Shown: positions 1-64,000 of the stretch, piece after piece | Position numbering within the stretch: the first letter of the stretch is position 1 | Layout: every line of letters starts with the position of its first letter | Source of the DNA: an uncultured Actinomycetes bacterium | GTDB lineage: Bacteria; Actinomycetota; Thermoleophilia; Gaiellales; Gaiellaceae | DNA length: 64,000 nucleotides | Direction of reading: 5' to 3' | Assembly (NCBI GenBank): GCA_963720065.1 | Contig: CAVREH010000018.1 | Coordinates: forward strand, 7,083 to 71,082 | Translations under genes and position numbers: made by a program | The notes under the pieces: generated by a model | Database searches by the model: none | Seen by the model: only the letters and a program-made list of their open reading frames with translations | Told to the model about the DNA's origin: nothing

Positions 1-762
1 GAGATCGCCGGCCGGAGCGACATCCCGGTGGCCGCGGGGGCGGAGGCGCCGCTACGGCGCGACCTCCGCACGGCCGCCCACGTGCACGGCGAGACCGGCC
101 TCGACGGGCCCGTCCTCCCGGAACCCTCAGCCCAGCCCGTGGACGCGCACGCCGCCGACTTTCTCGCGGAGCTGGTCCAGCCGGGCGTGGTGCTCGTCCC
201 GACCGCGCCGCTCACCAACCTCGCGCTCATGCTCGAACGGCACCCGGATGTGCCCGACCGCCTCGAGCGCCTCGTCTGGATGGGCGGCGCGATCGGGCAG
301 GGGAACATCACTCCCGCCGCCGAGTTCAACGCCTTCGTCGACCCCGAGGCCGCGGCGGCCGTGTTCGCGAGCGGGATCCCGAGCACGCTGGTCGGGCTCG
401 ACGTGACGCACAAGGCGCTGTTCACGCGGGCCCACGCCGAGCGCCTGCGGGGCGCCGGCCGCGCCGGCCGCTTCGTCGCCGAGCTGTCGGACTTCTTCCA
501 GGACTTCCACGAGCGCTCGTACGGCTTCGACGGCTCCCCGATCCACGATGCGATGGCTGTCGCGCACGTGATCGACCCGACGCTGCTGACCACCCGCCGG
601 GCGAACGTGGCGGTCGAGACGCGCTCCGAGCTGTGCGACGGCCGCACGGTCGTCGACCTGCGCGGCGTCACCGGCCGGGAGCCGAACGCGGACGTCGGCG
701 TGGACGTCGACGCCGAGCGGTTCCTCGAGCTGCTGGTCTCGCGGATAGCCTCGTTGCCATGA
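1..762 (+). CDS. nucleoside hydrolase (inosine-uridine preferring family), 5' end cut by window edge
   Basis: Frame is open from base 1 (EIAGRSDIPVAAGAEAPL...). HGETGLDG, NAFVDPEAA and DPTLL...ELCDGRTVVD segments are typical of IUNH-family hydrolases. Stop at 760-762. Confidence 0.8.
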   Translation, partial: EIAGRSDIPVAAGAEAPLRRDLRTAAHVHGETGLDGPVLPEPSAQPVDAHAADFLAELVQPGVVLVPTAPLTNLALMLERHPDVPDRLERLVWMGGAIGQGNITPAAEFNAFVDPEAAAAVFASGIPSTLVGLDVTHKALFTRAHAERLRGAGRAGRFVAELSDFFQDFHERSYGFDGSPIHDAMAVAHVIDPTLLTTRRANVAVETRSELCDGRTVVDLRGVTGREPNADVGVDVDAERFLELLVSRIASLP

Positions 763-1472
763 GCGTCGCCTTCGCCTGCATCGCGCCGCATGGCGACGCC
801 GACCTCGCGCCGGAGTTGCGCGCGGCGATGGAGGAGCTCGGGCGTCGCTGCGCGGCGGCCGCTCCCGAGGTCGCGGTGGTCGTCTCCCCGCACTCCGTCC
901 ACGTCGAGGGCCACTTCGCCGTCGTCACGGCCGGGAGGGTGGGGGAGTGGGAAACCGACAGCGCGCTCGCCGCGCTGCTCCTCGAGGCGCCGCTGCCGAT
1001 CCTCGGGGTCTCGTTCGGCGGCAACGACACGCAGAGCGCGGAGTTCCCGCTCGACTGGGGGACCGAGGTGCCGCTCGAGTTCCTGCGGCCGCCGCGCGTC
1101 GTCGTGGTCGCCCCGGCGCGCGACCGGCCGCTCGAGGAGCATCTCCGGCTCGGCGAGGCGATCGCAGCGCTCCCCGGCCGGGTGGCTCTGATCGCGAGCG
1201 CCGACCACGGCCACGCCCACGACCCGGACGGCCCCTACGGCTTCGACCCGGCCGCGGCCGCCTACGACGCGCGGCTGCAGGAGATCCTGGCTTCGGACCG
1301 CCTCGACTTCCTGCCGCTCGCCGAGCTGGTGGAGCAGGCGAAGGCGGACTCGCTCTGGCAGCTCCTCGTCCTTCAGGGTGTCGTGGGCGAATCGGCCCGG
1401 GCCGACGTGCTCGCGTACGACGCGCCGACCTATTACGGGATGCTCGTGGCGGAGGTTCAGACGGCGGCGTAG
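759..1472 (+). CDS. class III extradiol dioxygenase subunit B-like (LigB/MEMO-like) protein
   Basis: ATG 759 overlaps the upstream stop (ATGA). AFACIAPHG, VVVSPHSVH and IASADHGHAHDPDGPYG resemble the LigB fold. The listed ORF start at 633 is Arg-rich read-through. Confidence 0.6.
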   Translation: MSVAFACIAPHGDADLAPELRAAMEELGRRCAAAAPEVAVVVSPHSVHVEGHFAVVTAGRVGEWETDSALAALLLEAPLPILGVSFGGNDTQSAEFPLDWGTEVPLEFLRPPRVVVVAPARDRPLEEHLRLGEAIAALPGRVALIASADHGHAHDPDGPYGFDPAAAAYDARLQEILASDRLDFLPLAELVEQAKADSLWQLLVLQGVVGESARADVLAYDAPTYYGMLVAEVQTAA

Positions 1473-2780
1473 AGCCGCCACTCGCCGGGAATCCCCTTGA
1501 GCTCGTGCACGCCGCGGTCCTCGAACTGGAGCCCGGAGCCTGCGACGAGGTCCTTGACCGTGCTCGAGACGAGAACCTCGCCCGGGCCGGCGTAGGCCGC
1601 GACGCGCGCGCCAGTGTGGACGGCGATGCCGCCGATCTTCCCGTCGACGAGCTCGCACTCGCCGGTGTGCAGGCCGGCGCGGACGCCGAGCCCGAGATCC
1701 GCCGTGCCGTCGGTGATCGCGCGGGCACAGTGGATCGCACGGGCCGGGCCGTCGAAGGCGGCGAAGAACCCGTCCCCGGCGGTGTCGACCTCGCGGCCGC
1801 GCGCGCGGGCGAGCTCGCGCCGGACGAGCGCGTGGTGCTGCTCGAGCACCTTCCGCCAGCCCGCGTCTCCCAGCTCGGCCATCTTCGCGGTCGAGCCGGC
1901 GATGTCGGTGAAGAGGACGGTCGCGAGAACCCGGTCCGGCTCCCGCCTGCTGTCGGCCTCCCAGGCCTCTCGCACGAACGTCTCGATCGCGTCGAGAAAC
2001 GGTCCCGTGTCGGCGACCGCCGGAACGTGCCCCTCGAGCGGGAGCTCGACGTACGTTGCCGTCGGGATCGCGGCGGCGAGCTCGCGGCCGCGACCCGCCG
2101 GGACCCAGTGGTCGTCGGCGTTGTGCAGCACGAGGGTCGGCGCCGAGATCGCGGAGGTGACGTGGCGGACGTCGACTTCGGCGCTCATCCGCCCGTACGC
2201 GAACTCGTCACCCGGGCTGAGCGCGTAGCGGAACATCCGCGCGAACGCGACGAGCTCCTCCTCGGTCGCGCCCGGGGAAAGGCCGTCGCGCGCCTCTGCC
2301 ATCGCGTAGCCGGCCGGGTGCCGCTCGCGTTGCGTCCGCTCCTCGGCCATCACACGTAGGTTCTCCTCGACCGACCGCTTCGGGCCTGTCGTGCCACCAA
2401 CCGCGACGAGTGCCCAGGCGCGCTCGGGATGGCTGGCGGCGAAGAGGAGGGCGAGCTTGACTCCTTCCGACCAGCCGAAGACGCAGGCACGCTCCGACCC
2501 GACCGCATCCATCACCGCGCGGATGTCGTCCATCCGGGTCTCCGGCGATGCGAAACCGCCGGACTTGTCGGACAGGCCGACGCCCCGCTTGTCGAAGTTG
2601 ATCACCCGCGCGAACTGAGCCGAGCCGCTCGAACAGGGCGCGGAGGACCGGGACGTCCCAGGCGAGCTCGACGTGGCTGCCCCAGGGCAGGAGCAGGACG
2701 ATGTCGAACGGACCCTTCCCGAAGACCTGGTAGGCAATGCTGACCTCGCCGTTGCGGGCGTAGTGGGTCTCCGGCGGCAT
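1457..2780 (-). pseudogene. alpha/beta-hydrolase fused to class III adenylate/guanylate cyclase (LipJ/Rv1900c-like architecture), one frameshift near 2620-2640
   Basis: C-terminal cyclase homology domain: VLFTDIAGST, DTAGDGFFAAF, GLHTGE, GIAVHTGARV. The hydrolase N-terminus MPPETHYARNGEVSIAYQVFGKGPFDIVLL lies in the frame of ORF 2208-2909 and joins FARVINFDKRGVGLSD in the frame of ORF 1457-2737. Confidence 0.8.
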
Positions 2781-2820
2781 CGACGGAGGATAGGCGGGGC
2801 GGCGCACGAAAACCAAGCGC

Positions 2821-5029
2821 ATGCCGCGCAAGCGGAAGAGGAAACTGCGCCCGAGACTCCCGAGCCGCGTCAAGAAGACGCGGACGAAGCGCAGCGCCCG
2901 CACGCGCACCCATCACCCCGAGCTCTGGGGGCTCGGGCGGTCGCGCTCGGCATCTTCCTCGGCGCCGTCCTCTACTTCGGCTGGAACGGCGGCTACGTCG
3001 GCGGCTGGCTGGGTGAGGGGCTCGACAAGCTGATCGGAGACGCGAAATACGTCGTGCCGGTCGCGCTCGTGGTGCTCGGCGCGCTGGTGGTGACGCGCAG
3101 CGCGCTCGTCGACGTCCGGCCGTTCCGCACCGGGATGGCGGTGCTCGGCTGCGGCCTCATGATCACGCTCGGCAAGGACCAGGGCGGCTACGTCGGCCAG
3201 CTGCTCGGCGGGGGTGTCGGGGTCGCGCTCGGCGCCACCGGCTCGCTCCTGCTCGGCGTCCTCCTGATGCTCGTCGGCTCGCTGCTGCTCACGGAGCCTC
3301 GCTCGGGGCGATTCTCCGCCGCTCGGGGCGCGGCCTCCACCACGCGCGGCGAAGAGCGCGGTCAGGGTCCCGTGACCGGTGGCAGCCACCGTGACGTAAG
3401 TGCTGACGCCGCCGCCCGCGCGGCCGGCGCCGTCGCACGCTTCTCCGGTCGACGCCGTCTCGGCCTTCCCCGACGTCGTCGGCGGGAGCTTCGTGCCGCC
3501 GCACGCCGGCGCGCAGCCCGCTCCGCTCCAGACTGAGCCGCCGGCGCTGTTCGAGGATCCACCCACGCTCTTCGACGAGGTCACCGCCGAGCACGCCGAG
3601 TACAAGCTGCCGGACGCCGGCGTCCTCCGGGTCTCGCCGGAGCAGAGCGACGACTCGGGCGAGACCGCGGCGCGCGTCGCGGAGCTCCTCGTACAGACGC
3701 TCTCGCACTTCGGCGTCGAGGCGACCGTGATCGGCCAGATCTCGGGCCCGCGCGTGACGCGCTACGAGCTCCAGCTGGCACCGGGGACGAAGGTCGCCAA
3801 GGTCGCGGCTCTGAAGGACGACCTCTCGTACGCACTCGCCACGACCGAGATCCGGATCCTCGCCCCGATCCCCGGCAAGCAGGCGGTCGGCGTCGAGCTC
3901 CCGAACCTCTCCCCGAACCTCGTCACCCTCGGCGACATCTACGAGCCGCTGCCCGCCACGGCCAGTCCGGTCGCCGTCTGGCTGGGCAAGGACATCTCCG
4001 GCGCGGCCGTCTGGACCGACCTCGCGCGGATGCCGCACCTCCTGATCGCCGGCACGACCGGCTCGGGCAAGTCGGGCTGCCTCAACACGGTCCTCACATC
4101 GGTCCTGCTGCGCGCGACGCCCGACGACGTGCGCCTGATCCTCATCGACCCGAAGCGCATCGAGCTCAGCCACTTCGAGTCGGTGCCGCACCTGCTCACG
4201 CCCGTCGTCTCGAGCCCGAAGGAGGCGAGTGCCGTCCTCGCCAACTGCCTCGCCGAGATGGAGCGCCGCTACGAGCGCCTCTCGTCGGTGCGCGCCCGCA
4301 GCATCAACGAGGCGAATCGCGCCTTCCGCCAGCGCGGCGAGCCGACGCTGCCCTACGTCCTCGTCGTGATCGACGAGCTCGCCGACCTGATGATGGTGGC
4401 GCCGCAGGCGGTGGAGCATGCCGTGATCCGGCTCGCCCAGAAGTCGCGCGCCGTCGGGATCCACCTCGTCCTCGCGACGCAGAGGCCGTCGGTGGACGTG
4501 ATCACCGGGATGATCAAGGCGAACGTTCCCTCGCGGATCGCCTTCGCCGTCTCCTCGCAAACCGACTCGCGCGTGATCCTCGACTCGGGCGGCGCGGAGT
4601 CCCTGCTCGGCCAGGGCGACATGCTCTTCAAGCCGCTCGGCACCTCGCGGCTCCAGCGCGTGCAGGGCGCGTACGTGTCGGAGGAGGAGATCGCGCTCGT
4701 CGTCGAGCAGACGCGCCAGCGCGAGCAGGAGCTCGACGAGAGCTACCTCGAGCTCCCAGAGGTCTTTGCCGAGCCCAGCGACGATTCCGACGGCGAGTTC
4801 GACCCGGACGACGATCCGCTGCTCGACAAGGCCATTGAGATCGTCGTCCAGACCCAGACCGCATCGCGTCTCCCTGCTGCAGCGGCGCCTGCGCGTGGGC
4901 TACACGCGCGCGGGCCGGCTGATCGACATGCTCGAGCGGCGAGGCATCGTCTCCGGCTACGAAGGCTCCAAGCCCCGGCGCGTGCTGGTGGACGAGAGCC
5001 AGTACCACTCGTACGCCGCGACCGAGTAG
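2821..5029 (+). pseudogene. ftsK: DNA translocase FtsK/SpoIIIE, at least 3 frameshifts (~2936, ~3293-3400, ~4860)
   Basis: Pieces lie in different frames. They are the basic N-terminus MPRKRKRK, TM segments (VALGIFLGAVLYFGW...), the motor domain (LIAGTTGSGKSGCLN, VVIDELADLMM, ATQRPSVDVITG) and the gamma winged helix ([27 protein letters not shown]). Confidence 0.9.
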
Positions 5030-5120
5030 TTCTCCTGGAGCTCGACCGCGAGCCGTTCTAAGATCGCCCGAGGCAATAGGATCGGCCGGTCAGGTCATGG
5101 GGAGAACAGGAGGGCACATC

Positions 5121-6166
5121 TTGAGATCGAGGACACGCACGCTTGGGATCTGTTTGCGGCAGCAGCAGTCGTCGCGCTCGTCGCGGCAGGCTGCGGCGGC
5201 GGTGGTGGTGGAGGGAGCTCGTCGACGACGAACGCGGCGAGCAGCTTCAAGGCGGCGCTCGTCAGCGACGTCGCCGGGTTCAACGACAACGGGTTCAACA
5301 AGAACCAGCTCTTGGGCCTGAACAAGATGCACAAGCCAGCTCGGGACACGGCGTATCCCGGCGGTCTCACATTCGTCGAGCGACTACGTCCCGAACTACA
5401 CAAGGTCGTCCACGACGGCGCCAACCTGATCATCGCCGCGGGCTACCTGCTCGGCGACACGGTGAAGAAGTACGCGAAGCAGTACCCGAAGATCAAGTTC
5501 GCGATCACCGACGATCCGGTGAGTGCCATCGGCGGCTACAAGAACGAGATCGGCATCACCTACGCGACGCAGGAAGGCGGCTGTCTCGCCGGCGTCCTCG
5601 CGGCGAAGGAAGCGCAGAAGATGAATGGCGGCAAGGTCGGCACCATCGGCGCGGTCGGCGGCATCAAGATCCCGCCGGTCGACTCGTACATCGCCGGCTA
5701 CCAGTACTGCGCCAACAAGGCCGTTCCCGGTACGAAGACGATCACGCAGTACTCGAACAGCTTCACCGACGAGTCCGCCTGCTCGACGGTGGCGCAGAAC
5801 GAGATCGGCTCCGGGGCCCAGGTGGTCTTCCAGGTCGCGGGCCTCTGCGGCGACGGTGCGCTCAAGGAGGCGTCGAAGCTCGGCAAGTGGGGGATCGGCG
5901 TCGACGTCGACGAGTACCACGTCGCGTCGAAGATCCTCACGAGCGCGACCAAGAAGACGGACGTGGGTGTCGAGACGGCCATCCGGGACGCGGAGTCCGG
6001 TCACTGGCCGGGCGGCAAGGACATCACCCTCGACCTGAAGAACAACGGCGTCGGCGTCGGCACGATCAGCCCGACGGTGCCGAAGTCGTGGATCAGCCTA
6101 ATGAACCAGTACAAGGCTCAGATCATCGCCGGCACGCTCACGCCGCCGGCAACGCTCAGCAAGTAG
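5121..6166 (+). pseudogene. BMP-family (PnrA/Med-like) ABC substrate-binding lipoprotein, frameshift in the signal peptide (~5150)
   Basis: GGAGG lies 7 nt upstream of TTG 5121 (MRSRTRTLG). After a shift comes LFAAAAVVALVAAGC, a lipobox, in the main frame. The body (GAVGGIKIPPVDSYIAGYQYCA, GIGVDVDEYH) is BMP-like. Confidence 0.8.
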
Positions 6167-6180
6167 CGACTGCCTGACAC

Positions 6181-6213
6181 GGCGGGAGGGCGCTTCGATT
6201 TCGCCCTCCCGCC
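6181..6213 (+). terminator. intercistronic GC hairpin (attenuator or partial terminator) between the binding-protein gene and the ABC ATPase gene
   Basis: Perfect 12-bp stem ggcgggagggcg / cgccctcccgcc with a 9-nt loop. No clear U-tract follows. Confidence 0.5.
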
Positions 6214-6236
6214 GACGGGCTATAGCATCGGCTCCG

Positions 6237-7763
6237 GTGAGCGACGAGCTCGTCCTCGAGATGCGGGGCATCCGCAAGGAGTTTCCGGGCGTCGTCGCCA
6301 ACGACGACGTTTCGCTCGAGGTGCGCCGCGGTGAGGTGCACGCCCTGCTCGGCGAGAACGGCGCCGGCAAGTCGACGCTGATGAACATCCTGTACGGCCT
6401 CTACAAGCCCGACGCGGGCGAGATCCGCATGAACGGGAAGCCGGTCACCTTCGGGTCGGCCAGCGACGCGATCGACGCCGGCATCGGCATGGTGCACCAG
6501 CACTTCATGCTGATCCCCGTGATGACCGTCGCCGAGAACGTCGTCCTGGGGACCGAGCCGGTCAAGGACGGCGTCCTGCTCGACGAGGCGTCAGCGGAGC
6601 AGAAGGTCGCCGAGATGGCGAAGACGTTCAACTTCGCCGTGGACCCCGCCGCCCTCGTGCAGGACATCGGCGTCGGCCAGCAGCAGCGCGTCGAGATCAT
6701 GAAGGCGCTCTACCGGAACGCCGACATCCTGATCCTCGACGAGCCGACCGCCGTCCTCACGCCGCAGGAGGCTCTCGATCTGTTCGTGATCCTGCGGACG
6801 CTGCGGAACGAGGGCATCTCGATCGTCTTCATCACCCACAAGCTGGGCGAGGTGCTCGAGATCGCCGACCGCATCACCGTGCTCCGCCGCGGCAAGACGA
6901 TCGAGACGGTCCCGCGCGAGGGCGCCACCGAGACGTCTCTCGCCCGGGCCATGGTGGGCCGTGAAGTTCTCCTCCGCGTCGAGAAGGGGCCGCCCCAGGT
7001 GGGCGACGTCCTGCTCGAGGTCGAGGACCTGTGGGTCTCCGACGATCGCGACATCGAGAAGGTGCGCGGCGTGTCCTTCGAGGTTCGTGCCGGGGAGATC
7101 GTCGGCATCGCCGGAGTTGACGGGAACGGCCAGACCGAGCTGATCGAGGCACTCACCGGGCTGCGCCGGGCGGAGCGCGGCGTGATCCGCGTCGGCGGCC
7201 GCGAGCTCCACCACTCATCGGCACGCGACGTCCTCGATGCGGGGCTGGGACACATCCCCGAGGACCGCCAGCGCCGCGGGCTCGTGCTCGAGTTCTCGCT
7301 CGCCGAGAATATCGCCCTGCACGACTACTCGAAGCAGCCGGACTCGAAGTGGGGCTGGCTCTTCCCCGGCAGGCTGGTCGAGCGCGCGAAGGAGCTGATC
7401 ACGGAGTTCGACGTGCGTGGGGGCGGCCCGTTCACCCGGGCCGCGGCGCTCTCGGGCGGCAACCAGCAGAAGCTCGTGGCCGCGCGGGAGATCTCCCGCG
7501 ACCCGAAGGCGCTGATCGCGGCGCAACCGACCCGCGGCCTCGACGTCGGCGCGATCGAGTACCTCCACCGGCGCCTCGTGAACGAGCGCGACGAGGGTCG
7601 CGCGATCCTGCTCGTGTCGCTCGAGCTCGAGGAGATCTTCTCCCTCTCCGACCGCATCCTCGTCCTCTACGAGGGCGAGATCGTCGGGAGGCACGAGGGC
7701 GCGGTATCGCAGGAGCAGATCGGCTTCGAGATGCTCGGCCTGAAGGAAGAGGCTCCCGCATGA
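6237..7763 (+). CDS. ABC transporter ATP-binding protein, duplicated ATPase (nucleoside/sugar type)
   Basis: Intact 508 aa. Two Walker A/signature/Walker B sets are present: GENGAGKST, ILILDEPT, LSGGNQQK. Confidence 0.92.
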   Translation: MSDELVLEMRGIRKEFPGVVANDDVSLEVRRGEVHALLGENGAGKSTLMNILYGLYKPDAGEIRMNGKPVTFGSASDAIDAGIGMVHQHFMLIPVMTVAENVVLGTEPVKDGVLLDEASAEQKVAEMAKTFNFAVDPAALVQDIGVGQQQRVEIMKALYRNADILILDEPTAVLTPQEALDLFVILRTLRNEGISIVFITHKLGEVLEIADRITVLRRGKTIETVPREGATETSLARAMVGREVLLRVEKGPPQVGDVLLEVEDLWVSDDRDIEKVRGVSFEVRAGEIVGIAGVDGNGQTELIEALTGLRRAERGVIRVGGRELHHSSARDVLDAGLGHIPEDRQRRGLVLEFSLAENIALHDYSKQPDSKWGWLFPGRLVERAKELITEFDVRGGGPFTRAAALSGGNQQKLVAAREISRDPKALIAAQPTRGLDVGAIEYLHRRLVNERDEGRAILLVSLELEEIFSLSDRILVLYEGEIVGRHEGAVSQEQIGFEMLGLKEEAPA

Positions 7764-9004
7764 CCGAGCCGGAGAAAGGCCCCGCCGAGTCGCCCGAGCA
7801 GGCGGCGTCGACCGGGACCCTCGCCGCCCGGCTCTCGCTCAGCCAGCGCGCCGGCGGCATCGCCGTGCCGATCGCGACTGTCGTCCTGGCCTTCCTGATC
7901 GGCGGCCTCGTCGTGCTCGCCACCGGCCACAACCCGCTGCTCGCCTACCACGACATCTTCGACGGCGCCGGGCTGAACTGGATCTTCCACCCGACGACCA
8001 ACGTCCAGACCTCGATCGCCGGGTACAACCTCACCCAGACGCTGCTCCAGTCGACGACGCTCATCTTCACCGGGCTCGCCGTCGCCTTCGCCTTCCGCTG
8101 CGGGATGTTCAACATCGGCGGCGAGGGCCAGTACTTCGTCGGCCTCGTCATGGCGAACTGGATCGGGGTCAGCTTCGCCGGGATGAGCACCCTCCCGCAC
8201 GTTCTGCTCGCGATCGTGGGGGCGACGCTCGCCGGCGCGGCGTGGGCGGGCATCGCCGGCGTGCTGAAGGCCACGACCGGGGCGAACGAGGTGATCTCGA
8301 CGATCATGCTCAACTGGATCGCGATCTACACGGCGACCTGGCTCTTCGGCGCCGGTGGGCCGCTCCAGACCACGCAGCCGGGGCAGTCGACCAACCCGGT
8401 CTCCAACGACATCGCGCACACCGCCGAGTTGCCGGTGATCTGGGGGACGAAGGGCTTCCAGGGCCTCGACATCGGCTTCTTCATCGCGATCGCCGCGCTC
8501 GTCGTCTTCTGGGCGCTGATCAACCGCACCACGCTCGGCTACGAGGTTCGTGCCGTCGGCTTCAACCCGGACGCGGCCGCGTACGGCGGCATCAACGTGA
8601 AGAAGAACCTGGTCCGGGCGATGGCGATCTCCGGTGCATTCGCGGGCCTCGGAGGGGCCGTCGACATGCTCGGCTACCTCTACCACTACGGCTCGCTCGA
8701 CGTCCAGAACTCGGCGGCCGGCGGCGTCGGCTTCATCGGCATCGCGGTGGCCCTCCTCGGCCGCAACACGGCCGTCGGCGTCTTCCTTGGATCCGTGCTG
8801 TTCGGCGGCCTCATCTACGGGACGGGGCAGGGCCTGACCTCGAACGTGATCGCGCCGGATCTCGCGTCGAACGTGACCTTGATCATCCAGGGGCTTGTCG
8901 TGCTGTTCATCGGCGCCGACATCCTCATCCTCTACGTCTGGAACTCGCGGAAGAGGCTGCGCCCGAAGAAGCCTCCGCAGGCTCCGGCGAAGGCGGCCGC
9001 ATGA
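7760..9004 (+). CDS. ABC transporter permease (BMP/nucleoside system, first permease)
   Basis: ATG 7760 overlaps the ATPase stop (ATGA). The product is a polytopic membrane protein from MTEPEKGPAES... to the stop at 9004. The listed start at 7349 is Arg-rich read-through. Confidence 0.85.
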   Translation: MTEPEKGPAESPEQAASTGTLAARLSLSQRAGGIAVPIATVVLAFLIGGLVVLATGHNPLLAYHDIFDGAGLNWIFHPTTNVQTSIAGYNLTQTLLQSTTLIFTGLAVAFAFRCGMFNIGGEGQYFVGLVMANWIGVSFAGMSTLPHVLLAIVGATLAGAAWAGIAGVLKATTGANEVISTIMLNWIAIYTATWLFGAGGPLQTTQPGQSTNPVSNDIAHTAELPVIWGTKGFQGLDIGFFIAIAALVVFWALINRTTLGYEVRAVGFNPDAAAYGGINVKKNLVRAMAISGAFAGLGGAVDMLGYLYHYGSLDVQNSAAGGVGFIGIAVALLGRNTAVGVFLGSVLFGGLIYGTGQGLTSNVIAPDLASNVTLIIQGLVVLFIGADILILYVWNSRKRLRPKKPPQAPAKAAA

Positions 9005-10207
9005 CGGCCTGGGGGCAGCGCCTCGAGAACCCGGTCTCCGAGCGCCTGCGCGACCCCGCCGCGACCGGCTACGTCGCACTCTTCCTCGGCGCGTTCGCAG
9101 CCTTCCTGGCCATCCCGCCGATCGAGGCGCGCTCGCCGGCCTGGCCGATCGCCGTCGGCATCGTCGCCATCGCTCTCGGCATCTGGACGGCGACCCGCGG
9201 GCGGCGGAGGCTCGGCTGGGGGGCCGTCGCGGCCGGCCTGCTCGGGATCGGCCTCGGGATCCTCGCGACGCGCTCGGGGACCGGGAACCTCGAGACGGCC
9301 TTCGACGCGACACTCATCGCCCAGACGTTCGGGCTCGCGACGCCGCTCGTCTTCGGTGCGATCGCCGGGATGTTCTCCGAGCGGAGCGGCGTGATCAACA
9401 TCGGCCTGGAGGGAATGATGCTGATGGGCGCCTTCTTCGGCGTCTACGGCGCGGACAAGGGCGGCAGCTGGGTCGTCGGGCTGCTCGTGGGGATGGCGTC
9501 GGGCGGCCTGCTCGCGCTCGTCTATGCGTTCTTCGCGATCCACCTCCGCTCCGATCAGATCGTGGGCGGCACCGCTGTCAACTTCCTCGCGGTAGGCATC
9601 ACCGGCTACTTCTTCCAGCTGGTCTACAACGGCCAGGTCTCCGGCAACGTCTCGACGGTGCCGAACCTCGCACATCGGGGGGCTGGGGCACTTCTTCGAA
9701 GCCTCCATCGGCGACCTCAGCCTTCTGACGTGGGCCAGCTTCGCGCTCGTGATCGTCTCGTACATCGTGCTCTTCAAGACGCCGATCGGGCTGCGCATCC
9801 GCGCCTGCGGCGAGCACCCGCGCGCGGCGGATACCGTCGGGATCAACGTCTACCTCATCCGCTACAGCTGCGTCGTGCTCTCGGGCCTGCTCGTCGCGGT
9901 CGGCGGCGTCTACCTCTCGCTCGGTCCGCAGGGAAACGGGACGTTCATCGTCGACATGACGAGCGGGGAGGGCTTCATCGCGCTTGCCGCGATGATCTTC
10001 GGCAACTGGCGCCCGGCGGGCGCGTTCGCGGCCGCCCTCCTGTTCGGCTTCTCGAGCGCCCTCGCGCTCAAGCTCCAGGTGTACTCGAACCAGGCGGCGA
10101 CGCTGTTCGCCATCCTCCCGTACGTGCTCACGCTCGTCGCGGTCGCCGGCGTGATCGGCCGCACGGTCGCGCCCGCAGCCGACGGCAAGCCGTACGCGAA
10201 GCAGTAG
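9001..10207 (+). pseudogene. ABC transporter permease (second permease), one frameshift ~9672
   Basis: ATG 9001 overlaps the upstream stop. The frame switches at ...STVPNL / [38 protein letters not shown] and then continues as ORF 9749-10207. Confidence 0.8.
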
Positions 10208-10662
10208 CTCGCGTTGCCGGGCGAAGAGCTGCGCTCTTCGCCCGGGGTTGAAGGAACTGCGCCAACCGGAGACGCGGTCTCCGGTTGGCGCCGTGCAGTA
10301 GGGCTTGCCTGGGTTGGCACGCTTCCAACGCTTTGTTCCGTCGCGGGCGAGCAGGCTTTGCGTGCTCGCCCGCTGGTTCGCGGCGTCGTAACGTGCCGTT
10401 ACGCCGCCGCCTCGACCCACAGAGGCTCGAAACGCTCCAACCCGACCAACGACCAAAGCCCGGAGGCTAAGACACGGCGCAGCCGGACTTAGCCGCAGGC
10501 CGGACCGCGCTCGTGCCGGCCTCTGCCGCGCGCGAGCGCACGACACAGGCCTCCGCCCCACAGAGCATCAAATTGAAACTGCACGAAGCGGGCCGGAAAC
10601 CGCGCTTTCCGGCCCGCGGAGTTCCGTATCCCAGCGAGTGAGTGCGCAGCACTCGCGAGCTA
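10205..10662 (+). repeat. ~455-bp multi-hairpin intergenic element, copy 1 of 2 (candidate structured RNA or MITE-like repeat)
   Basis: Aligns end to end with 37276-37730. It runs from the TAG stop of the permease gene to the CTA (reverse TAG) stop of nadA. Terminal inverted repeat is tagctcgcg...cgcgagcta. At least 7 GC-rich hairpins are visible. Confidence 0.85.
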
Positions 10663-11595
10663 CGTGATCGAGACCATCCGCTCGATCGCCAGGCGGGCGC
10701 GGTCGGCCAACTCCGGCTCGACTGTGATGCGGTGCTTGCCGTCGCGGAGGGAGTCGCGGACCTTCTCGAGCGTGGTCAGCTTCATGTAGCGGCACTCGGC
10801 GTCCTCGCGCACCGCTTCGAACCGCTTGCCGGGCGCCTCCTGCTGCAGGCGGTGGATGATTCCCGTCTCGGTCGCGATCAGGAAGCGCTGCTTCGGGGAG
10901 CGCTTCGCGTAGTCGATCATCTTCTCGGTCGAGAGGATCTGCGTGCGCTCGTTGCCGAACGCCATCGCCTGGCTCGCGCAGCCGCACTCGGGGTGGACGA
11001 GCAGGTCGGCGTCGGGCGCCTCGTCCTGCCAGCGCTCGATGTCGGCCGGGCGGATGCCCGCGTGGACGTGGCACTCGCCGAGCCAGATCGTCAGCTTGCG
11101 GCCGGTCACCTTCTCGAGCCAGAGGCCGAGGTACATGTCCGGAAGGAAGAGGATCTCCTGTTCCGGCGGGATCGCCTCGATCACCGACTTCGCGTTGCCC
11201 GAGGTGCAGCAGTAGTCGCTCTCCGCCTTCACCTCCGCAGTCGTGTTCACGTAGGAGACGACGACCGCGCCGGGATGCCGCGCCTTCCACTCACGCAGCT
11301 GCTCCGCGTCGATCGAGGCGGCGAGCGAGCAGCCGGCGCCGAGGTCAGGGAGGAGGACCGTCTTCTCCGGGCTGAGGATCGCCGCCGTCTCGGCCATGAA
11401 GTGGACGCCGCAGAAGACGATCGTCTGCGCGTCGGTCGCGGCCGCCTGGCGCGACAGGCCGAGCGAGTCGCCGACGTAGTCCGCGACGTCCTGTACCTCC
11501 GGGCGCTGGTAGTTGTGGGCGAGGATCACGGCGTTCTTCGCGGTAGCGAGAGCGCGTACTTCGTCGTGCAGGGTCGTGGACGGGGCGACGGTCAT
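10660..11595 (-). CDS. nadA: quinolinate synthase NadA
   Basis: MTVAPSTTLHDEVRALATAKNAVILAHNYQRPEVQDVADYVGDSL, FCGVHFMAETA and HPECGC match the NadA family. The start overlaps the nadC stop (ATGA). Confidence 0.93.
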   Translation of the reverse strand: MTVAPSTTLHDEVRALATAKNAVILAHNYQRPEVQDVADYVGDSLGLSRQAAATDAQTIVFCGVHFMAETAAILSPEKTVLLPDLGAGCSLAASIDAEQLREWKARHPGAVVVSYVNTTAEVKAESDYCCTSGNAKSVIEAIPPEQEILFLPDMYLGLWLEKVTGRKLTIWLGECHVHAGIRPADIERWQDEAPDADLLVHPECGCASQAMAFGNERTQILSTEKMIDYAKRSPKQRFLIATETGIIHRLQQEAPGKRFEAVREDAECRYMKLTTLEKVRDSLRDGKHRITVEPELADRARLAIERMVSIT

Positions 11596-12428
11596 CGGAC
11601 CTCCAGGGAGACGTGGAGCGAGCGGGCGGAATGGGTGAGGGCGCCGACGGAGACGAAGTCGACGCCGGTCTCGGCGTAGGCGCGCACGGTGCCGAGGGAG
11701 ACGCCGCCGGACGCCTCGAGCTCGGCGCGGCCTGCGGCGAGCGCGACTGCCTCGCGCACCTCCTCGGGGCTCATGTTGTCGAGCAGGATCCGGGGGGCGC
11801 CGCCGGCCAACGCCTCGCGCACCTGCGCGAGTGTCTCGGCCTCGATCTCGACCGGCAGGCCGTCGACGCGGCCGTCGAGCGCGGCGAGCGCCGCGGTGAC
11901 ACCGCCGGCGACGCGGAGATGGTTCTCCTTCACGAGCACGCCGTCGTACAGGCCGGCGCGGTGATTGCGGCCGCCGCCGCAGCGGACGGCGTACTTCTCG
12001 AGCGCCCGCAGGCCGGGCGTCGTCTTGCGGGTGTCGAGGACGGCCGTGCGGGTTCCCTCGGTCAGCTCGACGAAGCGGCGCGTGAGCGACGCGATGCCGC
12101 AGAGCCTGGCGAGCAGATTCAGCGCGACGCGCTCGCCGCTGAGGATCGCGCGTGCCGGCCCCTCGACCACGGCGAGGACGGCCGGGACGTCGGAGACCGC
12201 GGTGCCCTCCTCGAGCTTCGCTTCGACCTCCACGTCCGGGGAGAGCTCGCGGAACACGGCACCCGCGACCTGGACGCCGCAGACGACGCCGGGCTCTTCC
12301 AGCAGGAGCTCTGCCCGGCAGCGCGCGTCCTCCGGCACGAGTGCGAGGGTCGTCGCGTCGCCCGAGCCGAGATCCTCGGCGAGCGCGGCGGCGGCCACGC
12401 GTCGGATGTCCTCCTGCGTCAGCTCCAT
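11592..12428 (-). CDS. nadC: nicotinate-nucleotide diphosphorylase (carboxylating) NadC
   Basis: Intact 278 aa. LDTRKTTPGLRALEKYAVRCGGGRNHRAGLYDGVLVKENH is the QPRTase signature. Confidence 0.93.
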   Translation of the reverse strand: MELTQEDIRRVAAAALAEDLGSGDATTLALVPEDARCRAELLLEEPGVVCGVQVAGAVFRELSPDVEVEAKLEEGTAVSDVPAVLAVVEGPARAILSGERVALNLLARLCGIASLTRRFVELTEGTRTAVLDTRKTTPGLRALEKYAVRCGGGRNHRAGLYDGVLVKENHLRVAGGVTAALAALDGRVDGLPVEIEAETLAQVREALAGGAPRILLDNMSPEEVREAVALAAGRAELEASGGVSLGTVRAYAETGVDFVSVGALTHSARSLHVSLEVR

Positions 12429-13771
12429 CGCTCCAGCACCGGGTCGGCGGAGGGGCGGACGACAAGGTGCCCGGCGAGTGCCTCGCTTTCGACCGGGAAG
12501 TCCTCGCGGAAGTGGACGCCGCGGCTCTCCGTCCGTGCGAGCCCGCAGGCGGCGATCTCGCGGACGAGCGGGTGCGGCGCATCGGCCAGCCGCCGGAGAC
12601 TCTCGGCGCTCCTGATCAGCCCGGCGTCGTGCCAGAGCGCCGCGCCATCCGGAGCATCGGCAAGCAACACGTCGTTACTGGCGTTGTCAAAGCGCGGACC
12701 GTCGAGCGCGGCGAGGCCGGCGCGCCGGCCGAAGACGAGGCACTCGAGCAGCGAGTTCGAGGCGAGCCGGTTCGCGCCGTGGACGCCCGTGCAGGCGCAC
12801 TCACCCGCGGCGTACAGCCCGGGCACGGACGTGCGCCCGTCGAGGTCCGAGACGATCCCGCCGATCGCGTAATGGGCGGCGGGGGAGACCGGCACCGGCT
12901 CGTCGGCAGGGTCGTAGCCCGCCTCCGCGAGCGTCGCCATCAGGCTGGGATAGCGGTCGCGCTCGACCGGCCGCAGGTCGAGGCGCGCGCCGGCATGTGC
13001 GGCGACCGCGCGCGCGACGACGTCGCGCGGTGCGAGCTCGTCGACGAAGCGCTCGCCGCCGTCGTCGAGCAGCGTCGCGCCGGCGCCGCGGAGCGCCTCG
13101 GAGAGGAGAAAGCCGTCGTGGCCGTTCCCGTCCCGGAGCGCCGTCGGGTGGAACTGGACGAATTCGAGGTCCGCCAGAGCGGCGCCCGCGGCCCGGGCCA
13201 GCAGGAGACCGTCACCCACGGCGCCGCGAGGATTCGTGGTGCGCGCCCAGAGCGCGGCGTAGCCGCCGGTGGCGAGGACGACGGCGGAGCCGCGGAGCGC
13301 GGCGAGCGTGGTGAGCCGCGTGCCTTCGACCAGCCGGATCCGGGGATGCTCGACGGCCCGCGCGCTCAAGACGTCCGCGATGTGGCGTCCCGTGTCCGCG
13401 CCGCCCGCGTGCACGACGCGGGCGCGGGCATGGCCGCCCTCCCGGCCGAGGCCGGCGTCGAACCGGACTCCCAGCCGGCGCAGCTCGGCGATCCGCGCGG
13501 GAGCCTCCTCCGTCAACAGCCGGACGGCGCTGGGCCGGCAGAGGCCGCGCCCAGCGGCGAGCGTGTCCGCGGCGTGGAGCGCCGGGTCGTCGCCGAGACC
13601 GACGGCCGCGGCGACGCCTCCCTGGGCCGCGTAGCTGTTCGAGCTGCGGTGCGAGGCCTTCGCGAGCACGAGCACCGAGACGCCGGCGTCGGCTGCGGCA
13701 AGGGCGGCTGAGAATCCTGCGACACCGGCTCCGACCACGACCACGTCGGGTGTGTGGCGTTTTTGCCTCAC
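12419..13771 (-). CDS. nadB: L-aspartate oxidase NadB (short form, ~450 aa)
   Basis: GTG 13771 gives MRQKRHTPDVVVVGAGVAGFSAA (FAD fold). Also present: YAQGGVAAA, FVQFHPTAL and ESRGVHFREDFP. The listed 812-aa ORF is upstream read-through. Confidence 0.88.
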   Translation of the reverse strand: MRQKRHTPDVVVVGAGVAGFSAALAAADAGVSVLVLAKASHRSSNSYAAQGGVAAAVGLGDDPALHAADTLAAGRGLCRPSAVRLLTEEAPARIAELRRLGVRFDAGLGREGGHARARVVHAGGADTGRHIADVLSARAVEHPRIRLVEGTRLTTLAALRGSAVVLATGGYAALWARTTNPRGAVGDGLLLARAAGAALADLEFVQFHPTALRDGNGHDGFLLSEALRGAGATLLDDGGERFVDELAPRDVVARAVAAHAGARLDLRPVERDRYPSLMATLAEAGYDPADEPVPVSPAAHYAIGGIVSDLDGRTSVPGLYAAGECACTGVHGANRLASNSLLECLVFGRRAGLAALDGPRFDNASNDVLLADAPDGAALWHDAGLIRSAESLRRLADAPHPLVREIAACGLARTESRGVHFREDFPVESEALAGHLVVRPSADPVLERWS

Positions 13772-13786
13772 AATCGATAACCTCGA

Positions 13787-13818
13787 GCCTGAGTCTACAT
13801 GGTTGACGACTCTCAGGC
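13787..13818. promoter_or_regulatory. imperfect inverted repeat in the 27-bp nadB/nrtR divergent spacer (candidate NrtR operator)
   Basis: gcctgagtc-N12-gactctcaggc spans the nrtR ATG (13799). It sits between the divergent nadBCA operon and the regulator gene. Confidence 0.35.
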
Positions 13819-14497
13819 GAAAACTGCAGCCCACGCCGTGCTCGCGGCCGTCCTCCAGGTACGCGCCGGACGGCTGCAGGCGCTGCTCTGGCAGCGGGCA
13901 CGCGAGCCGTTCGCGGCCTGCTGGGCGCTGCCGGGCGGGGCGCTGGCGGCGGACGAGACGCTCGAGGAGTCGATGCGGCGGCACCTCGCCGAGAAGGTCG
14001 ACGTCCGGGAGGTCGCGCATCTCGAGCAGCTGGAGACGTTGAGCGACCCGTCGCGCAATCCGATCCGGCGCGAGCTCGCGACCGCGTTCCTCGGGCTGGT
14101 GCCGAGCGGGGTGGACCCGCAGCTGCCGGAGGACACGCGCTGGCATCCGCTCGACGAGCTCCCGGAGCTCGCCTACGACCACGAGGAGATCCTCCTCGGC
14201 GCGGGCGAGCGCCTGCGCGGAAAGCTCTCCTACACGAATCTCGGCTTCGCCCTCGCGCCGCCGAGCTTCACGCTCGCCGAGCTGCGCGATCTCTACGCCG
14301 TGGCGCTCGGCCATCCGGTCGGCGCGACGAACCTCCAGCGGGTCCTGCTGCGGCGCCGGCTCCTCGAGGAAACCGGGGAGCGGCGTCACTACGGCGCCGG
14401 CGGCGGTCGCCCGGCGGCGATCTACCGCTTCCGGACGAATGAGCTGGAGATAACCGACCAGTTCGCCGTCCTCCGGCCGCCTACAATGGCTCACTGA
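13799..14497 (+). CDS. nrtR: Nudix-related transcriptional regulator NrtR (Nudix domain + C-terminal winged helix)
   Basis: Degenerate Nudix box (LPGGALAADETLEESMRRHLAEKVDV). C-terminal FTLAELRDLYAVALGHPVGATNLQRVLLRR is typical of NrtR. The gene is divergent from the NAD biosynthesis operon. Confidence 0.8.
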   Translation: MVDDSQAKTAAHAVLAAVLQVRAGRLQALLWQRAREPFAACWALPGGALAADETLEESMRRHLAEKVDVREVAHLEQLETLSDPSRNPIRRELATAFLGLVPSGVDPQLPEDTRWHPLDELPELAYDHEEILLGAGERLRGKLSYTNLGFALAPPSFTLAELRDLYAVALGHPVGATNLQRVLLRRRLLEETGERRHYGAGGGRPAAIYRFRTNELEITDQFAVLRPPTMAH

Positions 14498-14860
14498 GTG
14501 GCCGTGCGCACCCAGACCCTTTCGCAGTCGCAGCGACTCAACGTCCGTGCGTGGCTCGCCTTCCTCTTCGGCCTGCTGGCGGCCGTCGTCATCCCGGTGG
14601 CCATCGAGCTGACGCGCAAGATCCCCGGCGCGGCCCTCCTCGACGCGGTCTGGGCGATTCCGGTGGCCGCCGTCGCCGCGACCCTGGCGCTGCTCTTCGC
14701 CCGCGGCGCGCGCGGGGCGATCGTGCGGACGCTGGAGCCGGTCGGCGGCGCGGCGTGCATCCGGCTGGGCCGCATCTTCGCCGTGGCGGGCATTTGCATC
14801 ACGCTTTCCGCCTCCATCGCAGTGGGTCTGTACGAGCTCCTGTTGCGCCTCGAGCACTGA
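14498..14860 (+). CDS. hypothetical membrane protein (3 predicted TM segments)
   Basis: GTG lies directly after the nrtR stop. Hydrophobic segments include WLAFLFGLLAAVVIPVAI, AIPVAAVAATLALLF and IFAVAGICITLSASIAVGL. Confidence 0.55.
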   Translation: MAVRTQTLSQSQRLNVRAWLAFLFGLLAAVVIPVAIELTRKIPGAALLDAVWAIPVAAVAATLALLFARGARGAIVRTLEPVGGAACIRLGRIFAVAGICITLSASIAVGLYELLLRLEH

Positions 14861-14876
14861 GCTCTAGACTCCTGCT

Positions 14877-15572
14877 GTGTTCGAGATCGGCAACAGTCTG
14901 CGGGAGGCGCGCGAGCGGCAGGGGCTCGGGTACCCCGAGATCGAGCTCGCGACCAAGATCCGTGCGAAGTACCTCCGCGCGCTCGAGGAGGAGGACTTCA
15001 CGTCCATTCCGGGCGACGCGTACATCCGCGGCTTCCTGCGGACGTATGCGGAGTACCTCGGGCTCGACGGCGACGTCTACGTCGACGAGTACGCGTCGCG
15101 CTTCATCACGAGCTGGCGCGACGAGCTGCCCCCGCGGCCCGAGCGGCGCCGGATTCCGACGCGCCAACGGCCCATCGAACGTCGCGCCGTCCTGCTCGTG
15201 CTCGCCGGGATCGTGCTCGTGGCGATCCTGGTCTTCGCGGCCTTCGACCTCCCGGGCTCGTCCGCGCGCGTGCCGGGAATCGGGACGAAGCAGCAGAAGC
15301 ACTCCCCGCCGGCTCGCCAGCTCGTCCTGCACGGCGTCGGCCGCGGGACGTACGCCGAGGTGCGTCACAACACCAGGTCCGGCAAGCTCGGCTTCTCCGG
15401 GACCGTGGAGCCGGGGGAGACCGACTCGATCCCCGGCGACCGTTTCTACCTGCTCGTGCGCAATCCCGCCGGCCTGCGCCTGACGCTCGACGGCCGCGCG
15501 GTGGCGCTGCCGGCAGCGCACAACCTCCACGTCCACGTCACACCGCGACGGACGACCCGCCTGCGCGGGTGA
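14877..15572 (+). CDS. RodZ-like HTH/DUF4115 membrane protein
   Basis: N-terminal HTH IGNSLREARERQGLGYPEIELATKIRAKYLRALEEEDF, PGDAYIRGFLRTYAEYLGLD, one TM segment and a C-terminal DUF4115-like beta domain. Confidence 0.8.
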   Translation: MFEIGNSLREARERQGLGYPEIELATKIRAKYLRALEEEDFTSIPGDAYIRGFLRTYAEYLGLDGDVYVDEYASRFITSWRDELPPRPERRRIPTRQRPIERRAVLLVLAGIVLVAILVFAAFDLPGSSARVPGIGTKQQKHSPPARQLVLHGVGRGTYAEVRHNTRSGKLGFSGTVEPGETDSIPGDRFYLLVRNPAGLRLTLDGRAVALPAAHNLHVHVTPRRTTRLRG

Positions 15573-16846
15573 GCGAGCGGCCGCGCGCGGTCGTCGTCGT
15601 CACCGGCAGCGAGCTCGTCCGCGGCGAGCGCACCGACCGGAACGGCCCCTTTCTCGCCGCCGAGGCGCTGCAGAACGGACTCGAGCCGGCCCGGATCACG
15701 ATCGTCGGCGACGCGGCCGCCGAGCTCGAGGCGGTCCTGCGTGAGGGCCTGGAGGCAGACGCCTGCCTCGTCTCGGGCGGTCTCGGCCCGACGCACGACG
15801 ACCGCACGGTCGAGCTCCTCGCGCGCGCAGCCGGGCTCGAGCTGGTGGTGGACGAGGCGCTCCGGCAGGAGATCGAGTCGGTCTCCCGGCTGGTCGCGGA
15901 GCGTTTGCGGAGGCCGTACGCGGACTTCGCCCCGGGCGTGGTGAAGCAGGCCACGCGGCCGGCTCCGGCCGCCTCCATTGGCCTGGCCGGTACGGCCCCG
16001 GGGCTCGTCCTGCGGGCGCCCACGGGCTGCGTCGTCGTCGTCCTGCCCGGGCCGCCGAGCGAGCTGCGGCGGCTGTGGCCGAACGCGCTCGCCACCGAGC
16101 CGATGCGGGAGCTGCTCGGGCGGACTCGACCGCCCGGACGGCAGGTGCTGCGACTCTTCGGCGTCAGCGAGTCGGCCGTGGCGAAGGCGTTCGAGGAAGC
16201 CGGCGGCGACGGGGATGGCGTGGAGGTGACCATCTGCGCCCGCGACTTCGAGATCCACGTCGATCTCGTCGTCGAGCCGGGCGCGGAGGAGCGCGGGGAG
16301 GCCCTCGAGGCGGCCCTCGCCGAGCGCCTCGTGCGGTGGCTCTTCGCGCGCGACGAACGGCGCGTCGAGGAGATCGTGCTCTCGCTCGCGCAGGCGCGTG
16401 GCCTGCAGCTTGCGACCGCCGAGTCCTGCACGGGCGGCATGGTCGCGGCGCGCCTCACCGACGTCCCCGGCTCGAGCGCGAGCTTCGTCGGCGGAATCGT
16501 CTCCTATGCGGACGAGGTGAAGCGCTCCGAGCTGGCCGTCCCCGAGGCGCTGCTCGAGCAGCACGGCGCCGTCTCCGCCGAGGTCGCCGCCGCAATGGCC
16601 GAGGGTGCGCGCCGGCGGCTCGGTGCGGACGTGGTCGTGGCGGTGACCGGCGTCGCTGGCCCCGACGGCGGGACGCCCGAGAAGCCCGTCGGACGCGTGT
16701 ATCTCCACGCCGCCGGCCCGGACGGCTCGCTGACCCGCATGCTCGACCTGCCCGGCGAGCGGGCGCAGGTGCGCGTGCGGGCGACCGTGACCGCGCTCCA
16801 TCTCCTCCGTGCGCTTTTGGCGGGAAGTCGCGACGAACCCGAGTGA
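15569..16846 (+). CDS. cinA: CinA family protein (MoCF-binding domain + nicotinamide-nucleotide amidase PncC domain)
   Basis: Intact 425 aa. AVVVVTGSELVRGERTDRNGPFLA, TAESCTGGMVAARLTDVPGSS and YLHAAGPDG are present. It sits in the classical position upstream of recA. Confidence 0.9.
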   Translation: MSERPRAVVVVTGSELVRGERTDRNGPFLAAEALQNGLEPARITIVGDAAAELEAVLREGLEADACLVSGGLGPTHDDRTVELLARAAGLELVVDEALRQEIESVSRLVAERLRRPYADFAPGVVKQATRPAPAASIGLAGTAPGLVLRAPTGCVVVVLPGPPSELRRLWPNALATEPMRELLGRTRPPGRQVLRLFGVSESAVAKAFEEAGGDGDGVEVTICARDFEIHVDLVVEPGAEERGEALEAALAERLVRWLFARDERRVEEIVLSLAQARGLQLATAESCTGGMVAARLTDVPGSSASFVGGIVSYADEVKRSELAVPEALLEQHGAVSAEVAAAMAEGARRRLGADVVVAVTGVAGPDGGTPEKPVGRVYLHAAGPDGSLTRMLDLPGERAQVRVRATVTALHLLRALLAGSRDEPE

Positions 16847-16860
16847 CCTCGGACGCTAGC

Positions 16861-17394
16861 GTGAGCGGCGATGAACGGCTTCGGCTCTTCCTCGCGCTCC
16901 GCCTCCCCGACGGCGTCCTCGACGAGCTCGAGCGCTGGCAGCGGGGGCAGTTGCGGAACGTCCGCGTGGTTCCGCGAGAGCACCTGCACGTCACGCTCGC
17001 GTTCCTCGGCTCTCGGCCGGCCGGCGAGCTCGAGTCGATCGTCGACGTGTTGCGCGACGCGGCGGCGGAAGCGGGGGAGATCGCCCTCACACCGAGCCGC
17101 TACCGCGAGACGCGGAGCGTCGGCATGCTCGTCCTCGAGGACGCCCAAGGGCGGGCGGCTCTGCTCGCCGGGGACGTCCAGGAGCGGCTGGAACGGCTCG
17201 GCGTCTACCGCCGCGAAGGCCGGCGCTGGCTTCCGCACCTCACGGTTGCGCGCTGGCGCCGGCGTCCCCGGCTCCAGCTCGAGCCGCCGCCGGTACGAAC
17301 GTTCGTTCCGTCCGACGCGGCTGCTTACCTATCCCGGCTGCACCCCGACGGGGCGCGGTACGAAGTCTTGGAATCTGTCGCTCTAGGAGGCTGA
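16861..17394 (+). CDS. thpR: RNA 2',3'-cyclic phosphodiesterase (ThpR/LigT, 2H family)
   Basis: Two HxT motifs are present, HVTLAFLG and HLTVARW. Start is GTG 16861. The listed longer ORF is Arg-rich read-through. Confidence 0.85.
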
Positions 17395-17395
17395 G

Positions 17396-18487
17396 GTGGA
17401 CAAGCACGAAGCACTCGACGTAGCGCTCGGCCAGATCGAGCGGCAGTTCGGCAAGGGCTCGGTCATGAAGATGAACGACCGCGCCGCGGTCTCGGTCGGC
17501 GCCGTCTCCACCGGCTCGCTCGCGCTCGATCTCGCGCTCGGCATCGGCGGCCTGCCGCGCGGCCGCATCGTCGAGATCTTCGGCCCTGAGTCCTCGGGCA
17601 AGACGACCCTCGTCTACCACGTGATTGCCGAGGCGCAGCGCCGGGGCGGCATCTGCGCCTTCATCGACGCCGAGCACGCGATGGACCCGGCGTACGCGAA
17701 GCGGATCGGCGTCGACATCGACAACCTGCTCGTCTCCCAGCCCGACACGGGCGAGCAGGCGCTCGAGATCACGGAGCTCCTCATCCGCTCCGGCGCGCTC
17801 GACGTCGTCGCGATCGACTCGGTCGCGGCGCTGACCCCGAAGGCGGAAATCGAAGGCGAGATGGGCGACTCCCACGTCGGTCTCCAGGCACGCCTCATGA
17901 GCCAGGCCCTCCGCAAGCTCGCAGGCACCCTCAACCGCACCGACACGATCTGCCTCTTCACGAACCAGTTGCGCGAGAAGATCGGGGTCATGTTCGGGAA
18001 CCCCGAGACCACGCCGGGCGGGCGCGCGCTGAAGTTCTACTCGTCCGTGCGGCTCGACATCCGCCGCATCGAGACGCTCAAGGACGGCGTGGAGGCATTC
18101 GGCAACCGGGTCCGCGTCAAGGTCGTGAAGAACAAGGTCGCGCCGCCGTTCAAGCAGGCGGAGTTCGACATCATCTACGGCTCCGGCATCTTGTGGGAAG
18201 GCACGGTGCTCGACTCGGGGCTCGAGCGGAAGGTGGTGACGAAGTCGGGCTCGTACTTCAGCTTCGGCGACGAGCGGCTCGGCCAGGGCCGCCAGAACGC
18301 GACCGCCTTCCTGCGTGAGCACCCCGACGTCACCCAGCAGATCCTGCAGGCGATCCAGGCGGATCTCGGCCCGGATGCGATCGCGTCTGCGCGGCTGCTG
18401 CCGGTCGCCGTTGAGGAGACCGCGGCCTCGAACGGCAAGGCGGAGGTGGCAGCGGAGGCGCTCGCGTCGGCCGAAGCCGAGGCGTGA
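17396..18487 (+). CDS. recA: recombinase RecA
   Basis: GGAGG precedes GTG 17396. [29 protein letters not shown] and [22 protein letters not shown] are unmistakable. Confidence 0.98.
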
Positions 18488-19071
18488 CCCAGGTCGTCAC
18501 CGGTTTGCGCGAGCGGAAGCGCAACCGCGTCGCCGTGGAGCTCGACGGCCGGCCGTGGCGCGTGCTGCCGACGGATGCGGTCGTACGAGCGGGCCTCTCG
18601 GTCGGGCGGCCGTTGGATCGCCACACGGCACGGGAGCTCGCGCGCGAAGTGCGCCGTGCTCGAGCCCTGGCTCAGGCGACGCGGACGCTGGCCACGAGCG
18701 GCCGGTCGCGCCGCGAGCTCGAGCAGCGGCTGGCACGCGCGGGGCATTCCGGCGCTGCACGAGAGGAGGCGCTCGCGACCCTGGATCGTGCGGGGCTCGT
18801 CGACGACGCGCGGCTCGCGGAGAGCCGTGCCGAGCTGCTCGCGCGCCGGGGCTACGGCGACGCCGCGATCCGGGCCGACCTCAGACGCCGCCTGGTCGCG
18901 CCCGAGGCGGCTGCCCTTGCCGTCGCCGCGCTCGAGCCCGAGCCCGCGCGGCTACGGCGGTTGCTCGAAGCCCAGAGCGTCACGCCTGCGCTCCTCCGGC
19001 GGCTGGCCGGTCGCGGCTTCTCACGCGATGCACTGGACGAAGCGGCGTCGTCGTTTGCGCCGGAGGCGTAA
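18484..19071 (+). CDS. recX: recombination regulator RecX
   Basis: The start overlaps the recA stop. The repeated three-helix pattern is present ([14 protein letters not shown]..., [33 protein letters not shown]). Confidence 0.85.
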
Positions 19072-19319
19072 AACGCGGTAGGATGCGAAGGCATTCCATT
19101 CGACGTTTTGCCTGCAAAAGCAGCTTTTCCGAAACCAGATCCGATGATCGACCGCTCAGACCCGACGACTCGGAGGTCGCGCGCGAGGTAGCGCAGCGGC
19201 TTTCCGGCACGCTCTTGCCTGCCGGAAATACGGCTTCTCGGACAGCTGCCGCGTAGGCGCGGCACCGGATGGGACGTGCCGCCAGTGGCGGCCTGGTCAC
19301 CGACCGAGGAGCCGAGCAC

Positions 19320-20930
19320 GTGCTGATCGGAGTCGGAATTGCCATCGGGATCGCCGTCGGCGCCGCCCTCGCCCTGCTCGCGGTCTCGGTCTTCGGCACG
19401 ACCGGAGTGTCCAAAGCCCGCCGGATCCGCGAGCAGCTGCTCGACGATGCGCGCCGCGAGAGCGACGCGGTGCGGCGTGAGGCGCAGGTCGAGGCCCGCG
19501 AGCAGGCCGTCCGCCTGCGCAGCGAGATCGATGCGGAGCTGACCGACCGGCGTGGGCAGGTGCTGAAGATCGAAGAACGCGTGCTGGCGAAAGAGATCGA
19601 GATCGAGCAGAAGCTCGAGGAGTTCTCGCGCCGTGACCAGGGCCTCGCCGACCGGGAGGAGCACATCCGCCAACTCCAGGAAGAGCTCAAGGAGACGAAG
19701 CACACCCAGCTGACGGAGCTCGAGCGCGTCGCGGGGCTGACGCAGGCCGAGGCACGGGCGCTGCTCCTCGAGCGTGGGGAAGAGCAGGCGCGGCACGAGC
19801 TCGCGCGGCGCGTGCGCACGCTCGAGGACGAGGCGCGCGCCGAATCGAAGCGCCGGGCACGAAACCTCGTCGCCGACGCGTTGCAGCGCGTCGCCGCGAG
19901 CCACACCGCCGAGACCACGGTGACCGTCGTGGAGCTCCCCTCCGACGACATGAAGGGCCGGATCATCGGGCGGGAGGGCCGCAACATCCGGGCGCTCGAG
20001 CACCTCACCGGCGTGGACTTCATCGTCGACGACACGCCGCACGCGGTCGTTCTGTCGTCCTTCGACGGGCTCCGGCGAGAGGTTGCGCGCCTGACCGTCA
20101 CGAAGCTCCTGGAGGACGGCCGGATTCACCCGGCGCGGATCGAGGAGACCTATTACGAGTCGAAGGCGGAGGTCGAAGAGGTCGTCCGTCAGGCCGGAGA
20201 GCAGGCCGTCTTCGAGGCGAACTGCGGGCCTTTCGCGGACGAGCTCGTCCAGATCCTCGGCCGGCTCCGCTTCCGGACGAGTTACGGCCAGAACGTCCTC
20301 AAGCACACGCTCGAGGTCGTGCACCTCGCCGGGATCATGGCGACCGAGCTCGAGGCGAGCGTCCAGACGGCGAAGCGCGCGGCGATGCTGCACGACATCG
20401 GCAAGGCGATGACGCACGAGGTAGAGGGCTCGCATGCGCTCATCTCCGCCCAGCTCGCGCGGCGCTACGGCGAGACCCAGGGCGTCGTCCACGCCATCGA
20501 GGCGCACCACTACGAGGTGCAGCCGCAGACGGTGGAGGCCGTCCTCCTGATCGCGGCGGATGCCGTCTCGGCGAGCCGGCCCGGCGCGCGGGGCGAGAGC
20601 CTCGAGCAGTACATCAAGCGTCTCGAGGCGCTCGAGGAGCTCGCGGCCTCGAAGCGAGGCGTCGAAAAGGTCTACGCGCTTCAGGCGGGACGCGAGATCA
20701 GGGTCATCGTCAGCCCGGGCGACGTCGGCGACGACGAGGCGGCGCTCCTCGCCCACGAGATCGCGCGTGAGATCGAGGACCGGCTCGAGTACCCCGGCCA
20801 GGTGAAGGTGACCGTCATCCGCGAGAGCCGCGCCGTGGAGGTCGCGAAGAACCACGCCGCAACGCCTGCGCCGCAGCCCATGGCCGCCGGGCGAAACCAG
20901 CCCGCCGACTCGCCGATCCAGGCCGCCTAG
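19320..20930 (+). CDS. rny: ribonuclease Y
   Basis: N-terminal TM (LIGVGIAIGIAVGAALALLAV), coiled coil, KH domain (MKGRIIGREGRNIRALEHLTGVD) and HD domain (HSLEV-like, LHDIGKA). GAGGAG lies 9 nt before GTG 19320. The ORF is also open from 19269. Confidence 0.92.
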   Translation: MLIGVGIAIGIAVGAALALLAVSVFGTTGVSKARRIREQLLDDARRESDAVRREAQVEAREQAVRLRSEIDAELTDRRGQVLKIEERVLAKEIEIEQKLEEFSRRDQGLADREEHIRQLQEELKETKHTQLTELERVAGLTQAEARALLLERGEEQARHELARRVRTLEDEARAESKRRARNLVADALQRVAASHTAETTVTVVELPSDDMKGRIIGREGRNIRALEHLTGVDFIVDDTPHAVVLSSFDGLRREVARLTVTKLLEDGRIHPARIEETYYESKAEVEEVVRQAGEQAVFEANCGPFADELVQILGRLRFRTSYGQNVLKHTLEVVHLAGIMATELEASVQTAKRAAMLHDIGKAMTHEVEGSHALISAQLARRYGETQGVVHAIEAHHYEVQPQTVEAVLLIAADAVSASRPGARGESLEQYIKRLEALEELAASKRGVEKVYALQAGREIRVIVSPGDVGDDEAALLAHEIAREIEDRLEYPGQVKVTVIRESRAVEVAKNHAATPAPQPMAAGRNQPADSPIQAA

Positions 20931-20967
20931 AGCTTCAGACACCGCGGAGCCGACCGGGAGGGCTCTC

Positions 20968-21642
20968 ATGACTCGCGAACGCTGGATGGCTCTCTGCTTC
21001 GCCCTGGGGTCGACCTGCTTCCTGGTCGGCCCGTTCCCGGGCTACGCGCAACTCGTCGGCGAGCCGGCCGACGCCGTCACCTTCTTCGTCGGCTCGATCC
21101 TGTTCACCGCCGGTGGAGCGCTGCAGAGCCGGCTCGCCTGGCCGGGGAGGCGGCTCGCCGGCGGCGGGCGCGCGGCGTGGTGGGCGGCCCTCGTCCAGTC
21201 CGCCGGCACGCTCTTCTTCAACGTCACCACGTACCGGGCGATGCACGTCGCCCTCACGAATCCGGAGTACAACAGGCTCGTCTGGAGACCCGACTGGCGC
21301 GGCTCCATCTGTTTCCTCGTCTCCGGCGCGATCGCCTACCGGGCTTCGCACCGCCACGGCTGGCACGGCTGGCTGCCTGTACGCGGCGGGGCCGGCTGGT
21401 GGCAGCCGGCGGTCAATCTGCTCGGCTGCATCTTCTTCGGCATCTCCGCGGTCGCCGGGTATCTCGTGCCGGCGACCGGCTCGTTGCTCGACCAGGCAGC
21501 CGCCAACTGGAACACGGCGCTGGGCGCGGCGTGCTTCCTGGCCTGCGCGCTCGACACCCTGCACACCGACCGGGCCTCGAAGATGCCGCTTCGTCACCGG
21601 CTCCGGCAGCTCGAGCACGAGCTCGAGGGCGATCTGCGCTAG
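20968..21642 (+). CDS. hypothetical integral membrane protein (tentatively YrhK-like repeats)
   Basis: 224 aa with about 6 hydrophobic segments. The pattern GSxCFLVGP / GSICFLVSG recurs. The family assignment is not secure. Confidence 0.6.
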   Translation: MTRERWMALCFALGSTCFLVGPFPGYAQLVGEPADAVTFFVGSILFTAGGALQSRLAWPGRRLAGGGRAAWWAALVQSAGTLFFNVTTYRAMHVALTNPEYNRLVWRPDWRGSICFLVSGAIAYRASHRHGWHGWLPVRGGAGWWQPAVNLLGCIFFGISAVAGYLVPATGSLLDQAAANWNTALGAACFLACALDTLHTDRASKMPLRHRLRQLEHELEGDLR

Positions 21643-22016
21643 TCGGCGCGGGCGCCCTTCCCGAGTTGATCACGGCGCCAACGGGACCAGGGCCAGGTGC
21701 CGTCGATCTCCACGTCGAGCGAGAAGCTGAGCACGATACGGATGATCACGATTGCCCCGAGGACGACGACGCTGTCGAGCGTCTGGTCGACGATCACCGT
21801 CCTGATGATGTCGGCCATGATCAGCACCTCGAGCCCGAGGAGGATCGATCGGCCGAGATTGCGGCGAAGCCGCTCGTAGGTGCCGGGCCTCGTCGCTGGG
21901 TTCATCGCCGTGCGCGCCGCATCTGCGAGGGCACCGATGCCGCCGAGCACCATGATCCCCGCGCCGACGGCCTCTACCACGCTCACGACGTCGCTGACGC
22001 TGTGGTGGAACGTCAT
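21639..22016 (-). CDS. DUF1622-like small membrane protein
   Basis: 125 aa. ILLGLEVLIMADIIRTVIV...LGAIVIIRIVLSFSLDVEI resembles DUF1622 proteins. Confidence 0.65.
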   Translation of the reverse strand: MTFHHSVSDVVSVVEAVGAGIMVLGGIGALADAARTAMNPATRPGTYERLRRNLGRSILLGLEVLIMADIIRTVIVDQTLDSVVVLGAIVIIRIVLSFSLDVEIDGTWPWSRWRRDQLGKGARAD

Positions 22017-22113
22017 CTGAGCGAAACCGTACAGCCCTCACGCAGAACACGTGGCTCAGCGGCACTCGACGTTCTGATTGCTCGCAGGTCGTCGATTCAG
22101 GTGCAGCTCGGGT

Positions 22114-22553
22114 TCAGCCGGCGGCACCCCTCGAACCATCAGTAGGGGCGAGATGCTCGCCCTTGCGGGCCGCCTTTGCTCCGACGGCGATCCCGCCGAA
22201 GAGCGCCGTTCCCGTCACGGTGAGCGCGGGGGCAGCCGGGTCGTCGTGTTCAGGAGCCCGGGCGTCGACACCGCCGGCGAAAGCGTTCAGCTCGGATTCC
22301 GCGCGCCAGCTCGGCGGTGTCTCGATGTCGATTCCACCAAAGAGGGCGTACAAGGACAGTCGTGCCCGGGGGGCGAGCTCGACCTCGCGGAGATCGAGTT
22401 CGATGCCGCCGCCAGCAGCGACCCTCCTGTGGAGGCCCTCGCCCGGCTCCTGAGGTCGATGCCGTCGAAGACGGCGACGAGGCCGAGTTCGTCGGTCTCC
22501 TCGTCTCCGCACGAGGGTACCGCCCGCCGCACGAACGCGGCGGAGCCGATCAT
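22114..22553 (-). pseudogene. LiaF C-terminal-domain-like (DUF2154) protein, one frameshift ~22440
   Basis: Repeated beta-strand units LGLVAVFDGIDL, GGIELDLREVEL, LSLYALFGGIDIE and VTGTALFGGIAV are split between ORFs 22287-22553 and 22114-22512. Confidence 0.55.
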
Positions 22554-22825
22554 CCCTGTCCAGGCGCCGAGTGTAAAAGGGTGAAACCCCGGCCTCGGCT
22601 CATCCGGCTCGAGCGTATAGCGGGAGCGCTTGTTGAGCTCAGATCGTTCGCGGACCTTGGTGGCGGCGCGGTTGCGTCGAGCTGCACTCTGCGGGAAGCT
22701 CCTTCCGACAAGGAGGGTGAGCCATGGCGCTGCGAGGTCGCCGAGGCGCTCCTCGCAGATGTGGCGGAGCTTCTGGTGATGGACGTGGAGGTCTAGCCGC
22801 CGGATCGCCCGGCTACGCTAGATCG

Positions 22826-24142
22826 GTGCGCCGCTACCACGTCACGACCTTCGGCTGCCAGATGAACGCCCACGATTCCGAGCGGATCAAGGGCCTGCTC
22901 GAGGAGCTCGGGCTCGGCGAGGCGCCTTCGCAGGAGCAGGCGGACGTGATCGTCCTCAACACCTGCACGATCCGCGAGAAGCCGGATACGCGCTTCGCCG
23001 CCCACATGGGAAACGCGGCGAAGCTGAAGCGCGAGCGGCCGGGTACGGTCGTCGCGGTGGGCGGCTGCTACGCGGAGGCGCAGCGAGAGCGGTTGTTCGC
23101 GCTCTATCCGGACGTCGACGTCGCGTTCGGCCCCGGCACGATCTCGCACCTCGGGGACTGGCTCGGCGCCGGGGGCGAGGGGCTCGCCCGCGGCTCGTTC
23201 GGCACCGGCGAGGAGCGCGCCTTCGCGGCTCGGCTGCCCGTCCGGCGCGAGCGGCGCTTTCAGGCCTGGGTGCAGGTCTCGATGGGCTGCAACTCGGTCT
23301 GCTCCTACTGCATCGTGCCGGCCGTCCGCGGGCGCGAGACCTCGCGGCGTCCGGGCGAGGTCGTCGCGGAGATCGAACAGCTCGCCGTGGAGGGCGTCCG
23401 CGAGGTGACGTTGCTCGGCCAGAACGTCAACTCGTACGGCCGCGACGTGGGCTCGAGCTTCGCGGAGCTCCTGCGCGCAGTCGACGCCGTGCCGGGGATC
23501 GAGCGGATCCGCTTCACGAGCCCGCACCCGAAGGACTTCCGCCGTGACGTCATCGCCGCGATGGCCGAGTGCGCCGGCGTCTGCGAGCACGCGCACCTGC
23601 CGCTCCAGTCAGGGTCGACCCGGATCTTGAAGGCGATGCGGCGGACGTACTCGCGTGAGCGCTACCTGCGCCTCGTCGCCGAGTTGCGGGTCGCGATCCC
23701 GGATCTCGCTCTGACGACCGACATCATCGTCGGCTTCCCGGGCGAGACGGAGGACGACTTCCGAGAGACGCTCGAGGTCGTGGAGGAGGTCGGGTACGAC
23801 GGCGCCTTCACGTTCGTCTACTCGCCGCGCGCGGGCACCGAGGCGGCCGCGATGCCGGATCAGGTATCCGACGAGCTGAAGCGCGAGCGCATCGAGCGGC
23901 TCGTCGAGCTCGTGCAGCAGGTGGGTGCCCAGCGGAACGCAGCCCGCGTGGGGATGGTCGAGGAGGTGCTCGTCGAAGGCCCCAGCCGCACCGAGCCGGA
24001 GATCCTGCGCGGCCGGACGCGGCGGAACACGACCGTCAACTTCCGCGGCGAGGCCGCTCCCGGCGAGCTGGTGTCGGTCGCCATCGAGAGCGCGACGTCG
24101 ACGACCCTTGCCGGCGCGCAACTCGCGCTCGCCGCGGCCTAG
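22826..24142 (+). CDS. miaB: tRNA (N6-isopentenyl-A37) methylthiotransferase MiaB
   Basis: GTG 22826 gives MRRYHVTTFGCQMNAHDSE. Radical-SAM CNSVCSYCIVP and a TRAM domain are present. Intact. Confidence 0.93.
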   Translation: MRRYHVTTFGCQMNAHDSERIKGLLEELGLGEAPSQEQADVIVLNTCTIREKPDTRFAAHMGNAAKLKRERPGTVVAVGGCYAEAQRERLFALYPDVDVAFGPGTISHLGDWLGAGGEGLARGSFGTGEERAFAARLPVRRERRFQAWVQVSMGCNSVCSYCIVPAVRGRETSRRPGEVVAEIEQLAVEGVREVTLLGQNVNSYGRDVGSSFAELLRAVDAVPGIERIRFTSPHPKDFRRDVIAAMAECAGVCEHAHLPLQSGSTRILKAMRRTYSRERYLRLVAELRVAIPDLALTTDIIVGFPGETEDDFRETLEVVEEVGYDGAFTFVYSPRAGTEAAAMPDQVSDELKRERIERLVELVQQVGAQRNAARVGMVEEVLVEGPSRTEPEILRGRTRRNTTVNFRGEAAPGELVSVAIESATSTTLAGAQLALAAA

Positions 24143-24146
24143 ACCC

Positions 24147-25040
24147 GTGCCCGTCATCGGCGTGTTCGGGCCGACCGCGAGCGGCAAGTCGGACGTGGCG
24201 GCCGCCGTCGCGGAGCTGATCCCGGCCGAAGTCGTCTCCGCCGACGCGATGCAGGTCTACGACGGCCTGCCGATCCTCACGAACCGGTCGCCCAACCCGG
24301 AGCGGCTGGTCGGAATCTGGCCGCTCTCGCACGTAGCCTCGGTGGGGGAGTACGCGCCGCTCGCGCATGCTGCGGTCGACGAGATCCTGGCGGCCGGACG
24401 CACGCCGCTCGTCGTGGGCGGGACCGGCCTCTACTTCCGGGCTGCGCTCGCCGAGCTCGAGCTGCCTCCTGCGCCCGCACCTGGCGCCCGTGAGCGCTGG
24501 GAACGGCTGTACGACGAGGGCGGTGCGGATGCTGCGCACGCGCGGCTCCGGGAGCTCGACGCAGCGGCCGCGGCGCGAATCCACGCGAACGACCGCAGGC
24601 GTGTCGTCCGGGCGCTCGAGCTCGCAGAGGGAGGCCGGTCGCTCGTCCCGCTCGCCGACGCACTGTTCGGCGGCGCGTGGCGGCATCCGACCCTTCTCGT
24701 GGGGCTCGACGTGCCGAAGCCCGAGCTGGAGCGGAGAATCGCGGAACGGACGAGGCGAATGTTCGACGCCGGCGTCGAGGATGAGGTGCGCAACGCGCTG
24801 CTCGCCGACCTGTCCGTGACCGCGCTGAAGATCATCGGGCTTCAGGAGGTCGCGGCGCTCCCGCGCGAAGAGGCGATCGAGGCACTCATCGTTCGCACGC
24901 GGCGCTACGCCGCCTATCAGCGCAAGTGGCTGCGGCGCCTGGACGGTCTCGTTATCGTCGCGGCCGACCGGCCGTCGGAGGAGACCGCAGCTGAGATCGT
25001 CACGCTGGCACGCACACGGGAACATCTATCTCGTCCATGA
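24147..25040 (+). CDS. miaA: tRNA dimethylallyltransferase MiaA
   Basis: GTG 24147 gives MPVIGVFGPTASGKSDVA (P-loop), followed by DAMQVYDGLPILTN. Intact, ~297 aa. Confidence 0.92.
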   Translation: MPVIGVFGPTASGKSDVAAAVAELIPAEVVSADAMQVYDGLPILTNRSPNPERLVGIWPLSHVASVGEYAPLAHAAVDEILAAGRTPLVVGGTGLYFRAALAELELPPAPAPGARERWERLYDEGGADAAHARLRELDAAAAARIHANDRRRVVRALELAEGGRSLVPLADALFGGAWRHPTLLVGLDVPKPELERRIAERTRRMFDAGVEDEVRNALLADLSVTALKIIGLQEVAALPREEAIEALIVRTRRYAAYQRKWLRRLDGLVIVAADRPSEETAAEIVTLARTREHLSRP

Positions 25041-25707
25041 GGGGCCCGCGGGCAACCTTGACCTGTCCGGGACGGACGGCGCGGTCGAGGTGCTCTCCGT
25101 CGAGGGCGACGAGGTGACGATCGGCATCGTCAACCCGGACGGTTCCCGGGCCGAGATGTCCGGCAACGGGACGCGCATCGCTGCCGCGTGGCTCATGTCG
25201 CGCACGGGCGCGCCGGCCGCGCGTGTGCGCGTGGGGCTGCGCACGGTGGCCGTGCGGCGCACGGAGGACGGTCTCTACGAATCGGAGCTCGGTCCGGTGG
25301 AGGTCGGGGCGCCTGAGCTCGTCGACGGGGTCGAGCTGATCGCCGTCTCGGTGGGGAACCCCCATGCTGTCATCACGGCGGATCCGAGCCGGATCGGGGA
25401 GCTCGGCCCGCGGCTCGAAGCGCATCCGCGCTTTCCCGAGCGGACGAACGTGCAGGTCGCGCGAGTGGAGCGGCCGGGCGAGGTGACCGCCCGCGTCTGG
25501 GAACGCGGGGTGGGGGAGACTGCGGCGTCCGGGACGAGCGCGGTTGCCGTGGCTGCGGCGACACACGGCGACGGCGAGGTCCTCGTCCACTTCCCCGGCG
25601 GCGACCTGCGTGTGCGACTCGTCGACGGCCGAGCGTGGCTCACGGGGCCGGCGGAGCCGCTCGACGACTTGGCGGGCTCCCGCGAAGAAGCTTCGACGGA
25701 TTCGTAG
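25006..25707 (+). CDS. dapF: diaminopimelate epimerase DapF (5' end unresolved)
   Basis: WHAHGNIYLVHE..., NPDGSRAEMSGNGTR, SVGNPHAV and WERGVGETAASGTSA are present (both catalytic regions). There is no ATG/GTG/TTG in frame upstream of 25090, although homology extends to ~25006. This implies a non-canonical start or an indel. Confidence 0.8.
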   Translation, partial: WHAHGNIYLVHEGPAGNLDLSGTDGAVEVLSVEGDEVTIGIVNPDGSRAEMSGNGTRIAAAWLMSRTGAPAARVRVGLRTVAVRRTEDGLYESELGPVEVGAPELVDGVELIAVSVGNPHAVITADPSRIGELGPRLEAHPRFPERTNVQVARVERPGEVTARVWERGVGETAASGTSAVAVAAATHGDGEVLVHFPGGDLRVRLVDGRAWLTGPAEPLDDLAGSREEASTDS

Positions 25708-25815
25708 CACCTTCGAAGGTATCGTCATCTTCGAGGGCGGAGGGAAAACACCCCACCCAGGGTGGGGTGTGCTCGATGAGCCGCTTGGATCGCGGCCGCG
25801 GAGCAGCTGCCCGGG

Positions 25816-26301
25816 CTAGAGCGAGAAATCAACTGGAGGCATCCGCTCCGGTGGCTCGACCGCCTCCACGAGGAAGCCGAGCGAGTCCGTGGTGTCGAAG
25901 TACGCGGCTGCGCCGTCTCCGTCGGCGCCGAACGAGTGGATGCGCGCCACGGCGGGATGGCCGGCGGCCTCCATCTCGGTCGTGACGCGCTCGAGCGACT
26001 CGACGACGTACCCCACGTGGTGGAATCCCTCGCCGCGCTCGGCCAGCCAGTCGGCATGAATGCTCGGGCCTTCCTGCGGCTCGATCAGCTCGTACTGGGG
26101 GCTGCGATTGTTGAGGGCGAGGCGCAGCGTCCACTCGGCGGGCACGCCGTTGTACTCACGACCCTCGCCCTGCGGCCCGAACAGCCAACCGCGCCACGGC
26201 CCGGCGCCGAGCTTCTCGTCGAACTCTCGCACGGCACGGTCGAGGTCACGCACGACGAACCCGATCTGGAACGGGGCGAGGCCGGCCAGTGACGGCACCA
26301 C
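25816..26301 (-). CDS. VOC (glyoxalase/bleomycin resistance/dioxygenase) family protein
   Basis: 161 aa. IGFVVRDLDRAVREF..., YELIEP and FHHVGYVVESLE fit a typical VOC fold. Confidence 0.8.
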   Translation of the reverse strand: MVPSLAGLAPFQIGFVVRDLDRAVREFDEKLGAGPWRGWLFGPQGEGREYNGVPAEWTLRLALNNRSPQYELIEPQEGPSIHADWLAERGEGFHHVGYVVESLERVTTEMEAAGHPAVARIHSFGADGDGAAAYFDTTDSLGFLVEAVEPPERMPPVDFSL

Positions 26302-26303
26302 GA

Positions 26304-27051
26304 TCAGGCGCCGATCTCGAACTCGCGCAGCACGTCGTTCAGGCTCGTCTTCAGATCCGTCTGGGCGCTCCGCCAGCCGATGATGAGCGCGCAGGCGACC
26401 TCGTACGTTCCCGCCGGGAACTCCTTCGGTCGCGTGCCGGGCACGACGACCGCCCGCGGCGGAACGTAGCCGCGGTGCTCGACCGGCTCAGGCCCGGTCA
26501 CGTCGATCATCGGCACCGACCCCGTCAGCGAGACGTTCGGCGCGAGCACGGCGCGTTCGCCGATCAGCACGCCCTCCGTGAGGATGCAGCGCGAGCCGAC
26601 GAAGGCCCCGTCCTCGACGATCACCGGGTCGCGCCTGCAGCGGCTCGAGGACGCCGCCGATCCCGACGCCGCCGGCGAGATGGACGTCGGCCCCGATCTG
26701 CGCACACGAGCCGACCGTCGCCCAGGTGTCGACCATCGTGTTCGGGCCCGACCCAGGCGCCGATGTTCACGTAGCTCGGCATCAGGATCACGCCGGGGGA
26801 GAGGAACGACCCGTAGCGCGCCGTCGCCGGCGGCACGACCCGCACGCCGCGCGCGGCGTAGTCGTGCTTGAGCGGGATCTTGTCGAGGTACTCGAACGGC
26901 CCGACCTCGATGCGGCTCGACCTTCCGCACCCGGAAGTACTCGAGGATCGCCGCCTTGCGCCTCTTCGTTCACGCGCCAGTCGCCGTCGACCTTCTCCGC
27001 CACCCGCACCTCGCCGCGGTCGAGCGCCGCGATCGTCGCCTCGACGTCCAT
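26304..27051 (-). pseudogene. dapD: 2,3,4,5-tetrahydropyridine-2,6-dicarboxylate N-succinyltransferase DapD, ~4 frameshifts
   Basis: Homologous pieces occupy three frames. They are [122 protein letters not shown] and [19 protein letters not shown]...REFEIGA. Confidence 0.85.
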
Positions 27052-28130
27052 CACGCGACCTCCCGCATGATCTCCGCCGCGCGCTCGCACTCCTCGAGCG
27101 TCGGCACGAGCGCGAAGCGGACGTAGCCCTCGCCGCTCGGCCCGAACATCTCGCCCGGGGAGACGATGATGCCGCGCTCGAGCAGCGCGGCCGGATCCGG
27201 CCCGACGACCCACAGGTACATCGTCGCCTCGCTCGCGACGATCTCCCAGCCGCGGCCTCGATCGCCGGGATCAGCACGTCTCGCTTCGCGCGATAGCGCG
27301 CGCCGGGTCTCCTCGACGTGACGCTCGTCGTTCCAGGCCGCGACGGACGCGCGCTGCACGAACTCCTGCGGCGCCGTCCCACCGTGGGGCGGTACGCCTT
27401 CAGCGCCGCGACGATCTCCGGCGGGCCTGCGACGAACCCCGAGCGGTAGCCGGTCATCGACGAGCGCTTGCTCAGCGTGTGGAAGACGACGACGCGCGAG
27501 CGGTCGGCCGCCTGCAGCGCCGACGGCGGCGGCTCGTCGAACCAGAGCTCCGAGTACGCCTCGTCGGAGCCGACGACGAAGTCGTGCCGCTCCGCCGCCT
27601 CCGCGAGCTCCTCGTAGAACTCGAGCGACGCGACCGCGCCGGTCGGGTTGTGCGGGTAGTTGACCCAGACGAGCGCGACGTCGTCGTCGAGCTCGCTCGA
27701 GATCGGGGAGGAAGCCGTTCTCGCGCCGCAGCGGCAGCGTCCGCACCGGCGCGCCGGCGAACAGCGCGCCGCGCTCGTAGACCGGGTACGCCGGCTCGCC
27801 GAACGCGACGACGCTGCCCGCCGAGTCGAGACCTGCGCGAGGGAGAAGATCGCCTCCTTCGAGCCGTACGTCGGCACGATCTCGCGTCTCCGGATCGACC
27901 GCGACGCCGAAACGCCGGTCGAGCCAGCCGGCAGCCGCCTCGCGCAGCTCCGGCAGCCCCTGCGCGAGCGGATACGGCGCCCGCTCGGGCAGCGCGTCGA
28001 CGAGCGCCTGGCGGATCATCGGATCGGTCGGCTCGTTCGGATCGCCCTTGCCGAAGTCGATCACGTCGACGCCGGCGGCCACGAGCCTCCGCCGCTCCTC
28101 CTCGAGCCGGGCGAACGGATACACGGCCAT
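27051..28130 (-). pseudogene. class I aminotransferase (N-succinyldiaminopimelate aminotransferase DapC-type), ~6 frameshifts
   Basis: The reading alternates between ORFs 27051-28130 and 26621-27877. Pieces are [65 protein letters not shown] and MYLWV...GYVRFALV. Confidence 0.8.
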
Positions 28131-28165
28131 CTCGGCCAGGACCGGATTGAGTCACGCAGAGGAAC

Positions 28166-29177
28166 CTAGCCAGCGTGTCGTACACCGCGTGCAGGTTCGC
28201 GATCGGGATCTGCTCGTCCTGCCGGTGCGCGTACGCCGTCGCGCCGGGGCCGTAGTTGATCGCGTCGATCCCCTGCTCGGCGAACTGCGCCACCGGCGTC
28301 CATGCCTGCTTCGGCGCGACCTCGGGCACGAGCTCGCGCAGCCGGTCGACGAGCGGGTTCCCGAGCGCCGGCGGCGCCGACGGCGAGTTGTGGAGCACGT
28401 GCAGCTCGCCGTCCGGCACGAGCTCGCGCAGCCGTGCCTCCGCCTCGGCGCGTGAGCGGCCGGGCGCGAAGCGGAAGTTGAGCTCCGCCGAGGCCTCGGC
28501 GGGCACGACGTTCTGCGCGATCCCGCCCTCGATCCGCACCGCGCTCAGCACCTCGCGGTAGACGAGCCCGTCGAGCTCCACGTCGAGCGGCTCGAGACGG
28601 GCGAGGGGCGCGAGACCCTCCACGAGCGCGTGGATCGCGTTGCGGCCCGTCCACGGCCGGGCGGAGTGTGCGCTCTCGCCGTGGAACTCGACGCGGGCCT
28701 GGAGATTGCCGAGGCAGCCGGCATGGAGGATCGCATCCGTGGGCTCGAGCACCACGGCGAGCTCGGTCCCGGTGAGCACGCCGCTCGCGAAGACCGCCGG
28801 GAGCGGGCTCTCCTCGAGCAGCGACCTCCTCCCGCGTGAAGAAGACGTAGCGCGCCGGCGCCGCCGCCGCGCGCGAGCTCGAGCATCACCGCCACGCCGC
28901 CCTTCATGTCGCTCGCGCCGAGGCCGTGTACGGCGCCGTCGGCGATCCGGCCCGGCAGGTTCTCCTGCGCCGGCACCGTGTCGACGTGTCCGGCGAGCGC
29001 GACCGGCGCCGCGGCGTCGCCCCAGACGATCGCCTCGCCGTCGTCGTAGAGCGGCTCGCCGGGCAGGAGGCTGCGCACGAGCTCCATCGCCGCGTCCTCG
29101 TGGCGGCTCTCCGAGGGAATGTCGACGAGCTCGAGCGTGCGGGCCGCGAGATCGGAAGCTGGCATGGCAGGAGTCAT
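28166..29177 (-). pseudogene. dapE: succinyl-diaminopimelate desuccinylase DapE (M20 family), at least 2 frameshifts, 3' end uncertain
   Basis: N-terminal piece: LAGHVDTVPA...GLGASDMKGGVAVMLELA (ORF 28545-29177). Then YVFFTREE, then LLEESPL...HGESAHSARPW...GGIAQNVVP...INYGPG in the 27472-29748 frame. The native stop is not resolvable (28140-28170). Confidence 0.8.
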
Positions 29178-29189
29178 AATGACCGCCGG

Positions 29190-30503
29190 ATGGGTCGAGG
29201 ACAGCCCGATCGCTCCTGGGCGGCCGAGCCCGAGCGCGGGCTCCTCCTCGCCGTGCTCGCACCCGGAGCCGACGGCGCCGACGAGCTGGCCGAGCTCGAG
29301 GAGCTCGCGCGGACGGCGCGTCGTCGAGCCGGTCGAGGCAGGTCGTCCAGCACCGGCGCATGCCCGACGCGCGCACGTACGTCGGCAAGGGCAAGCTCGA
29401 GGAGCTCGAGCAGGCGTACGGCGACGCCAGGCCGAGGTGCTGATCGTCGACGACGAGCTCGAGCCCGCCGCAGCAGCGGGCGCTCGAGAACGCGCTCCAA
29501 GCGCGGGTCGTCGACCGCACGCAGCTGATCCTCGACATCTTCGCGCAGCACGCGATCAGTGCCGAGGGACAGCTCCAGGTCGAGCTCGCGCAGCTCGAAT
29601 ACAACCTCCCGCGGATGCGAGGGATGTGGCAGCACCTCGAGCGGCTCGGCGGCGGCGTCGGCACTCGCGGCCCGGGCGAGTCGCAGCTCGAGACGGACCG
29701 GCGGCTGGCGCGTCGCCGCGTCACGCTGCTCCGCGAGCGGCTGCGCAAGCTAGCCGCCAGCGCGACGTCCGGCGCAAGGAGCGGCGGCGCACCGACGACA
29801 CCGACGGTGGCGCTGGCCGGCTACACGAACGCCGGCAAGTCGACGCTCCTCAACGCGCTCACGGACGCGGGCGTCTCGGTCCGCGACCGTCTGTTCGAGA
29901 CGCTCGATCCGGTGACGCGCGGGTTCGAGCAAGAGGGCCGCCGCTACCTCGTCACCGACACCGTCGGCTTCGTCCGGCGCCTGCCCCACCAGCTCGTCGA
30001 GGGGTTCGCGGCGACGCTCGAGGAGACGCTCGTCGCCGACCTCGTCCTGCACGTCGTCGACGGGTCGGCCTCCGAGCAGCAGCTCGTCGAGCAGATCGCG
30101 GCCGTCGACGACGTCCTGCGGGAGATCGGCGCCGACGGAGCTGCCCATCGAGCTCGTCGTCAACAAGATCGATGCCGTCGACACGCTCGGCCGGCGCAGG
30201 CTCGGGAACCGGTATCCGGACGCGCTGCAGATCTCCGCGCTCACCGGCGAGGGGCTCGACGAGCTGCGGGCGCGGATCGCCGAGCGCTTCGGCGAGCGGT
30301 TCGAGCGCGTCCGCCTCCTCCTGCCCTACGACGAAGGGGGACGGTTGAACGAGCTCTATGCGCTCGGCGCTCCGATCGACGAGCGCGAGGACACGGCGGA
30401 GGGGGTGCTCGTCGTCGCGCGCCTGCCGCGGCGCGAGCTGCACCGTTTCGCCTCCTACCTGATCGCCGAAGAGGCTCCCAAACGCCGCCGGAAGGGCGCG
30501 TGA
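29190..30503 (+). pseudogene. hflX: GTPase HflX, at least 7 frameshifts
   Basis: Pieces lie in all three frames. They are ERGLLLAVLAPG...[118 protein letters not shown] and [12 protein letters not shown]... Confidence 0.85.
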
Positions 30504-30934
30504 CCGAGCTACCCGTGCAGCGCCTCCACGACGGCGCGACCCTGCCGACGCGGGCGTACGACGGCGACGCCGGCCTCGATCTCTCGGCGTGCGAGCGCGT
30601 CGAGCTCGGCCCGGGGGAGAGGGCCGCGGTCGGGACCGGCCTCTCCGTGGCGATCCCCGCCGGCCATGCCGGCTTCGTCCAGCCGCGCTCGGGCCTGGCG
30701 GCCCGGCACGGCATCACGGTCCTGAACACGCCGGGCCTCGTCGACGCCGGCTACCGCGGCGAGCTCAAGGTCGTGCTGCTCAACACCGACCGGAACGAGC
30801 CGTTCGTCGTCGAGCCGGGAATGCGCATCGCGCAGCTCGTCGTCGTCCCCGTGGCCCTGCCGGAGCCGCGGGAAGTCACGGAGCTCCCGGACAGCGAGCG
30901 CGGCGAGAAAGGCTTCGGCAGCTCGGCCCACTGA
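30500..30934 (+). CDS. dut: dUTP diphosphatase
   Basis: GTG 30500 overlaps the hflX stop (GTGA). [36 protein letters not shown] and RGEKGFGSS motifs are present. Intact, 144 aa. Confidence 0.93.
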
Positions 30935-31394
30935 TGCCGCTCGAGCCGCGCATCCGGGTCTCGGCCGTCCTCCGCTGGGAGGGACGCGTCCTCCTCTGCC
31001 GGCACGAGAAGTCCGGGCGCGGCGAGTACTGGCTCCTGCCCGGCGGGGGAGTGAACAGCGGCGAGAGCCTCGTCGACGGGCTGCGGCGGGAGCTCGCCGA
31101 GGAGGTGGGCATCGGCGACGACCTCACGTTCGAGGGGCCGGTCGCCGTCGTCGACTCGATCGCGCCGAAGCGCGCCTTCGTCGGGAAGCACGTCGTGCAC
31201 ATCATCTTCGCCGCCGATCTCTCGGGCCGGTCGCTCGAGCGGGTCACCTCGAGCGACGCGGCCGTGCGCGGCCACCGGCTCTTCGATCCGCCGACCTGGA
31301 CGACGTCGTCGTGCACCCGCCGATCCAGCGCTTCCTCGGCCGCTGGCAACCCGGCGACCCGGCCGTCTATCTCGGAGCTCTGTGGGCGCCGTGA
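30934..31394 (+). pseudogene. NUDIX hydrolase, one frameshift ~31285
   Basis: The ATG overlaps the dut stop (TGATG). The Nudix box is GGGVNSGESLVDGLRRELAEEVG. The C-terminus continues in another frame (DLDDVVVHPPIQRFLGRWQPGDPAVYLGALWAP, stop 31392-31394). Confidence 0.8.
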
Positions 31395-31402
31395 GGTCGT
31401 AG

Positions 31403-32600
31403 GTGGCGCCCCCGCTCAGGCGAGTCTCGATCCAGGGCTATCGCGCGGCCCGCGAGCTCGAGCTCACCCCGGGCTCCGTGTGCGCGCTCGTCGGGGAGGC
31501 CTCCAGCGGCAAGTCGACCGTCCTGACCGCGATCTGGACGCTGCTCGAGGCCGCCGCGCCGCCGCCCACCATCGACGACGTCGCCCCTGACGGAGCCGGA
31601 GGCCGGATCCGCCTCGAAGCCGACGTCGCGAAGGGGACGATCTTCCTCGACGCCCGGCCGCCCGACACGCTCAACCTCAACCGGGCGGGCGCGCCGCCCG
31701 GTGCTCTTCCTGCCGGCGAACCTCCGCTCGCGGACGCTCGTCGCGCCCGCAACCGGGCGCGGCGCCGCCGAGGTGGCGGAGCTGTTCCAGCCGCCGACGG
31801 TCGACCGTCACTGGGCCGCGGCGGACGGCGGGCTCGCGCTCGTCGCCGGCATGGAGAGGCTGCTCGCCTCGCAACCTGCGCCAGTTCGTGCTGTTGATCG
31901 AGGAGCCGGAGCTCTATCTCAGCCCGCACGTCCAGCGGCGCCTCTACGGCCTCTTGCGGGCGCTCGCCCAGGCGGGGAACCAGATCCTCTACTCGACGCA
32001 CGCGCCGGTCTTCCTCAGCGTCGACAGGCTCGAGGAGCTCGCGCTCGTCCGGCACACGCCGACGGGCGGGACGTCGCTCTTCCAGCCCGAGCCGCTCGCG
32101 GAGGCCGAGATGTTCCGCGCGCTTGTCGGAGTTCGACAGCGGCCGCGCCGAGCTGTTTCTCGCGCGCTGTGCGGTGCTCGTCGAAGGGCGCACCGAGAAG
32201 CTCATGTTCCCGCTGGTCTTCGACGCGCTCGGCGTCGATCCCGACAAGGAAGGGATCCTCGTGCTCGAGTGCGGCGGCAAGGGCAACATGCCGCTGTTCG
32301 CTCGCATCTGCCAACGCGTGCAGCATCCCGTACGTCGTCGTCCACGACCGCGACGCGCCGCGCGGCAACCGTCCCGTCGAGTCCGAGCGCGTCGTCAACC
32401 GTCAGATCCGCGAGGTCGCGGGCAGCCGGCGGACGGTGGTGCTCACCCCGGACTTCGAGAGCGTCTCCGGACTGAGGGCGAGCACGCGCGGCCGCAACAA
32501 GCCGCAGAAGGCGTGGCAGCGCTACCGCGGCAACGGCGAGGTGCCCGAGCCGCTGCGGGTCGCGGTCGAGAAGATCCTCAAGGTCGCGCAGACCGGCTAG
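31403..32600 (+). pseudogene. OLD-family ATP-dependent endonuclease (ABC-type ATPase + Toprim), ~400 aa, ~4 frameshifts
   Basis: Walker A is CALVGEASSGKSTVLTAI. Walker B/D-loop is VLLIEEPELYLSPHVQRRL...ILYSTHAPVFL. Toprim is AVLVEGRTEKLMFPLVF...ILVLECGGKGNMPLF...PYVVVHDRDA. Pieces lie in ORFs 31403-31897, 31701-32600, 31888-32475 and 32123-32707. Confidence 0.7.
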
Positions 32601-33359
32601 TCGAACTTGCCGCCGCGGGAACGGGCCCGGGCGGCGGACACGTCGTGCGCGCGGCGCTCCAGCGCGTCGGGCAGCGGTTCCAGCGGAGGAATCTCGTCGC
32701 TCCCTAGCCGGTGTGCCAGCGCCTCCTCGAGCAGCCAGTCGGCGAGCCACGGATTGCGGGGCAGCAGCGGGCCGTGGAGGTAGGTGCCGACGACGCGCCC
32801 GGCGCGGCAGCCCTCGAAGCCGCTCTCGCCGTCGTTGCCGAAGCCCGCGAGGACGCGCCCGAGCGGCTCCGCGCCGGGATCGAGACGCGTGCGGCCGGCG
32901 TGGTTCTCGAACCCGGCGAGCGTCTGCTTCCGTCCGGGCTCGAGCTCGCACTCGATCAGCACGTCGCCGATCATGCGACGCTCGCCGGCGACGGTCTCGA
33001 GCGGGAGGAGGCCGATGCCGGGCATGTCCTCGCCGTGGAAGCCTCGATAGCCGCGGCCGAGCAGCTGATAGCCGCCGCAGACGGCGAGCACCGCCGCTCC
33101 GCGTTCGACCGCCTCGTGCAGCCCGTCTGCCTTCCCGACGAGATCCTCCGCCACGAGCAGCTGCTCGCGATCCTGGCCGCCGCCGACGTAGTAGAGGTCG
33201 ATGCTCGCCCGGCACGATCGCGTCACCCATCCCGAGCGCCGTCACCTCGAGCTCGTGGCCGCGCCAGGCCGCCCGCCGCGCGAGCACGGCGATGTTGCCG
33301 CGGTCGGCGTAGATGTTGAGGTAGTCCGGATAGAGGTGGCCGACGCGGATGGTCGTCAT
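32597..33359 (-). pseudogene. gatD: lipid II isoglutaminyl synthase glutamine amidotransferase subunit GatD, one frameshift ~33205
   Basis: MTTIRVGHLYPDYLNIYADRGNIAVL... then VGGGQDREQ...LAVCGGYQLLG...GFENHAGRT...GTYLHGPLLPRNP (CobQ-type GATase). Confidence 0.85.
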
Positions 33360-34736
33360 GCGGACCGCTCCCAGTACGGCTTCGCAAGCCCGCGGCGCGG
33401 CGAGCAGCCGCTGCAGTCCGAGCATCGCGGTATAGGTGGGGAGGAGCGACGAGCTCGCCGCCGGCGCGGAGTCAGCTCGAGCCCGCGGTCGAGCGCGCGG
33501 CCGAGGTCCGGCTCGACCTCGATGGAGTCCTCGTCGAGTCCGCCGTAGCGGAAGCGGAGCGCCAGCTCGGCGGCGCGGCCGCCGCTCGCCACGAATGTCT
33601 CAGGCCCGGCGAGGAGCGGCTCGAAGTCGACGTCCCAGATCCAGGACACGTCGCGCCCGTCGGCGATCTCGTCGTTGAGCGCCACGACGAGGACGCGCGG
33701 CGCTCCGCCGTCGACGAGCGTGCGGACCGCCTCGTTCGCGCCGGCCGGGTTCTTGATCAGGAGCAGGAGAAGCTGCTTGTCGCCGACTGCGATGCGCTCG
33801 AAGCGGCCGAACGCCGCCGAGAAGCGCTCGAGCCCCGCCGCGACGTCGTCAGCCCCATGCCGAGCGCGCGGGCCAGCGCCGCCGCCGCGACGGCGTTGTA
33901 GACGTTGTAGAGCCCCGGCAGGCCGAGCTCGATCGCGGCGTGAGCCGTCCGGCGTGTCGAGCTGGAAGGAGGCCCGCTCCAGCCCCTGTAGGTGGACGTC
34001 CCGTGCCGCTACCTCCAGCGGCGGCCGGGCGTGGTCGCCGCGAGGGCAGCGGTAGTCCCCGAGGTGGCCGACGTACGCGGCCGCGTAGTCGTACGGCGTC
34101 CCGCAGCGGACGCAGTACTTGGAGTCGGCCGCGTGCTGCAGCGACGGGCGGGCCACACTCGGGTCGTCGAGACCAAAGGCGACGCCCCCCGCATGCGCCT
34201 CGCCGACCGCGGCGAGCTGCGGGTCGTCGGCGTTGTAGACGAGCGTTGCCGCCTCCGGCAGCCCGGCCACGGCATCCCGCCAGCGCTCGGCGACGAGCTC
34301 GAGCTCGCCGTAGCGGTCGAGCTGGTCGCGGAAGAGGTTGCCGAGGCAGACCGCTCTCGGCCGCAGCCGCTGCACGAGCTCGGGTAGAGCAGCCTCGTCG
34401 ACCTCGAATAGGCCGAGGCTCGGCGTCTCCGGCGGTGAGCAGTGCGGAGGCGACGCCCGAGACGAGGTTCGCGCCCGCGGCGTTGTGCGCGAGCCGATGG
34501 CGCGGGCGCAGGATCTCGGCCGCCATCGCGGTGGTCGTGGTCTTGCCGTTCGTGGCGGAGACGACCGCGGTTCCCGTCGCGAGTCGCGCGGCCAGCCGGT
34601 CGATCGCGCCGCGGTCGAGCTCGGCGAGGAGCTTGCCCGGGATCGTCGTCCCGCCTCCGGCCCCGAGCCGGCGCGAGAGGGCCGCCACCCCACGCGCGGC
34701 TGCGATCTCCAGGGAGAGTGGGGGGCGGGGACGCAT
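33356..34736 (-). pseudogene. murT: lipid II isoglutaminyl synthase MurT (Mur ligase family), at least 3 frameshifts
   Basis: VVSATNGKTTTTAM, FEVDEAALP and the Cys-rich CVRCGTPYDYAAAYVGHLGDYRCPRG are present. The C-terminal DUF1727-like part is IKNPAGANE...DGRDVSWIWDVDFE. The stop overlaps the gatD start. Confidence 0.85.
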
Positions 34737-34776
34737 CGGGCGAGCGTCAGTCGAAGACAGGCCTGCACGGGACTAC

Positions 34777-34804
34777 TTGCGGATTCTCCAACCTGTTCTA
34801 CAAT
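34777..34804 (+). promoter_or_regulatory. sigma-70-type promoter giving a leaderless or near-leaderless mRNA
   Basis: TTGCGG, a 16-nt spacer, then TACAAT. The -10 element ends 7 nt before ATG 34812, and there is no Shine-Dalgarno. Confidence 0.55.
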
Positions 34805-34811
34805 TGTTGAC

Positions 34812-35498
34812 ATGGCCGAGAAGCCTCGGTACCGGGCGCTCGCCTCGATCGATCCGCAGGAGCTCGCGGAGTTCCAGGCCGGGATCCGCAAGCGCTACAC
34901 CGACGAGCAGATCGTGGCGGAGATCGTCGCCTGCGCCGAACGGCTCGGACGTTCGCCCACCATGCGCGAGTTCGCCGCGGACCCGGGGACGGCCGTCCAT
35001 CCGCAGACCGTGATCGAGCACTTCGGCTCGTGGAACGCGGCGAAACGCGCCGCCGGGCTCGTTCCGCGCAGGTTCGCCACGCGTGAGGAGCTGCTCGGCC
35101 TCCTGCGCACCCTCGGCGAAGAGCTCGGCCGTCCGCCCACCGCGCGCGACATCGACGAGCACAAGGGCCGGCTGCCGTCGAAGTCGCTCTACTGGCACAC
35201 ATTCGGTTCGCTCACGAATGCACTGCGCGAGGCCGGGTTCGACGTGCCGGTGGGGGAGGAGCGGCTCGAGCGCGCCGTCGACCAGGGGGTCGCGCTCGCG
35301 GAGACGCTCGGCCGCCTGCCGAAGTTCGCCGACTGGGCCGAGGCGCGGCGAGCGGACGACTCGCTCCTGACGGAGTGGCAGGTCTATCGGATGTTCGACG
35401 CGCGGCGCGGAGCCTGGTCGACGTTCCAGTTCCTCGTTCGCAAGCGGCTCTCGGAGCAGGGCCGGGACGTCGCGAGCGACGGCACGCTGCAGCGGTAA
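34812..35498 (+). CDS. protein made only of homing-endonuclease-associated (HNH_repeat-type) repeats
   Basis: Three ~55-aa repeats carry the pattern LGRxPTxxEF...FGSWNAAKRAAGL. The other two read LGRPPTARDI...FGSLTNALREAGF and LGRLPKFADW.... No nuclease domain is present. Confidence 0.65.
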   Translation: MAEKPRYRALASIDPQELAEFQAGIRKRYTDEQIVAEIVACAERLGRSPTMREFAADPGTAVHPQTVIEHFGSWNAAKRAAGLVPRRFATREELLGLLRTLGEELGRPPTARDIDEHKGRLPSKSLYWHTFGSLTNALREAGFDVPVGEERLERAVDQGVALAETLGRLPKFADWAEARRADDSLLTEWQVYRMFDARRGAWSTFQFLVRKRLSEQGRDVASDGTLQR

Positions 35499-36298
35499 CT
35501 AGGCGGCGGCCGCGATGAGGGCGAGGCGCGCCAGGCAGTACGCGCTCTGGCCCGGTGCCCGGACGGACGGCAGCGGCGTTCTCCTCGACGTAGCTGCGGT
35601 CGGGGTGGAAGCGGGCGGTGCGGGCGACCCGGCCGTCCCGGAGGGCGAGGAAGGTTCCGTCTCGCACCTCACTGAGCCGCAGCCGGACGCCGGTGTACTC
35701 GGACGACGATCTCGAGCGCGGTGCGGGTGGAGGCGAAGAAGACCTCTTCGCGGCCGCGGCCGAGCCAGAGCGGCCGGCCGACGCCGCGGGCGGCGAACAC
35801 GGTTCCCGGCTCGCGCTGGTCGAGCCAGGCAGTCGCCATCGAGCCTGCAAGCTCCTCGAGCGCAAGCGGGTCGTTCTGGGAGTGCGCTGCGAGGGCGAAG
35901 ATCGCCTCGGAGTCGACGCTCATCCGCGGCTCGGAACGCGCGCAGGAGTAGGGGGCCAGCAACTCGTCGTCGTTGACGATGATCCCGTTGTGGATCCCGA
36001 CGACCGGGCCGTGCCGGACCGGATGGTTGTTGGCCGGGATCGACGGATGGCCCTTCGTGTAGTCGCGAACGTGGATCAGGAGCTCGTCTGCGTGCTCCGG
36101 CACCGTGATGCGGTCGAGCAGGCGGCTTGCGGCGGTCCGCTGCTTCGTGACGACCGGATACTCGTCCTGCCCGCCCCGATAGGCGTAGCCGACAGCGTCG
36201 GCGCCGCGATCCGCGATACCGGCGAGCAGCGCCTGCGCAGCGAGCGTCCGATCGACTCTGCTCCGCAGTGAGAGGCTATATCCGGCGATGCCGCACAT
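35499..36298 (-). pseudogene. class II (Ntn) glutamine amidotransferase domain protein, 1-2 frameshifts near the 3' end
   Basis: The N-terminal nucleophile is in MCGIAGY. HVRDYTKGHPSIPANNHPV, GIHNGIIVNDDEL and DSEAIFAL are present. The C-terminus continues in another frame (EYTGVRLRLSEVRDGTFLAL...). Confidence 0.7.
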
Positions 36299-36408
36299 TT
36301 CGTCCTAGGGAAACCTTTCTCCGTATCGGTATTCGAACCCTTCCACCGTAGGCCAAGTCAGTTAGGGCTTTCTAAAGCCGGGCCCGGACGGAGCCGATAC
36401 AGGCCGCG

Positions 36409-37278
36409 ATGGAACATTCCTTTGCGGCTGAGGGCCCGGCCTCCGAGTCGGCACCTGCCGAGGACCCGCTCAAGCTCTACGTGCGCCAGATCGGCGGCGG
36501 CGCGCTGCTCACGCGCGAGGAAGAGCGAGAGCTCGCCCGCCGCAAGGATGACGGCGACGAGCTGGCGAAACGCAAGCTGATCGAATCGAACCTGCGGCTC
36601 GTGATGGCGATCACACGCAACTACACGAAGGCCAGCGTCCCGCTGCTCGACCTGATCCAGGAGGGGAATCTCGGCCTGATCCGCGCCGTCGAGAAGTTCG
36701 ACTACCGGCTCGGCTACAAGCTCTCCACCTACGCGACCTGGTGGATCCGCCAGGCGATCACGCGCGCCCTCGCGGACCAGGGACGGACGATCCGCCTGCC
36801 CGTGCACGTGGCCGACCAGGTTCGGCGGCTGCTCCGGGCTCGCCGCCAGCTGGCACAGAAGTTCAACCGCGAGCCGACGCTCGCCGAGCTCGCGCGCGAG
36901 ACGCAGCAGACCGAGGAGCGGGTGCGCGAGCTGCTCGAGCTCGTCGAGACCCCGGTCAGCCTCGAGACGCCGGTGGGCGACGGTGAGAGTCTCTACGGAG
37001 ATCTGATCGAGGACGTCAACGCGCTCGCCCCGCACGAGCAGTCCGCTCAGCAGGCGCGGGGGAGGGAACTGGCGGGGGCACTCGACCAGCTGAACCCCCG
37101 CATGCGGCGCGTGCTCTCGCTCCGCTTCGGTCTGGACGGCGAGTCGCCCCGGACGCTCGAAGAGGTGGGCACCCAGCTCGGCATCACCCGCGAGCGGGTC
37201 CGCCAACTCGAGACGCGCGCGCTACGCGAGCTTCGCACCGCCAATCCGGGCCTCGAGCACTACCTCCGCGCCGAATAG
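36409..37278 (+). CDS. RNA polymerase sigma factor, sigma-70 family group 1/2-like (289 aa)
   Basis: Regions 2-4 are present: [64 protein letters not shown] and [20 protein letters not shown]. Confidence 0.9.
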
Positions 37279-37730
37279 CTCCGGACGAAGAGCTGCGCTC
37301 TTCGCCCGGTCCTGAAGGAACTGCGCCAACGGGAGAGCGCGGTCTCCCGTTGGCTTCGTGCTGAGGGCACATTGGGTTGGCTCGCTTCCGACGCCTTCTT
37401 CCGTCGCGGGCGAGCAGGCTTTGCGTGCTCGCCCGCTGGTTCGCGGCGTCGTAACGTGCCGTTACGCCGCCGCCTTGGCGCTACAGAGGCTCGAGACGTT
37501 TCAACCCGTGCTGCGCAAGAGGCCGGAGGCTAAGACATCCGCAAAGCGGTGACTTAGCCGCAGGCCGGACTGCGCTCGTGCCGGCCTCTTGCCGCGCGCG
37601 AGCGCACGACACAGGCCTCCGACCCAACAGAGCCTCAAAGCGAAACTGCACGAAGCGGGCCGGAAACCGCGCTTTCCGGCCCGCGCAGTTCCGTTATGCC
37701 AGCGAGCGAGTGCGCAGTACTCGCGAGCTA
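37276..37730 (+). repeat. ~455-bp multi-hairpin intergenic element, copy 2 of 2
   Basis: Collinear with 10205-10662. It includes an identical 68-nt block (gcgggcgagcaggctttgcgtgctcgcccgctggttcgcggcgtcgtaacgtgccgttacgccgccgcc). It is bounded by the TAG of the + sigma gene and the CTA of the - sigma gene. Confidence 0.85.
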
Positions 37731-38809
37731 TGAGGCGATCATCTGCATCTCGCGGAGGTTCGCGAGACGGCGGAGGGAGTCGAGCTCGATCTGACGGACC
37801 CGCTCGCGGGTCAGGCCGAGCCGCTTGCCGATCTCCTCGAGCGTCTTCGGCTCCTCGTCGATGAGCCCGTAGCGGAGAATCAGCACCTGCCGCTCGCGCT
37901 CACCCAGCGCCTGGAGGGCGACGGCGAGGGCCTGGCTGCGAAGGGCGCCCTCGACGCACTCGTCCGGCAGCGGGTCGTCGCCGGCGACGAAGTCGCCGAA
38001 CACCGCGTCTTCCTGATCGCCGACCGGCTGGTCGAGGCTCGTGGAGGCCCGTGCGGCGGCGCGCACCTCGCGCGCCTGCTCGATCGGGAGCGAGGCCTCG
38101 CCGGCGATCTCGTCGAGGGTCGGCTCGCGGCCGAGCTCCATCCAGAGCGTGCGCTCGGCCCGATTCATCTTCTGCATCCGCTCCACGATGTGCACCGGCA
38201 TGCGGATCGTCCGCGCCTTGTCGGCGAGGGCGCGAGCGACCGCCTGGCGAATCCACCAGGTCGCGTACGTCGAGAACTTGTAGCCGCGCCGCCAGTCGAA
38301 CTTCTCCACGGCGCGGATCAGGCCCAGGGTGCCCTCCTGGATCAGGTCGAGGAAGGGGAGACCCTGGTTGCGGTAGTTCTTCGCGATCGAGACGACGAGG
38401 CGGAGGTTCGACTGGATCATCCGCTGCTTCGCGGCTCCGTCGCCGCGCTCGATCCGCTTGGCGAGCTCGACCTCCTGGGCGGCCGTGAGCAACTGGTGCC
38501 GGCCGGCCTCGCGCAGGAACAGCTGCAAGGCGTCGGTCGTCGTCTCGAGCGGCGGCGGCGGAGCCTTCTCCGGCGGCGGCTCCGGCTCCGCTTCGCGCTC
38601 CGGCTCGACGAGGAGCTCGATGCCGCGCCGGTCGAGCTCCTGATAGACGGCGTCCGTCTCCAGCGGGTCGAGCTCGAGCGGCTCCAGCACCTCGACCAGC
38701 TCGACCTGCCGTAGCTGGCCGCTCGACTCCGACGCCTCGAGGAGCGTCGTGAGCTCCTCGCTGGCGAGAATCGACTCGATCTCGACGGTAGTTACAGGTT
38801 CCCCCTCAT
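37728..38809 (-). pseudogene. RNA polymerase sigma factor (RpoD/SigA-like); probable 1-nt homopolymer indel at codon 3 hides the ATG
   Basis: Regions 1.2-4 are intact from GTG 38690: [53 protein letters not shown] and RTIRMPVH. A region 1.1-like segment ([19 protein letters not shown]...) is open upstream. ATG 38809 with an AGGAG site comes into frame if the run at 38801-38805 (C5 on the + strand, G5 in the mRNA) has 6 bases. Confidence 0.85.
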
Positions 38810-38984
38810 CGGCGCTCCTGGACGCTGTTCCCGCCTGGTCAACCTACCGAAACACGCCGGCACCCCTCGGGTCAAGTGCCGTGCACGATAAGCGATGTTA
38901 TGTCAAGTAGCAGGAGACGACACGCGGGAGCTCCCCCCGCCCCGCTCAAGCGGGCCGCGGCGACCGCCGATGAGACGCAGTGCC

Positions 38985-39542
38985 ATGACCGACGAGCGTT
39001 CGCAACTCGGTTTCTTCGTCGTCGCGCTCGGGGCGGCCGTGCTCGCCGTCTCGGTGTTCCTCCCCTGGTACGGGGTCAGCATCACGCCGTCCGGTGCCGC
39101 CTCGGCGCAACAGCAGCTCGCGAGCGTGGCCCAGCAGTACGGGAACGCCGGCTTCCAGACGGGAGCGAGCGAGCTCGGGGCAGAGTTCAGCTCGATCGCC
39201 GGGCGTCAGCTCGCCACCGTGAGCGCCCACGACGTTCTCAAGGACATCAGCCTGATTCTCCTCGTCCTCGCCGGCGTCTCGCTGCTCGCGTCGCTGTTGC
39301 GTCTCGCAGGCCTGGGCGGGCTCGAGGCCGGCGGCGGCCAGATCGCTCTGGCGGGCGGCGTGGCGGCGCTGTTCGTGCTCTACCGGATGCTGAGGCCCCC
39401 GGGCGCGCAAACGGATCTCGTGTCGCTCTCGCTCGGTTGGGGCATCTGGCTCGCGCTCCTGAGCGCGGCCGCGATCGTCGTAGGCGGGCTCCTCGCCACC
39501 TCCGACCAGAGTCGGAGGCACCCGGCCGGCAGCTACACCTGA
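38985..39542 (+). CDS. hypothetical membrane protein (4 TM segments); start uncertain (38895/38970/38985)
   Basis: QLGFFVVALGAAVLAVSVFLPWYG, ISLILLVLAGVSLLASLL, IALAGGVAALFVLY and WGIWLALLSAAAIVVGGLL are hydrophobic segments. I recognise no family. Confidence 0.6.
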   Translation: MTDERSQLGFFVVALGAAVLAVSVFLPWYGVSITPSGAASAQQQLASVAQQYGNAGFQTGASELGAEFSSIAGRQLATVSAHDVLKDISLILLVLAGVSLLASLLRLAGLGGLEAGGGQIALAGGVAALFVLYRMLRPPGAQTDLVSLSLGWGIWLALLSAAAIVVGGLLATSDQSRRHPAGSYT

Positions 39543-39553
39543 CCTCGGCCGAG

Positions 39554-39586
39554 TTATCCACAGGATGCACAGAGTGCTGTGGAAAT
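39554..39586. promoter_or_regulatory. inverted pair of DnaA-box-like 9-mers
   Basis: A perfect TTATCCACA lies at 39554-39562. TGTGGAAAT (reverse ATTTCCACA) lies at 39578-39586. They form the palindrome ccacag-N13-ctgtgg and are followed by an unusually AT-rich ~45 bp. Confidence 0.4.
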
Positions 39587-39675
39587 GTTGATTATTCAAC
39601 GTTCGCAAATTGCGGGATTTTCCGTTTTGGGACCCCTTGCGGCGTGTCCCGATAGGCCATACATTCCCTCTTGCG

Positions 39676-39802
39676 CCGAGCAGGGCGCGGGAGTAGGACG
39701 AAGCAGCACCGGGAGGTCGTACGAGGCGGCCCGCAAGGGCCGAAGCGGAAAGTCGACCGGGGTTGTGGACGAAACCGCGACCCGCTCGGCGAATTTTTTT
39801 TT
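39676..39802 (+). promoter_or_regulatory. riboswitch-like leader (candidate yybP-ykoY/Mn2+-type) with intrinsic terminator
   Basis: P1 candidate is ccgagcagggcgcg (39676-89) pairing with cgcgacccgctcgg (39776-89). GGGAGUAG lies at 39689-96, a GGCCC-GCAA-GGGCC GNRA hairpin follows, and UUGUGGAC lies at 39763-70. GACC precedes the P1 3' strand. A competing terminator stem gccgaagcgg/ccgctcggc is followed by T9. Confidence 0.45.
39739..39802 (+). terminator. Rho-independent terminator
   Basis: A long GC-rich hairpin (39739-39790) is followed by gaaTTTTTTTTT (T9 at 39794-39802). This is the only strong U-tract terminator in the window. Confidence 0.8.
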
Positions 39803-39856
39803 GGTCCGCCCCGCCCCTGCGGCGCGGGCGGTCCAGCCTCGTCTAGGATCGCCGCG

Positions 39857-40075
39857 ATGCACCCGCCGCGTCCGCCGAGCATCGACCAGGGCGTGATCGC
39901 CCTCATCTGGGCGATCGGGCTCGGCATCTACATCTACTTCGGGCTTCTCGCCGTCGGCGCGAGCGGCGCGACCGCGATCGTGATCTCGCTCGTGTCGTTC
40001 GCGGGGATCTGGCTGGTCGTGCGCCTGCGCGGCGAGGAGAAGCCGGTGCGCCGGCCCAGCCGCCGGCGCTCCTGA
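39857..40075 (+). CDS. small membrane protein (72 aa, 2 TM segments)
   Basis: ATG 39857. GVIALIWAIGLGIYIYFGLLAV and AIVISLVSFAGIWLVVRL are hydrophobic, and the tail is basic. It lies downstream of the riboswitch-like leader. Confidence 0.6.
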   Translation: MHPPRPPSIDQGVIALIWAIGLGIYIYFGLLAVGASGATAIVISLVSFAGIWLVVRLRGEEKPVRRPSRRRS

Positions 40076-40078
40076 GCC

Positions 40079-40261
40079 TTACGCGGCCCGGCGGCCGGGC
40101 GTGTGCCGGGCGAGCGCGAAGACGAGCTTGCGCGCGAGCTCGTCGCCGATCTTCACGTCGAGCCGTTCGCGCGCCTGGACGGTCTCGAGATCGAGGCTCT
40201 CCAGGTGTGCGGCGAGGAGTCGTGCCCCCCGCCGAGTCGTCTCGTGGACCAGAACGGTCAT
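40079..40261 (-). CDS. hypothetical small protein (60 aa), weak call
   Basis: It is the only ORF filling the 40076-40379 gap, and its composition is plausible. There is no clear RBS and no recognisable family. Confidence 0.3.
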   Translation of the reverse strand: MTVLVHETTRRGARLLAAHLESLDLETVQARERLDVKIGDELARKLVFALARHTPGRRAA

Positions 40262-40379
40262 CGCAGTCCAGTTATCGGAGGACCTACCCCTTTAGCGTGA
40301 TCCCTCCCGGCAGGGATCCGCGGCCACCTCACTCGTTCGGGAGGAAGAGCGAGGCGGCCGCGAGGCGGTTGTCCCGGAT

Positions 40380-41003
40380 TCAGCCGGCCGGTGTCCGGGT
40401 CTGCGTCTGGGTGGTCTCCCCGGGTGGAGTCGCGGCGGTCTCCTCGGCCGGAGTCGCCGGCCCGCGCGTGGTCGTATAGCGGCGCTCGGCCGCCACCGGC
40501 TCGTCTGCCGCGGGTGCGCGCGCAGCGCCTGCCGGGCCGGCGTAGGCCGGCGCAGCCTCCTCGACCGGCGCGGGGACGCCGTCGAGCGAGAGGCCCAGCA
40601 TGAGGCCGAACGCGAACGCCAGCACCCCGTGCCAGAGGCCGACGGAGTGCACGACACCGAGAATCCCGATCGAGTTGCTCCACGAGTCGAGTCTCCCCTC
40701 CTGCCAGCCGTTGCCCGGCTGGTTCGCGACCAGCAGCCAGCCGACGACGACGAGCATCGGCAGGAACGCGAGGGCGAACGTGCCCGGCGACATTCGCAGC
40801 CTGAGCCCCTTCGTCCATGTGCCGACGTGGGTCGCCAGCGCGATCAGGAAGCCGGCTCCGGCGACGATCGCCATCGAGAGCCAGAAGCGCCCCGTCGTCT
40901 GCATTCCGATCTGGGTCGCGCCCCAGAGTCCAAGTCCCGCCAGCGCCGCAGCGAGAGCGAGCGTGAGCCCGCGGGACGCGTCGTACAAGCCGTACCTGCG
41001 CAT
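40380..41003 (-). CDS. hypothetical membrane protein with Pro/Ala/Thr-rich C-terminal tail
   Basis: GAGGTG lies upstream of ATG 41003 (MRRYGLYDASRG). About 5 TM segments are followed by a low-complexity tail. Confidence 0.6.
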   Translation of the reverse strand: MRRYGLYDASRGLTLALAAALAGLGLWGATQIGMQTTGRFWLSMAIVAGAGFLIALATHVGTWTKGLRLRMSPGTFALAFLPMLVVVGWLLVANQPGNGWQEGRLDSWSNSIGILGVVHSVGLWHGVLAFAFGLMLGLSLDGVPAPVEEAAPAYAGPAGAARAPAADEPVAAERRYTTTRGPATPAEETAATPPGETTQTQTRTPAG

Positions 41004-41077
41004 ACTTCTCACCTCGTTCCGTTGCCCGATGCAGGTGGAACGGTCGAGTCCCACCTCGGGGTGCGCAGGTACCCCGA

Positions 41078-41716
41078 TTACTCGAGCGCAAGCCTCCGTG
41101 CGTCGAACGAGGCCGACCACAGCTCGGCGCGAAACTCATCCAGCGTCGCCACTGCGTCTTCCGCGAACATGTGTTCCACCACCCCGATCTCGCGGTCGTT
41201 GTGGAACGGGACGTCGACGTGCGGGTGCGAAACGAGGTTCAGCGACAGCCGGCGGCAGCTCGGGCAGCGCACGGCGAGCCCGACCGTCCCGTCGGTCGCC
41301 GTCAGCAGCAGGAACGAGGACGGGAACACGGGACGCGGCTGCTCCTCGGGGAAGCAGAAGAAGCTCCAGGGCCACTCACCCCTCTTGATGTGGTGTGCCG
41401 CCAGCTCGCCGAGCTCTGCGCCCACGGGGTCGACGCGTGCGGTCATCAGGTTGAGGAACTCGCCCGCGGCGAGGCCGAGCGGCGCCCAGTCGAGCTCGTC
41501 GTGCGTCAGGAGCCCGTCGTGCTCGTCGCCGCACTCGCAGTCGAAGCGGACGCGGAACACGGCCGGGTGGGCTGCGCCGGGGAGCTGCTCGATGCTCCGG
41601 AAGGCCGAGAGCAGCACGTGTGTCTCGCCTCGGACCGGGCAGGCGAACGCGTAGCGGCTCGTGAGCGGGTCGTACATGTGGACGTTGTAGAGACAACGCC
41701 GGACGGCGACCCGCAA
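41078..41716 (-). CDS. hypothetical Cys-containing protein (possible zinc-binding CxC ... CPxC); start possibly at 41677
   Basis: Composition is non-repetitive and protein-like. FDCECGDEHDG and VRCPSCRRL are present. I recognise no family. Confidence 0.55.
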   Translation of the reverse strand: MRVAVRRCLYNVHMYDPLTSRYAFACPVRGETHVLLSAFRSIEQLPGAAHPAVFRVRFDCECGDEHDGLLTHDELDWAPLGLAAGEFLNLMTARVDPVGAELGELAAHHIKRGEWPWSFFCFPEEQPRPVFPSSFLLLTATDGTVGLAVRCPSCRRLSLNLVSHPHVDVPFHNDREIGVVEHMFAEDAVATLDEFRAELWSASFDARRLALE

Positions 41717-41721
41717 GCCTC

Positions 41722-42246
41722 TCAGTACGTGATCAGCGAGCAGAGCTCGTACTTCTCGAGGCGCTCGCGGCCGCCGAGGAAGGAGAGCTCGATCACGAAG
41801 TTGACGCCGACCACGGTTCCCCCGAGCTCTTCCACGAGACCGGCGATGGCCTCCACGGTTCCGCCGGTTGCGAGCACGTCGTCGTGGATGACGACCCGGG
41901 CGCCGCTCGGCGATCGCATCGGCTGCGACCTCGAGGGTGTTCTGGCCGTACTCGAGCGCGTACGTCGCGGAAACCGTCGCCGGCGGGAGCTTGCCGGGCC
42001 GCCGCGCCGGCGACGAAGCCGCAGCCGGCCTCGACCGCGATCGCCGCGCCGAGCCAGAAGCCGCGCGCCTCGGCGCCGAGCACGAGGTCCGCCTTGCGCT
42101 CGCGCGTCCACGTCGGCGAGCCGGCCGACCGCCTGCCGTAGCGCCTCGGGGTCGAGCAAGAGCGGCGAGATGTCCTTGAAGCCGACGCCGGGCTCCGGGA
42201 AGTCCGGGACCTCGCGCACCCGAGTCGTGAGATCGATCCCCGTCAT
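41722..42246 (-). pseudogene. apt: adenine phosphoribosyltransferase, several frameshifts
   Basis: [53 protein letters not shown] and [26 protein letters not shown] (PRPP motif) lie in different frames. Confidence 0.85.
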
Positions 42247-42256
42247 CCGCGCGAGG

Positions 42257-42944
42257 CTACTCCACCAGGTGGCGGACGTTCCGCCGCAACAGGAGGTCCG
42301 ACGAGCTCCTGGGCGCTCTGCGCGAGCCGCTGGAGGTCGCCGAGCGCGGCCTGCGCGGCGCTCGGCGTTGCGCGAGCGCAGCGCCGGGCCGAGCACCGCC
42401 TCGAGCAAGCTGCTCTCGCGGTCGGCCGCCGTGCGGAAGGCGCGCAGGTTCCGGGCGCCGATCCCGAAGACCCCGAGCGCCTCGCACGCCGCGGCGATGT
42501 CGGCCTCGCTCTCGCCGTAGATCCGCTGCCCGTCCTCGACGCGCGACTCGAGCAGCCCGTACTCCTCGAGCTCCCGAGCCCGTTCGGCCGTGATGCCCGC
42601 GCGCTCGCAGAGCTCCTCGAGGTCGAGCTCCTCCTCCCCCGCGCCGACGACGCTGCGCCGGCGGCGGCGTTGCTTGCTCCGCACCCGCTCGAGCTCTTCC
42701 TTGATCACGCGCAGCGGCAGGAACTCGTCGCGCTGCAGGCGGAGAATCGTCTCCAGTCGCTCGACGTCGTCCTCGGAGAAGAGCCGGTAGCCGCCCTGCG
42801 TGCGGCGCGGGCTGCACAGCCCCTGGTCCTCGAGGTAGCGGATCTTCGAGATCGAGACGTCCGGGAACTCGTCCTGGAGCCGCCGCAGACCGTCGCCGAT
42901 CGTGAGGAGGCGTGCGGCGCGAGGGTGCTGGCCGTCGTCGCCAT
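42257..42944 (-). pseudogene. MerR-family transcriptional regulator (FHA-associated, actinobacterial type), 2-3 frameshifts
   Basis: The HTH is [69 protein letters not shown]. The C-terminus ends ...[12 protein letters not shown] in the frame of ORF 42257-42817. The ATG overlaps the FHA gene stop (TGATG). Confidence 0.8.
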
Positions 42945-43415
42945 CAGCGCTGGAGGAACGTGAGCCGGTACTTGCCGATCTGGAGCTCGTCGCCGTCGCT
43001 CGAGTGTCCGCCGACTCGACGCGCTCGCGGTTGACGAAGGTTCCGTTCAGGCTGCCCTGGTCCTCGAGCTTCCAGCGCTCGCCGTCCTTCGTGAAGACGG
43101 CGTGCTTGCGGGACACGGTGACGTCGTCGAGGAAGATCGCACAGTCCGGCGAGCGGCCGATCGTCGTCGGGCCGTCCTCGGGCGCGAACGTCTCCCCCGC
43201 CCGCCCGCCGCCCGAGCGGACGACGAGCGCCGGCGCCGTGGATGATCCCGAGATCCTCGAGCGGATCGAGGCTCTCCGCCGAGCTCGGGAGCGGAGAACG
43301 ACTCGGTCGACTCTCCCTCCTCGCCGGGACGACGAGCGCCGCGCCGCACTTCGCGCAGAAGTGCGCCGACTCCGGGTTGTTGTAACCCGCACTCAGGGCA
43401 GTAGACGTGCGCCAT
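42944..43415 (-). pseudogene. FHA-domain protein with N-terminal zinc ribbon (GarA/OdhI-like), several frameshifts
   Basis: [10 protein letters not shown]..., [50 protein letters not shown] and [17 protein letters not shown] lie in three frames. Confidence 0.8.
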
Positions 43416-43665
43416 CAGGCAGCGCAGGAGCGTTGCCTTGCCGGTCGAGGATCTCGGTGAGCGGGTCGACGTCGACCTGGTCGAGGACGCTTCTCCCCTG
43501 CGTCTCGCTGGAGCCGCGCCACGAGCTCGGCGCGCAGGATGTCGATCTTTCCGTGCAGCAGCCGCCGGCGGTAACGACACCTCGCTGCTCCTCGCTCGTC
43601 AGCTCGTCGATGAGCTTCTTGAGCTCCTCGTCGGTGAGCGTCGCGAGGTCGGGCAGCGATTCCAT
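43415..43665 (-). pseudogene. small coiled-coil protein with an RsiG-like ExxxSxxRxxxHxxxD motif, 2-3 frameshifts
   Basis: MESLPDLATLTDEELKKLIDELTSEEQ, EVS and YRRRLLHGKIDILRAELVARL are obtained by joining three frames. The stop overlaps the FHA gene ATG (TGATG). Confidence 0.55.
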
Positions 43666-43700
43666 CAGGCCTTTCGGCCGAGGGTGAACCTGAACTTTAG

Positions 43701-43722
43701 CTTTGCTGCGGCCGGAGCAAAG
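43701..43722 (-). terminator. hairpin downstream of the nucleotidyltransferase/mutase gene
   Basis: ctttgct-gcggccgg-agcaaag forms a 7-bp perfect stem. It lies directly after the TAG at 43729-43731. Confidence 0.4.
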
Positions 43723-43728
43723 AACGGG

Positions 43729-46256
43729 CTAGGTGCGGGCCGCTGCCGGCCTCTCCCTGCTCGATCTCGTCCACGAGCGCCCGCAGCTCGCGCGCGAGCT
43801 GCTCCGACTGCTCGCGCGTGTCGCCCTCGGCGTAGAGGTGCAGGAGCGGCTCGTCGGGATCGGGCAGCACCTGCGACCAGCCGCGCTCGTCGAACAGTCT
43901 TGATCCCGTCGGTGAGGTCGAGCTCGCGGCCTGCGAGCCGCTCGTTCAGCACGCGCATCACGAGCCCCTTGAGCGCCCACGGGCACGGCACCTGGTGGTG
44001 GACGAGCGTCGGCTCCGGCAGCTCGGCGACCAGCTCCGACAGCGGCCGGTTGACGGGCGCCAGCAGCTCGAGGAGCTTCGCGAGGCTGGCGACTGCGTCG
44101 TAACCCGGGCAGGAACTCGGGAAACACGTAGCCGCCGCCGACGGCACCGGCGAAGATGACGTCTCCCTCGGCCGCGGCGCTGGTCAGCTCCGGCAGCGAG
44201 GTCGGCGTCCGCACGACCTCGAGCTGCGAATGCTCGACGAGCTGCTCGACCTGGCTCGTCACCGTGACGGGGAAGGCGAGCTTGCCGCGGCGGCCGTTCG
44301 AGCCGAGCAGGCGGAGAAAGAGCAGGAGCGCCTGCTCGACCGGCACTTCGTGCGCCTGCTCGTCGACGAGATAGAGGCGTTCCGCCGAGCGGTCGAAGAC
44401 GGCGCCGAGATCGGCGCCCACTGCGGGCACGAGCCGCTTCGTCTGGCCGATCGAGGCGGCGAGCCCGGGCGCGGCGTCGGCGTAGTCCGATCCCTCGCCG
44501 GTGAAGGCGTGCGCGGCCACGACCTCCACGCCGAGCGGGCCGAGCACGAGCGGCAGGACGTAGGACGCGCCGCGAGAGCCCGTAGTCGACGACGATGCGG
44601 AAGCGGCGCGTCGCGGACGGCGGCGACGTCGATCGTCGAGAGGAGCTCGGCCGCGTACGTCTCGCGCACCCGCGCGGGATACGAGATGGCGCCGACCTCG
44701 CCGGCGGCGACACGGCGCAGCTCGCCGCGCGTGAAGTGCTTCTCGACCTCCTTCTGCATCGCCGCGCTCATCTCGACGCCCGGCGGCTCGAAGAACTGGA
44801 TCCTGATCACCTCGGGGTCGTTCGGGCTGACTGCCGACGTGGAAGCCGGCGTCGTAGCGCCTCCGACTTCACGAGGTGGCGGCGCGACGGCCGCCGGGCT
44901 GACGCGGAGGTCGGCGACGTGGACGCCCGTCGAGGAGATGCCGGAGATCATCGCCCGCTTGATCATGCGGCACGCGGCTGCGCCCTCGCGGCTGGCGACG
45001 ACGCGCGTGCCGCGCTTCAGCGCGGTGCCGAGCGCGGCGGCGAGCCGCACCGCGACATCCGGCGTCAGGTCGACGTTGACCATTCCCGAGACTCCGTGCT
45101 TGCCGAAGACGCGCGTCGTCCCCCGCGACTCCCAGATCAGGCTCTCGTGCAGCTGGGAGCCGGTCTCGACCTCTTTGAACGGATAGATCCGGACTCCCGG
45201 CAGGATCACGCTCTCGGCGCCGACCGTGACTTCGTCGCCGATGGCGACGCCCTCGTGGACGCGCACGTGCGCGCGCAGGTCGCAGCTGCGCCCGACGATC
45301 GCTCCCTGGATGTCGGTGCTGCGGCCGATGTAGGTGGACGTGTCGACGATCGAGCGCACGACGCGGCCGCGCTCGCGGACGGTGACGCTCGTCGAGAGCA
45401 CCGTGTACGGGCCGATGTGCGCGCCGCGCGAGATCCGGCAGTAGTTGCCGAGGAACGAGGGCCCCTCGATCGCGTCGAGGTCGTCGAGGTCCACCCCGTC
45501 GCCCAGCCAGACGTTGCCGCGGATGCGGATGCCGTCGATCTCGAGCCGCACGCTCTCGTCGAGCGCGTCGAAGTTCGCCTGCCGGTACTGGTCGAGGTTG
45601 CCGATGTCCTGCCAGTAGCCGTCGAAGACGTGGCCGTAGATCGGTCGGCCCATCTCGAGCAGCAGCGGGAAGAGCTCCTTCGAGAAGTCGTACGGCCGGT
45701 CCGGCCGGGACGTGCTTCAGCACCTCCGGCTCGAGCACGTAGATGCCCGTGTTGATCGTGTCGGAGAAGACCTGGCCCCAGGAGGGCTTTTCGAGGAAGC
45801 GCTCGACGCGCCCGTCCTCGTCGGTGACGACGATCCCGAACTCGAGCGGGTTCTCGACCGACTTGAGCCCGATCGTGACGGAGGCGCCCTTCTCGCGGTG
45901 CGCCGCGACGAGGGCCGTCAGGTCGACGTCGCAGAGGGCGTCACCCGAGATGACGAGGAACGTGTCGTCGAGCCGCCCGCCGCGCGCTTGACCGAGCCGG
46001 CGGTGCCGAGCGGCGACTCCTCGACCGAGTAGCCGATGTCCACGCCGAGCGTCTCGCCGCTGCCGAAGTAGCTCCGGATCGCCTGCGGCAGGAAGGCGAC
46101 GGTGACGATCACGTCCTCGAAGCCGTGGCGCTTGAGCAGCTCGACGATGTGCTCCATGCAGGGCTTGCCGACGATCGGGACCATCGGCTTGGGCTGGTTC
46201 GAGGTCAGGGGCCGCAGCCGCGTGCCCTCGCCCCCGGCCATGACGACGGCCTTCAT
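43729..46256 (-). pseudogene. bifunctional sugar-1-phosphate nucleotidyltransferase (with LbH domain) / phosphohexomutase (PMM/PGM) fusion, many frameshifts
   Basis: MKAVVMAGGEGTRLRPLTSNQPKPMVPI, LVISGDALCDVDL, YWQDIGNLDQY and hexapeptide repeats are present. The mutase domains follow: FGKHGVSGMVN, ASREGAAACRM, IIDELGAV-like pieces and GDTREQSEQLARELRALV. They are spread over ORFs 45918-46811, 44869-46938, 44259-45653, 43729-44547 and 43665-44147. Confidence 0.75.
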
Positions 46257-46811
46257 GGCCGCAGCTCTCTCCGCGCCGTCCGGATGTAGAACACGGCGGC
46301 GACCACGGCGAGCACGATGCCGGCCCAGAAGAGGTAGAGCGGCCACTGCGTCGAGGGGTGCGTGACGATGCGGAAGGCGATCGCCGCGTAGAGCACCCAC
46401 GTCGCGGCCTTGCCGACCGTGTTGACCTCGATCTCGATCCCTCGCGGGGCGAGCACCCTCGAGCCCGCGAGCAGGAGGACGTCGCGGCGCGATGATGACC
46501 GCGAGCCCCACCCACGGCAGCCGGTCGTAGTAGGCGAGGAGGATCACGGCCGCGTCGATCATCAGCCGGTCGGCGAGCGGGTCGGCGACCTGGCCGAAGC
46601 GCGACTCGACGTGCCAGCGGCGCGCGAGAAAGCCGTCCACCTGGTCGGTGATCCCGGCGATGCCGAAGACGATGCCGGCCGGCCAGCTCGGCTCGTGTCC
46701 GGCTCGCACCATGAGCACGACGAAGATCGGGATCAGCGCGAGGCGCGCGATCGTCAGCGCGTTCGGGATCAGCGCGAGTGGAGCCGAGACCGCGGGAGCC
46801 TGAGCCTCCAT
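46253..46811 (-). pseudogene. CDP-alcohol phosphatidyltransferase (PgsA-like), one frameshift ~46480
   Basis: The motif is DQVDGFLARRWHVESRFGQVADPLADRL. The C-terminal TM part lies in ORF 46253-46456. The stop overlaps the downstream ATG (ATGA). Confidence 0.8.
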
Positions 46812-46828
46812 GTGGAAAGGATACGGGC

Positions 46829-47832
46829 GTGCAGCAGCAGCCTCGGATCCCCGGCTTCGTCAACGCGCACTGCCACGCGTTCCAGCGAGCGCTGCGCGGG
46901 CGCACCGAGGGCGGGGACTTCTGGGCGTGGCGGGACACGATGCTCGAGCTCGCCGCGTCTCAGACGCCCGACAGCATTCGGCGCGAGTACGTCGAGGTCT
47001 ACCGCGAGCTGCGGGCCGCCGGCTACACCGCGGTCGGCGAGTTCCACTACCTCGGGCTGAAGGCGGCGTGGGCGGCGGCCGAGGCAGCGGCGGAGGCGGG
47101 AATCGAGCTCGTCCTGCTCCACGTCGCTTATGCGCGCGCGGGGATCGAGCGCTTCCGCCAGGAGTCGGTGGCCGCGTATCTGCGTGAGCTGGAGGAGTTA
47201 CGGGCGGGCGGGATCCGCGTCGGCGTCGCCCCCCACTCCGTCCGCGCGTGTCCCCGCGACTGGCTTGAGGAGCTCGGGCGCTACGCCGCCGAGCACGAGC
47301 TGCCGCTGCACGTCCACGCCGACGAGCAGCCGCGCGAGATCGAGGAATGCCTCGCCGAGCACGAGCTGCGGCCGATCGAGCTGCTCGACGCATGCGGCTG
47401 CCTCGGCCCGCGCACGACCGTCGTCCACGCGACGCACGCGGACGGCCACGAGCTCGACCTGCTCGCCGCGGCCGGCGCTCGGGTGTGCGCCTGCCCGACC
47501 ACGGAGGCGAATCTCGGCGACGGTTTCCTGCCGGTCGAGCGGCTCCTCCACCGCCGCATCGGGCTCTGCATCGGCTCGGACTCGAACGTGCGGATCGACC
47601 CGCTCGAGGAGCTGCGCGAGCTCGACGGAATCGCGCGCCGTCAGTCCGGCCGGCGCGACGTCTTCTCGGTGGACGAGTTGCTCGAGATGGGGACGGTCGG
47701 GGAGCAGCCGCGCTCGGGCTCGACGGGTGGCCCGACGTCGCTGTCGACGTGACCCACCCGCAGCTCGCGGGCGTCGAGGACTGGCGGAGCGCGCTCGTGG
47801 CTTCGTGCTCTGCGGAAGTCATCGTCGGCTGA
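46829..47832 (+). pseudogene. amidohydrolase-superfamily deaminase (formimidoylglutamate deiminase/guanine deaminase-like), one frameshift ~47700
   Basis: GFVNAHCHAFQRALRG, PHSVRAC, LHVHADEQPREIEEC, VVHATH and CIGSDSN are present. The C-terminus GGAAALGLDGWPDVAVD... lies in the frame of ORF 47347-47832. Confidence 0.75.
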
Positions 47833-48050
47833 TTCGCCGCAGCCGCCGTCCGTATCGGTCGCAAGACTCGTTCTGCGTAGTGGTGAGGGCTTGGGGAGAT
47901 GTTGGATTCGCGCTTGCGACTGGGGTCGTCGCCGCGGCGGCATGGTCACTGTTGGCGCTCACGTGGCAGTAGGCCCGACTGAGGCGAGCACTTGGCGCTT
48001 ACGTTGGCAGTTATGACGTCCACCGGAAGCTTCGCGATGCCGAAGGCAAC

Positions 48051-48329
48051 ATGGGCACGGTCCAGGTCCGTCGCGAAGGGAGAACGTTGAGGGTTGCGTG
48101 GGAGCTTCCGAACGGTCTGGCTGAGGGCATCGTCATGTTGAATGAGCGCTTCCTCAGGAGCGGTCACGGCACTTACGAGCATCGGCTGAATGACGGTCGA
48201 CTGGCCTGGGGGACGTGGGATCTAGAGTTGGACACCAGGCTCGCTTCGATCCTCGTGACGACTCGCTATGCGCAGGCCGTCGACCAGATCGAGATCGTTC
48301 AGGGATACGAGTGGAGGCGCACAGCATGA
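48051..48329 (+). CDS. hypothetical protein (92 aa) in a lower-GC spacer next to the tRNA, weak call
   Basis: ATG-started ORF with non-repetitive composition in a visibly lower-GC stretch. I recognise no family. Confidence 0.3.
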   Translation: MGTVQVRREGRTLRVAWELPNGLAEGIVMLNERFLRSGHGTYEHRLNDGRLAWGTWDLELDTRLASILVTTRYAQAVDQIEIVQGYEWRRTA

Positions 48330-48354
48330 TCCATGGCTGTTCGCTCGATCGCAA

Positions 48355-48429
48355 TCGGGGCGGCGAGATTCGAACTCGCGACCTTTGGTCCCCCAGACCA
48401 ACGCGCTAACCAGGCTGCGCCACGCCCCG
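48355..48429 (-). tRNA. tRNA-Pro (anticodon GGG)
   Basis: Reverse-strand cloverleaf. Acceptor is CGGGGCG/CGCCCCG, D arm is GCGC-AGCCTGGTTA-GCGC and the anticodon arm is TTGGT-CTGGGGG-ACCAA. T arm is GCGAG-TTCGAAT-CTCGC and the discriminator is A. No CCA is encoded. Confidence 0.93.
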
Positions 48430-48488
48430 CAGCGAGGCAAACCGTAGCTACTCGGGACCCGTGGGGGGCTCTCGGTCGTATCGCAGGC

Positions 48489-49455
48489 ATGCGCAGACTC
48501 ATCCCGCTCACGGTCCTGGTCGCCGCGCTCCTCTTCCCTACCCCTGTCGGCGCGTCCTCCCGCGGCCGGCCGGTCGCCCTCGTCACCGCGGAGACCGCGA
48601 ACGAGGTGCTCGCCGTCTCCCTCGGCAAGTACGGCGGTCACATCATCCGGCGTGTCCACCTCGCCGACCCGCTCATGATCGCCGCGCCGGAGCACGGCCC
48701 GGCCGTCGTCGTCAGCCCGAGTGGCACGGTCACGTTGCTCGCGTGGCACAGTCTGCGGCCGATCAAGGTATTTCACGCCTTCCGCATGCCCGAGGTCGCG
48801 GCGATCGCGCCCGGTGGACGACTCGCCTACGTCACCGACAACACCACCGGCAAGCTGTCGGTGATCGATCTCAAGCGTCGCAGGATCGTCGGGCGGATCT
48901 TCGTCGGCGCGCTTGCGCACCACTTCGGGATCAGCCCGGACGGCCGGCGGATCTGGGTCGCCCTGGGCGAGACGGCGAGAACGATCGTCCGCGTCGACTC
49001 GTCCAATCCGCGCCGGCCGCACGTCATCGGCCGGTTCCACCCGCGGTCCCCGGCGCACGACGTGGGCTTCGAGCCTGACGGGCAGATGGTGTGGGTCACC
49101 TCCGCGACGGGCTCCGACGTTCGGCTCTACTCGCTGACCGGAGAGACCGCTGGAGGGTGCGGACGGCGGTCGTGGGCCGCAGCACCTGGCGTTCTCCGGC
49201 CCCCACGTCCTGATCACGAGCGGATACGGCTCGTCGCTCACCGAGCTGTGTTGGCGCCGGCCCTACTGCTCGCGGCGCGTCGCTCAGGCGCCGTACGGCT
49301 CGTTCAATCTCGCTACGTACGGCGGCTTCGTCGTGACGACGTCGCTCTTCACCGGCCAGGTGAGCGAGTTCCGAGTCCGCGATCTCCAGCGCCTCTGGAC
49401 CGCGAAGGTCGCGCCGGCGGCGCGCTACGTCGCGATCTCCCTCTGGCCGCGCTAG
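48489..49455 (+). pseudogene. secreted YVTN/lactonase-type beta-propeller repeat protein, one frameshift ~49140
   Basis: The signal peptide is MRRLIPLTVLVAALLFPTPVGAS. Repeats include AYVTDNTTGKLSVIDL, GISPDGRRIWVA and FEPDGQMVWVTS. The tail (GPQHLAFSGPHVLITSGYGSSL...SLWPR) lies in another frame. Confidence 0.7.
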
Positions 49456-50525
49456 CCGAGCTGGAGGTCGCGCACGGTCGCACCGCCCGGGACGGTCAGG
49501 AGCGGCGTGTGTCCCGCGAGGAGACTCCGCCCCCGCTGCACGACGACGAACTTCGGCGCGATCGCTCTGACAATCCCCTGCGCCTGGTACGAGCCTCGCG
49601 AGGCTCCGTCGGGGGCGAATAAGCGGATCACGGCCGTGTTCAGGCCGGGCACCGCGACGGCCAGCCGGCCGTTCAGCCAGCCGAACGCCTCGAGATGGGC
49701 GACGGCGATGTGCCGGTAGGCCGACTGCTCCACGAGCGACACGCCGTTCGTTCCCGCCAGGGCGAGCGCGTCGCCCGACGGCGCGAACGCGAGGCCGGTG
49801 ACCGGGGGATTCACGGCGACGACATGCCGGCTCTCGTGGCCGACGTCGTAGACGATCGCACGACCGCCTCCGCCCACGTATGCGAAGGCGAGGGAGTCGG
49901 CTCTGCCACGAGGGCCGCACCGCCCGCACCGAGCGGTCGATCGTCGTGTCGTGGATGCCGTTCCCGTAGATGACGTGCAGGACGAAGTGCCGTCCGGTGT
50001 CGACGACATAGGCGATCCGGAAGCCGTCCGGCGCCCAGGCGATCGAGACGACTCTCCCGCCGGCGGGATGCGACCAGGCCCGACGCCCGTTCGGCGCCAT
50101 CGCGACCAGGGAGTTGCCGATCCCGGCGGCGACGTAGAGCGCGCGTGGTGACAGCGCCGCCGCGCTGACGGGCAGTCCCTGGAGGCGGAAACCGCCGCTC
50201 GTCACGACCGACAGTCGCCCGTCGACCACGGCGGCGATCCCGTTCGCTCCCTGCGGCAGCACCAGCCGGCCCGCGGGTCGCGGTTTCGCCTTCGCACCGA
50301 TGCTGATGTGCAGCGCTCCGGCGGCGGCGAGCGAGCCGGCGGCGATCACGAGCAGGACGACCGCAGCCGCGAAGACGAGGCCGGCGGTGCGGGTCCCGCG
50401 CCGCGCCGGAGAGGCGGGTTGCAGCGCACGCAGCGCGCGGTGCAGCGCCTCCTCCCTGCTCCCGGGTCCGGCTCCCCGGCTTCGGCCAGCACGCCTTCCA
50501 GCCGCCGCTCGAGCTCACTCGACAT
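49452..50525 (-). pseudogene. anti-sigma-like single-pass membrane protein with TolB/PD40-like beta-propeller ectodomain, at least 2 frameshifts
   Basis: ATG 50525 overlaps the ECF sigma gene end. MSSELERRLEGVLAEAGEPDPG is followed by a TM segment (LVFAAAVVLLVIAAGSLAAAGAL). Then come WAPDGFRIAYV and FAPSGDALALA repeats. Confidence 0.65.
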
Positions 50526-51063
50526 GCTCGACCTCCAGCGTCTCGCGCAGCTGCTCCAACGCGCGCGCGAGGCGGGAGTTGACGGTGCCGACCGGAAGAT
50601 CGAGCGCGTCCGCGATCTGCTTCGGCGTCATCCCGACCCCGTAGCGCAGGACGACGACGACGCGCCGCTCGAGCGAGAGCTCGGCCACTGACGCGAGTAG
50701 GCCGCGGTCGCCCGCCTCGGGCGCGGGCGCGAGATCCGGCGTGTCGGGCAGCTCCTCGTCGGAGAGGCGGCGCTCGGCGCGCAGGAGGTCGAGCGCGCGG
50801 TTCGCGACGATCCGGTGCAGCCACGGCCCGAACGGACGCCGGTCGTCGAAGCGTCCCAGCGCGGCGAACGCGCGCTCGAAGCCGTCGGCGGCGACGTCGT
50901 CCGCGAGCGACCGGCGCCCGGTGATGGCGTACGCGGCGCGCCAGGCTTCGCGCCAGTAGCGGCGGAACAGCGCAGCCGCGGCTTCACGGTCGCCGCGGCG
51001 GGCCTTCCGTACGAGGTCTCGGTCACTCGGTTCACGCACTCCTCTGCAGTCTGGTACGAACAA
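50515..51063 (-). CDS. ECF-type RNA polymerase sigma factor
   Basis: Region 2 is FRRYWREAWRAAYAITGRRSLADDVAADGFERAF...PFGPWLHRIVANRALDLLR. Region 4 is LRYGVGMTPKQIADALDLPVGTVNSRLARA. Confidence 0.9.
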   Translation of the reverse strand: MFVPDCRGVREPSDRDLVRKARRGDREAAAALFRRYWREAWRAAYAITGRRSLADDVAADGFERAFAALGRFDDRRPFGPWLHRIVANRALDLLRAERRLSDEELPDTPDLAPAPEAGDRGLLASVAELSLERRVVVVLRYGVGMTPKQIADALDLPVGTVNSRLARALEQLRETLEVEHVE

Positions 51064-51070
51064 GCGGCGT

Positions 51071-51340
51071 TTGCAGGTCCCGGACGGGAATACTCCCGGG
51101 GTGAGCGACTGGCAGGAGCAGGACGACGCGCTCGTGCGGGAGTTCGAGCTCCCGACGTTCCCCGCGGCGATCGAGTTCGTCGACCGGCTCGCCGAGCTGG
51201 CGGAGGGCGCGGATCACCATCCGGACATCGACATCCGGTACCGCCGCGTCACCGTCCGGTGGACGACGCATTCCGAGGGCGGGGTCACAGAGAAGGATCG
51301 CGAGCTGGCGGAGCAGACGTCGGCTCTTGCCGCCGCGTAG
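51071..51340 (+). CDS. 4a-hydroxytetrahydrobiopterin dehydratase (start TTG 51071 or GTG 51101)
   Basis: FPAAIEFVDRLAELAEGADHHPDIDIRYRRVTVRWTTHSEGGVTEKD is the PCD/DCoH signature. Confidence 0.85.
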   Translation: MQVPDGNTPGVSDWQEQDDALVREFELPTFPAAIEFVDRLAELAEGADHHPDIDIRYRRVTVRWTTHSEGGVTEKDRELAEQTSALAAA

Positions 51341-51386
51341 CGCGTCGCTGCGCCGGTACAAGGTAAATCCTGGAGAGAGGGCTGAG

Positions 51387-52526
51387 ATGGACACGACCAA
51401 GTACCTGATCGTCGGCGCCGGCATGACCGGCGACATGGCGGCGAAGGGCATCCGCGAGCACGACTCAGAGGGCTCGATCACGATGGTCGGCGCCGAGCCC
51501 AATCCGCCGTACAAGCGGCCGCTGCTGACGAAGGGCCTGTGGCAGGGCGCACCCGAGGAGAAGATCTGGCGTGAGACGGCGGACGGCGTCGAGCTCGTCA
51601 CCGGCCGCCGGATCGTGTCGCTCGACCTCGAGGCGCACACCGCGACCGACGATGCCGGCGAGGAGTACTCCTGGGAGAAGCTCCTGCTCGCCACCGGCGC
51701 GAAGCCGCGCGAGATTCCCGGCGCCGAAGGCGTCATCTGGTACCGCACGCTCGCCGACTACCACCGCCTGCGCGAGATCGCGCCGGAGGGATCGCACGTC
51801 GTCGTGATCGGCGGTGGCTTCATCGGCTCGGAGATCGCGGCCGGCCTCGTCGGCAACGGCTGCCGCGTCACGATGGTCTTCCCCGAGCCTGGCATCGGCT
51901 TTCGGCTCTTCCCGCTCGGCCTGTCGAAGTTCGTGGCCGGCTACTACCGCGAGAAGGGCGTCGACGTGCGCAGTGAGGAGCTCGTCGCCTCGGCCTCGGG
52001 CAGCCGGGTCGAGACCGAGTCCGGCCTCTCGCTCGAGGCGGACGCGGTCGTCGCCGGCCTGGGCGTGATCCCGGACACCGAGCTCGCGGAGGCTGCCGGG
52101 CTGGAAGTCGCGGACGGAATCGTCGTCGACGAGTACGGGCGCGTGCCCGGTCACGAGGACGTCTTCGCCGCAGGCGACGTGGCGCGCTTCCCGGTGCGCG
52201 CGCTCGGCACGACGATGCGGATCGAGCACGAGGATCACGCGAACTCGCATGGGAAGGCCGTCGGCGCGAACATGGCCGGTGCCGGCGCGCCGTACGACCA
52301 TCTGCCGTTCTTCTACTCCGATCTCTTCGACCTCGGCTACGAAGCGGTCGGGATCGTCGACTCCCGGCTGGAGGTCGTCGAGAACTGGCAGGAGCCGAAC
52401 CGGAAGGGTGTCATCACCTACGTCGAGGACGGCAAGCCGCGCGGCGTGCTGCTCTGGAACGTCTGGGGCAAGCTCGACGACGCGCGCGAGCTGATCCGCG
52501 CCGGAGAGGGAGCGCTTGAGGTCTAG
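51387..52526 (+). CDS. FAD/NAD(P)-dependent pyridine nucleotide-disulfide oxidoreductase (ferredoxin reductase/AIF-like)
   Basis: GGAGAGAGG precedes ATG 51387. LIVGAGMTGD, VVIGGGFIGSEIA, FAAGDVA and the C-terminal reductase domain are present. Intact, 379 aa. Confidence 0.88.
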   Translation: MDTTKYLIVGAGMTGDMAAKGIREHDSEGSITMVGAEPNPPYKRPLLTKGLWQGAPEEKIWRETADGVELVTGRRIVSLDLEAHTATDDAGEEYSWEKLLLATGAKPREIPGAEGVIWYRTLADYHRLREIAPEGSHVVVIGGGFIGSEIAAGLVGNGCRVTMVFPEPGIGFRLFPLGLSKFVAGYYREKGVDVRSEELVASASGSRVETESGLSLEADAVVAGLGVIPDTELAEAAGLEVADGIVVDEYGRVPGHEDVFAAGDVARFPVRALGTTMRIEHEDHANSHGKAVGANMAGAGAPYDHLPFFYSDLFDLGYEAVGIVDSRLEVVENWQEPNRKGVITYVEDGKPRGVLLWNVWGKLDDARELIRAGEGALEV

Positions 52527-52568
52527 CGCCCTCGCCCGGTCGCGCAAGCCCCGCCGCGGGACGAGCTC

Positions 52569-53263
52569 GTGTGCGAGAAGGTCTTCCGGCCGCTCGCGCA
52601 CCCGCTCGTCCTGGTGCTCGCGTGGCTGCGGGTGCCGCCGCCTGTCGTGGTCGCGGCCGCCGGTGCGGTGGGAGTCGCGGCCGCCGTCGAGCTCGGGCGC
52701 GGCTCGCTCCTGGTCGCCGCTCTGCTGATCCAGCTCAAGACGCTGCTCGACAACGCCGACGGCCAGCTCGCGCGCCTCACCGGCCGGATCAGCGCCTTCG
52801 GGCGGTATCTCGACTCGGAGCTCGACCTGCTCGTGAACGCGGCGCTCTTCGCCGCTCTCGCCTGGACGACCGGTCAGCCGGCGCTCGCGCTCGCCGGCTT
52901 TCTCGCGCTCACGAGCGTCCTCAGCCTCAACTTCAACGCAGAGCGGCTGTCGCGGGTGGCCGTGGCGGACTCCGAGCCGCAGGGGCGGGCGACCGCCGTG
53001 TGCGCCGGATCTACGGCCTCCTCTACGCGCCGCAGGACCGGCTCGCCGAGGCGCTCGTGGCGCGGCGCCCGGCGCTCATCGGCCCCATCGCCGTCTCGCT
53101 GCTCGCGAATCTCGGAATGTCGACGCAGCTCGCCGCGTTCGGGCTGCTGACCGCTCTTGGACACCCACTCGCCTTCGCCTGGGTCGCACTCGCGGAGGCA
53201 GCCGTAATCGCGCTCGCGCTTCTTCCGCGGCGCGCGCCCAGACGACAGGAGGAACTCGCATGA
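52569..53263 (+). pseudogene. CDP-alcohol phosphatidyltransferase family protein, one frameshift ~52990
   Basis: The motif is DNADGQLARLTGRISAFGRYLDSELDLLVN. The C-terminal TM part (IYGLLYAPQDRL...LLANLGMSTQLAAFGLL) lies in the frame of ORF 52571-53263. Confidence 0.75.
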
Positions 53264-53889
53264 GCACCAACGTCTTCGAGCTTCCCGCCCACGACGGCGA
53301 GGCGGCGCGCAAGCTCACGCCGGCGGACTGGGCGCGCCTCGAGCGCAACGCGGCCGAGATCCTCGCCGCGCTCGGTCTCGACCTCGACACCCCGGGCACG
53401 CACGACACGCCGCGCCGGTTCGTGCGGGCGCTCTATGACGCGACGGCCGGCTACGACGGCGACCCGAAGCTGCGCACCGTGTTCCCGACCGAGCGCCCCG
53501 AAGGCGTCGAGGGACGGCATGCCCAGATCGTCGAAGGCCCCGTCGGCTTCTACGCGCTGTGCGAGCACCACGCGCTGCCCTTCCACGGACGCGCCTACGT
53601 CGGTTACGTCGCCGGCGACGAGATCCTCGGCATCTCCAAGCTCACTCGCCTCGTGCGGCTCTACGCGCGCCGCTTCACGGTGCAGGAGCGGATGGCGGAG
53701 GAGATCGCGGACGGCCTGCAGGAGCTGGCGGGCGCGCGCGGCGTCGCGGTGAGGCTCGAGGCCGCGCACATGTGCACCGCGATGCGCGGCGTCGAGGAGG
53801 ACGGCTCCCTCACGGTCACGACGGTCTGGCGCGGCCTGTACGACGAGGATGCCGCCCTGCGCTCGGAGTTCCTTAGTCTGACGCGATGA
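53260..53889 (+). CDS. folE: GTP cyclohydrolase I FolE
   Basis: The ATG overlaps the upstream stop (ATGA). THDTPRRFVRAL, LCEHHALPFHGRAYVGY, GISKLTRLVRLYARRFTVQERM and AAHMCTAMRGV are present. Intact. Confidence 0.93.
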   Translation: MSTNVFELPAHDGEAARKLTPADWARLERNAAEILAALGLDLDTPGTHDTPRRFVRALYDATAGYDGDPKLRTVFPTERPEGVEGRHAQIVEGPVGFYALCEHHALPFHGRAYVGYVAGDEILGISKLTRLVRLYARRFTVQERMAEEIADGLQELAGARGVAVRLEAAHMCTAMRGVEEDGSLTVTTVWRGLYDEDAALRSEFLSLTR

Positions 53890-54049
53890 TCCACCGGGCA
53901 CTGCGGCCCCGAATCCGGGTCGCGAGCACCAAGCGATGCGAGGACGCAGGGAGGGCCGATAGCGGCGCCTATCGGCGCGACCGAGGACGCCGCAGCGCGC
54001 AGCGTGATCGCGGGCCGGAGCGAGGCATGTAGTGGCGGGTGGATCATCG
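53884..54049 (+). repeat. ~165-nt hairpin-closed intercistronic element, copy A (candidate cis-acting RNA motif)
   Basis: The 12-bp perfect closing inverted repeat is cgatgatccacc/ggtggatcatcg. The core is GGACGCAGGGAG, a hairpin (ccgatag/ctatcgg), then CGCGACCGAGGACGC. This core is shared with the reverse complement of 58036-58198. Confidence 0.75.
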
Positions 54050-54851
54050 ATCGAGCCGTTCAGGGTCCTCGCGGAGGACGAGGACCTGCCGCGGTGGGAC
54101 GTCCCCGAGCAGCTCGTGGAGCTCTACGGCGGCGCGATCGGCCTGGAGGAGCCGTGCGTCGTGGCGAACTTCGTCGAGTCGCTCGACGGCGTGGTGGCGG
54201 TGCCGCGGCTGCCGCGCTCGCACGCCGTGATCGGCGACGAGAGCGAGGCCGATCGGTTCGTCCTCGCCCTCGTGCGTGCGTGCGCCGATGCGGTCGTCGT
54301 CGGCTCCGGCACGCTGCTCGCCTCGCCGCAGGGGACGTGGCGGATCGACCGCGCGTATCCGCCGGCCGCCGAGGCGCTGGCCGAGCTGCGCGCTCGTCGC
54401 GGTCGCTCGGCGCAGCCCCTCGTCGTGGTCGTCACCACGGGCGCCTCGCTCGATCCGGCCCACGCGGTGCTCGAGTCCGGTGCGCTCGTGCTCACGACCG
54501 AGGCGGCGGCGGACGGCCTGCGGGCGTCGGTCCCGGACGCGGCGGAGGTCGTCGCCGTGAACGACGGCGAGACGGTCGACCTCGCGCGGGCCCTAAACGT
54601 GCTGCGCGACCGCGGCTGCTCCGTGATCCTGACGGAGGCAGGCCCGTCGCTGTTCGGCTCGCTCGTGGCCGCGGGGCTCGTGGACGAGCTCTTCCTCACC
54701 GTCTCCCCCGTCCTCGCCGGACGTGGCGCCACCGCGCGGCTCGGCCTGGTCGAAGGCGTCGAGCTCGTCCCGCAGACGCGAGTCGCCGGCCGGCTCCGCT
54801 CGGTGCGGACCCAGCGGCTCGCACCTCTTCCTCCGCTACGGGCTCCGCTAG
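54032..54851 (+). pseudogene. RibD C-terminal domain (dihydrofolate reductase-like) family reductase, one frameshift ~54805; start 54032 or ~54113
   Basis: CVVANFVESLDGVVA, ADAVVVGSGTL, ILTEAGPSLFGSLVAAGLVDELFLTVSPVLAG are present. The tail GSHLFLRYGLR lies in another frame and ends at TAG 54849-54851. Confidence 0.75.
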
Positions 54852-55153
54852 CCGGGCTTGTTGAGCTGCCGGTAGAGCCGGTCGATCAGCGCCGGCATCG
54901 CCTCGAGCCGGTCCGTGATCACCCGCAGGCGGTACTCCCGGAAGTGCTCGGGCTCGACCTCGAGTGCGTCCGCGAGCGTGGCCACCACGTCGTTCGACGG
55001 CACGGGGCGATTCCCGTGCACGAGGTGGTTGAGGTATCCGGCCGAGAGCCCGGTGCGCGCGGCGAGCTGCCGGTACGTGACTGCCTGCTCGTCCATCAGG
55101 CTCTGGACGGTCTCGCCGAACCCCTCCTCGCTGAACCGACGCCGCTTGGCCAC
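54848..55153 (-). CDS. XRE-family helix-turn-helix transcriptional regulator
   Basis: The HTH is LMDEQAVTYRQLAARTGLSAGYLNHLVHGNRPVPSNDVV. The GTG start lies 3 nt after the proS stop. Confidence 0.85.
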   Translation of the reverse strand: MAKRRRFSEEGFGETVQSLMDEQAVTYRQLAARTGLSAGYLNHLVHGNRPVPSNDVVATLADALEVEPEHFREYRLRVITDRLEAMPALIDRLYRQLNKPG

Positions 55154-55156
55154 GTC

Positions 55157-56815
55157 CTAGACCTCCTTGCCGAGATCGGCAACATCTAATCGGTTCTCGG
55201 CGCCGCTTGCGCGATTTCGCACGTCGACTTTGCCGTCCTCGAGGCTCTTGCGGCCCGCCGTGATGCGGATAGGGCACCCGATCAGGTCGGCGTCGGCGAA
55301 CTTCTCCCCCGCCCTCTGGTCGCGATCGTCGAGGAGGACGTCGAGACCTGCCGCCGACAGAGCCTCGGCTGCCTGCAGCGCGATCTCCTCGGCGCCCGGC
55401 AGCGCTACGACGTGCGCGTCGTACGGTGCGACCGCCTGCGGCCACACGATCCCGTTCTCGTCGTGCGACTGCTCGACGACGGCTGCCATCGTGCGCGCGA
55501 GGCCGATGCCGTAGCTGCCCATGACGAGCGGCTTCTCCCTCCCGTCCTCGTCCAGAAACGTCGCGCCGAACGGCTGCGAGTGGAACGTGCCGAGCTTGAA
55601 GATGTGGCCGACCTCGATCGCCGTCTGGATGCGGAGCGTGCCGCCGCACTCGGGGCAGGCGTCACCGTCCTTCGCCTGGCGGATGTCGGCGAAGGTCGGC
55701 TCGTAGTCACGGCCGGCCTGGACGCCGCGGAGATGCTTGCCGTCCTCGTTCGCGCCGGCGACGTACTGGCCCTCGCGGAGCGCCTCGTCGGCGATCACCT
55801 CGAGGTCGACCCCGACCGGCCCGAGCGAGCCTCCGCCCGCTCCGAAGGCGGCCCGGATCTCCTCGTCCGTCGCCGGGCGGAATGCCGCCTCGAAGAACGT
55901 CTCGAGCTTCCCTTCGCTCAGCTTGTCGTCGCCCCGCACGAGCGCGAGCACCAGCCGGTCGCCGGTCACGACCGGCAGGGCCTTCGAGGTCGCGGACGGC
56001 GCGACCGAGAGGAACGCCGCGAGCTCGTCGATCGTCCCGACGCCGGGCGTCTCGACCACCTCGGGGGCATCCAGCGGAGGAGGCAGCTCCGCCTGAGGAG
56101 GCGCGCCGCGTGCGGCCTCCGCATCGGCGAAGTAGTCGCCGTTCTCGCAGCGCATCAGCTCGTTCTCGCCCGAGCCCGTCGGTGCCAGGAAGTCCTTGGA
56201 CTCCTTGCCGCCCATAACCCCGGACTCGGCCTCCACGAGATAGGCCTCGAGGCCGCAGCGCTCGAAGATCCGCCGGTACGCCTCCTCGTGCCTCGTGAAT
56301 GCGGCCTCGAGCCCGGCCTCGTCGGCGTCGAACGTGTACGAGTCCTTCATGATGAACTCGCGCAGGCGCAGGAGGCCGCCGCGCGGGCGCGGCTCGTCGC
56401 GGTCCTTGGTCGAGAAGTGGTACCAGACCTGCGGCAGCTGCTTGTACGACTGGATCTCGCGCGCGAGGAACGTCATCGACTCCTCGTGCGTCCACGAGAG
56501 CACGAACCGCCGGCCGCCGCTGTCGTTCAGGTGGAACAGGATCGGGACGTCGATACGGCCGGTCGTCTCCCAGAGCTCGGCGGGCGTGAGCGTCGGAGCG
56601 CGCATCTCCTGGCCGCCGATCGCGTCGATCTCCTCGCGGATGATCTGCTCGATCCGCATGTGCACGCGCCAGCCGAGCGGCAGCATCGCCCAGAGCCCGG
56701 CCCCGATCTGGCGGATGAAGCCGCCGCGCACGAGCAACTGGTGCGAGGCAGCCTCCGCGTCGGCGGGCGGCTCGCGCAGGGTCGGCAGGAAGAGCTGTGA
56801 GGCTCGGGCGATCAT
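55157..56815 (-). CDS. proS: proline--tRNA ligase
   Basis: Intact 552 aa. HQLLVRGGFIRQ, LSWTHEE, FRDEPRPRGGLLRLREF-like and GSYGIG motifs are present. Confidence 0.95.
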   Translation of the reverse strand: MIARASQLFLPTLREPPADAEAASHQLLVRGGFIRQIGAGLWAMLPLGWRVHMRIEQIIREEIDAIGGQEMRAPTLTPAELWETTGRIDVPILFHLNDSGGRRFVLSWTHEESMTFLAREIQSYKQLPQVWYHFSTKDRDEPRPRGGLLRLREFIMKDSYTFDADEAGLEAAFTRHEEAYRRIFERCGLEAYLVEAESGVMGGKESKDFLAPTGSGENELMRCENGDYFADAEAARGAPPQAELPPPLDAPEVVETPGVGTIDELAAFLSVAPSATSKALPVVTGDRLVLALVRGDDKLSEGKLETFFEAAFRPATDEEIRAAFGAGGGSLGPVGVDLEVIADEALREGQYVAGANEDGKHLRGVQAGRDYEPTFADIRQAKDGDACPECGGTLRIQTAIEVGHIFKLGTFHSQPFGATFLDEDGREKPLVMGSYGIGLARTMAAVVEQSHDENGIVWPQAVAPYDAHVVALPGAEEIALQAAEALSAAGLDVLLDDRDQRAGEKFADADLIGCPIRITAGRKSLEDGKVDVRNRASGAENRLDVADLGKEV

Positions 56816-56833
56816 CGGCGTTGTCGCCCTAGG

Positions 56834-57969
56834 CTATTCGAGGGGGATCATCGACGCTTCGGCCATGGCCAGGGCGGCCGGCTTCGCCATCTTGAGGCGC
56901 TTCGGTCGGTGCATCCCGTCGGCGATCCACCTGTCGATCTCGTGGAAGAGCTCGTCGATCAGGATGTCTGAGCTGACCTTCTTAGCACGCGGCCGTGCGC
57001 GTAGATGAAGCCGACGTCGCGGCCGCCTGCGATGCCGAAGTCGGCGTCGCCCGACTCGCCCGGGCCGTTGACCGCGCAGCCGAGCACCGCGACCTCGAAG
57101 TGCCTGCGGGTAGTCCTGCAGCCGTCGCTCGACCTCCTCGGCGAGCGTGTGGACGCCGACGTTGTCGCGGCCGCAGCTCGGGCAGGCGATCATCACCGGC
57201 CCGCGCTCGCGCAGGCCGAGCGCTTTGAGGATCTCGTACGCCGTCTTCGGCTCCTCGACCGGGTCGGAGGAGAGCGAGACGCGAATCGTGTCGCCGATTC
57301 CCTCGGCGAGCAGCGTGCCGATCCCGACGGCGCTCTTGATCGAGCCGGCGAAGACGGTGCCGGCCTCGGTCACGCCGAGGTGGAGCGGGTACGTCGACCT
57401 TCTCCGAGAGCATCCGGTACGCGCGGATCATCGTCGGCACGTGGCTCGACTTGACGGAGATCTTGAAGTCGTAGAAGTCGAGGCTCTCGAGCAGGCGCAC
57501 CTCCTCGAGCGCGGCCTCGACGAGCGCCTCGGCCTGATCCTTCTGCGCGAGCTCCTCGAGGTGCTTCGGCAGCGAGCCGGAGTTCGCGCCGATCCGCATC
57601 GGGATCCCCTTCGCCTTCGCCGCGCGCGACGACCTCGGCGACCTTGTCGGGGCCGCCGATGTTGCCGGGGTTGATGCGCACCGCGGCGACGCCCTGGTCG
57701 ATCGCCTTCAGCGCCAGGCTCGCGTTGAAGTGGATGTCCGCGATGATCGGCACCGGCGAGAAGCGGACGATCTTCGAGAGCGCCTCTGCGTCCTCCGTCT
57801 TCGGCACCGCGACGCGGACGATCTCGCAGCCCGCGCTCGCGAGCGCCGCGACCTGCGCGGTGGTCGCCTCGACGTCATGCGTCTTCGTCGTCGTCATCGA
57901 CTGCACGACGACGGGCGCGCCGCCGCCGATCTTGACGCCGCCGACCGAGATCTGCCGCTTGCTGGCCAT
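56834..57969 (-). pseudogene. ispG: 4-hydroxy-3-methylbut-2-en-1-yl diphosphate synthase IspG, ~4 frameshifts
   Basis: [58 protein letters not shown] and the C-terminal tail lie in ORFs 57370-57969, 56982-57599 and 56834-57373, plus short bridging pieces. Confidence 0.88.
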
Positions 57970-58035
57970 CCGGGACTCAGTCTAGCCCCGCGGGTTCCCG
58001 CCGAACCGCGCCCTCAGAGGACGCTGAGACGGCTT

Positions 58036-58198
58036 AGAACTCGTCTCGAAATGAAGCACGGACTGCCCGGCCGCGCTGGTCGGCGCGATCCTGCGTCCTC
58101 GGTCGCGCGAATAGCGCTGCTATTCACGCTCCCTGCGTCCTTGTCTCGCACTCGACCATCGCACCCGGTCAGCGCGTGGTCATCCCGAGACGAGTTCT
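58036..58198 (-). repeat. ~165-nt hairpin-closed intercistronic element, copy B (reverse strand)
   Basis: The 13-bp perfect closing inverted repeat is agaactcgtctcg/cgagacgagttct. The reverse complement carries GGACGCAGGGAG, a hairpin (gaatag/ctattc), then CGCGACCGAGGACGC. It abuts the rseP stop codon and lies upstream of ispG. Confidence 0.75.
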
Positions 58199-59430
58199 CA
58201 GTGCGGCGCGCCGGATAGGTCGTTCGAGAACGCGATCACCATGACGAGCAGGATGAAGGCGAAGCCGACGACCGAGACGCGCTCGTAGACCTCACGGGCG
58301 AGAGCGCGCCGGCGGACCGCCTCGATGAGCGAGAAGAGGATGTGGCCGCCGTCGAGCGGCAGGAGTGGCAGTAGATTCAGCAGCGCGAGCGACATGCTCA
58401 CGAACGCGAGGATCTCGAGGTAGTGCGTCAGGCCGACCCGCAGCTGCTGCTGCGAGACCTCGACGATCCCGACCGTTCCCGAGAGCTGGCTGCGCCCCTG
58501 GCTGGAGAAGAGCCCGCGGAGCCCGGTCGCCGTTCCGGTCGACGACGCTCCAGAGGTCCGATCCCGCGGTGGTGGCTGCTCTGCCGGTCGAATACGGGAC
58601 GATCTGCGCCTCGGGCTCGAAGCCGAAGATCCAGCGGCCGCCGAGCTTGACCGTGTGGCGCGGCCCGACCTCGACCCGCTGCCCGTTGCGCAGCACCGTC
58701 AGCGTCGACCTCGCGCCCGTGGCTCGCCCTGATCCGACCCGACGCAGCGTCGAAGGTTCTCGTGCGGTCGACCGTTGACGGCGACGATCCGGTCCCCGGG
58801 CTGCAGGCCCGCCGCCGCCGCCGGAGTGCCGCTCTCGACCGCGGCCACCTGTGCGGAGGCGCGCGACGACGGGCCTCCGCTGATGGCGAAGACGAGAAAG
58901 AGGATCGCGAAGGCGACGAGGATGTTCGCCAGCGGTCCGGCGGCGATGACGGCGATGCGCTTCCACGTCGCACCGTGCCAGTAGGCCTCGGGCGAGGTGC
59001 CCTCCTTCACGTCACGGAGCACTCGCTCGGCCGAGCGTCTCGCCCGGGGCGTCAGCTCGGCGGCGCTCACCTCGCGCTCGAGCTCGAAACAGGCGTGCCG
59101 CGCAGTGTCGTAGTCCTCTGCCTCGAGAGCGCGCCGGACCGCTCCGACAGCCGGCACAAGGCTGGGCTGCTCGCGCATGGCCGGCTCCAGGAACAGGCTC
59201 AGGTCCCGCGCGGCCGGCCGGTTCATGCCGGGAAGCTGGACCATGCCGCCGAGCGGGATCATCCCGATCCCGTACTCGATGCCCTTGCGCTGGATCTTGA
59301 AGAGAGCGGGCGGGAAGCCGATGTAGAAGCTCCGCGGCCGCATCCCGACCGCGCGCGCGACCGAGAAGTGACCGAGCTCGTGCAGGAAAACGAGCAGGAC
59401 GAGGCCGGCGATGACGACGAGCCAGGTCAC
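58198..59430 (-). pseudogene. rseP: RIP metalloprotease RseP (site-2 protease, M50 with PDZ), several frameshifts
   Basis: LLVFLHELGHFSVA (HExxH), a PDZ piece (PAAAAGLQPGDRIVAVNG) and the C-terminal LALLNLLPLLPLDGGHILF lie in different frames. GTG 59430 overlaps the dxr stop (GTGA). Confidence 0.85.
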
Positions 59431-60488
59431 GCCGCGGCCAGTGCTCCTTCGGCGAGCGCCCGCGCGGCACGGTCGGCCTCGACGAGGTCGTCCAGGTCCT
59501 GGATCGGGTCGGTGCCGGCGGCCGCGAGCGTCTCCCCCACGACCTCCGGGATCCCGAGGAACGGCAGCCGCCCGGCGAGGAACGCGGCGACCGCGACCTC
59601 GTTCGCCGCGTTGTAGACGCACGGCGCGCTGCCACCCTCCCGGCCGGCGGCGCGCGCGAGCGACAGCATCGGGAACGTGTCGGTGTCGGGCGGCGAGAAC
59701 TCGAGCGTCAGCGAGGCGAGGTCGAGCGGCGGCAGCGGCGTCGCGGCGCGCTCGGGGTACGTGAGCGCGTAGGAGATGGGCACCCGCATGTCCGGGTAGC
59801 CGAGATGCGCGAGGGCGGCGCCGTCGCGGAAGCGGACGAGCCCGTGCACGATCGAGGTCGGCTGGATCGCCACCTCGATGCGGTCGTAGCCCACGCCGAA
59901 CAGATAGTGCGCCTCGATCACCTCCAGCCCCTTGTTCGCGAGCGTCGCCGAGTCCACCGTGATCTTCGGCCCCATGCGCCAGGTCGGATGTGCGAGCGCC
60001 TGCTCGGGCGTGACGTCCTCGAGCTCCGCGCGGGTGCGGCCGCGGAACGGGCCACCAGAGCCGGTGACTACGAGCGTGTCGATCTGCTCCGGCGCGCGCC
60101 CCTCCAGGCACTGATAGAGCGCGGAGTGCTCGCTGTCGACGGGCAGGATCCGGCCGCGGCCCCGCTCGCGTGCGGCGAGGGCCAGCTCACCGGCCGCCAC
60201 GAGGCTTTCCTTGTTGGCGAGCGCGAGATCGACGCCGTGCTCGAGCGCCCAGAGCGTCGCGTGCACGCCGGCGAAGCCGACGACCGCGTTGAGGACGACG
60301 TCGGGCTGCGCACGCTCCAGCAGCTCGGTCAGGTCGCCCCCGACCTCCTTCAGCGGCGCGTCGACGTCGTCGAGAGGCGTCGAGCCGGACGCCGCGGCGC
60401 AGAGCTCGAGCTCCGGATGCGCCTCGACGATCTCGATCGCCTGGCGACCGATCGAGCCGGTGGCCCCGAGCAGAGCGACGCGTTTCAC
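59427..60488 (-). CDS. dxr: 1-deoxy-D-xylulose 5-phosphate reductoisomerase
   Basis: GTG 60488 gives MKRVALLGATGSIGRQA. NKESLV, PVDSEHSA, LTGSGGPFR and NAANEVAV are present. Intact. Confidence 0.95.
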   Translation of the reverse strand: MKRVALLGATGSIGRQAIEIVEAHPELELCAAASGSTPLDDVDAPLKEVGGDLTELLERAQPDVVLNAVVGFAGVHATLWALEHGVDLALANKESLVAAGELALAARERGRGRILPVDSEHSALYQCLEGRAPEQIDTLVVTGSGGPFRGRTRAELEDVTPEQALAHPTWRMGPKITVDSATLANKGLEVIEAHYLFGVGYDRIEVAIQPTSIVHGLVRFRDGAALAHLGYPDMRVPISYALTYPERAATPLPPLDLASLTLEFSPPDTDTFPMLSLARAAGREGGSAPCVYNAANEVAVAAFLAGRLPFLGIPEVVGETLAAAGTDPIQDLDDLVEADRAARALAEGALAAA

Positions 60489-60606
60489 GTGCTCAGTGTA
60501 GGCCCGTCCCCGCGGGCCACGGCTTGGTGTCGGGCACCGCGACATGGCCAAAGTGGAAGGGAGTGCGGAACACCTTGCGCTCCGCAAGCCGGTTCCGCGG
60601 CGGATC

Positions 60607-60642
60607 GGGACATGTCCGCGTGCCTGGCACCGGGACGTGTCC
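60607..60642. promoter_or_regulatory. two palindromic GGGAC(A/G)TGTCC boxes 25 bp apart upstream of dxr (candidate operator)
   Basis: gggacatgtcc lies at 60607-60617 and contains the perfect palindrome GGACATGTCC. gggacgtgtcc lies at 60632-60642. Both are in the cdsA-dxr spacer. Confidence 0.3.
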
Positions 60643-60654
60643 TTGGGCGAGGGG

Positions 60655-61458
60655 TCAGTGGAAGCCGTACGCGACGACGAGGAAGTACGCCGCCGGAGCG
60701 GCGAAGAGGAGGCCGTCGATCCGGTCCAGCATCCCCCCGTGGCCGCCGAGGAGCCTGCCGGTGTCCTTTACCTCGAGGTCACGCTTCAGCGCCGACTCGA
60801 ACAGGTCGCCCATGACCTCCGCGACCACGAGGACGAGGCCGAGCACGATCGCCTGCCAGACGCTCAAGTAGTCCTTGCGCGTGTCGTAGAGCGCGATGAA
60901 GGCCACGAAGATGCCCGCGACGGCTCCGACCAGCAGCCCCTCCCACGACTTGCCGGGCGAAAGGCGCGGTGCAAGCTTGTGACGGCCGAACAACCGGCCG
61001 CCGAAGTAGGCGAAGGTCGCCGCCGCGAACGCCGTGAGCACAACGGTGAAGGCGATCAGGCGCCCGTGGTCGTGCATCTCCCGCAGCAGCAGGAGGAAGC
61101 CGAGCCCCAGACCGATCCAGGCCGAGCCGAGGACCGTCGAGCCGACGGCCGCGGTCGTTGGCGCGCGAGTGCTCGAGACCGCGTGCAGCGCGAAGGCGAG
61201 CACGAACGTGGCGCAGAAGCCGCCGAGCAGCCAGACGACTCCTCCCTTCTCCGCGCCGAACAGCGCGAGCAGCACGCCGGCGTAGACCGCGGGCGCGAGC
61301 GGCCGCAGGGGGCGTGCGGTCGTGACGAACTCGTGCACCCCGACGCAGGCTGCGATCGCGAGGAGCGTGAACAGCCACCAGCCGCCGAGCCACAGCATGC
61401 CCAGCACGAGCGGCAGGCCGACCGCCGCGACCAGGAGACGCGAGGCGAAGTTGGTCAC
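60655..61458 (-). CDS. cdsA: phosphatidate cytidylyltransferase CdsA (start GTG 61458; ORF open to 61518)
   Basis: The product is polytopic. SPGKSWEGLLVG and FESALKRDLEVKDTGRLLGGHGGMLDRIDGLLF form the CdsA signature. Confidence 0.9.
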   Translation of the reverse strand: MTNFASRLLVAAVGLPLVLGMLWLGGWWLFTLLAIAACVGVHEFVTTARPLRPLAPAVYAGVLLALFGAEKGGVVWLLGGFCATFVLAFALHAVSSTRAPTTAAVGSTVLGSAWIGLGLGFLLLLREMHDHGRLIAFTVVLTAFAAATFAYFGGRLFGRHKLAPRLSPGKSWEGLLVGAVAGIFVAFIALYDTRKDYLSVWQAIVLGLVLVVAEVMGDLFESALKRDLEVKDTGRLLGGHGGMLDRIDGLLFAAPAAYFLVVAYGFH

Positions 61459-61564
61459 GAGCCGCTCACCGGCTCGTGACCGTGGAGGGGGTGTGGGGGA
61501 ACCGGGAGGTTCCCCCACACAAGCGAGAAGAAGGGGGCACGTGGGGGAAACATGGTTTCCACCA
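61453..61564 (-). promoter_or_regulatory. three consecutive strong hairpins in the uppS-cdsA junction
   Basis: The stems are ggtcacgagcc/ggctcgtgacc (11 bp, 61453-61481), gtgtgggggaacc/ggttcccccacac (13 bp, 61491-61520) and tgggggaaac/gtttccacca (9 of 10 bp, 61542-61564). Confidence 0.5.
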
Positions 61565-61590
61565 CGGAAGGGAGGCGGAGCCGAGCGACG

Positions 61591-62322
61591 TCATCGACCG
61601 CCGAATCTACGGCGCCGCGAGGCGTACTCCTCGATGGCGGTCCGCAGCTCGTCCGGCCCGAAGTCGGGCCAGAGAGTCTCGGTGAAGACGTATTCGGCGT
61701 AGGCGGACTGCCAGAGGAGGAAGTTCGAGATGCGGCGCTCGCCCGACGTGCGGATGACGAGATCCGGATCGGACATCTCGGGCTCGTAGAGGCACGCGGC
61801 GAGCGCGGCCTCGTCGACGTCGTCGGGGTCCGCGCCGTTCTCGAGCAGCCGGCGCGCGGCGTCGACGAGCTCGGCGCGGCCGCCGTAGTCGAAGGCGATC
61901 CAGAGCTGGAGCCTCGACTTGTCCGCCGTCGCCGTCTCGAGCGCTTGCATCTTCGTGCGCAGCCAGTCCGGAGCGCGGTCCCGGCGGCCCACGAAGCGGC
62001 AGCGGACGCCCTGGGCGGCGAGATCCTCGAGCTCGCGGTCGATCGTCTCACCGAAGATCTCCATCAGCGCCCCGACCTCGCCGGCGTCGCGGCTCCAGTT
62101 CTCGGTCGAGAAGGCATAGACCGCGAGGGACTCGATCCCGAGGTCGATCGCCCCTTCGACCACCGGCCGCAGCGCCCGCGAGCCGGCTCGGTGGCCCTCG
62201 GCGACCGAGACGCCGTGCTCTGCCGCCCAGCGCCCGTTGCCGTCCATGATGATCGCGACCGCGTGCGCGACCTCGGGCAGGTGCTCTTCGGGGCTGACGT
62301 CTGTTCCCGGCACGGAGGCCAT
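61591..62322 (-). CDS. uppS: isoprenyl transferase (undecaprenyl-diphosphate synthase family)
   Basis: HVAIIMDGNGRWA, YAFSTENW and RTSGERRISNFLLWQSAYAE are present. Intact, 243 aa. Confidence 0.95.
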   Translation of the reverse strand: MASVPGTDVSPEEHLPEVAHAVAIIMDGNGRWAAEHGVSVAEGHRAGSRALRPVVEGAIDLGIESLAVYAFSTENWSRDAGEVGALMEIFGETIDRELEDLAAQGVRCRFVGRRDRAPDWLRTKMQALETATADKSRLQLWIAFDYGGRAELVDAARRLLENGADPDDVDEAALAACLYEPEMSDPDLVIRTSGERRISNFLLWQSAYAEYVFTETLWPDFGPDELRTAIEEYASRRRRFGGR

Positions 62323-62885
62323 CAGACCTCCATAACCTCCGCTTCCTTGTGCTTGAGGAGCTCGTCGATCTGCTTCGTGTGCTCGTCGGTCAGCTCCTGG
62401 ACGCGGCCCTCGGCCCGGTGCTCGTCGTCGGCGCCGACCTCGCCCTTGTCCACCAGCTCCTTGAGGTGCCGCATCGCGTCGCGCCGGATCTCGCGGACGG
62501 CGACCCGGTGGTCTTCCGCCATGTTGCGGACGACCTTGACGAGCTCCTTCCGCCGCTCCTCCGTCAGCTGGGGGATCGGCAGGCGGATCAGCTTGCCGTC
62601 GTTGGAGGGCGTCAGCCCGAGGTCCGACTCCATGACCGCCTTCTCGATCGCCTTGATCGAGCCCGGGTCGAACGGCTGCACCGTGAGCATGCGCGGCTCG
62701 GGGACGTTGATCGTCGAGAGCTGGCGCAGCGGTGTCTGCGTCCCGTAGTAGTCGACCTCGATCCGGTCGAGGAGGGACGCCGAGGCGCGGCCGGTGCGCA
62801 CCGTCGCGAACTCCGCGCGCGCGTGCTCGACCGACTTCACCATCTTGTCCCGTGCCCCGTTGATCATCTCTTCTGCACTCGCCAT
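62322..62885 (-). CDS. frr: ribosome recycling factor
   Basis: FATVRTGRASASLLDRIEVDYYG, PFDPGSIKAIEKAV and LPIPQLTEERRKELVK are present. Intact, 187 aa. Confidence 0.96.
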   Translation of the reverse strand: MASAEEMINGARDKMVKSVEHARAEFATVRTGRASASLLDRIEVDYYGTQTPLRQLSTINVPEPRMLTVQPFDPGSIKAIEKAVMESDLGLTPSNDGKLIRLPIPQLTEERRKELVKVVRNMAEDHRVAVREIRRDAMRHLKELVDKGEVGADDEHRAEGRVQELTDEHTKQIDELLKHKEAEVMEV

Positions 62886-62889
62886 GCCC

Positions 62890-63660
62890 TCAGCCCTCCT
62901 TTGCTGTCGTGGCGATGATGGTCCCGACGTCCTCGCCGTTGACGACGCGCGCGACGTTGCCCTCGGCGAGCTCGAAGACGTGGATCGTGAGGCGGTTGTC
63001 CATGCAGAGGGACAGCGCCGTCGTGTCCATCACCCTGAGCCCGCGCTCGATCGCCTCCAGATGCGTGATCCGCGGCAGGAACTCGGCGTCGGCGACGTGC
63101 CGCGGGTCGCCGTCGTACACGCCCCGGACGCCGTGCTTCGCCATCAGGATCGCGTCGGCGCCCATCTCGAGCGCCCGCAGGGCCGCGGCCGTGTCCGTCG
63201 TGAAGAACGGGTTGCCGGTGCCGGCGGCGAAGATCACGACGCGGCCCTTCTCGAGGTGGCGGATGGCCCGCCGGCGGATGTACGGCTCGGCGACCTCCGA
63301 GACCTCGAGCGCCGACATCACGCGCGTGTCGGCTCCCTCCCGCTCGAGCGCGTCCTGCAGCGCGAGCGCATTGAGCAGCGTCGCGAGCATCCCCGCGTAG
63401 TCGGCGGTGGCGCGGTCCATCCCGCTCTCGGCCGCAGCCGCGAGACCGCGGTAGAAGTTCCCGCCGCCCACCACGACCCCGACGTCGACGCCCTCGCCGC
63501 GGATGCCCGCAACCTCCTTCGCGAGCGCCTGCGTGACGCCGGGGTCGATGCCGTACTCGCGCTCGCCCATGAGCGCCTCGCCCGACAGCTTGAGCAGGAC
63601 GCGGCGGAAGGCGGGCACGTTCGGCCGCGGGCCGGTCTCGGTCTCCGGCTGGGCCGTCAT
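62890..63660 (-). CDS. pyrH: UMP kinase
   Basis: [34 protein letters not shown] and [20 protein letters not shown] are present. Intact, 256 aa. Confidence 0.96.
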
Positions 63661-64000
63661 CCGGCCAGGGAGAAGCGCTGGAACTCGAGCACCTCGGCTC
63701 CCGCGTCAGCGAGGACCTTGCCGACGGTCTGCGAGCTGTCGTGGATCCACTCCTGCTCGGTGACGACGTTCGCCCCGAAGAAGCGCTTGTTCAGCATCCC
63801 TTCGACGATCTTCTCACGCGCCTGCTCAGGCTTCGACTGCACCTCGTCGGAGTTCAGGTAGATCTCGCGCTCGGCTGCGACGAGCTCCTCGGGAACGTCC
63901 TCGCGGGCGATCCAGCGCGGGTCGGACCACGAGATGTGCATGGCGAGGTTCCGCGCCAGCTCGTCGTCGCCGCCGCGCAGATGCACGAGCACGCCGAGCT
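63657..64000 (-). CDS. tsf: translation elongation factor Ts, C-terminal part (gene continues beyond window end)
   Basis: [30 protein letters not shown]...[12 protein letters not shown]...[11 protein letters not shown] is present. The stop overlaps the pyrH start (ATGA). Confidence 0.92.

Follow-up and report, generated by a model that had tools for sequence, protein, structure and literature searches.

Bacterial MITEs, such as Correia/NEMIS of Neisseria, ERIC/IRU of enterobacteria, and RUP and BOX of pneumococci, are non-coding elements of 100–500 bp bounded by terminal inverted repeats. They lie scattered between genes, mostly at gene 3′ ends, occupy sites that are filled in some relatives and empty in others, and form strong hairpins when co-transcribed; BOX elements are, in addition, modular in make-up. 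GTAG REPs, REPINs, and BIMEs, which are mobilized by RAYT (TnpA-REP), are built of GC-rich palindromes with a (G)TAG head arranged as inverted pairs, with BIMEs forming mosaics of hairpin types. GTAG-tagged REPs are located between convergent or unidirectional genes, and their termini often supply the TAG stop of the flanking ORFs (PMC3733652). Structured non-coding segments of several hundred nucleotides, conserved above neutral sites, are also carried by mobile elements as transposon-borne RNAs (IscB/TnpB omega RNAs such as HEARO, IS605-orfB motifs, and IS110 bridge RNAs) and by the non-autonomous PATE derivatives. The element described here, found in a 64-kb stretch of Gaiellaceae DNA (the window), resembles these systems in most of these respects. 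We consider it likely that the window holds two copies of a non-autonomous mobile DNA element that belongs to a new MITE-like or giant-REPIN-like family, restricted within the sampling made to Gaiellaceae (Thermoleophilia). The element would then be a selfish repeat of a general kind already known. No cognate IS is known.

The two copies, A and B (Table 1), are the only ones within the window. They lie in the same orientation and align end to end with 88.3% identity over 453 nt (E = 1.6e-156), in line with the 85–90% given in the initial annotation of this DNA, but the longest block identical between them is 77 nt and not 68 nt as had been stated. Every one of the GC-rich hairpins listed at that time is present, and the named differences between the copies within stems do preserve pairing. 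The exact bounding by convergent stop codons was likewise confirmed at both edges of both copies: copy A starts at the TAG stop of a + strand BPD_transp_2 permease ORF (10205–10207) and ends at the CTA stop of a convergent − strand NadA ORF (10660–10662), while the TAG at 37276–37278 and the CTA at 37728–37730, which delimit copy B, are the stops of a + strand and a convergent − strand sigma-70 ORF. The inverted-repeat ends ascribed to both copies are perfect over 10 nt in copy A (GTAGCTCGCG/CGCGAGCTAC) and shorter in copy B, where they are limited to TAGCTC/GAGCTA (6 nt). Minimum free energy (MFE) z-scores against shuffles were −9.2 (+ strand) and −10.2 (− strand) for copy A, and −8.0 for the + strand of copy B. 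The permease gene adjoining copy A is frameshifted in the window, so the assembly contains some errors, and this would fit an artefact such as a chimeric join or a duplicated contig end. There is, nevertheless, next to no chance that the repeat is an artefact or a chance match: both are refuted by independent assemblies from several projects (MAGs, JGI and ENA metagenomes), in which these loci and others hold the element, and the E value argues against them too.

Table 1. Positions of the two element copies and of their parts in the window
Feature	Position	Strand	Evidence or remarks
Copy A, both flanking stop codons included	10205..10662	+	88.3% identity to copy B; family members in other genomes
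Left terminus TAGCTCGCG; TAG doubles as permease stop and left half of target TAGCTA	10205..10213	+	Pairs with 10654–10662; inverted repeat, comparison with the empty site in L045
Terminal hairpin module a (CCGGGCGAAGAGC-TGC-GCTCTTCGCCCGG); b or d at this place in other copies	10217..10245	+	
Core, ~370 nt (GAACTGCG...AGTTCC), helices P1, H2, P3, H3, P5, H4, H5, H6, H7	10254..10625	+	Core HMM matches, alignment, consensus structure, pair counts
Hairpin H2, imperfect inverted copy of H7	10256..10294	+	6 pairs with double changes
Hairpin H3	10343..10373	+	4 pairs with double changes
Hairpin H4, nearly invariant; source of the 20-mer for collection scans	10380..10410	+	
Hairpin H5 (GGCTAAG...CTTAGCC, variable inner stem)	10460..10499	+	
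Hairpin H6, sequence almost invariant family-wide	10507..10539	+	12/14 pairs never vary
Hairpin H7	10588..10617	+	7 pairs with double changes
Right terminal module b′ (CCCAGCGAGTGAGTGC-GCA-GCACTCGCGAGCTA), the right terminal inverted repeat; final CTA is the nadA stop (− strand)	10630..10662	+	
Copy B, with the adjoining stops of both convergent sigma-70 genes	37276..37730	+	Alignment to copy A
Terminal hairpin module a, copy B	37281..37309	+	
Core, copy B	37318..37692	+	
Right terminal module b′, copy B, ends AGCTA	37699..37730	+	

Comparison with relatives revealed empty sites. At the locus of copy A (site A, permease/nadA), the closest relative, L045, whose NadA is 93% identical, has no element, and its sequence, AAC CAG TAG CTA CGT GAT, contains the two stops abutting; the filled site in the window reads CAG TAGCT-CGCG...CGCG-AGCTA CGT GAT. 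Site A is also empty, with a spacer of 6 nt in each case, in L044 and in a P0125 contig (the latter judged from gene coordinates), and the more distant L034/L035 carry the 3′ half of the element in the opposite orientation. Another filled/empty pair was found at an mreC-like gene. We conclude that TAGCTA, a palindromic hexamer that often reads GTAG-CTAC, is the integration target, and that the element enters it between both stops. Both genes retain their stop codons, and the insertion is therefore harmless. Hence the odd 450-nt structured block exactly between two stops is explained by a mobile element whose target is made by abutting convergent TAG stops, rather than by a UTR function. Such targets arise in these compact 71% GC genomes where the TAG stops of two convergent genes abut. 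A converse possibility, that the element supplies the stop codons, was rejected at site A, where both stops are already present in the empty site. The difference between empty TAGCTA and filled TAGCT...AGCTA allows a duplication of at most AGCT (0, 2, or 4 bp), and the palindromic nature of both target and ends makes any target-site duplication inseparable from the inverted repeat. A TA duplication of the IS630/Tc1-like type was also rejected: all ends carry TA, yet the empty L045 site (CAGTAGCTACGT) with a TA duplication cannot yield the filled one.

At site B, between the two sigma genes, relatives with sigma proteins of 94–100% amino acid identity were compared. L029 has a full copy; in L030/31, H3–H4 are deleted and the centre is inverted; the L027 copy lacks the 5′ half; and a remnant of ~160 nt is left in L028. 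These deletions and rearrangements show that individual copies, even their most conserved core, are dispensable. Decay of this kind probably proceeds by deletion or inversion between internal repeats.

The element is 400–510 bp long and consists of a ~370-nt core flanked by terminal modules, which are TAG-headed GC-rich hairpins of four interchangeable types (a–d). The modules are palindromes of 25–32 nt and all contain TAG or TAA; copy A, L029, and L020 have a full GTAG head, as do unoccupied GTAGCTAC sites, and other copies read ATAG, CTAG, or CTAA. Terminal inverted repeats of ~32 nt, perfect or near-perfect, were observed in L025, L029, L001, L015, L019, and L020. The ends of the element are TAGCTCGCGA...TCGCGAGCTA, with ...CGCG-AGCT-A at the right end of nearly all copies, and their joining would give the palindrome ...CTCGCGAGCTCGCGAG.... 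Terminal hairpin modules standing alone were absent from ~200 kb of window and loci; the repeated unit is thus the whole ~450-bp composite. The core itself is a degenerate long palindrome of local hairpins, in which H2, H3, and H4 resemble H7, H6, and H5, respectively, in inverted order. Scores of the core against its own reverse complement ranged from −86 to +108 in five copies, compared with about −150 to −170 ± 27 for shuffles; the two window copies show this dyad signal less strongly, with scores of −86 and −20 that exceed the shuffles by about 3 and 5 sd.

Exact-pattern scans detected at least about 30 further copies or fragments in four Gaiellaceae-like MAGs (CAWBQC01, CAVPDO01, JBJMKF01, and CAVSAK01) and in soil metagenomes, long ENA contigs among them. 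An exact 20-mer of H4 is common to at least 12 real matches in the four MAGs and at least 11 metagenome contigs, and the copies that share it align end to end with 72–96% identity. Two other 20-mer matches, L008 and L022, were discarded as due to chance, because the sequence around them is a coding gene from an unrelated bacterium. The largest number of copies in one MAG is at least seven. A plasmid collection (blastn) and viral contigs (two pattern scans) contained no match to the element, and no described Gaiellales repeat or RNA was found in the literature searched. The family is dispersed, with unrelated housekeeping genes as neighbors. In gene tables covering ~440 kb of flanks, no autonomous partner or transposase was seen, and there is no associated protein gene, a nuclease or recombinase included, near any copy. 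Truncated copies L016 and L017 were considered as a possible autonomous partner and rejected, as their neighbors are an SGNH-like hydrolase and an ABC1/UbiB-like kinase (ORF translations judged by eye) and no transposase. A mobilizing enzyme would have to act in trans; a DDE transposase, an HUH/RAYT-type enzyme, and a site-specific recombinase are candidates.

The element also departs from each of the described systems. Compared with MITEs it is longer and has much more structure (about nine conserved helices); its interior, unlike that of many MITEs, is better conserved than its ends, its terminal modules are interchangeable hairpins, and its target is TAGCTA from two abutting stops and not TA. 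REP units are abundant alone or as short doublets, at tens to hundreds per genome, whereas the hairpin units of the Gaiellaceae element are never single in the ~200 kb covered. Its inverted terminal modules are ~370–400 nt apart, with a spacer that has its own conserved structure, instead of the tens of nucleotides seen in REPINs, and, in contrast to GTAG REPs, GTAG is complete in only some copies. From transposon-borne RNAs the element differs in matching no Rfam family and in having no nuclease or recombinase gene nearby, and IS200/IS605 elements have neither true inverted terminal repeats nor dyad symmetry, both of which are present here. No guide-target relation is apparent, as the flanks next to the target vary. 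Two readings had been offered in the initial annotation, a highly structured MITE and a structured RNA of large size within shared 3′ UTRs. The former is borne out by the inverted repeats, dispersal, empty and filled sites, the copy in opposite orientation, and decay; the latter is less likely. Several observations were counted against mobility: the lack of a partner in the flanks and of a separable duplication, the modest copy number (two per 64 kb here, at least seven in one MAG), and the conservation of the interior, in which 77 consecutive nt are identical and H4 and H6 hardly vary.

Searches for known RNAs and for coding capacity were negative. Rfam at the gathering threshold reported one tRNA only in the whole window and nothing on the element; the element gave no match even at E ≤ 10, and 10 other loci gave none. 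The element contains no promoter or terminator consensus and no U-tracts. A coding reading was rejected, since no consistent frame is conserved among copies and open frames shift between them because of 1-nt indels; when the translation of a spurious frame was searched against proteins, it returned two weak matches, which are uninformative on abundance.

Base pairing within the family is, by contrast with its controls, strongly maintained. In the family alignment, 94.6% of cells are paired, compared with 36%–42% for slid partners, and double changes affect 29 pairs (105 cells, versus 31 in shuffles), a value reached by none of 500 shuffles in a control that ignores relatedness. H4, H6, and the unpaired segments are nearly invariant across genomes, H4 keeping a U·C mismatch, and conservation of the element is 0.83 compared with 0.72–0.75 at four-fold degenerate sites of flanking genes. 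G-U exceeds A-C in cells (102:44). The invariant interior, the double changes, conservation above four-fold sites, and the G-U excess would together allow for selection acting on a single-stranded form. The ~370-nt core could be a functional structured RNA or single-stranded DNA, either the scaffold or guide of a mobilizer or a trans-acting large ncRNA encoded by several gene copies, and it would be new, given the lack of Rfam matches. We regard this as improbable. Most of the covarying pairs (23 of 29) are within local palindromes, and the long-range helices contribute two (P3) or none (P1 and P5). Template switching during replication can produce double changes in a palindrome at a single stroke, without RNA selection (PMC8794818, PMC7202029). 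The core also has global dyad symmetry and no strand preference in folding energy (mean difference in MFE between + and − strands −2.6 ± 9.7 kcal/mol, with no consistent sign), lacks a promoter and an associated protein gene near any copy, is deleted or rearranged in close relatives, and is missing from site A of the closest one. The earlier suggestion that a U-G wobble marks the + strand as the RNA could not be upheld: the G-U excess in cells shrinks to 30:21 when columns are counted, and the strands do not differ consistently in MFE. It is similarly improbable that the core serves as an RNA or single-stranded DNA cofactor, for example, as a scaffold or guide recognized by a recombinase or nuclease that acts in trans and directs the element to GTAG-CTAC stop junctions. 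If true, this would establish a new class of transposon-borne structured RNA and be of far greater importance. For RNA-motif discovery our data are a caution, as palindromic repeats give impressive "covariation" without RNA function.

The position of the copies relative to genes raises another alternative. At least 20 of 25 copies have an upstream gene that points toward them, and the downstream gene is convergent in 15 of the 19 copies with a callable frame, so that most copies lie between convergent 3′ ends. On either side, a GC-rich perfect hairpin is located 0–12 nt from the stop codon, and the degenerate copies at site B all retain the hairpins adjoining the downstream stop codon. Together with conservation slightly above four-fold sites, the G-U excess in cells, and similar roles credited to REP and BIME elements (PMC3733652), this suggests that an element of mobile origin might have been exapted, its hairpins serving both flanking transcripts at the RNA level, whether by bidirectional termination or insulation or by stabilizing 3′ ends. 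We consider such exaptation unlikely, though less so than a functional core. Close relatives manage with 0–6 nt between the same two genes, either half of the element is lost in some copies, U-tracts and a terminator consensus are missing, and the TAG-CTA target combined with selection against disruptive insertions explains the convergent placement equally well. On the main reading, too, the mobile repeat would be transcribed along with both genes, forming their shared 3′ UTR, and its hairpins may incidentally present a barrier or terminator.

With this family the Gaiellaceae, a soil lineage that is abundant but uncultured, gain a well-defined set of repeats that could be used to mark strain-level variation. 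Copies from the same genome are 86–96% identical, with the exception of a divergent subfamily copy, L001 (about 80%), and copies at orthologous sites in other genomes are less similar (77–84%). Within a genome, copies are probably homogenized, by gene conversion or renewed insertion.

The two copies of the element in the window, A and B, are 88.3% identical over 453 nt in the same orientation (E=1.6e-156), share a longest identical stretch of 77 nt and are the sole copies in these 64 kb (71% GC). The initial annotation had described an end-to-end repeat pair bounded by convergent stop codons; this is borne out for both copies by the positions of the four stops, and all hairpins named there are found in the element. 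Folding z-scores against dinucleotide shuffles were -9.2 (copy A, + strand), -10.2 (copy A, - strand) and -8.0 (copy B, + strand), i.e., the reverse strand of copy A too folds far better than its shuffles. The Rfam search that the annotation had suggested returned no family for the element at gathering thresholds, or even at E<=10, and none for ten other element-bearing loci. No sigma-70-type promoter or intrinsic-terminator consensus was found in the element above chance.

Features of the window and terminal hairpin modules of the element
Feature	Window position	Detail
Permease gene 5' of copy A	9001-10207	split over two frames
tblastn match, orthologous 403-aa permease	9001-9699	frame 1
tblastn match, orthologous 403-aa permease	9671-10207	frame 2
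Copy A	10205-10662	
Copy A, left stop	10205-10207	TAG of BPD_transp_2 permease gene
Copy A, core	10254-10625	
Copy A, right stop	10660-10662	CTA of convergent nadA
Copy B	37276-37730	
Copy B, left stop	37276-37278	sigma-70 gene
Copy B, core	37318-37692	
Copy B, right stop	37728-37730	convergent sigma-70 gene
tRNA gene	48355-48429	- strand, 64.6 bits
Unoccupied TAGCTA	48445	within CCGTAGCTACTC
Module a		GGGCGAAGAGC-TGC-GCTCTTCGCCC
Module b		GCGAGTGC-TGC-GCACTCGC
Module c		GGAAACGC..GCGTTTCC
Module d		GCGAAGC..GCTTCGC

A core of about 370 nt (GAACTGCG...AGTTCC) is bordered on both sides by GC-rich hairpin modules, which are interchangeable among copies. The ends of the element are inverted: in intact copies at loci from other assemblies (L025, L029, L001, L015, L019, and L020), terminal inverted repeats extend over about 32 nt, the left end reading TAGCTCGCGA...TCGCTCGCTGGG and the right being its exact complement, ending ...CGCGAGCTA. 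In both window copies an a module stands where the left b module would be, which brings the outer repeat down to 10 nt in A and 6 nt in B. Stand-alone small hairpins were absent from the ~200 kb of window and loci; the repeated unit is therefore the whole composite. The core itself is a degenerate long palindrome, in which the local hairpins H2, H3, and H4 resemble the reverse complements of H7, H6, and H5, respectively. When the cores of five copies were aligned with their own reverse complements, scores ranged from -86 to +108 (shuffles, about -150 to -170 +/- 27), the two window copies scoring lowest.

The window pair belongs to a larger family. Exact matches to a 20-mer taken from its best-conserved block mark no fewer than 12 genuine loci across four Gaiellaceae-like MAGs (MFD08988.bin.3.3, at least seven; MFD00031.bin.1.56, at least three; a Gaiellaceae MAG, at least two; MFD05841, at least one) and occur on at least 11 contigs from soil metagenomes. 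A coding gene of an unrelated bacterium gave two more matches, which were discarded as chance. Going by the names given to proteins encoded nearby, the window belongs to Gaiellaceae. Family members align over their full length with 72-96% identity, and their recurrence in independent assemblies rules out chance or an assembly artefact. Neither the plasmid collection nor viral contigs gave a match to the element.

The permease/nadA junction (site A) exists in empty and filled forms, which reveal the insertion point and a difference in orientation. In the closest available relative (L045, NadA 93% identical) the element is absent and the abutting stop codons make the palindrome TAGCTA (...AAC CAG TAG CTA CGT GAT CGA GAC CAT...); NadA has the ending ...SIT* in both. 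The corresponding stretch of the window is ...AAG CAG TAGCT-CGCG[...]CGCG-AGCTA CGT GAT CGA GAC CAT..., and the element thus lies within TAGCTA. Any target duplication is AGCT at most; since all sequence there is palindromic, GC or no duplication at all would fit just as well. Duplication of TA is ruled out by this comparison. Empty sites with a 6-nt spacer were also seen in L044 (87%) and, judged from gene coordinates only, in the P0125 contig (91%). L034/L035 (86%) carry the 3' half of the element alone, in reversed orientation relative to the flanking genes. This points to one of two events: another, independent insertion into this junction, or recombination between the inverted ends that flipped the element. 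A third state of this intergenic site, found in L033 and L036-L043, is a 117-aa ORF that matches no Pfam family; its stop shares CTAG with the nadA stop in L036 (CACTAGGCC), and about 100 nt separate its end from nadA in L033 (11044-11394). The split permease gene 5' of copy A suggests a frameshift near 9670-9700, which may be an assembly indel or mark a pseudogene.

At the sigma/sigma junction (site B), the copies form a decay series among relatives whose sigma factors are 94-100% identical in protein. L029 has a full copy with d-type ends. The copies in L030/L031 (10871-11221) are 100% identical to it over the initial 95 nt, have lost H3-H4 and have the central ~40 nt inverted, a rearrangement that looks palindrome-mediated. 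L027, with a sigma protein ~100% identical, lacks the entire 5' half of the element, and all that is left in L028 is a remnant of ~160 nt. At this site the element is therefore dispensable, "most conserved" core included. Several neighboring gene calls are fragmented here in some assemblies, and an OLD-like TOPRIM/AAA_21 gene and an HNH_repeat gene occur in L027-L031 at about 4400-6200 and 8390-9090 (window about 31-36 kb). A further filled/empty pair involves an mreC-like gene: the element lies directly upstream of its start in L021 (1-400; left junction cut by the contig end), whereas L013 (~3100) and L018 (~1540) lack it and have the end of an mreB-like gene instead.

Neighbors of the element are unrelated housekeeping genes, including those for a permease, NadA, sigma factors, a histidine kinase, an ABC ATPase, PfkB, PHO4, NlpC/P60 and 3D-domain hydrolases, and a response regulator. 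At least 20 of 25 copies have an upstream gene that points at the element, and a convergent gene follows 15 of the 19 copies whose frame is callable (about nine distinct loci). Right ends are almost always ...CGCG-AGCT-A, CTA being the stop codon of the convergent gene; left ends are preceded by TAG or TAA within 0-12 nt. Unoccupied TAGCTA is scarce (6 in 440 kb), several cases being GTAGCTAC beside stop codons; the only one in the window lies 16 nt from a tRNA gene, the window's sole Rfam match. In genomes with convergent genes 0-6 nt apart, TAG|CTA is among the few spots that allow both TAGCTA and disruption-free insertion. Such bounding by stop codons has precedent in GTAG-tagged REPs, which are reported to prefer gene ends that are convergent or unidirectional and whose termini, by the same account, often supply the TAG stop codon to flanking ORFs (PMC3733652). 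In L007, L014, L015, and L019, from four assemblies, the element is followed by one and the same convergent 3D-domain (peptidoglycan hydrolase-like) gene; where this gene meets the element, its last few residues vary in both length and sequence, and the upstream flank of L007/L014 is unlike that of L015/L019.

The element is probably mobile, palindromic and non-autonomous, and belongs to a new family that is MITE-like and also has traits of REP/REPIN/BIME elements. It would insert at TAG|CTA junctions, leaving both stop codons intact, probably mobilized in trans by a separate enzyme; copies would be homogenized within genomes and decay through deletion or inversion. Between the two readings initially offered, a highly structured MITE and a large structured RNA in shared 3' UTRs, inverted ends, dispersed copies, and empty/filled sites support the former. 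The element matches MITEs in its ends and size, in having no coding capacity, in the dispersal of its copies, and in insertion polymorphism, while any target duplication is ambiguous; it departs from classical REPs in one tested feature, its units never being solitary in the ~200 kb of window and loci. Presumably co-transcribed as a shared 3' UTR, it may have some terminator or stabilizer effect. Exaptation in such a bidirectional role is compatible with a mobile origin, but we consider it unlikely, given the 0-6-nt spacers of relatives at the site and the observed loss of either half of the element.

In a 30-sequence alignment (A3) with an RNAalifold consensus, standard pairs occupied 94.6% of cells (36-42% with slid partners), and both-side changes affected 29 pairs and 105 cells, compared with 19 and 31 in shuffles that ignore relatedness of the sequences (0/500 reached the observed values). 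The hairpins are thus maintained. However, 23 of the 29 covarying pairs fall in the local palindromes H2, H3, H4, H5, and H7; no such pair lies in the long-range helices P1 and P5, P3 contains two, and the remaining inner helices are paired at only 70-79%. G-U exceeded A-C by 102:44 when cells were counted, but only by 30:21 for columns, and the strands of 15 cores folded equally well (mean difference, + versus -, -2.6 +/- 9.7 kcal/mol). Template switching during replication can yield double changes in quasi-palindromes in one step, without RNA selection (PMC8794818, PMC7202029). Together these observations argue against a globally folded RNA: the covariation shows that palindromes are kept and does not establish a functional RNA. 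That the core acts as a structured RNA or ssDNA cofactor would fit the nearly invariant H4 and H6, the conserved U.C mismatch, and divergence slower than synonymous (element identity 0.83 versus 0.72-0.75 at four-fold degenerate sites in the sigma genes on either side). At short distance the element behaves neutrally (0.90 versus 0.88-0.90). The dyad symmetry of the core, the absence of a preferred strand, of a promoter, and of an associated gene, and the dispensable copies make a cofactor role improbable, and the structured-RNA reading is not established. It is equally improbable that the core is a structured RNA of a new, transposon-borne kind, a find that would be of great interest.

Most copies from one genome share 86-96% identity with each other, whereas those at orthologous sites in different genomes (L010/L005, L007/L014, and copy B/L029) share 77-84%, with coding flanks at 79-92%. 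This is the pattern that gene conversion among repeats, or repeated re-insertion, would leave. The exception is L001, a divergent subfamily copy with about 80% identity to its genome-mates.

Follow-up and report, generated by a model that had tools for sequence, protein, structure and literature searches.

This study revealed that two intercistronic elements in the window, by which we mean the entire 64-kb stretch of DNA analysed, are members of a dispersed family of long hairpins. Both copies, A and B, are lineage-specific insertions that are missing from close relatives, and we regard both intervals as probable copies of a small, non-coding and non-autonomous mobile element of the MITE- or REP-like kind. 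Insertion was shown for these two copies, and the other members of the family are presumed to have arrived in the same way. The repeat family appears to be new to the literature, in which we found no relevant description of its box sequences, its terminal sequences or Thermoleophilia repeats. As far as sampled, it is restricted to the actinobacterial class Thermoleophilia, whose members are abundant, little-studied soil bacteria, and it marks many of their gene ends.

An earlier note on this DNA had interpreted the element as a functional RNA motif. The family is indeed real, with unpaired conserved boxes, strongly covarying helices and one strand that is selected to fold, either as RNA or as single-stranded DNA. 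The notion of a cis-regulator linked to folE or to the reductase gene has to be abandoned, given that the element is a dispersed repeat with unrelated neighbours, both orientations and lineage-specific insertions. Conserved boxes plus covarying helices can denote a mobile repeat instead of a regulator.

The window copies and their family

The pattern GGACGCAGGGAG-N(10-40)-CGCGACCGAGGACGC occurs twice in the window, at 53942-53990 on the plus strand and at 58093-58140 on the minus strand, and was not found in any of 100 shuffles. All earlier statements on the sequence of the core shared by copies A and B hold, and the inter-box hairpin does differ between them through compensatory changes. The structure described at the time, conserved boxes and a hairpin, was correct but understated, since the whole 166 nt of copy A (-103.1 kcal/mol, z = -7.3) and the whole 163 nt first delimited for copy B (58036-58198; -105.8 kcal/mol, z = -10.5) each form a near-continuous single hairpin, in which the GGACGCAGGGAG and CGACCGAGGACGC boxes are opposed across an internal loop. 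The latter interval contains one surplus base at each end (Table 1). Both copies are sense-oriented, and their similarity is essentially limited to the core. The perfect closing repeats cgatgatccacc/ggtggatcatcg and agaactcgtctcg/cgagacgagttct were confirmed; they had been called unrelated, but represent two subfamilies of a single element whose terminal inverted repeats have diverged, with weakly conserved subterminal positions common to both. Similarly, the reported GGACGCAGG direct repeat is exact in copy B but not elsewhere, the family-wide unit being AGGACGC, with one per arm. The placement of the folE stop codon in the 5' arm of copy A and of a GTG in its 3' arm was confirmed by the sequence and the open reading frames.

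Table 1. Coordinates of the features of copies A and B in the window
Feature	Position	Strand	Basis
Copy A, entire long-class element, A-type subfamily, 166 nt	53884..54049	+	Fold; arm-pairing extension for boundaries; covariance-model match; empty folE sites
folE stop codon TGA, inside 5' arm of copy A	53887..53889	+	ORF 53260..53889
GATC, left flanking-repeat copy at copy A insertion	53888..53891	+	Alignment with empty sites
GATC, right flanking-repeat copy at copy A	54049..54052	+	Alignment with empty sites
P2 helix 5' strand, GCGATGC, pairs with 53992-53998	53933..53939	+	Covariation, 117 members
P2 helix 3' strand, GCAGCGC	53992..53998	+	Covariation
Conserved box 1, GGACGCAGGGAG, 5' side of internal loop	53942..53953	+	Pattern search
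Apical hairpin P3, copy A	53954..53975	+	Folding of inter-box sequences
Conserved box 2, CGCGACCGAGGACGC, 3' side of internal loop	53976..53990	+	Pattern search
Candidate GTG start of RibD_C gene, in 3' arm of copy A	54032..54034	+	ORF 54032..55189
Copy B, B-type subfamily, 161 nt without the surplus bases, GAACTCG...CGAGTTC	58037..58197	-	Fold; covariance-model match; filled versus empty sites
TGA, rseP stop codon and left target-duplication copy, copy B	58198..58200	-	Empty-site comparison
TAA, right target-duplication copy, copy B; one mismatch to TGA	58034..58036	-	Empty-site comparison
Box 1, copy B	58129..58140	-	Pattern search
Apical hairpin P3, copy B	58108..58128	-	Sequence and fold
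Box 2, copy B	58093..58107	-	Pattern search

Against the window, a covariance model built with 117 members recovered copy B (E = 1.4e-18) and copy A (9e-14) as the sole family matches; two marginal matches (E ~0.02-0.03) fall within coding sequence. Homologues proved to be abundant. A scan of public genomes with the exact-box pattern yielded at least 120 loci, nearly all in Thermoleophilia MAGs, which are related and hence not independent. Labelled MAGs among the matches listed belong to the Solirubrobacterales, Gaiellales, Thermoleophilaceae and Miltoncostaeaceae, others carry just phylum- or class-level labels (Actinomycetota or Actinomycetes), and the single archaeal match was dismissed as chance. 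As the boxes served as the search anchor, their invariance among the matches is partly there by construction; a box 2 variant, GACTGAGGACGC, is frequent in nature and retains G·U with box 1. Additional copies were found in 7 of the first 60 loci listed (7 extra copies in 442 kb), several loci carry two or three copies, as the window carries two, and degenerate copies also exist. Among viral contigs, a single true copy (L121) was detected, together with a chance match inside coding sequence (L122); BLAST against plasmids and phages gave no match. Neither the gathering score nor a relaxed cut-off of E = 10 yielded an Rfam match at copies A and B, and none was found in 18 short-class loci.

The members fall into two sharp length classes, of about 100-108 nt (~103) and 159-172 nt (~165). 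Boundaries were set by arm-pairing extension; plain MFE folding or lenient extension overshoots in G+C-rich DNA, and a strict X-drop stalls at the internal loop. From base to apex, the hairpin comprises a basal stem corresponding to the diverged terminal inverted repeat, the 7-bp helix P2, the internal loop and the apical hairpin P3. The internal loop is symmetric (14x14 nt) and made of the boxes AAGGACGCAGGGAG and CGACCGAGGACGCC. It sets GGACG opposite GGACG in a two-fold pseudo-symmetric array of G·G, G-C, A·A, C-G and G·G, followed by tandem G·A, and this motif is likely to be the docking site of a dimeric protein. A k-turn at the GGGAG/CGACC junction was considered and rejected, as the junction, judged by its sequence alone, fits bulge-free tandem G·A instead. 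All 104 distinct inter-box sequences form a P3 hairpin of 6-14 bp, closed by a 3-nt loop in 60 of them, and no preference for GNRA or UNCG was found among these apical loops. The boxes are separated by 20 to 32 nt or more, a spacing that varies by 1-2 nt and is not a multiple of three. A small ORF, suggested by an ATG-to-TGA frame in L001, was discarded on account of this variation and of the covarying stems.

Covariation and strand-specific folding

The conserved portion of the element is the internal loop, with the boxes in an apical position, while the stems are hypervariable, as is the base of the hairpin. Of the 50 consensus pairs established in 44 long elements, 46 show changes on both sides. 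Paired cells amount to 91.9%, compared with 63.0% after shuffling (0 of 500 shuffles reached the observed value) and 36-41% when the partners were slid, and the mean arm-pairing score is 14.7 within the same element and 1.2 between different elements. P2 is a helix that covaries across the 117 members of the model, with, for example, columns 28-96 occupied by GC in 39, CG in 31, AU in 28 and UA in 4. The stems and the hairpin therefore covary, as had been proposed from two copies.

Mismatches in the variable stems were scored symmetrically, and G·T (209) far outnumbers A·C (30). G·T exceeds A·C in 41 elements and the reverse was observed in none. Wobble pairs turn up along almost the entire stem, and every gene context displays the bias. 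In addition, the strand carrying the boxes is more stable than its complement in 47/47 long elements (-112.6 versus -90.5 kcal/mol). Given that G·T prevails over A·C irrespective of gene orientation, it is one defined strand that is under selection to fold, as RNA or as single-stranded DNA. The folded species could be either: an RNA, in the form of a read-through transcript, an RNase III-type substrate or a protected mRNA end, or else single-stranded DNA. The GC and GC3 skew of the loci, taken as an indicator of the replication strand, was ~0 overall and is confounded by gene orientation, and no link to replication direction emerged from it.

A nearly invariant asymmetric loop, fixed-length stems that covary freely and a wobble bias on one strand form a combination that is unusual among bacterial repeats. 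It offers a test case for selection on folded RNA versus folded single-stranded DNA in a mobile element, and the element could be used as bait for the protein that reads the loop. The strong divergence of copies within one genome, exemplified by A and B, points to prolonged persistence under selection on structure and away from recent bursts.

Insertion sites and gene ends

Copy A is absent from the folE loci of 5/5 relatives (FolE 87-91% identical), in which folE and the RibD_C gene overlap by 4 nt and the latter begins at a GTG overlapping the folE stop. These relatives read CTGACACGGTGATCGAGCC, where the window reads CTGACGCGATGATC, 161 nt net and GATCGAGCC. The junction is ambiguous, with GATC microhomology on both sides rather than T(N)A. 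The candidate GTG start at 54032 adds VAGGSS before the ancestral N-terminus IEPF. Copy B, at the junction of rseP and ispG, is absent upstream of ispG at all orthologous loci retrieved, with IspG identities of up to 93%, and the covariance model detected no element over 395 kb of the loci of these relatives. The ispG gene of the window shows frameshifts, which, if real, would mean that this locus is in decay. The empty sites, CACTGAG^GCGCCTCAGCG, contain a single TGA, whereas the window reads CAC-TGA-element-TAA-GCCGTCTCAGCG, with TGA and TAA flanking the copy. The possibility that the stems vary because the core had been inserted into pre-existing terminator hairpins was rejected for want of support, as the arm length is constant and the arms of copy B are missing from the empty sites.

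Across the family, perfect flanking direct repeats of the TA, TNA, CTAG or CTNAG type were found at 20 of the 47 long elements. The flanking repeats differ among copies (TTA, TCA, TAA, CTAG) and lie on both sides. In 55% of cases the flank repeats reach 4 nt or more, against 28% when flanks from different elements were combined, which gives moderate statistical support. The short class has no direct-repeat flanks, its stop codons being located within the inverted repeat (TGA opposite TCA). The family shares several traits with MITEs: its members are short and non-coding, their terminal inverted repeats pair over the full arm length, target-site duplications accompany copy B and the 20 long elements, though they are ambiguous for copy A and lacking in the short class, and presence/absence polymorphism is seen at the folE and ispG sites. 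No autonomous element or transposase gene with matching ends was found in ~1.3 Mb of sequence, in which a search for solo termini and for 0.6-2.6-kb segments bounded by repeats returned only noise or further copies.

The proteins encoded beside the elements are almost all unrelated between loci, and none of the loci listed (at least 120) outside the window has folE, RibD_C, rseP or ispG as a neighbour. Elements abut stop codons at the 3' ends of genes in either orientation, and some lie inside operons. Convergent (33) and tandem (46) contexts were observed along with 5 divergent ones, the latter being depleted (p = 1e-5), and a TAG stop is present at 24/35 long-class termini, against a background of 37% (p = 3e-4). 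In tandem contexts, the box strand is antisense to the flanking genes in 34 of 46 cases, one of which (L088) was checked by hand. Adjacent copies are mostly co-oriented. A U tract (at least 5 T in the 8 nt past the hairpin) follows 1 of 99 elements in the direction of the box strand and 2 of 99 in the opposite direction, the interval 53400-58600 contains no intrinsic-terminator-like site, and no promoter-like signal is present.

With regard to mechanism, the element would integrate into short targets of the T(N)A or CTAG type and duplicate them, through a putative DDE transposase of the IS5 (IS1031-like) or IS630 kind. Within the IS5 family, a preference for TNA and for a 3-nt site is documented for the IS1031 group (PMC1676026, PMC2516522). 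In a genome of ~70% G+C, tolerated sites of the T(N)A or CTAG kind are mostly stop codons, which would explain both the position of the copies beside stop codons and the survival of these codons. The rseP stop codon was the target of copy B, and copy A entered the 4-nt overlap of folE and RibD_C, uncoupling the two genes and supplying a candidate GTG start for the downstream one. The strand reading GGACGC...GGACGC would additionally have to fold as a single strand. Gene calling is affected, since stop codons are provided by the element and copy A contributes a new start codon. The expression of operons is probably affected as well; copy A split a gene pair that had been translationally coupled.

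Competing explanations and known systems

A host-serving RNA element that spread through the genome is a tentative alternative that we hold to be somewhat unlikely. The hairpin would be transcribed along with its neighbours and could stabilise 3' ends, undergo RNase III processing, insulate cistrons or terminate transcription between them, or bind an RNA-binding protein, mobility being just its means of arrival. This alternative overlaps with the mobile-element reading, the difference being that RNA function rather than selfish spread would keep the copies intact. It would account for stems that all stay paired despite saturating divergence, for the strand-specific wobble bias and the greater stability of the box strand, for copies lying exactly at gene ends and within operons, and for the sense orientation of both window copies; moreover, some sites (L027/L039/L050 and L020/L026) are shared across species, their stems differing by compensatory changes. 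However, most copies in tandem contexts are antisense, so that the mRNA across them does not carry the favoured strand, and the wobble bias is equally strong in antisense copies. The lack of promoter-like signals, the rarity of U tracts and the mostly 3-nt apical loops, with neither GNRA nor UNCG favoured, also speak against this explanation. The element might also be the remnant of a single-stranded-DNA transposon similar to IS200/IS605 or REP-RAYT, whose HUH (Y1) transposase would recognise the hairpin of one DNA strand and cut at a measured distance from the conserved loop. Strand-specific folding that is independent of the direction of transcription, 3-nt apical loops, which fit DNA hairpins, and the co-orientation of neighbouring copies agree with such an origin, and recognition of structure would explain the variable termini, the conserved core and the fixed arm length. 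We nevertheless consider it distinctly unlikely, as variable flanking repeats occur on both sides, whereas IS200/IS605-type families lack target duplication and insert beside a fixed 4-5-nt sequence on one side, and as the unrelated flanking proteins include no Y1 transposase beside any copy.

A double-stranded DNA site, which the earlier note had offered as its alternative, would place a host nucleoid or regulatory protein at the AGGACGC repeats, the palindrome being incidental. The boxes are extremely conserved and share AGGACGC in direct orientation, ~43 bp or about four helical turns apart. Such a site is very improbable, given that it leaves unexplained both the compensatory upkeep of ~45 bp of flanking stem and of the apical hairpin and the strand-asymmetric excess of G·T over A·C, and that the spacing of the boxes varies. 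A riboswitch or metabolite-sensing leader for the folate- and riboflavin-related genes beside copy A can be regarded as effectively refuted: it draws its sole support from the location between folE and the RibD_C-type gene and from the conserved loop nucleotides, while Rfam gives no match, the genes of the window are not near the other loci listed, close relatives possess the overlapping gene pair without the element, and the family is found in either orientation and at the 3' ends of genes.

The MITE-like reading has difficulties of its own. Ordinary MITEs conserve their terminal repeats, whereas this family has hypervariable termini and a nearly invariant centre, and a cut-and-paste mechanism acting on double strands alone leaves the wobble asymmetry unexplained. 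A bolder proposal, which we consider unlikely, is that of a mobile structured module that relies on one folded single strand for its life cycle or function, and in which a dedicated dimeric protein reads the invariant, two-fold pseudo-symmetric loop of GGACG/GGACG plus tandem GA and acts at a fixed distance down the variable stem. This could amount either to a new, structure-measured mode of transposition, in which a ruler starting at the apical recognition loop, and not terminal sequence, determines the cut sites, or to a class-wide domesticated RNA signal brought to gene ends by transposition.

As in MITEs derived from IS5/IS1031 or IS630/Tc1 elements, the members are small, non-coding, dispersed and polymorphic, with inverted termini and a duplicated T(N)A target or TA in CTAG. 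They differ in being best conserved at the centre and least at the termini, in folding over their full length into a hairpin whose arms evolve by compensatory change, and in the wobble bias of one strand. Correia elements (CREE) of Neisseria measure about 100-155 bp, occur in two size classes, duplicate a TA target and are located at gene ends and in operons; their transcripts form long hairpins that are cleaved by RNase III. An IHF site is present in Correia copies, which are alike from end to end, 26-bp terminal repeats included. The present family resembles them in its two size classes, in target duplication and in its placement at gene ends and in operons, but has hypervariable stems, occurs in another taxon and shows no sequence similarity to them.

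REP, BIME and REPIN sequences are extragenic palindromes near stop codons that occur in both orientations, are recognised as single-strand hairpins, are associated with RAYT transposases and can stabilise upstream mRNA. REP units measure 20-40 nt and have a conserved stem and a GTAG-type head. Our elements are likewise palindromic and located beside stop codons in both orientations, but they have no GTAG-type head, their conserved part is an asymmetric internal loop and they are flanked by direct repeats. In integron attC sites and at the ends of IS200/IS605, one strand folds, the geometry of the hairpin and its unpaired bases are recognised, and the stems covary freely; attC sites carry conserved R and L boxes at the base of the hairpin and lie beside an integrase and a cassette array, and neither attC nor IS200/IS605 duplicates a variable target. 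The family shares with attC and with IS200/IS605/PATE the folding of one strand and stems that are free to covary. In contrast to attC, its boxes lie near the apex and its copies are dispersed singly, with no integrase or TnpA adjacent, and, in contrast to IS200/IS605/PATE, variable T(N)A repeats flank the element on both sides.

Two window copies and the family to which they belong

This analysis revealed that the two window elements, copy A between folE and a RibD_C gene and copy B between rseP and ispG, are members of a family of hairpins. The 64-kb window contains the core GGACGCAGGGAG-N-CGCGACCGAGGACGC at two places, whereas none of 100 dinucleotide-preserving shuffles contains it. The earlier note had described this shared core together with a compensatory hairpin and perfect closing repeats, and all three were borne out: the differences between the inter-box hairpins are compensatory, and the closing repeats of 12 and 13 bp contain no mismatches. 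Each copy folds into one nearly continuous hairpin (copy A, 166 nt, -103.1 kcal/mol, z = -7.3; copy B, 163 nt, -105.8 kcal/mol, z = -10.5), in which the two conserved boxes are opposed and form a symmetric internal loop. The Rfam check proposed at that time was also negative, as no Rfam 15 family matched either element at gathering score or at E up to 10. At that score, the window's only Rfam match is a tRNA gene. Near the two copies, no promoter- or terminator-like site was found.

Coordinates of the features (window positions unless a locus of another genome or contig is named)
Feature	Locus	Position	Strand
tRNA gene	window	48355-48429	-
Core of copy A	window	53942-53990	+
RibD_C ORF	window	54032-55189	+
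ispG	window	56834-57969	-
ispG pieces, relative to intact homologue	window	57969-57646, 57608-57387, 57391-56837	-
Inverted repeat CTCAG-CGTCCT-CTGAG	window	58008-58031	-
Core of copy B	window	58093-58140	-
rseP	window	58198-58966	-
Element of ~200 nt	L005	3678-3878	
Shared site, longer stem	L020	2317-2427	-
Shared site, shorter stem	L026	5384-5494	-
Enlarged apical part	L025	6287-6423	+
Enlarged apical part	L097	core at rc 1397-1465	-
Copy on viral-classified contig	L121, IMGVR_UViG_3300026300_000009	569-681	-

The window shows frameshifts in essential genes. Its ispG is split over three reading frames, the rseP C-terminus forms a separate 67-aa ORF, and the RibD_C ORF extends about 110 codons beyond the end of its relatives. 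Several frameshifts in essential genes are more suggestive of indel errors from long-read assembly than of real pseudogenes.

When one genome of each prokaryotic species was scanned with the exact pattern, at least 120 loci emerged, ascertained with exact boxes and drawn from MAGs of which many are related to one another. Of the 120 loci listed, all except one belong to actinobacterial MAGs. Where the label is informative (Solirubrobacterales, Gaiellales, Thermoleophilaceae, Miltoncostaeaceae and Conexibacter), it always falls in the class Thermoleophilia, and the other labels stop at phylum or class level (Actinomycetota/Actinomycetes). The single archaeal match has no hairpin and is missed by the covariance model, and is therefore regarded as chance. 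The window's FolE shares ~90% identity with Gaiellaceae proteins.

The inter-box sequence takes 104 distinct forms, every one of which folds into a hairpin of 6-14 bp. Outside the boxes lies P2, a covarying 7-bp helix (one of its pairs is GC in 39 cases, CG in 31, AU in 28 and UA in 4), followed by a small AA/GCC-type loop, often preceded by ACCAAGC, and by a long basal stem that closes the element. Outward extension of arm pairing yields two sharp length classes, ~100-108 nt (n=52) and 159-172 nt (n=47), and both window copies belong to the long one. Several loci depart from this plan. L025 and L097 share an enlarged apical part (…GGGGAGCGCAC-loop-GTGCGTGACCCGA…) with ~45-47 nt between the boxes instead of the usual ~22 nt, which could reflect a nested insertion or another structural variant. 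The L005 element reaches ~200 nt owing to extra sequence inserted in its 3' arm, and retains recognisable TAGGAGG-type termini. Local clusters, in which neighbouring copies usually share a strand, include two tandem short elements ~100 nt apart with similar inner stems (L031) and three copies within 8 kb at each of L002, L042 and L078. A full long-class copy (L121) is also present on an IMG/VR contig of 15.7 kb with a viral classification, which could be a prophage or a piece of host DNA, or a vehicle for horizontal spread.

Covariation and folding of one strand

In a MAFFT alignment of 44 long-class elements, RNAalifold predicted 50 pairs, of which 46 show changes on both sides. Standard pairs occupy 91.9% of cells, compared with 63.0% in column shuffles (0 of 500 reaching the observed value) and 36-41% when the partners were slid; double-sided changes number 626 cells against 189 in shuffles. 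Arms pair with a mean score of 14.7 within one element and 1.2 between different elements. With regard to the closing stems of copies A and B, which had been called completely different, they are indeed diverged. However, outer-stem subfamilies common to several genomes, both A-like (loci L103, L011, L010, L055) and B-like (L086, L107, L014, L015, L110), and weak subterminal signatures kept in the outer stems, such as YCRG..RAAYG, indicate homologous ends of one element type. At L020 and L026, orthologous sites with both flanking genes in common, the L020 stem exceeds that of L026 by ~13 bp, owing to an inverted copy, CCAACCTCGATGT, of the conserved 3' flank ACATCGAGGTTGG on its 5' side; in L026 this flank is unpaired. 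Stems may at times lengthen by copying the opposite flank.

An unusual asymmetry lies in the variable stems of long elements, where transition mismatches, scored symmetrically, comprise 209 G·T and 30 A·C oppositions on the box strand, which reads GGACGC...GGACGC. G·T exceeds A·C in 41 elements and the reverse holds in none (p = 9e-13). The wobble positions are scattered over almost the whole stem, and the bias is equally strong in elements lying sense, antisense or between convergent genes; short elements show a like trend (35 versus 14). Maintenance of a duplex-DNA palindrome, or symmetric mutation, would be expected to produce G·T and A·C equally, and the excess instead implies that one defined strand is selected to fold single-stranded. 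When both strands are folded as RNA, the box strand is the more stable one in 47/47 long elements (-112.6 versus -90.5 kcal/mol for its complement) and 43/52 short ones, and the commonest natural box 2 variant, GACTGAGGACGC, converts a predicted G-C to a G·U on the box strand. In the antiparallel loop GGACG faces GGACG (G·G, G-C, A·A, C-G, G·G), followed by GG/CC and, next to the apical helix, by tandem G·A/A·G. Judged from its sequence, this two-fold pseudo-symmetric motif would suit a dimeric protein.

Insertion of the window copies and gene context

None of 80 orthologous ispG loci from metagenomes (IspG identity up to 93%) carries an element upstream of ispG, and a search of 395 kb from the loci of these relatives with the covariance model gave no copy. 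The sequence of empty sites is CAC-TGA-GGCGCCTCAGCG, whereas the window reads CAC-TGA-[GAACTCG...CGAGTTC]-TAA-GCCGTCTCAGCG. Copy B is therefore an insertion at the stop codon of rseP, and it is flanked by a clear target duplication of 3 nt (5 nt if read as CTNAG). Just downstream, the rseP-ispG spacer contains the repeat CTCAG-CGTCCT-CTGAG, which is kept in the closest element-free relatives (L123, L124, L125 and L127 in alignment A3) and is possibly the operon's own terminator or leader hairpin. Copy A is likewise an insertion. Five relatives whose FolE is 87-91% identical have the RibD_C gene directly after folE, the two genes sharing 4 nt (GTGA) and lacking any intervening sequence; compared with them, the window has a net insertion of 161 nt with GATC at both sides, the exact junction being blurred by microhomology. 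The folE stop now lies within the 5' arm, and the only possible RibD_C start is the candidate GTG at 54032 in the 3' arm, which adds six codons.

Across the family, 20/47 long elements have perfect T(N)A/CTAG-type flanking direct repeats (CTAG x5, CTTAG x2, CTCAG, TTAG, TAA x2, TTA, TCA, TA x7), and 55% show flank repeats of 4 nt or more, compared with 28% when the flanks of different elements are combined. TA within CTAG is typical of IS630. A TAG stop is found at 24/35 long-class termini against a 37% background (p = 3e-4). The IS1031 group of the IS5 family prefers TNA, a 3-nt site (PMC1676026, PMC2516522).

According to a simple G+C-frame gene caller, contexts are tandem in 46 cases, convergent in 33 and divergent in 5, a depletion of the last (p = 1e-5). 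The distance from core to neighbouring stop equals the arm length, which places the stop codon within the base of the hairpin or in contact with it. At L088, checked by hand, the element fills the gap from the corA stop (CTA on the element strand) to the next gene's ATG, antisense to both genes. Among tandem contexts, antisense placement of the box strand outnumbers sense placement by 34 to 12 (p = 0.0016). A U tract 3' of the hairpin, in either direction, is essentially lacking (1-2/99 elements). The earlier proposal of a functional structured element is partly supported, as regards family, structure and covariation; its role as a folE/reductase regulator is unsupported, since folE, RibD_C, rseP and ispG lie near none of the 120 loci listed, whose flanking proteins (n=172) are almost all unrelated singletons.

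Interpretation and relation to known repeats

The best-supported reading is that of a non-autonomous mobile hairpin repeat. The element would integrate by duplicating a short T(N)A or CTAG target, inserted copies would survive mainly at stop codons, and the conserved recognition loop, probably read by a putative protein, would sit in a stem free to vary while one strand folds. We infer a DDE-type partner; none was found in scans of ~1.3 Mb of sequence. The folded strand could act as RNA or as single-stranded DNA. The antisense orientation of 74% of copies in tandem contexts weakens the case for RNA, and duplications that are two-sided and variable weaken that for an IS200/IS605-like single-strand process. 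The mobile-repeat account itself leaves unexplained why the termini are less conserved than the centre, why copies within one genome are strongly diverged, and why short-class elements, which lack direct-repeat flanks, have their stop codons within the inverted repeat (TGA opposite TCA).

No description of this hairpin family was found in Rfam 15 or in the searchable literature. The nearest known systems are IS5/IS630-type MITEs, Correia elements, REP/REPIN repeats and structure-specific single-strand recombination sites, but the family fits none of them completely.

Follow-up and report, generated by a model that had tools for sequence, protein, structure and literature searches.

A palindromic insertion between rseP and ispG represents an undescribed, probably MITE-like family of foldback elements in Thermoleophilia

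Results

The rseP-ispG spacer and its palindrome

The window, by which we mean the whole stretch of DNA analysed (64,000 nt, 71% G+C), carries a 161-nt imperfect palindrome on its minus strand between rseP and ispG, at positions 58037–58197; this sequence is termed copy B. The ORF ending at 58198–58200 on the minus strand corresponds to the C-terminus of an M50 (RseP-type) peptidase, as judged by a Peptidase_M50 match, and the ATG of ispG lies at 57967–57969, 67 nt from copy B. Contigs from other public runs part from the window right after position 58198 and before approximately 58031, which sets the boundaries of copy B; the location and coordinates proposed in an earlier note on this DNA were right to 1–2 nt.

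Read on the minus strand, copy B comprises a 5′ arm (58143–58197) with the terminal motif GAACTCGTCTCGGGATGA and an inner GCGATGG motif, the 5′ strand of a core (AAGGACGCAGGGAG, 58129–58142), an apical hairpin P3 of 11 bp with loop AGC (58106–58128), whose pairing is kept and whose sequence differs among copies, the 3′ strand of the core (CGACCGAGGACGC, 58093–58105) and a 3′ arm (58037–58092). The outer inverted repeat is perfect over 12 bp (GAACTCGTCTCG at 58186–58197, CGAGACGAGTTC at 58037–58048). The TGA stop codon of rseP (58198–58200, minus strand) constitutes the left T-N-A flank and a TAA (58034–58036, minus strand) the right one, and both may be copies of a target-site duplication with one mismatch. 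A small hairpin native to the spacer (TCTCAG-CGTCCT-CTGAGGG, 58011–58029, minus strand) lies outside the element. On the gene strand, copy B is predicted to fold as a single long hairpin of −107.7 kcal/mol (z = −9.4 against 200 shuffles), compared with −87.3 kcal/mol for the opposite strand. It contains no ORF, being a hairpin sequence with stop codons at both ends.

Both genes adjoining copy B, ispG (56834–57969) and rseP (58198–59400), are split over three frames by single-base indels (positions 57627, 57392, 57103, 56984, 58764, 58718 and 58541), whereas dxr, proS, folE and cdsA are intact. Public metagenome contigs have the frame-restoring base at the same positions of ispG and rseP, and the indels are probably errors of the assembly consensus and not marks of pseudogenes.

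A second copy downstream of folE

Copy A occupies positions 53885–54048 of the plus strand (core at 53941–53990), 3′ of folE, whose stop codon (53887–53889) falls inside its 5′ arm; its outer inverted repeat is perfect over 11 bp. Copies A and B share a core, which reads AGGACGCAGGGAG-hairpin-CGACCGAGGACGC, and both have the polarity of their flanking genes, as the earlier note had stated. The hairpin sequence differs between them yet pairs in both, and their arms, unrelated in sequence, still pair within each copy. With a covariance model of the core, exactly two copies (161–164 nt long) were retrieved from the 64-kb window, scoring 75.1 (B) and 63.7 (A) bits, the next match being at 13.5 bits.

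The window also holds an unrelated non-coding repeat of about 420 nt (10217–10627 and 37281–37694; 91–96% identical) with several GC-rich hairpins, which gave no Rfam match at E up to 1 save one chance match. Its copy at 37.3 kb sits between two convergent sigma-70 paralogues.

Empty sites at the orthologous loci

In metagenomes, 80 loci orthologous to that of ispG were compared (N-terminus of ispG 82–99% identical), and none has the core upstream of the gene. The nearest empty rseP-ispG sites read cacTGA-ggcgcc-TCAGCGTCCTCTGAGGG; they belong to relatives of only about 83% DNA identity, so that "recent", applied to the insertion, is a relative term. At the same site the window reads cacTGA[GAACTCG...CGAGTTC]TAAgccgtcTCAGCGTCCTCTGAGGG, and aligning the two places copy B directly after the stop codon of rseP. 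The small native hairpin, found in empty sites as well, is intact downstream of the insertion point. A contig from a metatranscriptome matches copy B at about 94% identity over 58031–58198 and has unrelated flanks.

At the other locus, folE and RibD_C overlap by GTGA, with zero spacer, in four relatives (FolE 87–91% identical); the FolE of the window has its closest homologues in Gaiellaceae. Insertion of copy A broke this overlap. The TGA was retained by folE, and the RibD_C frame now opens at a GTG (54032) in the 3′ arm of copy A, likely its new start codon, with about six residues added; an extra TCGA beside the junction sets this GTG in frame. The flanks of copy A are irregular, with a 6–7-nt inverted copy of the left flank in addition to the extra TCGA. 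The RibD_C ORF of the window (54032–55189) encodes 385 aa vs 267 aa in relatives, where RibD_C is separated from proS by a small HTH gene; a further frameshift, or the loss of a stop, may lie behind this.

No hairpin and no sequence resembling the outer arms was detected at the insertion point in any of the 80 rseP-ispG or the 4 folE-RibD_C empty loci, which indicates that the outer arms arrived with the element. Copies A and B are both insertions relative to all orthologous sites examined, and the arms of copy B travel with it. This bears on one of the two readings offered in the earlier note, namely that a small mobile element inserts into the loop of pre-existing GC-rich hairpins directly after stop codons. 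Empty sites retaining such a hairpin were sought in relatives at both loci; those encountered have none, so that the proposed hairpin target has to be abandoned for these two copies, while the small mobile element devoid of its own transposase stands. In its literal form (a core unit of about 75 nt placed in the loops of terminator hairpins, the outer stems being native host sequence), the reading is refuted for copies A and B.

Copies, distribution and arm classes

The exact 22-nt core pattern GGACGCAGGGAG-N14-44-CCGAGGACGC occurs at no fewer than 120 loci when one genome per species is considered. Among the matches listed, all are MAGs of Thermoleophilia type, labelled Solirubrobacterales, Gaiellaceae, Thermoleophilaceae, Conexibacter, Miltoncostaeaceae or unclassified Actinomycetota. 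Searching 730 kb of these loci with the model yielded 13 further copies (about 1 per 56 kb), each with 1–3 core substitutions, and the density in carrier genomes is roughly one copy per 30–60 kb. Rfam 15, including its 6S RNA and self-cleaving ribozyme families, has no match to the element with either the gathering score or a permissive E of up to 10 as threshold, no relevant paper on the core sequence or on palindromic elements in Thermoleophilia/Actinobacteria was found in the searchable literature, and a distant blastn search of PLSDB plasmids gave no match. IMG/VR yielded a single match, an exact core at L205:601-649 on a 15.7-kb contig (IMGVR_UViG_3300026300_000009). Copy B belongs to an undescribed family.

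Members are non-coding and measure about 100–180 nt. They fall into a long class (arms of about 57 nt, total about 165 nt), which includes copies A and B, and a short class (arms of about 28 nt, total about 105 nt). The same arm types are met with in different genomes: that of copy B begins with GAGCTCGCTTCGGAATGA or a variant of it, and others with GGAGGGCTTGGCGGAA or GTGGTGCCTCCGGTGA. Three elements of one MAG (loci L017, L044 and L111) are 97–99% identical, with flanks that are unrelated from the CTAG boundary outward. In the window and in about 1.3 Mb of fetched loci, neither an autonomous partner or IS nor solo terminal repeats were found, and terminal arm sequences adjoin cores only.

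Several loci hold more than one copy. Two elements on the same contig, 24 kb apart (L077:2449-2625 and L116:6020-6200), are 95.5% identical over the inner 156 nt and differ in their outermost 12–15 nt, each pair of ends being still complementary. Two copies lie 100 nt apart at L030:3539-3717, an element is abutted by the 3′ end of another copy at L112:3095-3282, and three contigs (L002, L079 and L042) have three copies each within 6–8 kb.

The recurrence of long-copy arms between and within genomes speaks, like the empty sites of A and B, against outer stems made of host sequence. The arms of short copies are what would best agree with a host origin: their outer 12–18 nt are different in every copy, and at L100 and L206 they contain a copy of the neighbouring greA 3′ end, GTCGGCTGA. 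However, direct repeats between flank and arm show no general excess (5.2% vs 3.5% in the control), and the one syntenic empty greA-trxB site (L208), in which the two stop codons overlap in CTAG, has no hairpin. Insertion of a bare core into terminator loops is, for the family as a whole, very improbable.

The two greA loci deserve a description of their own. In each, a short copy lies between convergent greA and trxB (L100:2780-2900 and L206:1975-2075), and its arms hold a second greA 3′ end (GTCGGCTGACC) as well as the codons for the last TrxB residues, PKVG*. In L206 the same G-to-A change is present in both direct greA copies, which hints at conversion between them. The comparison rests on L208 as the only syntenic empty site, the other relatives having different neighbours.

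Target sites, stop codons and gene context

Copies are almost always situated at the 3′ ends of genes, in either orientation, with a stop codon in or beside the stem base, usually 0–10 nt inside the stem foot. Many copies have direct flanks, which are CTTAG on both sides at L087, L114 and L013, TAA at L046 and L107, and CTAG at L111, L004, L103 and L043. Of nine copies with the arm type of copy B, six have an identical T-N-A on both sides, two show an inverted form and the ninth is copy B itself (TGA/TAA). The length of the target-site duplication reads as 2, 3, 4 or 5 bp, the targets being palindromic. Three-bp T-N-A or TWA duplications are typical of IS5/PIF-Harbinger transposases, and TA or CTAG duplications of IS630 or IS5 types.

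For 65 copies both flanking genes could be classified, giving 27 convergent, 36 co-directional and 2 divergent contexts; within the 36 co-directional ones, the element is antisense to the genes in 27 and sense in 9. The flanking genes belong to 154 Pfam families on one side and 148 on the other, with at most three members each and ordinary housekeeping functions. Among the matches listed, no gene family recurs beside the copies, and none of the other loci has an rseP, ispG or folE context.

These data can be set against the second reading of the earlier note, that copy B is a cis-acting RNA controlling the distal gene. According to it, the spacer would hold a conserved regulatory RNA of the dxr-rseP-ispG operon that governs ispG by attenuation, processing or a riboswitch-like mechanism, in keeping with the polarity of the element in the operon, its position 67 nt upstream of ispG and its very stable structure. 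Nevertheless, the element is absent from 80/80 orthologous spacers, no adjacent gene family recurs within the approximately 300 Pfam families represented, and the copies occur in both orientations, more often antisense. A cis-regulatory RNA or riboswitch of the pathway was rejected as an identity, the position relative to a recurrent gene family not being conserved. We consider control of ispG by such an RNA the least probable of all the readings discussed here, nothing indicates that copy B has been selected for ispG regulation, and the claim is not upheld. Copy B is a passenger insertion and not a dedicated ispG regulator.

The structured core and covariation of the stems

The core is near-invariant and the most conserved part of the element, a conservation that is partly by construction, 100 of the 113 aligned copies having been found with the exact core pattern. 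It can be drawn as G-C, [GA/AG], C-G, [GCA/GA], G-C, G-C, [GA/AG], G-C, that is, as a predicted helix of irregular shape in which three tandem G·A/A·G motifs lie among G-C pairs. Pairing is maintained in the variant cores: C64 is changed to U opposite G in six copies, L206 has a double change of (G25, C63) to (U, G), and in L042 GA/AG is replaced by AA/GU.

In a model-fitted alignment the covariation score is 0.476, vs 0.159 in shuffles (0/500 reach the observed value) and at most 0.163 with slid partners. In the 34 long copies, compensatory changes affect 37 of the 43 predicted pairs and are present in the apical hairpin, the inner stem and the 20-bp terminal helix.

Wobble pairs in the outer arms are biased towards one strand. 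In long copies there are 252 G·T vs 65 A·C pairs (P = 4e-27) and in short copies 40 vs 18, the excess of wobble pairs falling invariably on the GGACGC strand irrespective of how the neighbouring genes run; the G·T:A·C counts are 28:14 when genes run with the element, 76:26 when they run against it and 55:26 when they converge on it. Folding of the short copies on the opposite strand was discarded as a candidate: the signal came from a conserved AA/CC internal loop by the core and is gone in the outer arms. With a host RNA function the bias should track the strand that is transcribed, and with a purely double-stranded transposon it should be absent. In the simplest reading, element lineages have been filtered through a step at which the GGACGC strand is folded. 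We infer that a folded single-stranded form, be it DNA or RNA, would be needed for the element's own propagation, and this folded strand probably serves as the recognition module for a mobilising protein or a host factor.

A bolder proposal is that the core, with its three tandem G·A motifs and co-varying apical hairpin, functions as a single-stranded RNA or DNA motif read by a dedicated protein, the family then being moved in a novel way, or being a structured-RNA module that is itself mobile, and not an ordinary IS deletion derivative; we offer it tentatively, as more doubtful than likely. If it were true, a transposition intermediate consisting of a folded single strand would have left its mark in the strand-specific compensatory evolution, even though the element leaves target duplications.

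Transcription and a possible role as host RNA

No U-tract follows copy A or B, a terminator scan of positions 53700–58400 returned 0 sites, and no sigma-70-type promoter is present. An intrinsic (rho-independent) terminator was rejected as an identity, both copies being GC-rich hairpins without a U-tract. Full-length copies with their flanks are present in soil and sediment metatranscriptome contigs, a copy B-like one at a depth similar to that of the neighbouring genes; these contigs are unstranded and may include DNA, and they show at most read-through transcription.

Such contigs would be compatible with a functional structured RNA module that was spread by transposition and then kept by the host, acting as a U-tract-independent 3′-end terminator hairpin, an mRNA stabiliser, an RNase III site or a protein-binding RNA, and modulating in the window the rseP/ispG mRNA. 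The strong covariation with G·U-type wobble pairs, the near-invariant core, the strict confinement to 3′ ends of genes, away from promoter regions between divergent genes, and, in copy B, a sense fold about 20 kcal/mol more stable than the antisense one could all be accommodated by this explanation. Against it speaks the wobble bias, which follows the strand of the element and not the transcribed one: the folding strand is antisense in 27 of 36 co-directional contexts with the bias unchanged. Neither a U-tract nor a canonical terminator accompanies the copies, no Rfam family is matched even at E up to 10, and the same sites in relatives lack the element. Retention by the host as an RNA seems unlikely to us.

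A bias tied to the element strand regardless of genomic context would be expected if the element moved as a hairpin of single-stranded DNA through the action of a structure-specific enzyme, either an HUH/Y1 transposase (IS200/IS605, REP-RAYT) or an attC-type recombinase. Recognition would then take place at the core, with the stem foot joining the two cleavage points, in agreement with the conserved non-Watson-Crick core between variable but compensated stems, with the two discrete arm lengths (approximately 28 and 57 nt, as if measured from the core) and with insertion directly 3′ of a short motif. Against this stand the identical direct 3-bp flanks of 6/9 copies of the copy B type, as "peel and paste" elements make none, and the orientation of the copies, which shows no link to local GC skew, taken as a gauge of replication-strand bias (50 vs 58). 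Moreover, the GTAG or CGTC tag that REPs have beside a short stem is missing, and no RAYT or TnpA gene appears among the neighbours of the copies in the top Pfam family lists. We regard mobilisation through such an enzyme as improbable, somewhat more so than a host RNA.

Discussion

Copy B is, in our judgement, probably a non-autonomous foldback transposable element of MITE-like type, belonging to a family spread through the class Thermoleophilia. The features of a MITE that were found are a non-coding sequence below approximately 500 bp, terminal inverted repeats and dispersed copies with presence/absence among related genomes. Some observations fit this interpretation poorly. The window and about 1.3 Mb of retrieved loci yielded neither a transposase nor a related autonomous IS sharing the terminal repeats, and neither copy in the window is flanked by a clean duplication (TGA vs TAA for B, irregular for A). 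Furthermore, a classical cut-and-paste MITE conserves its ends while its middle drifts, which is the reverse of what is seen here, and a mechanism acting on double strands accounts neither for the compensatory changes nor for the wobble bias on one strand.

Under the MITE-like interpretation, a transposase acting in trans, possibly IS5- or PIF-Harbinger-like, would cut C-TNA-G or CTAG-like sites with a short stagger. Such sites would be rare in a genome of 71% G+C, a stop codon being the one place where insertion would be harmless, and the duplication would rebuild the stop (here TGA...TAA). With the stop rebuilt by the duplication and disruptive insertions removed, surviving copies would pile up on stop codons. 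In the window, copy B would be carried within the dxr-rseP-ispG transcription unit, where it would give the mRNA a very stable hairpin 67 nt before ispG.

The window hairpin should be annotated as a repeat insertion and not as a regulatory RNA of an isoprenoid operon. More generally, the family is a dispersed element of an abundant class of soil Actinomycetota that had hitherto been included in no RNA family library or searchable paper, and it would illustrate how landing on stop codons and rebuilding them lets a transposon persist where genes are dense and G+C is high. In one case, that of copy A, a translationally coupled gene pair was split and what is likely a new start codon donated. The invariant G·A-rich core and the one-strand covariation provide a testable handle on the recognising factor, and the core is also a handy sequence marker for Thermoleophilia in metagenomes.

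Several known systems of small repeats invite comparison. REPs are sequences of 20–40 nt with an unpaired GTAG or CGTC tag beside a stem of 8–13 bp (PMC3733652), and identity with such REPs was rejected, as the size and ends of the element do not fit. Like REP/BIME-RAYT systems, the copies are palindromic, extragenic, located just after stop codons and often without a transposase gene nearby; recognition as folded single strands may be counted as a further likeness. They differ in their length of 100–170 nt, in lacking a tag beside a short stem and in the presence of putative target duplications.

The attC sites of integrons are imperfect palindromes of 57–141 bp located after stop codons, with conserved outer R''/R' motifs (RYYYAAC / GTTRRRY) and a variable centre. 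The element resembles them as an imperfect palindrome lying directly after stops, with variable stems and, presumably, one active strand and recognition of the structure through conserved unpaired features. In contrast to attC, its centre is the conserved part, R''/R' motifs are absent, it has CTAG or T-N-A ends and adjoins housekeeping genes instead of cassettes; identity with attC was discarded on the outer core sites and the cassette context. The palindromic elements of Rickettsia (RPEs) insert in frame within genes, and the mycobacterial MIRUs are tandem repeats with small ORFs. Both recall the present family as small repeats tolerated in operons or genes whose ends mesh with stop and start codons, as those of copy A do, but neither has sequence or structural similarity to it.

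Hairpin MITEs are represented in bacteria by Correia/NEMIS of Neisseria and ERIC/IRU of enterobacteria, and Tourist-type MITEs belong to the IS5/PIF-Harbinger superfamily. With bacterial and Tourist MITEs the element shares a length of 100–170 bp, the non-coding character, an inverted repeat over the whole length, dozens of copies, a location between genes, in transcribed DNA and in either orientation, apparent short target duplications of TA or T-N-A and the lack of an own transposase. Unlike in MITEs, the centre of the element is conserved, near-identical across several orders, the terminal repeats are of several unrelated types, the stems show compensatory change with a wobble bias on one strand, and insertion is almost exclusively on stop codons. 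What sets the family apart from ordinary MITEs, and where its remaining interest lies, is a conserved structured core together with strand-specific covariation.
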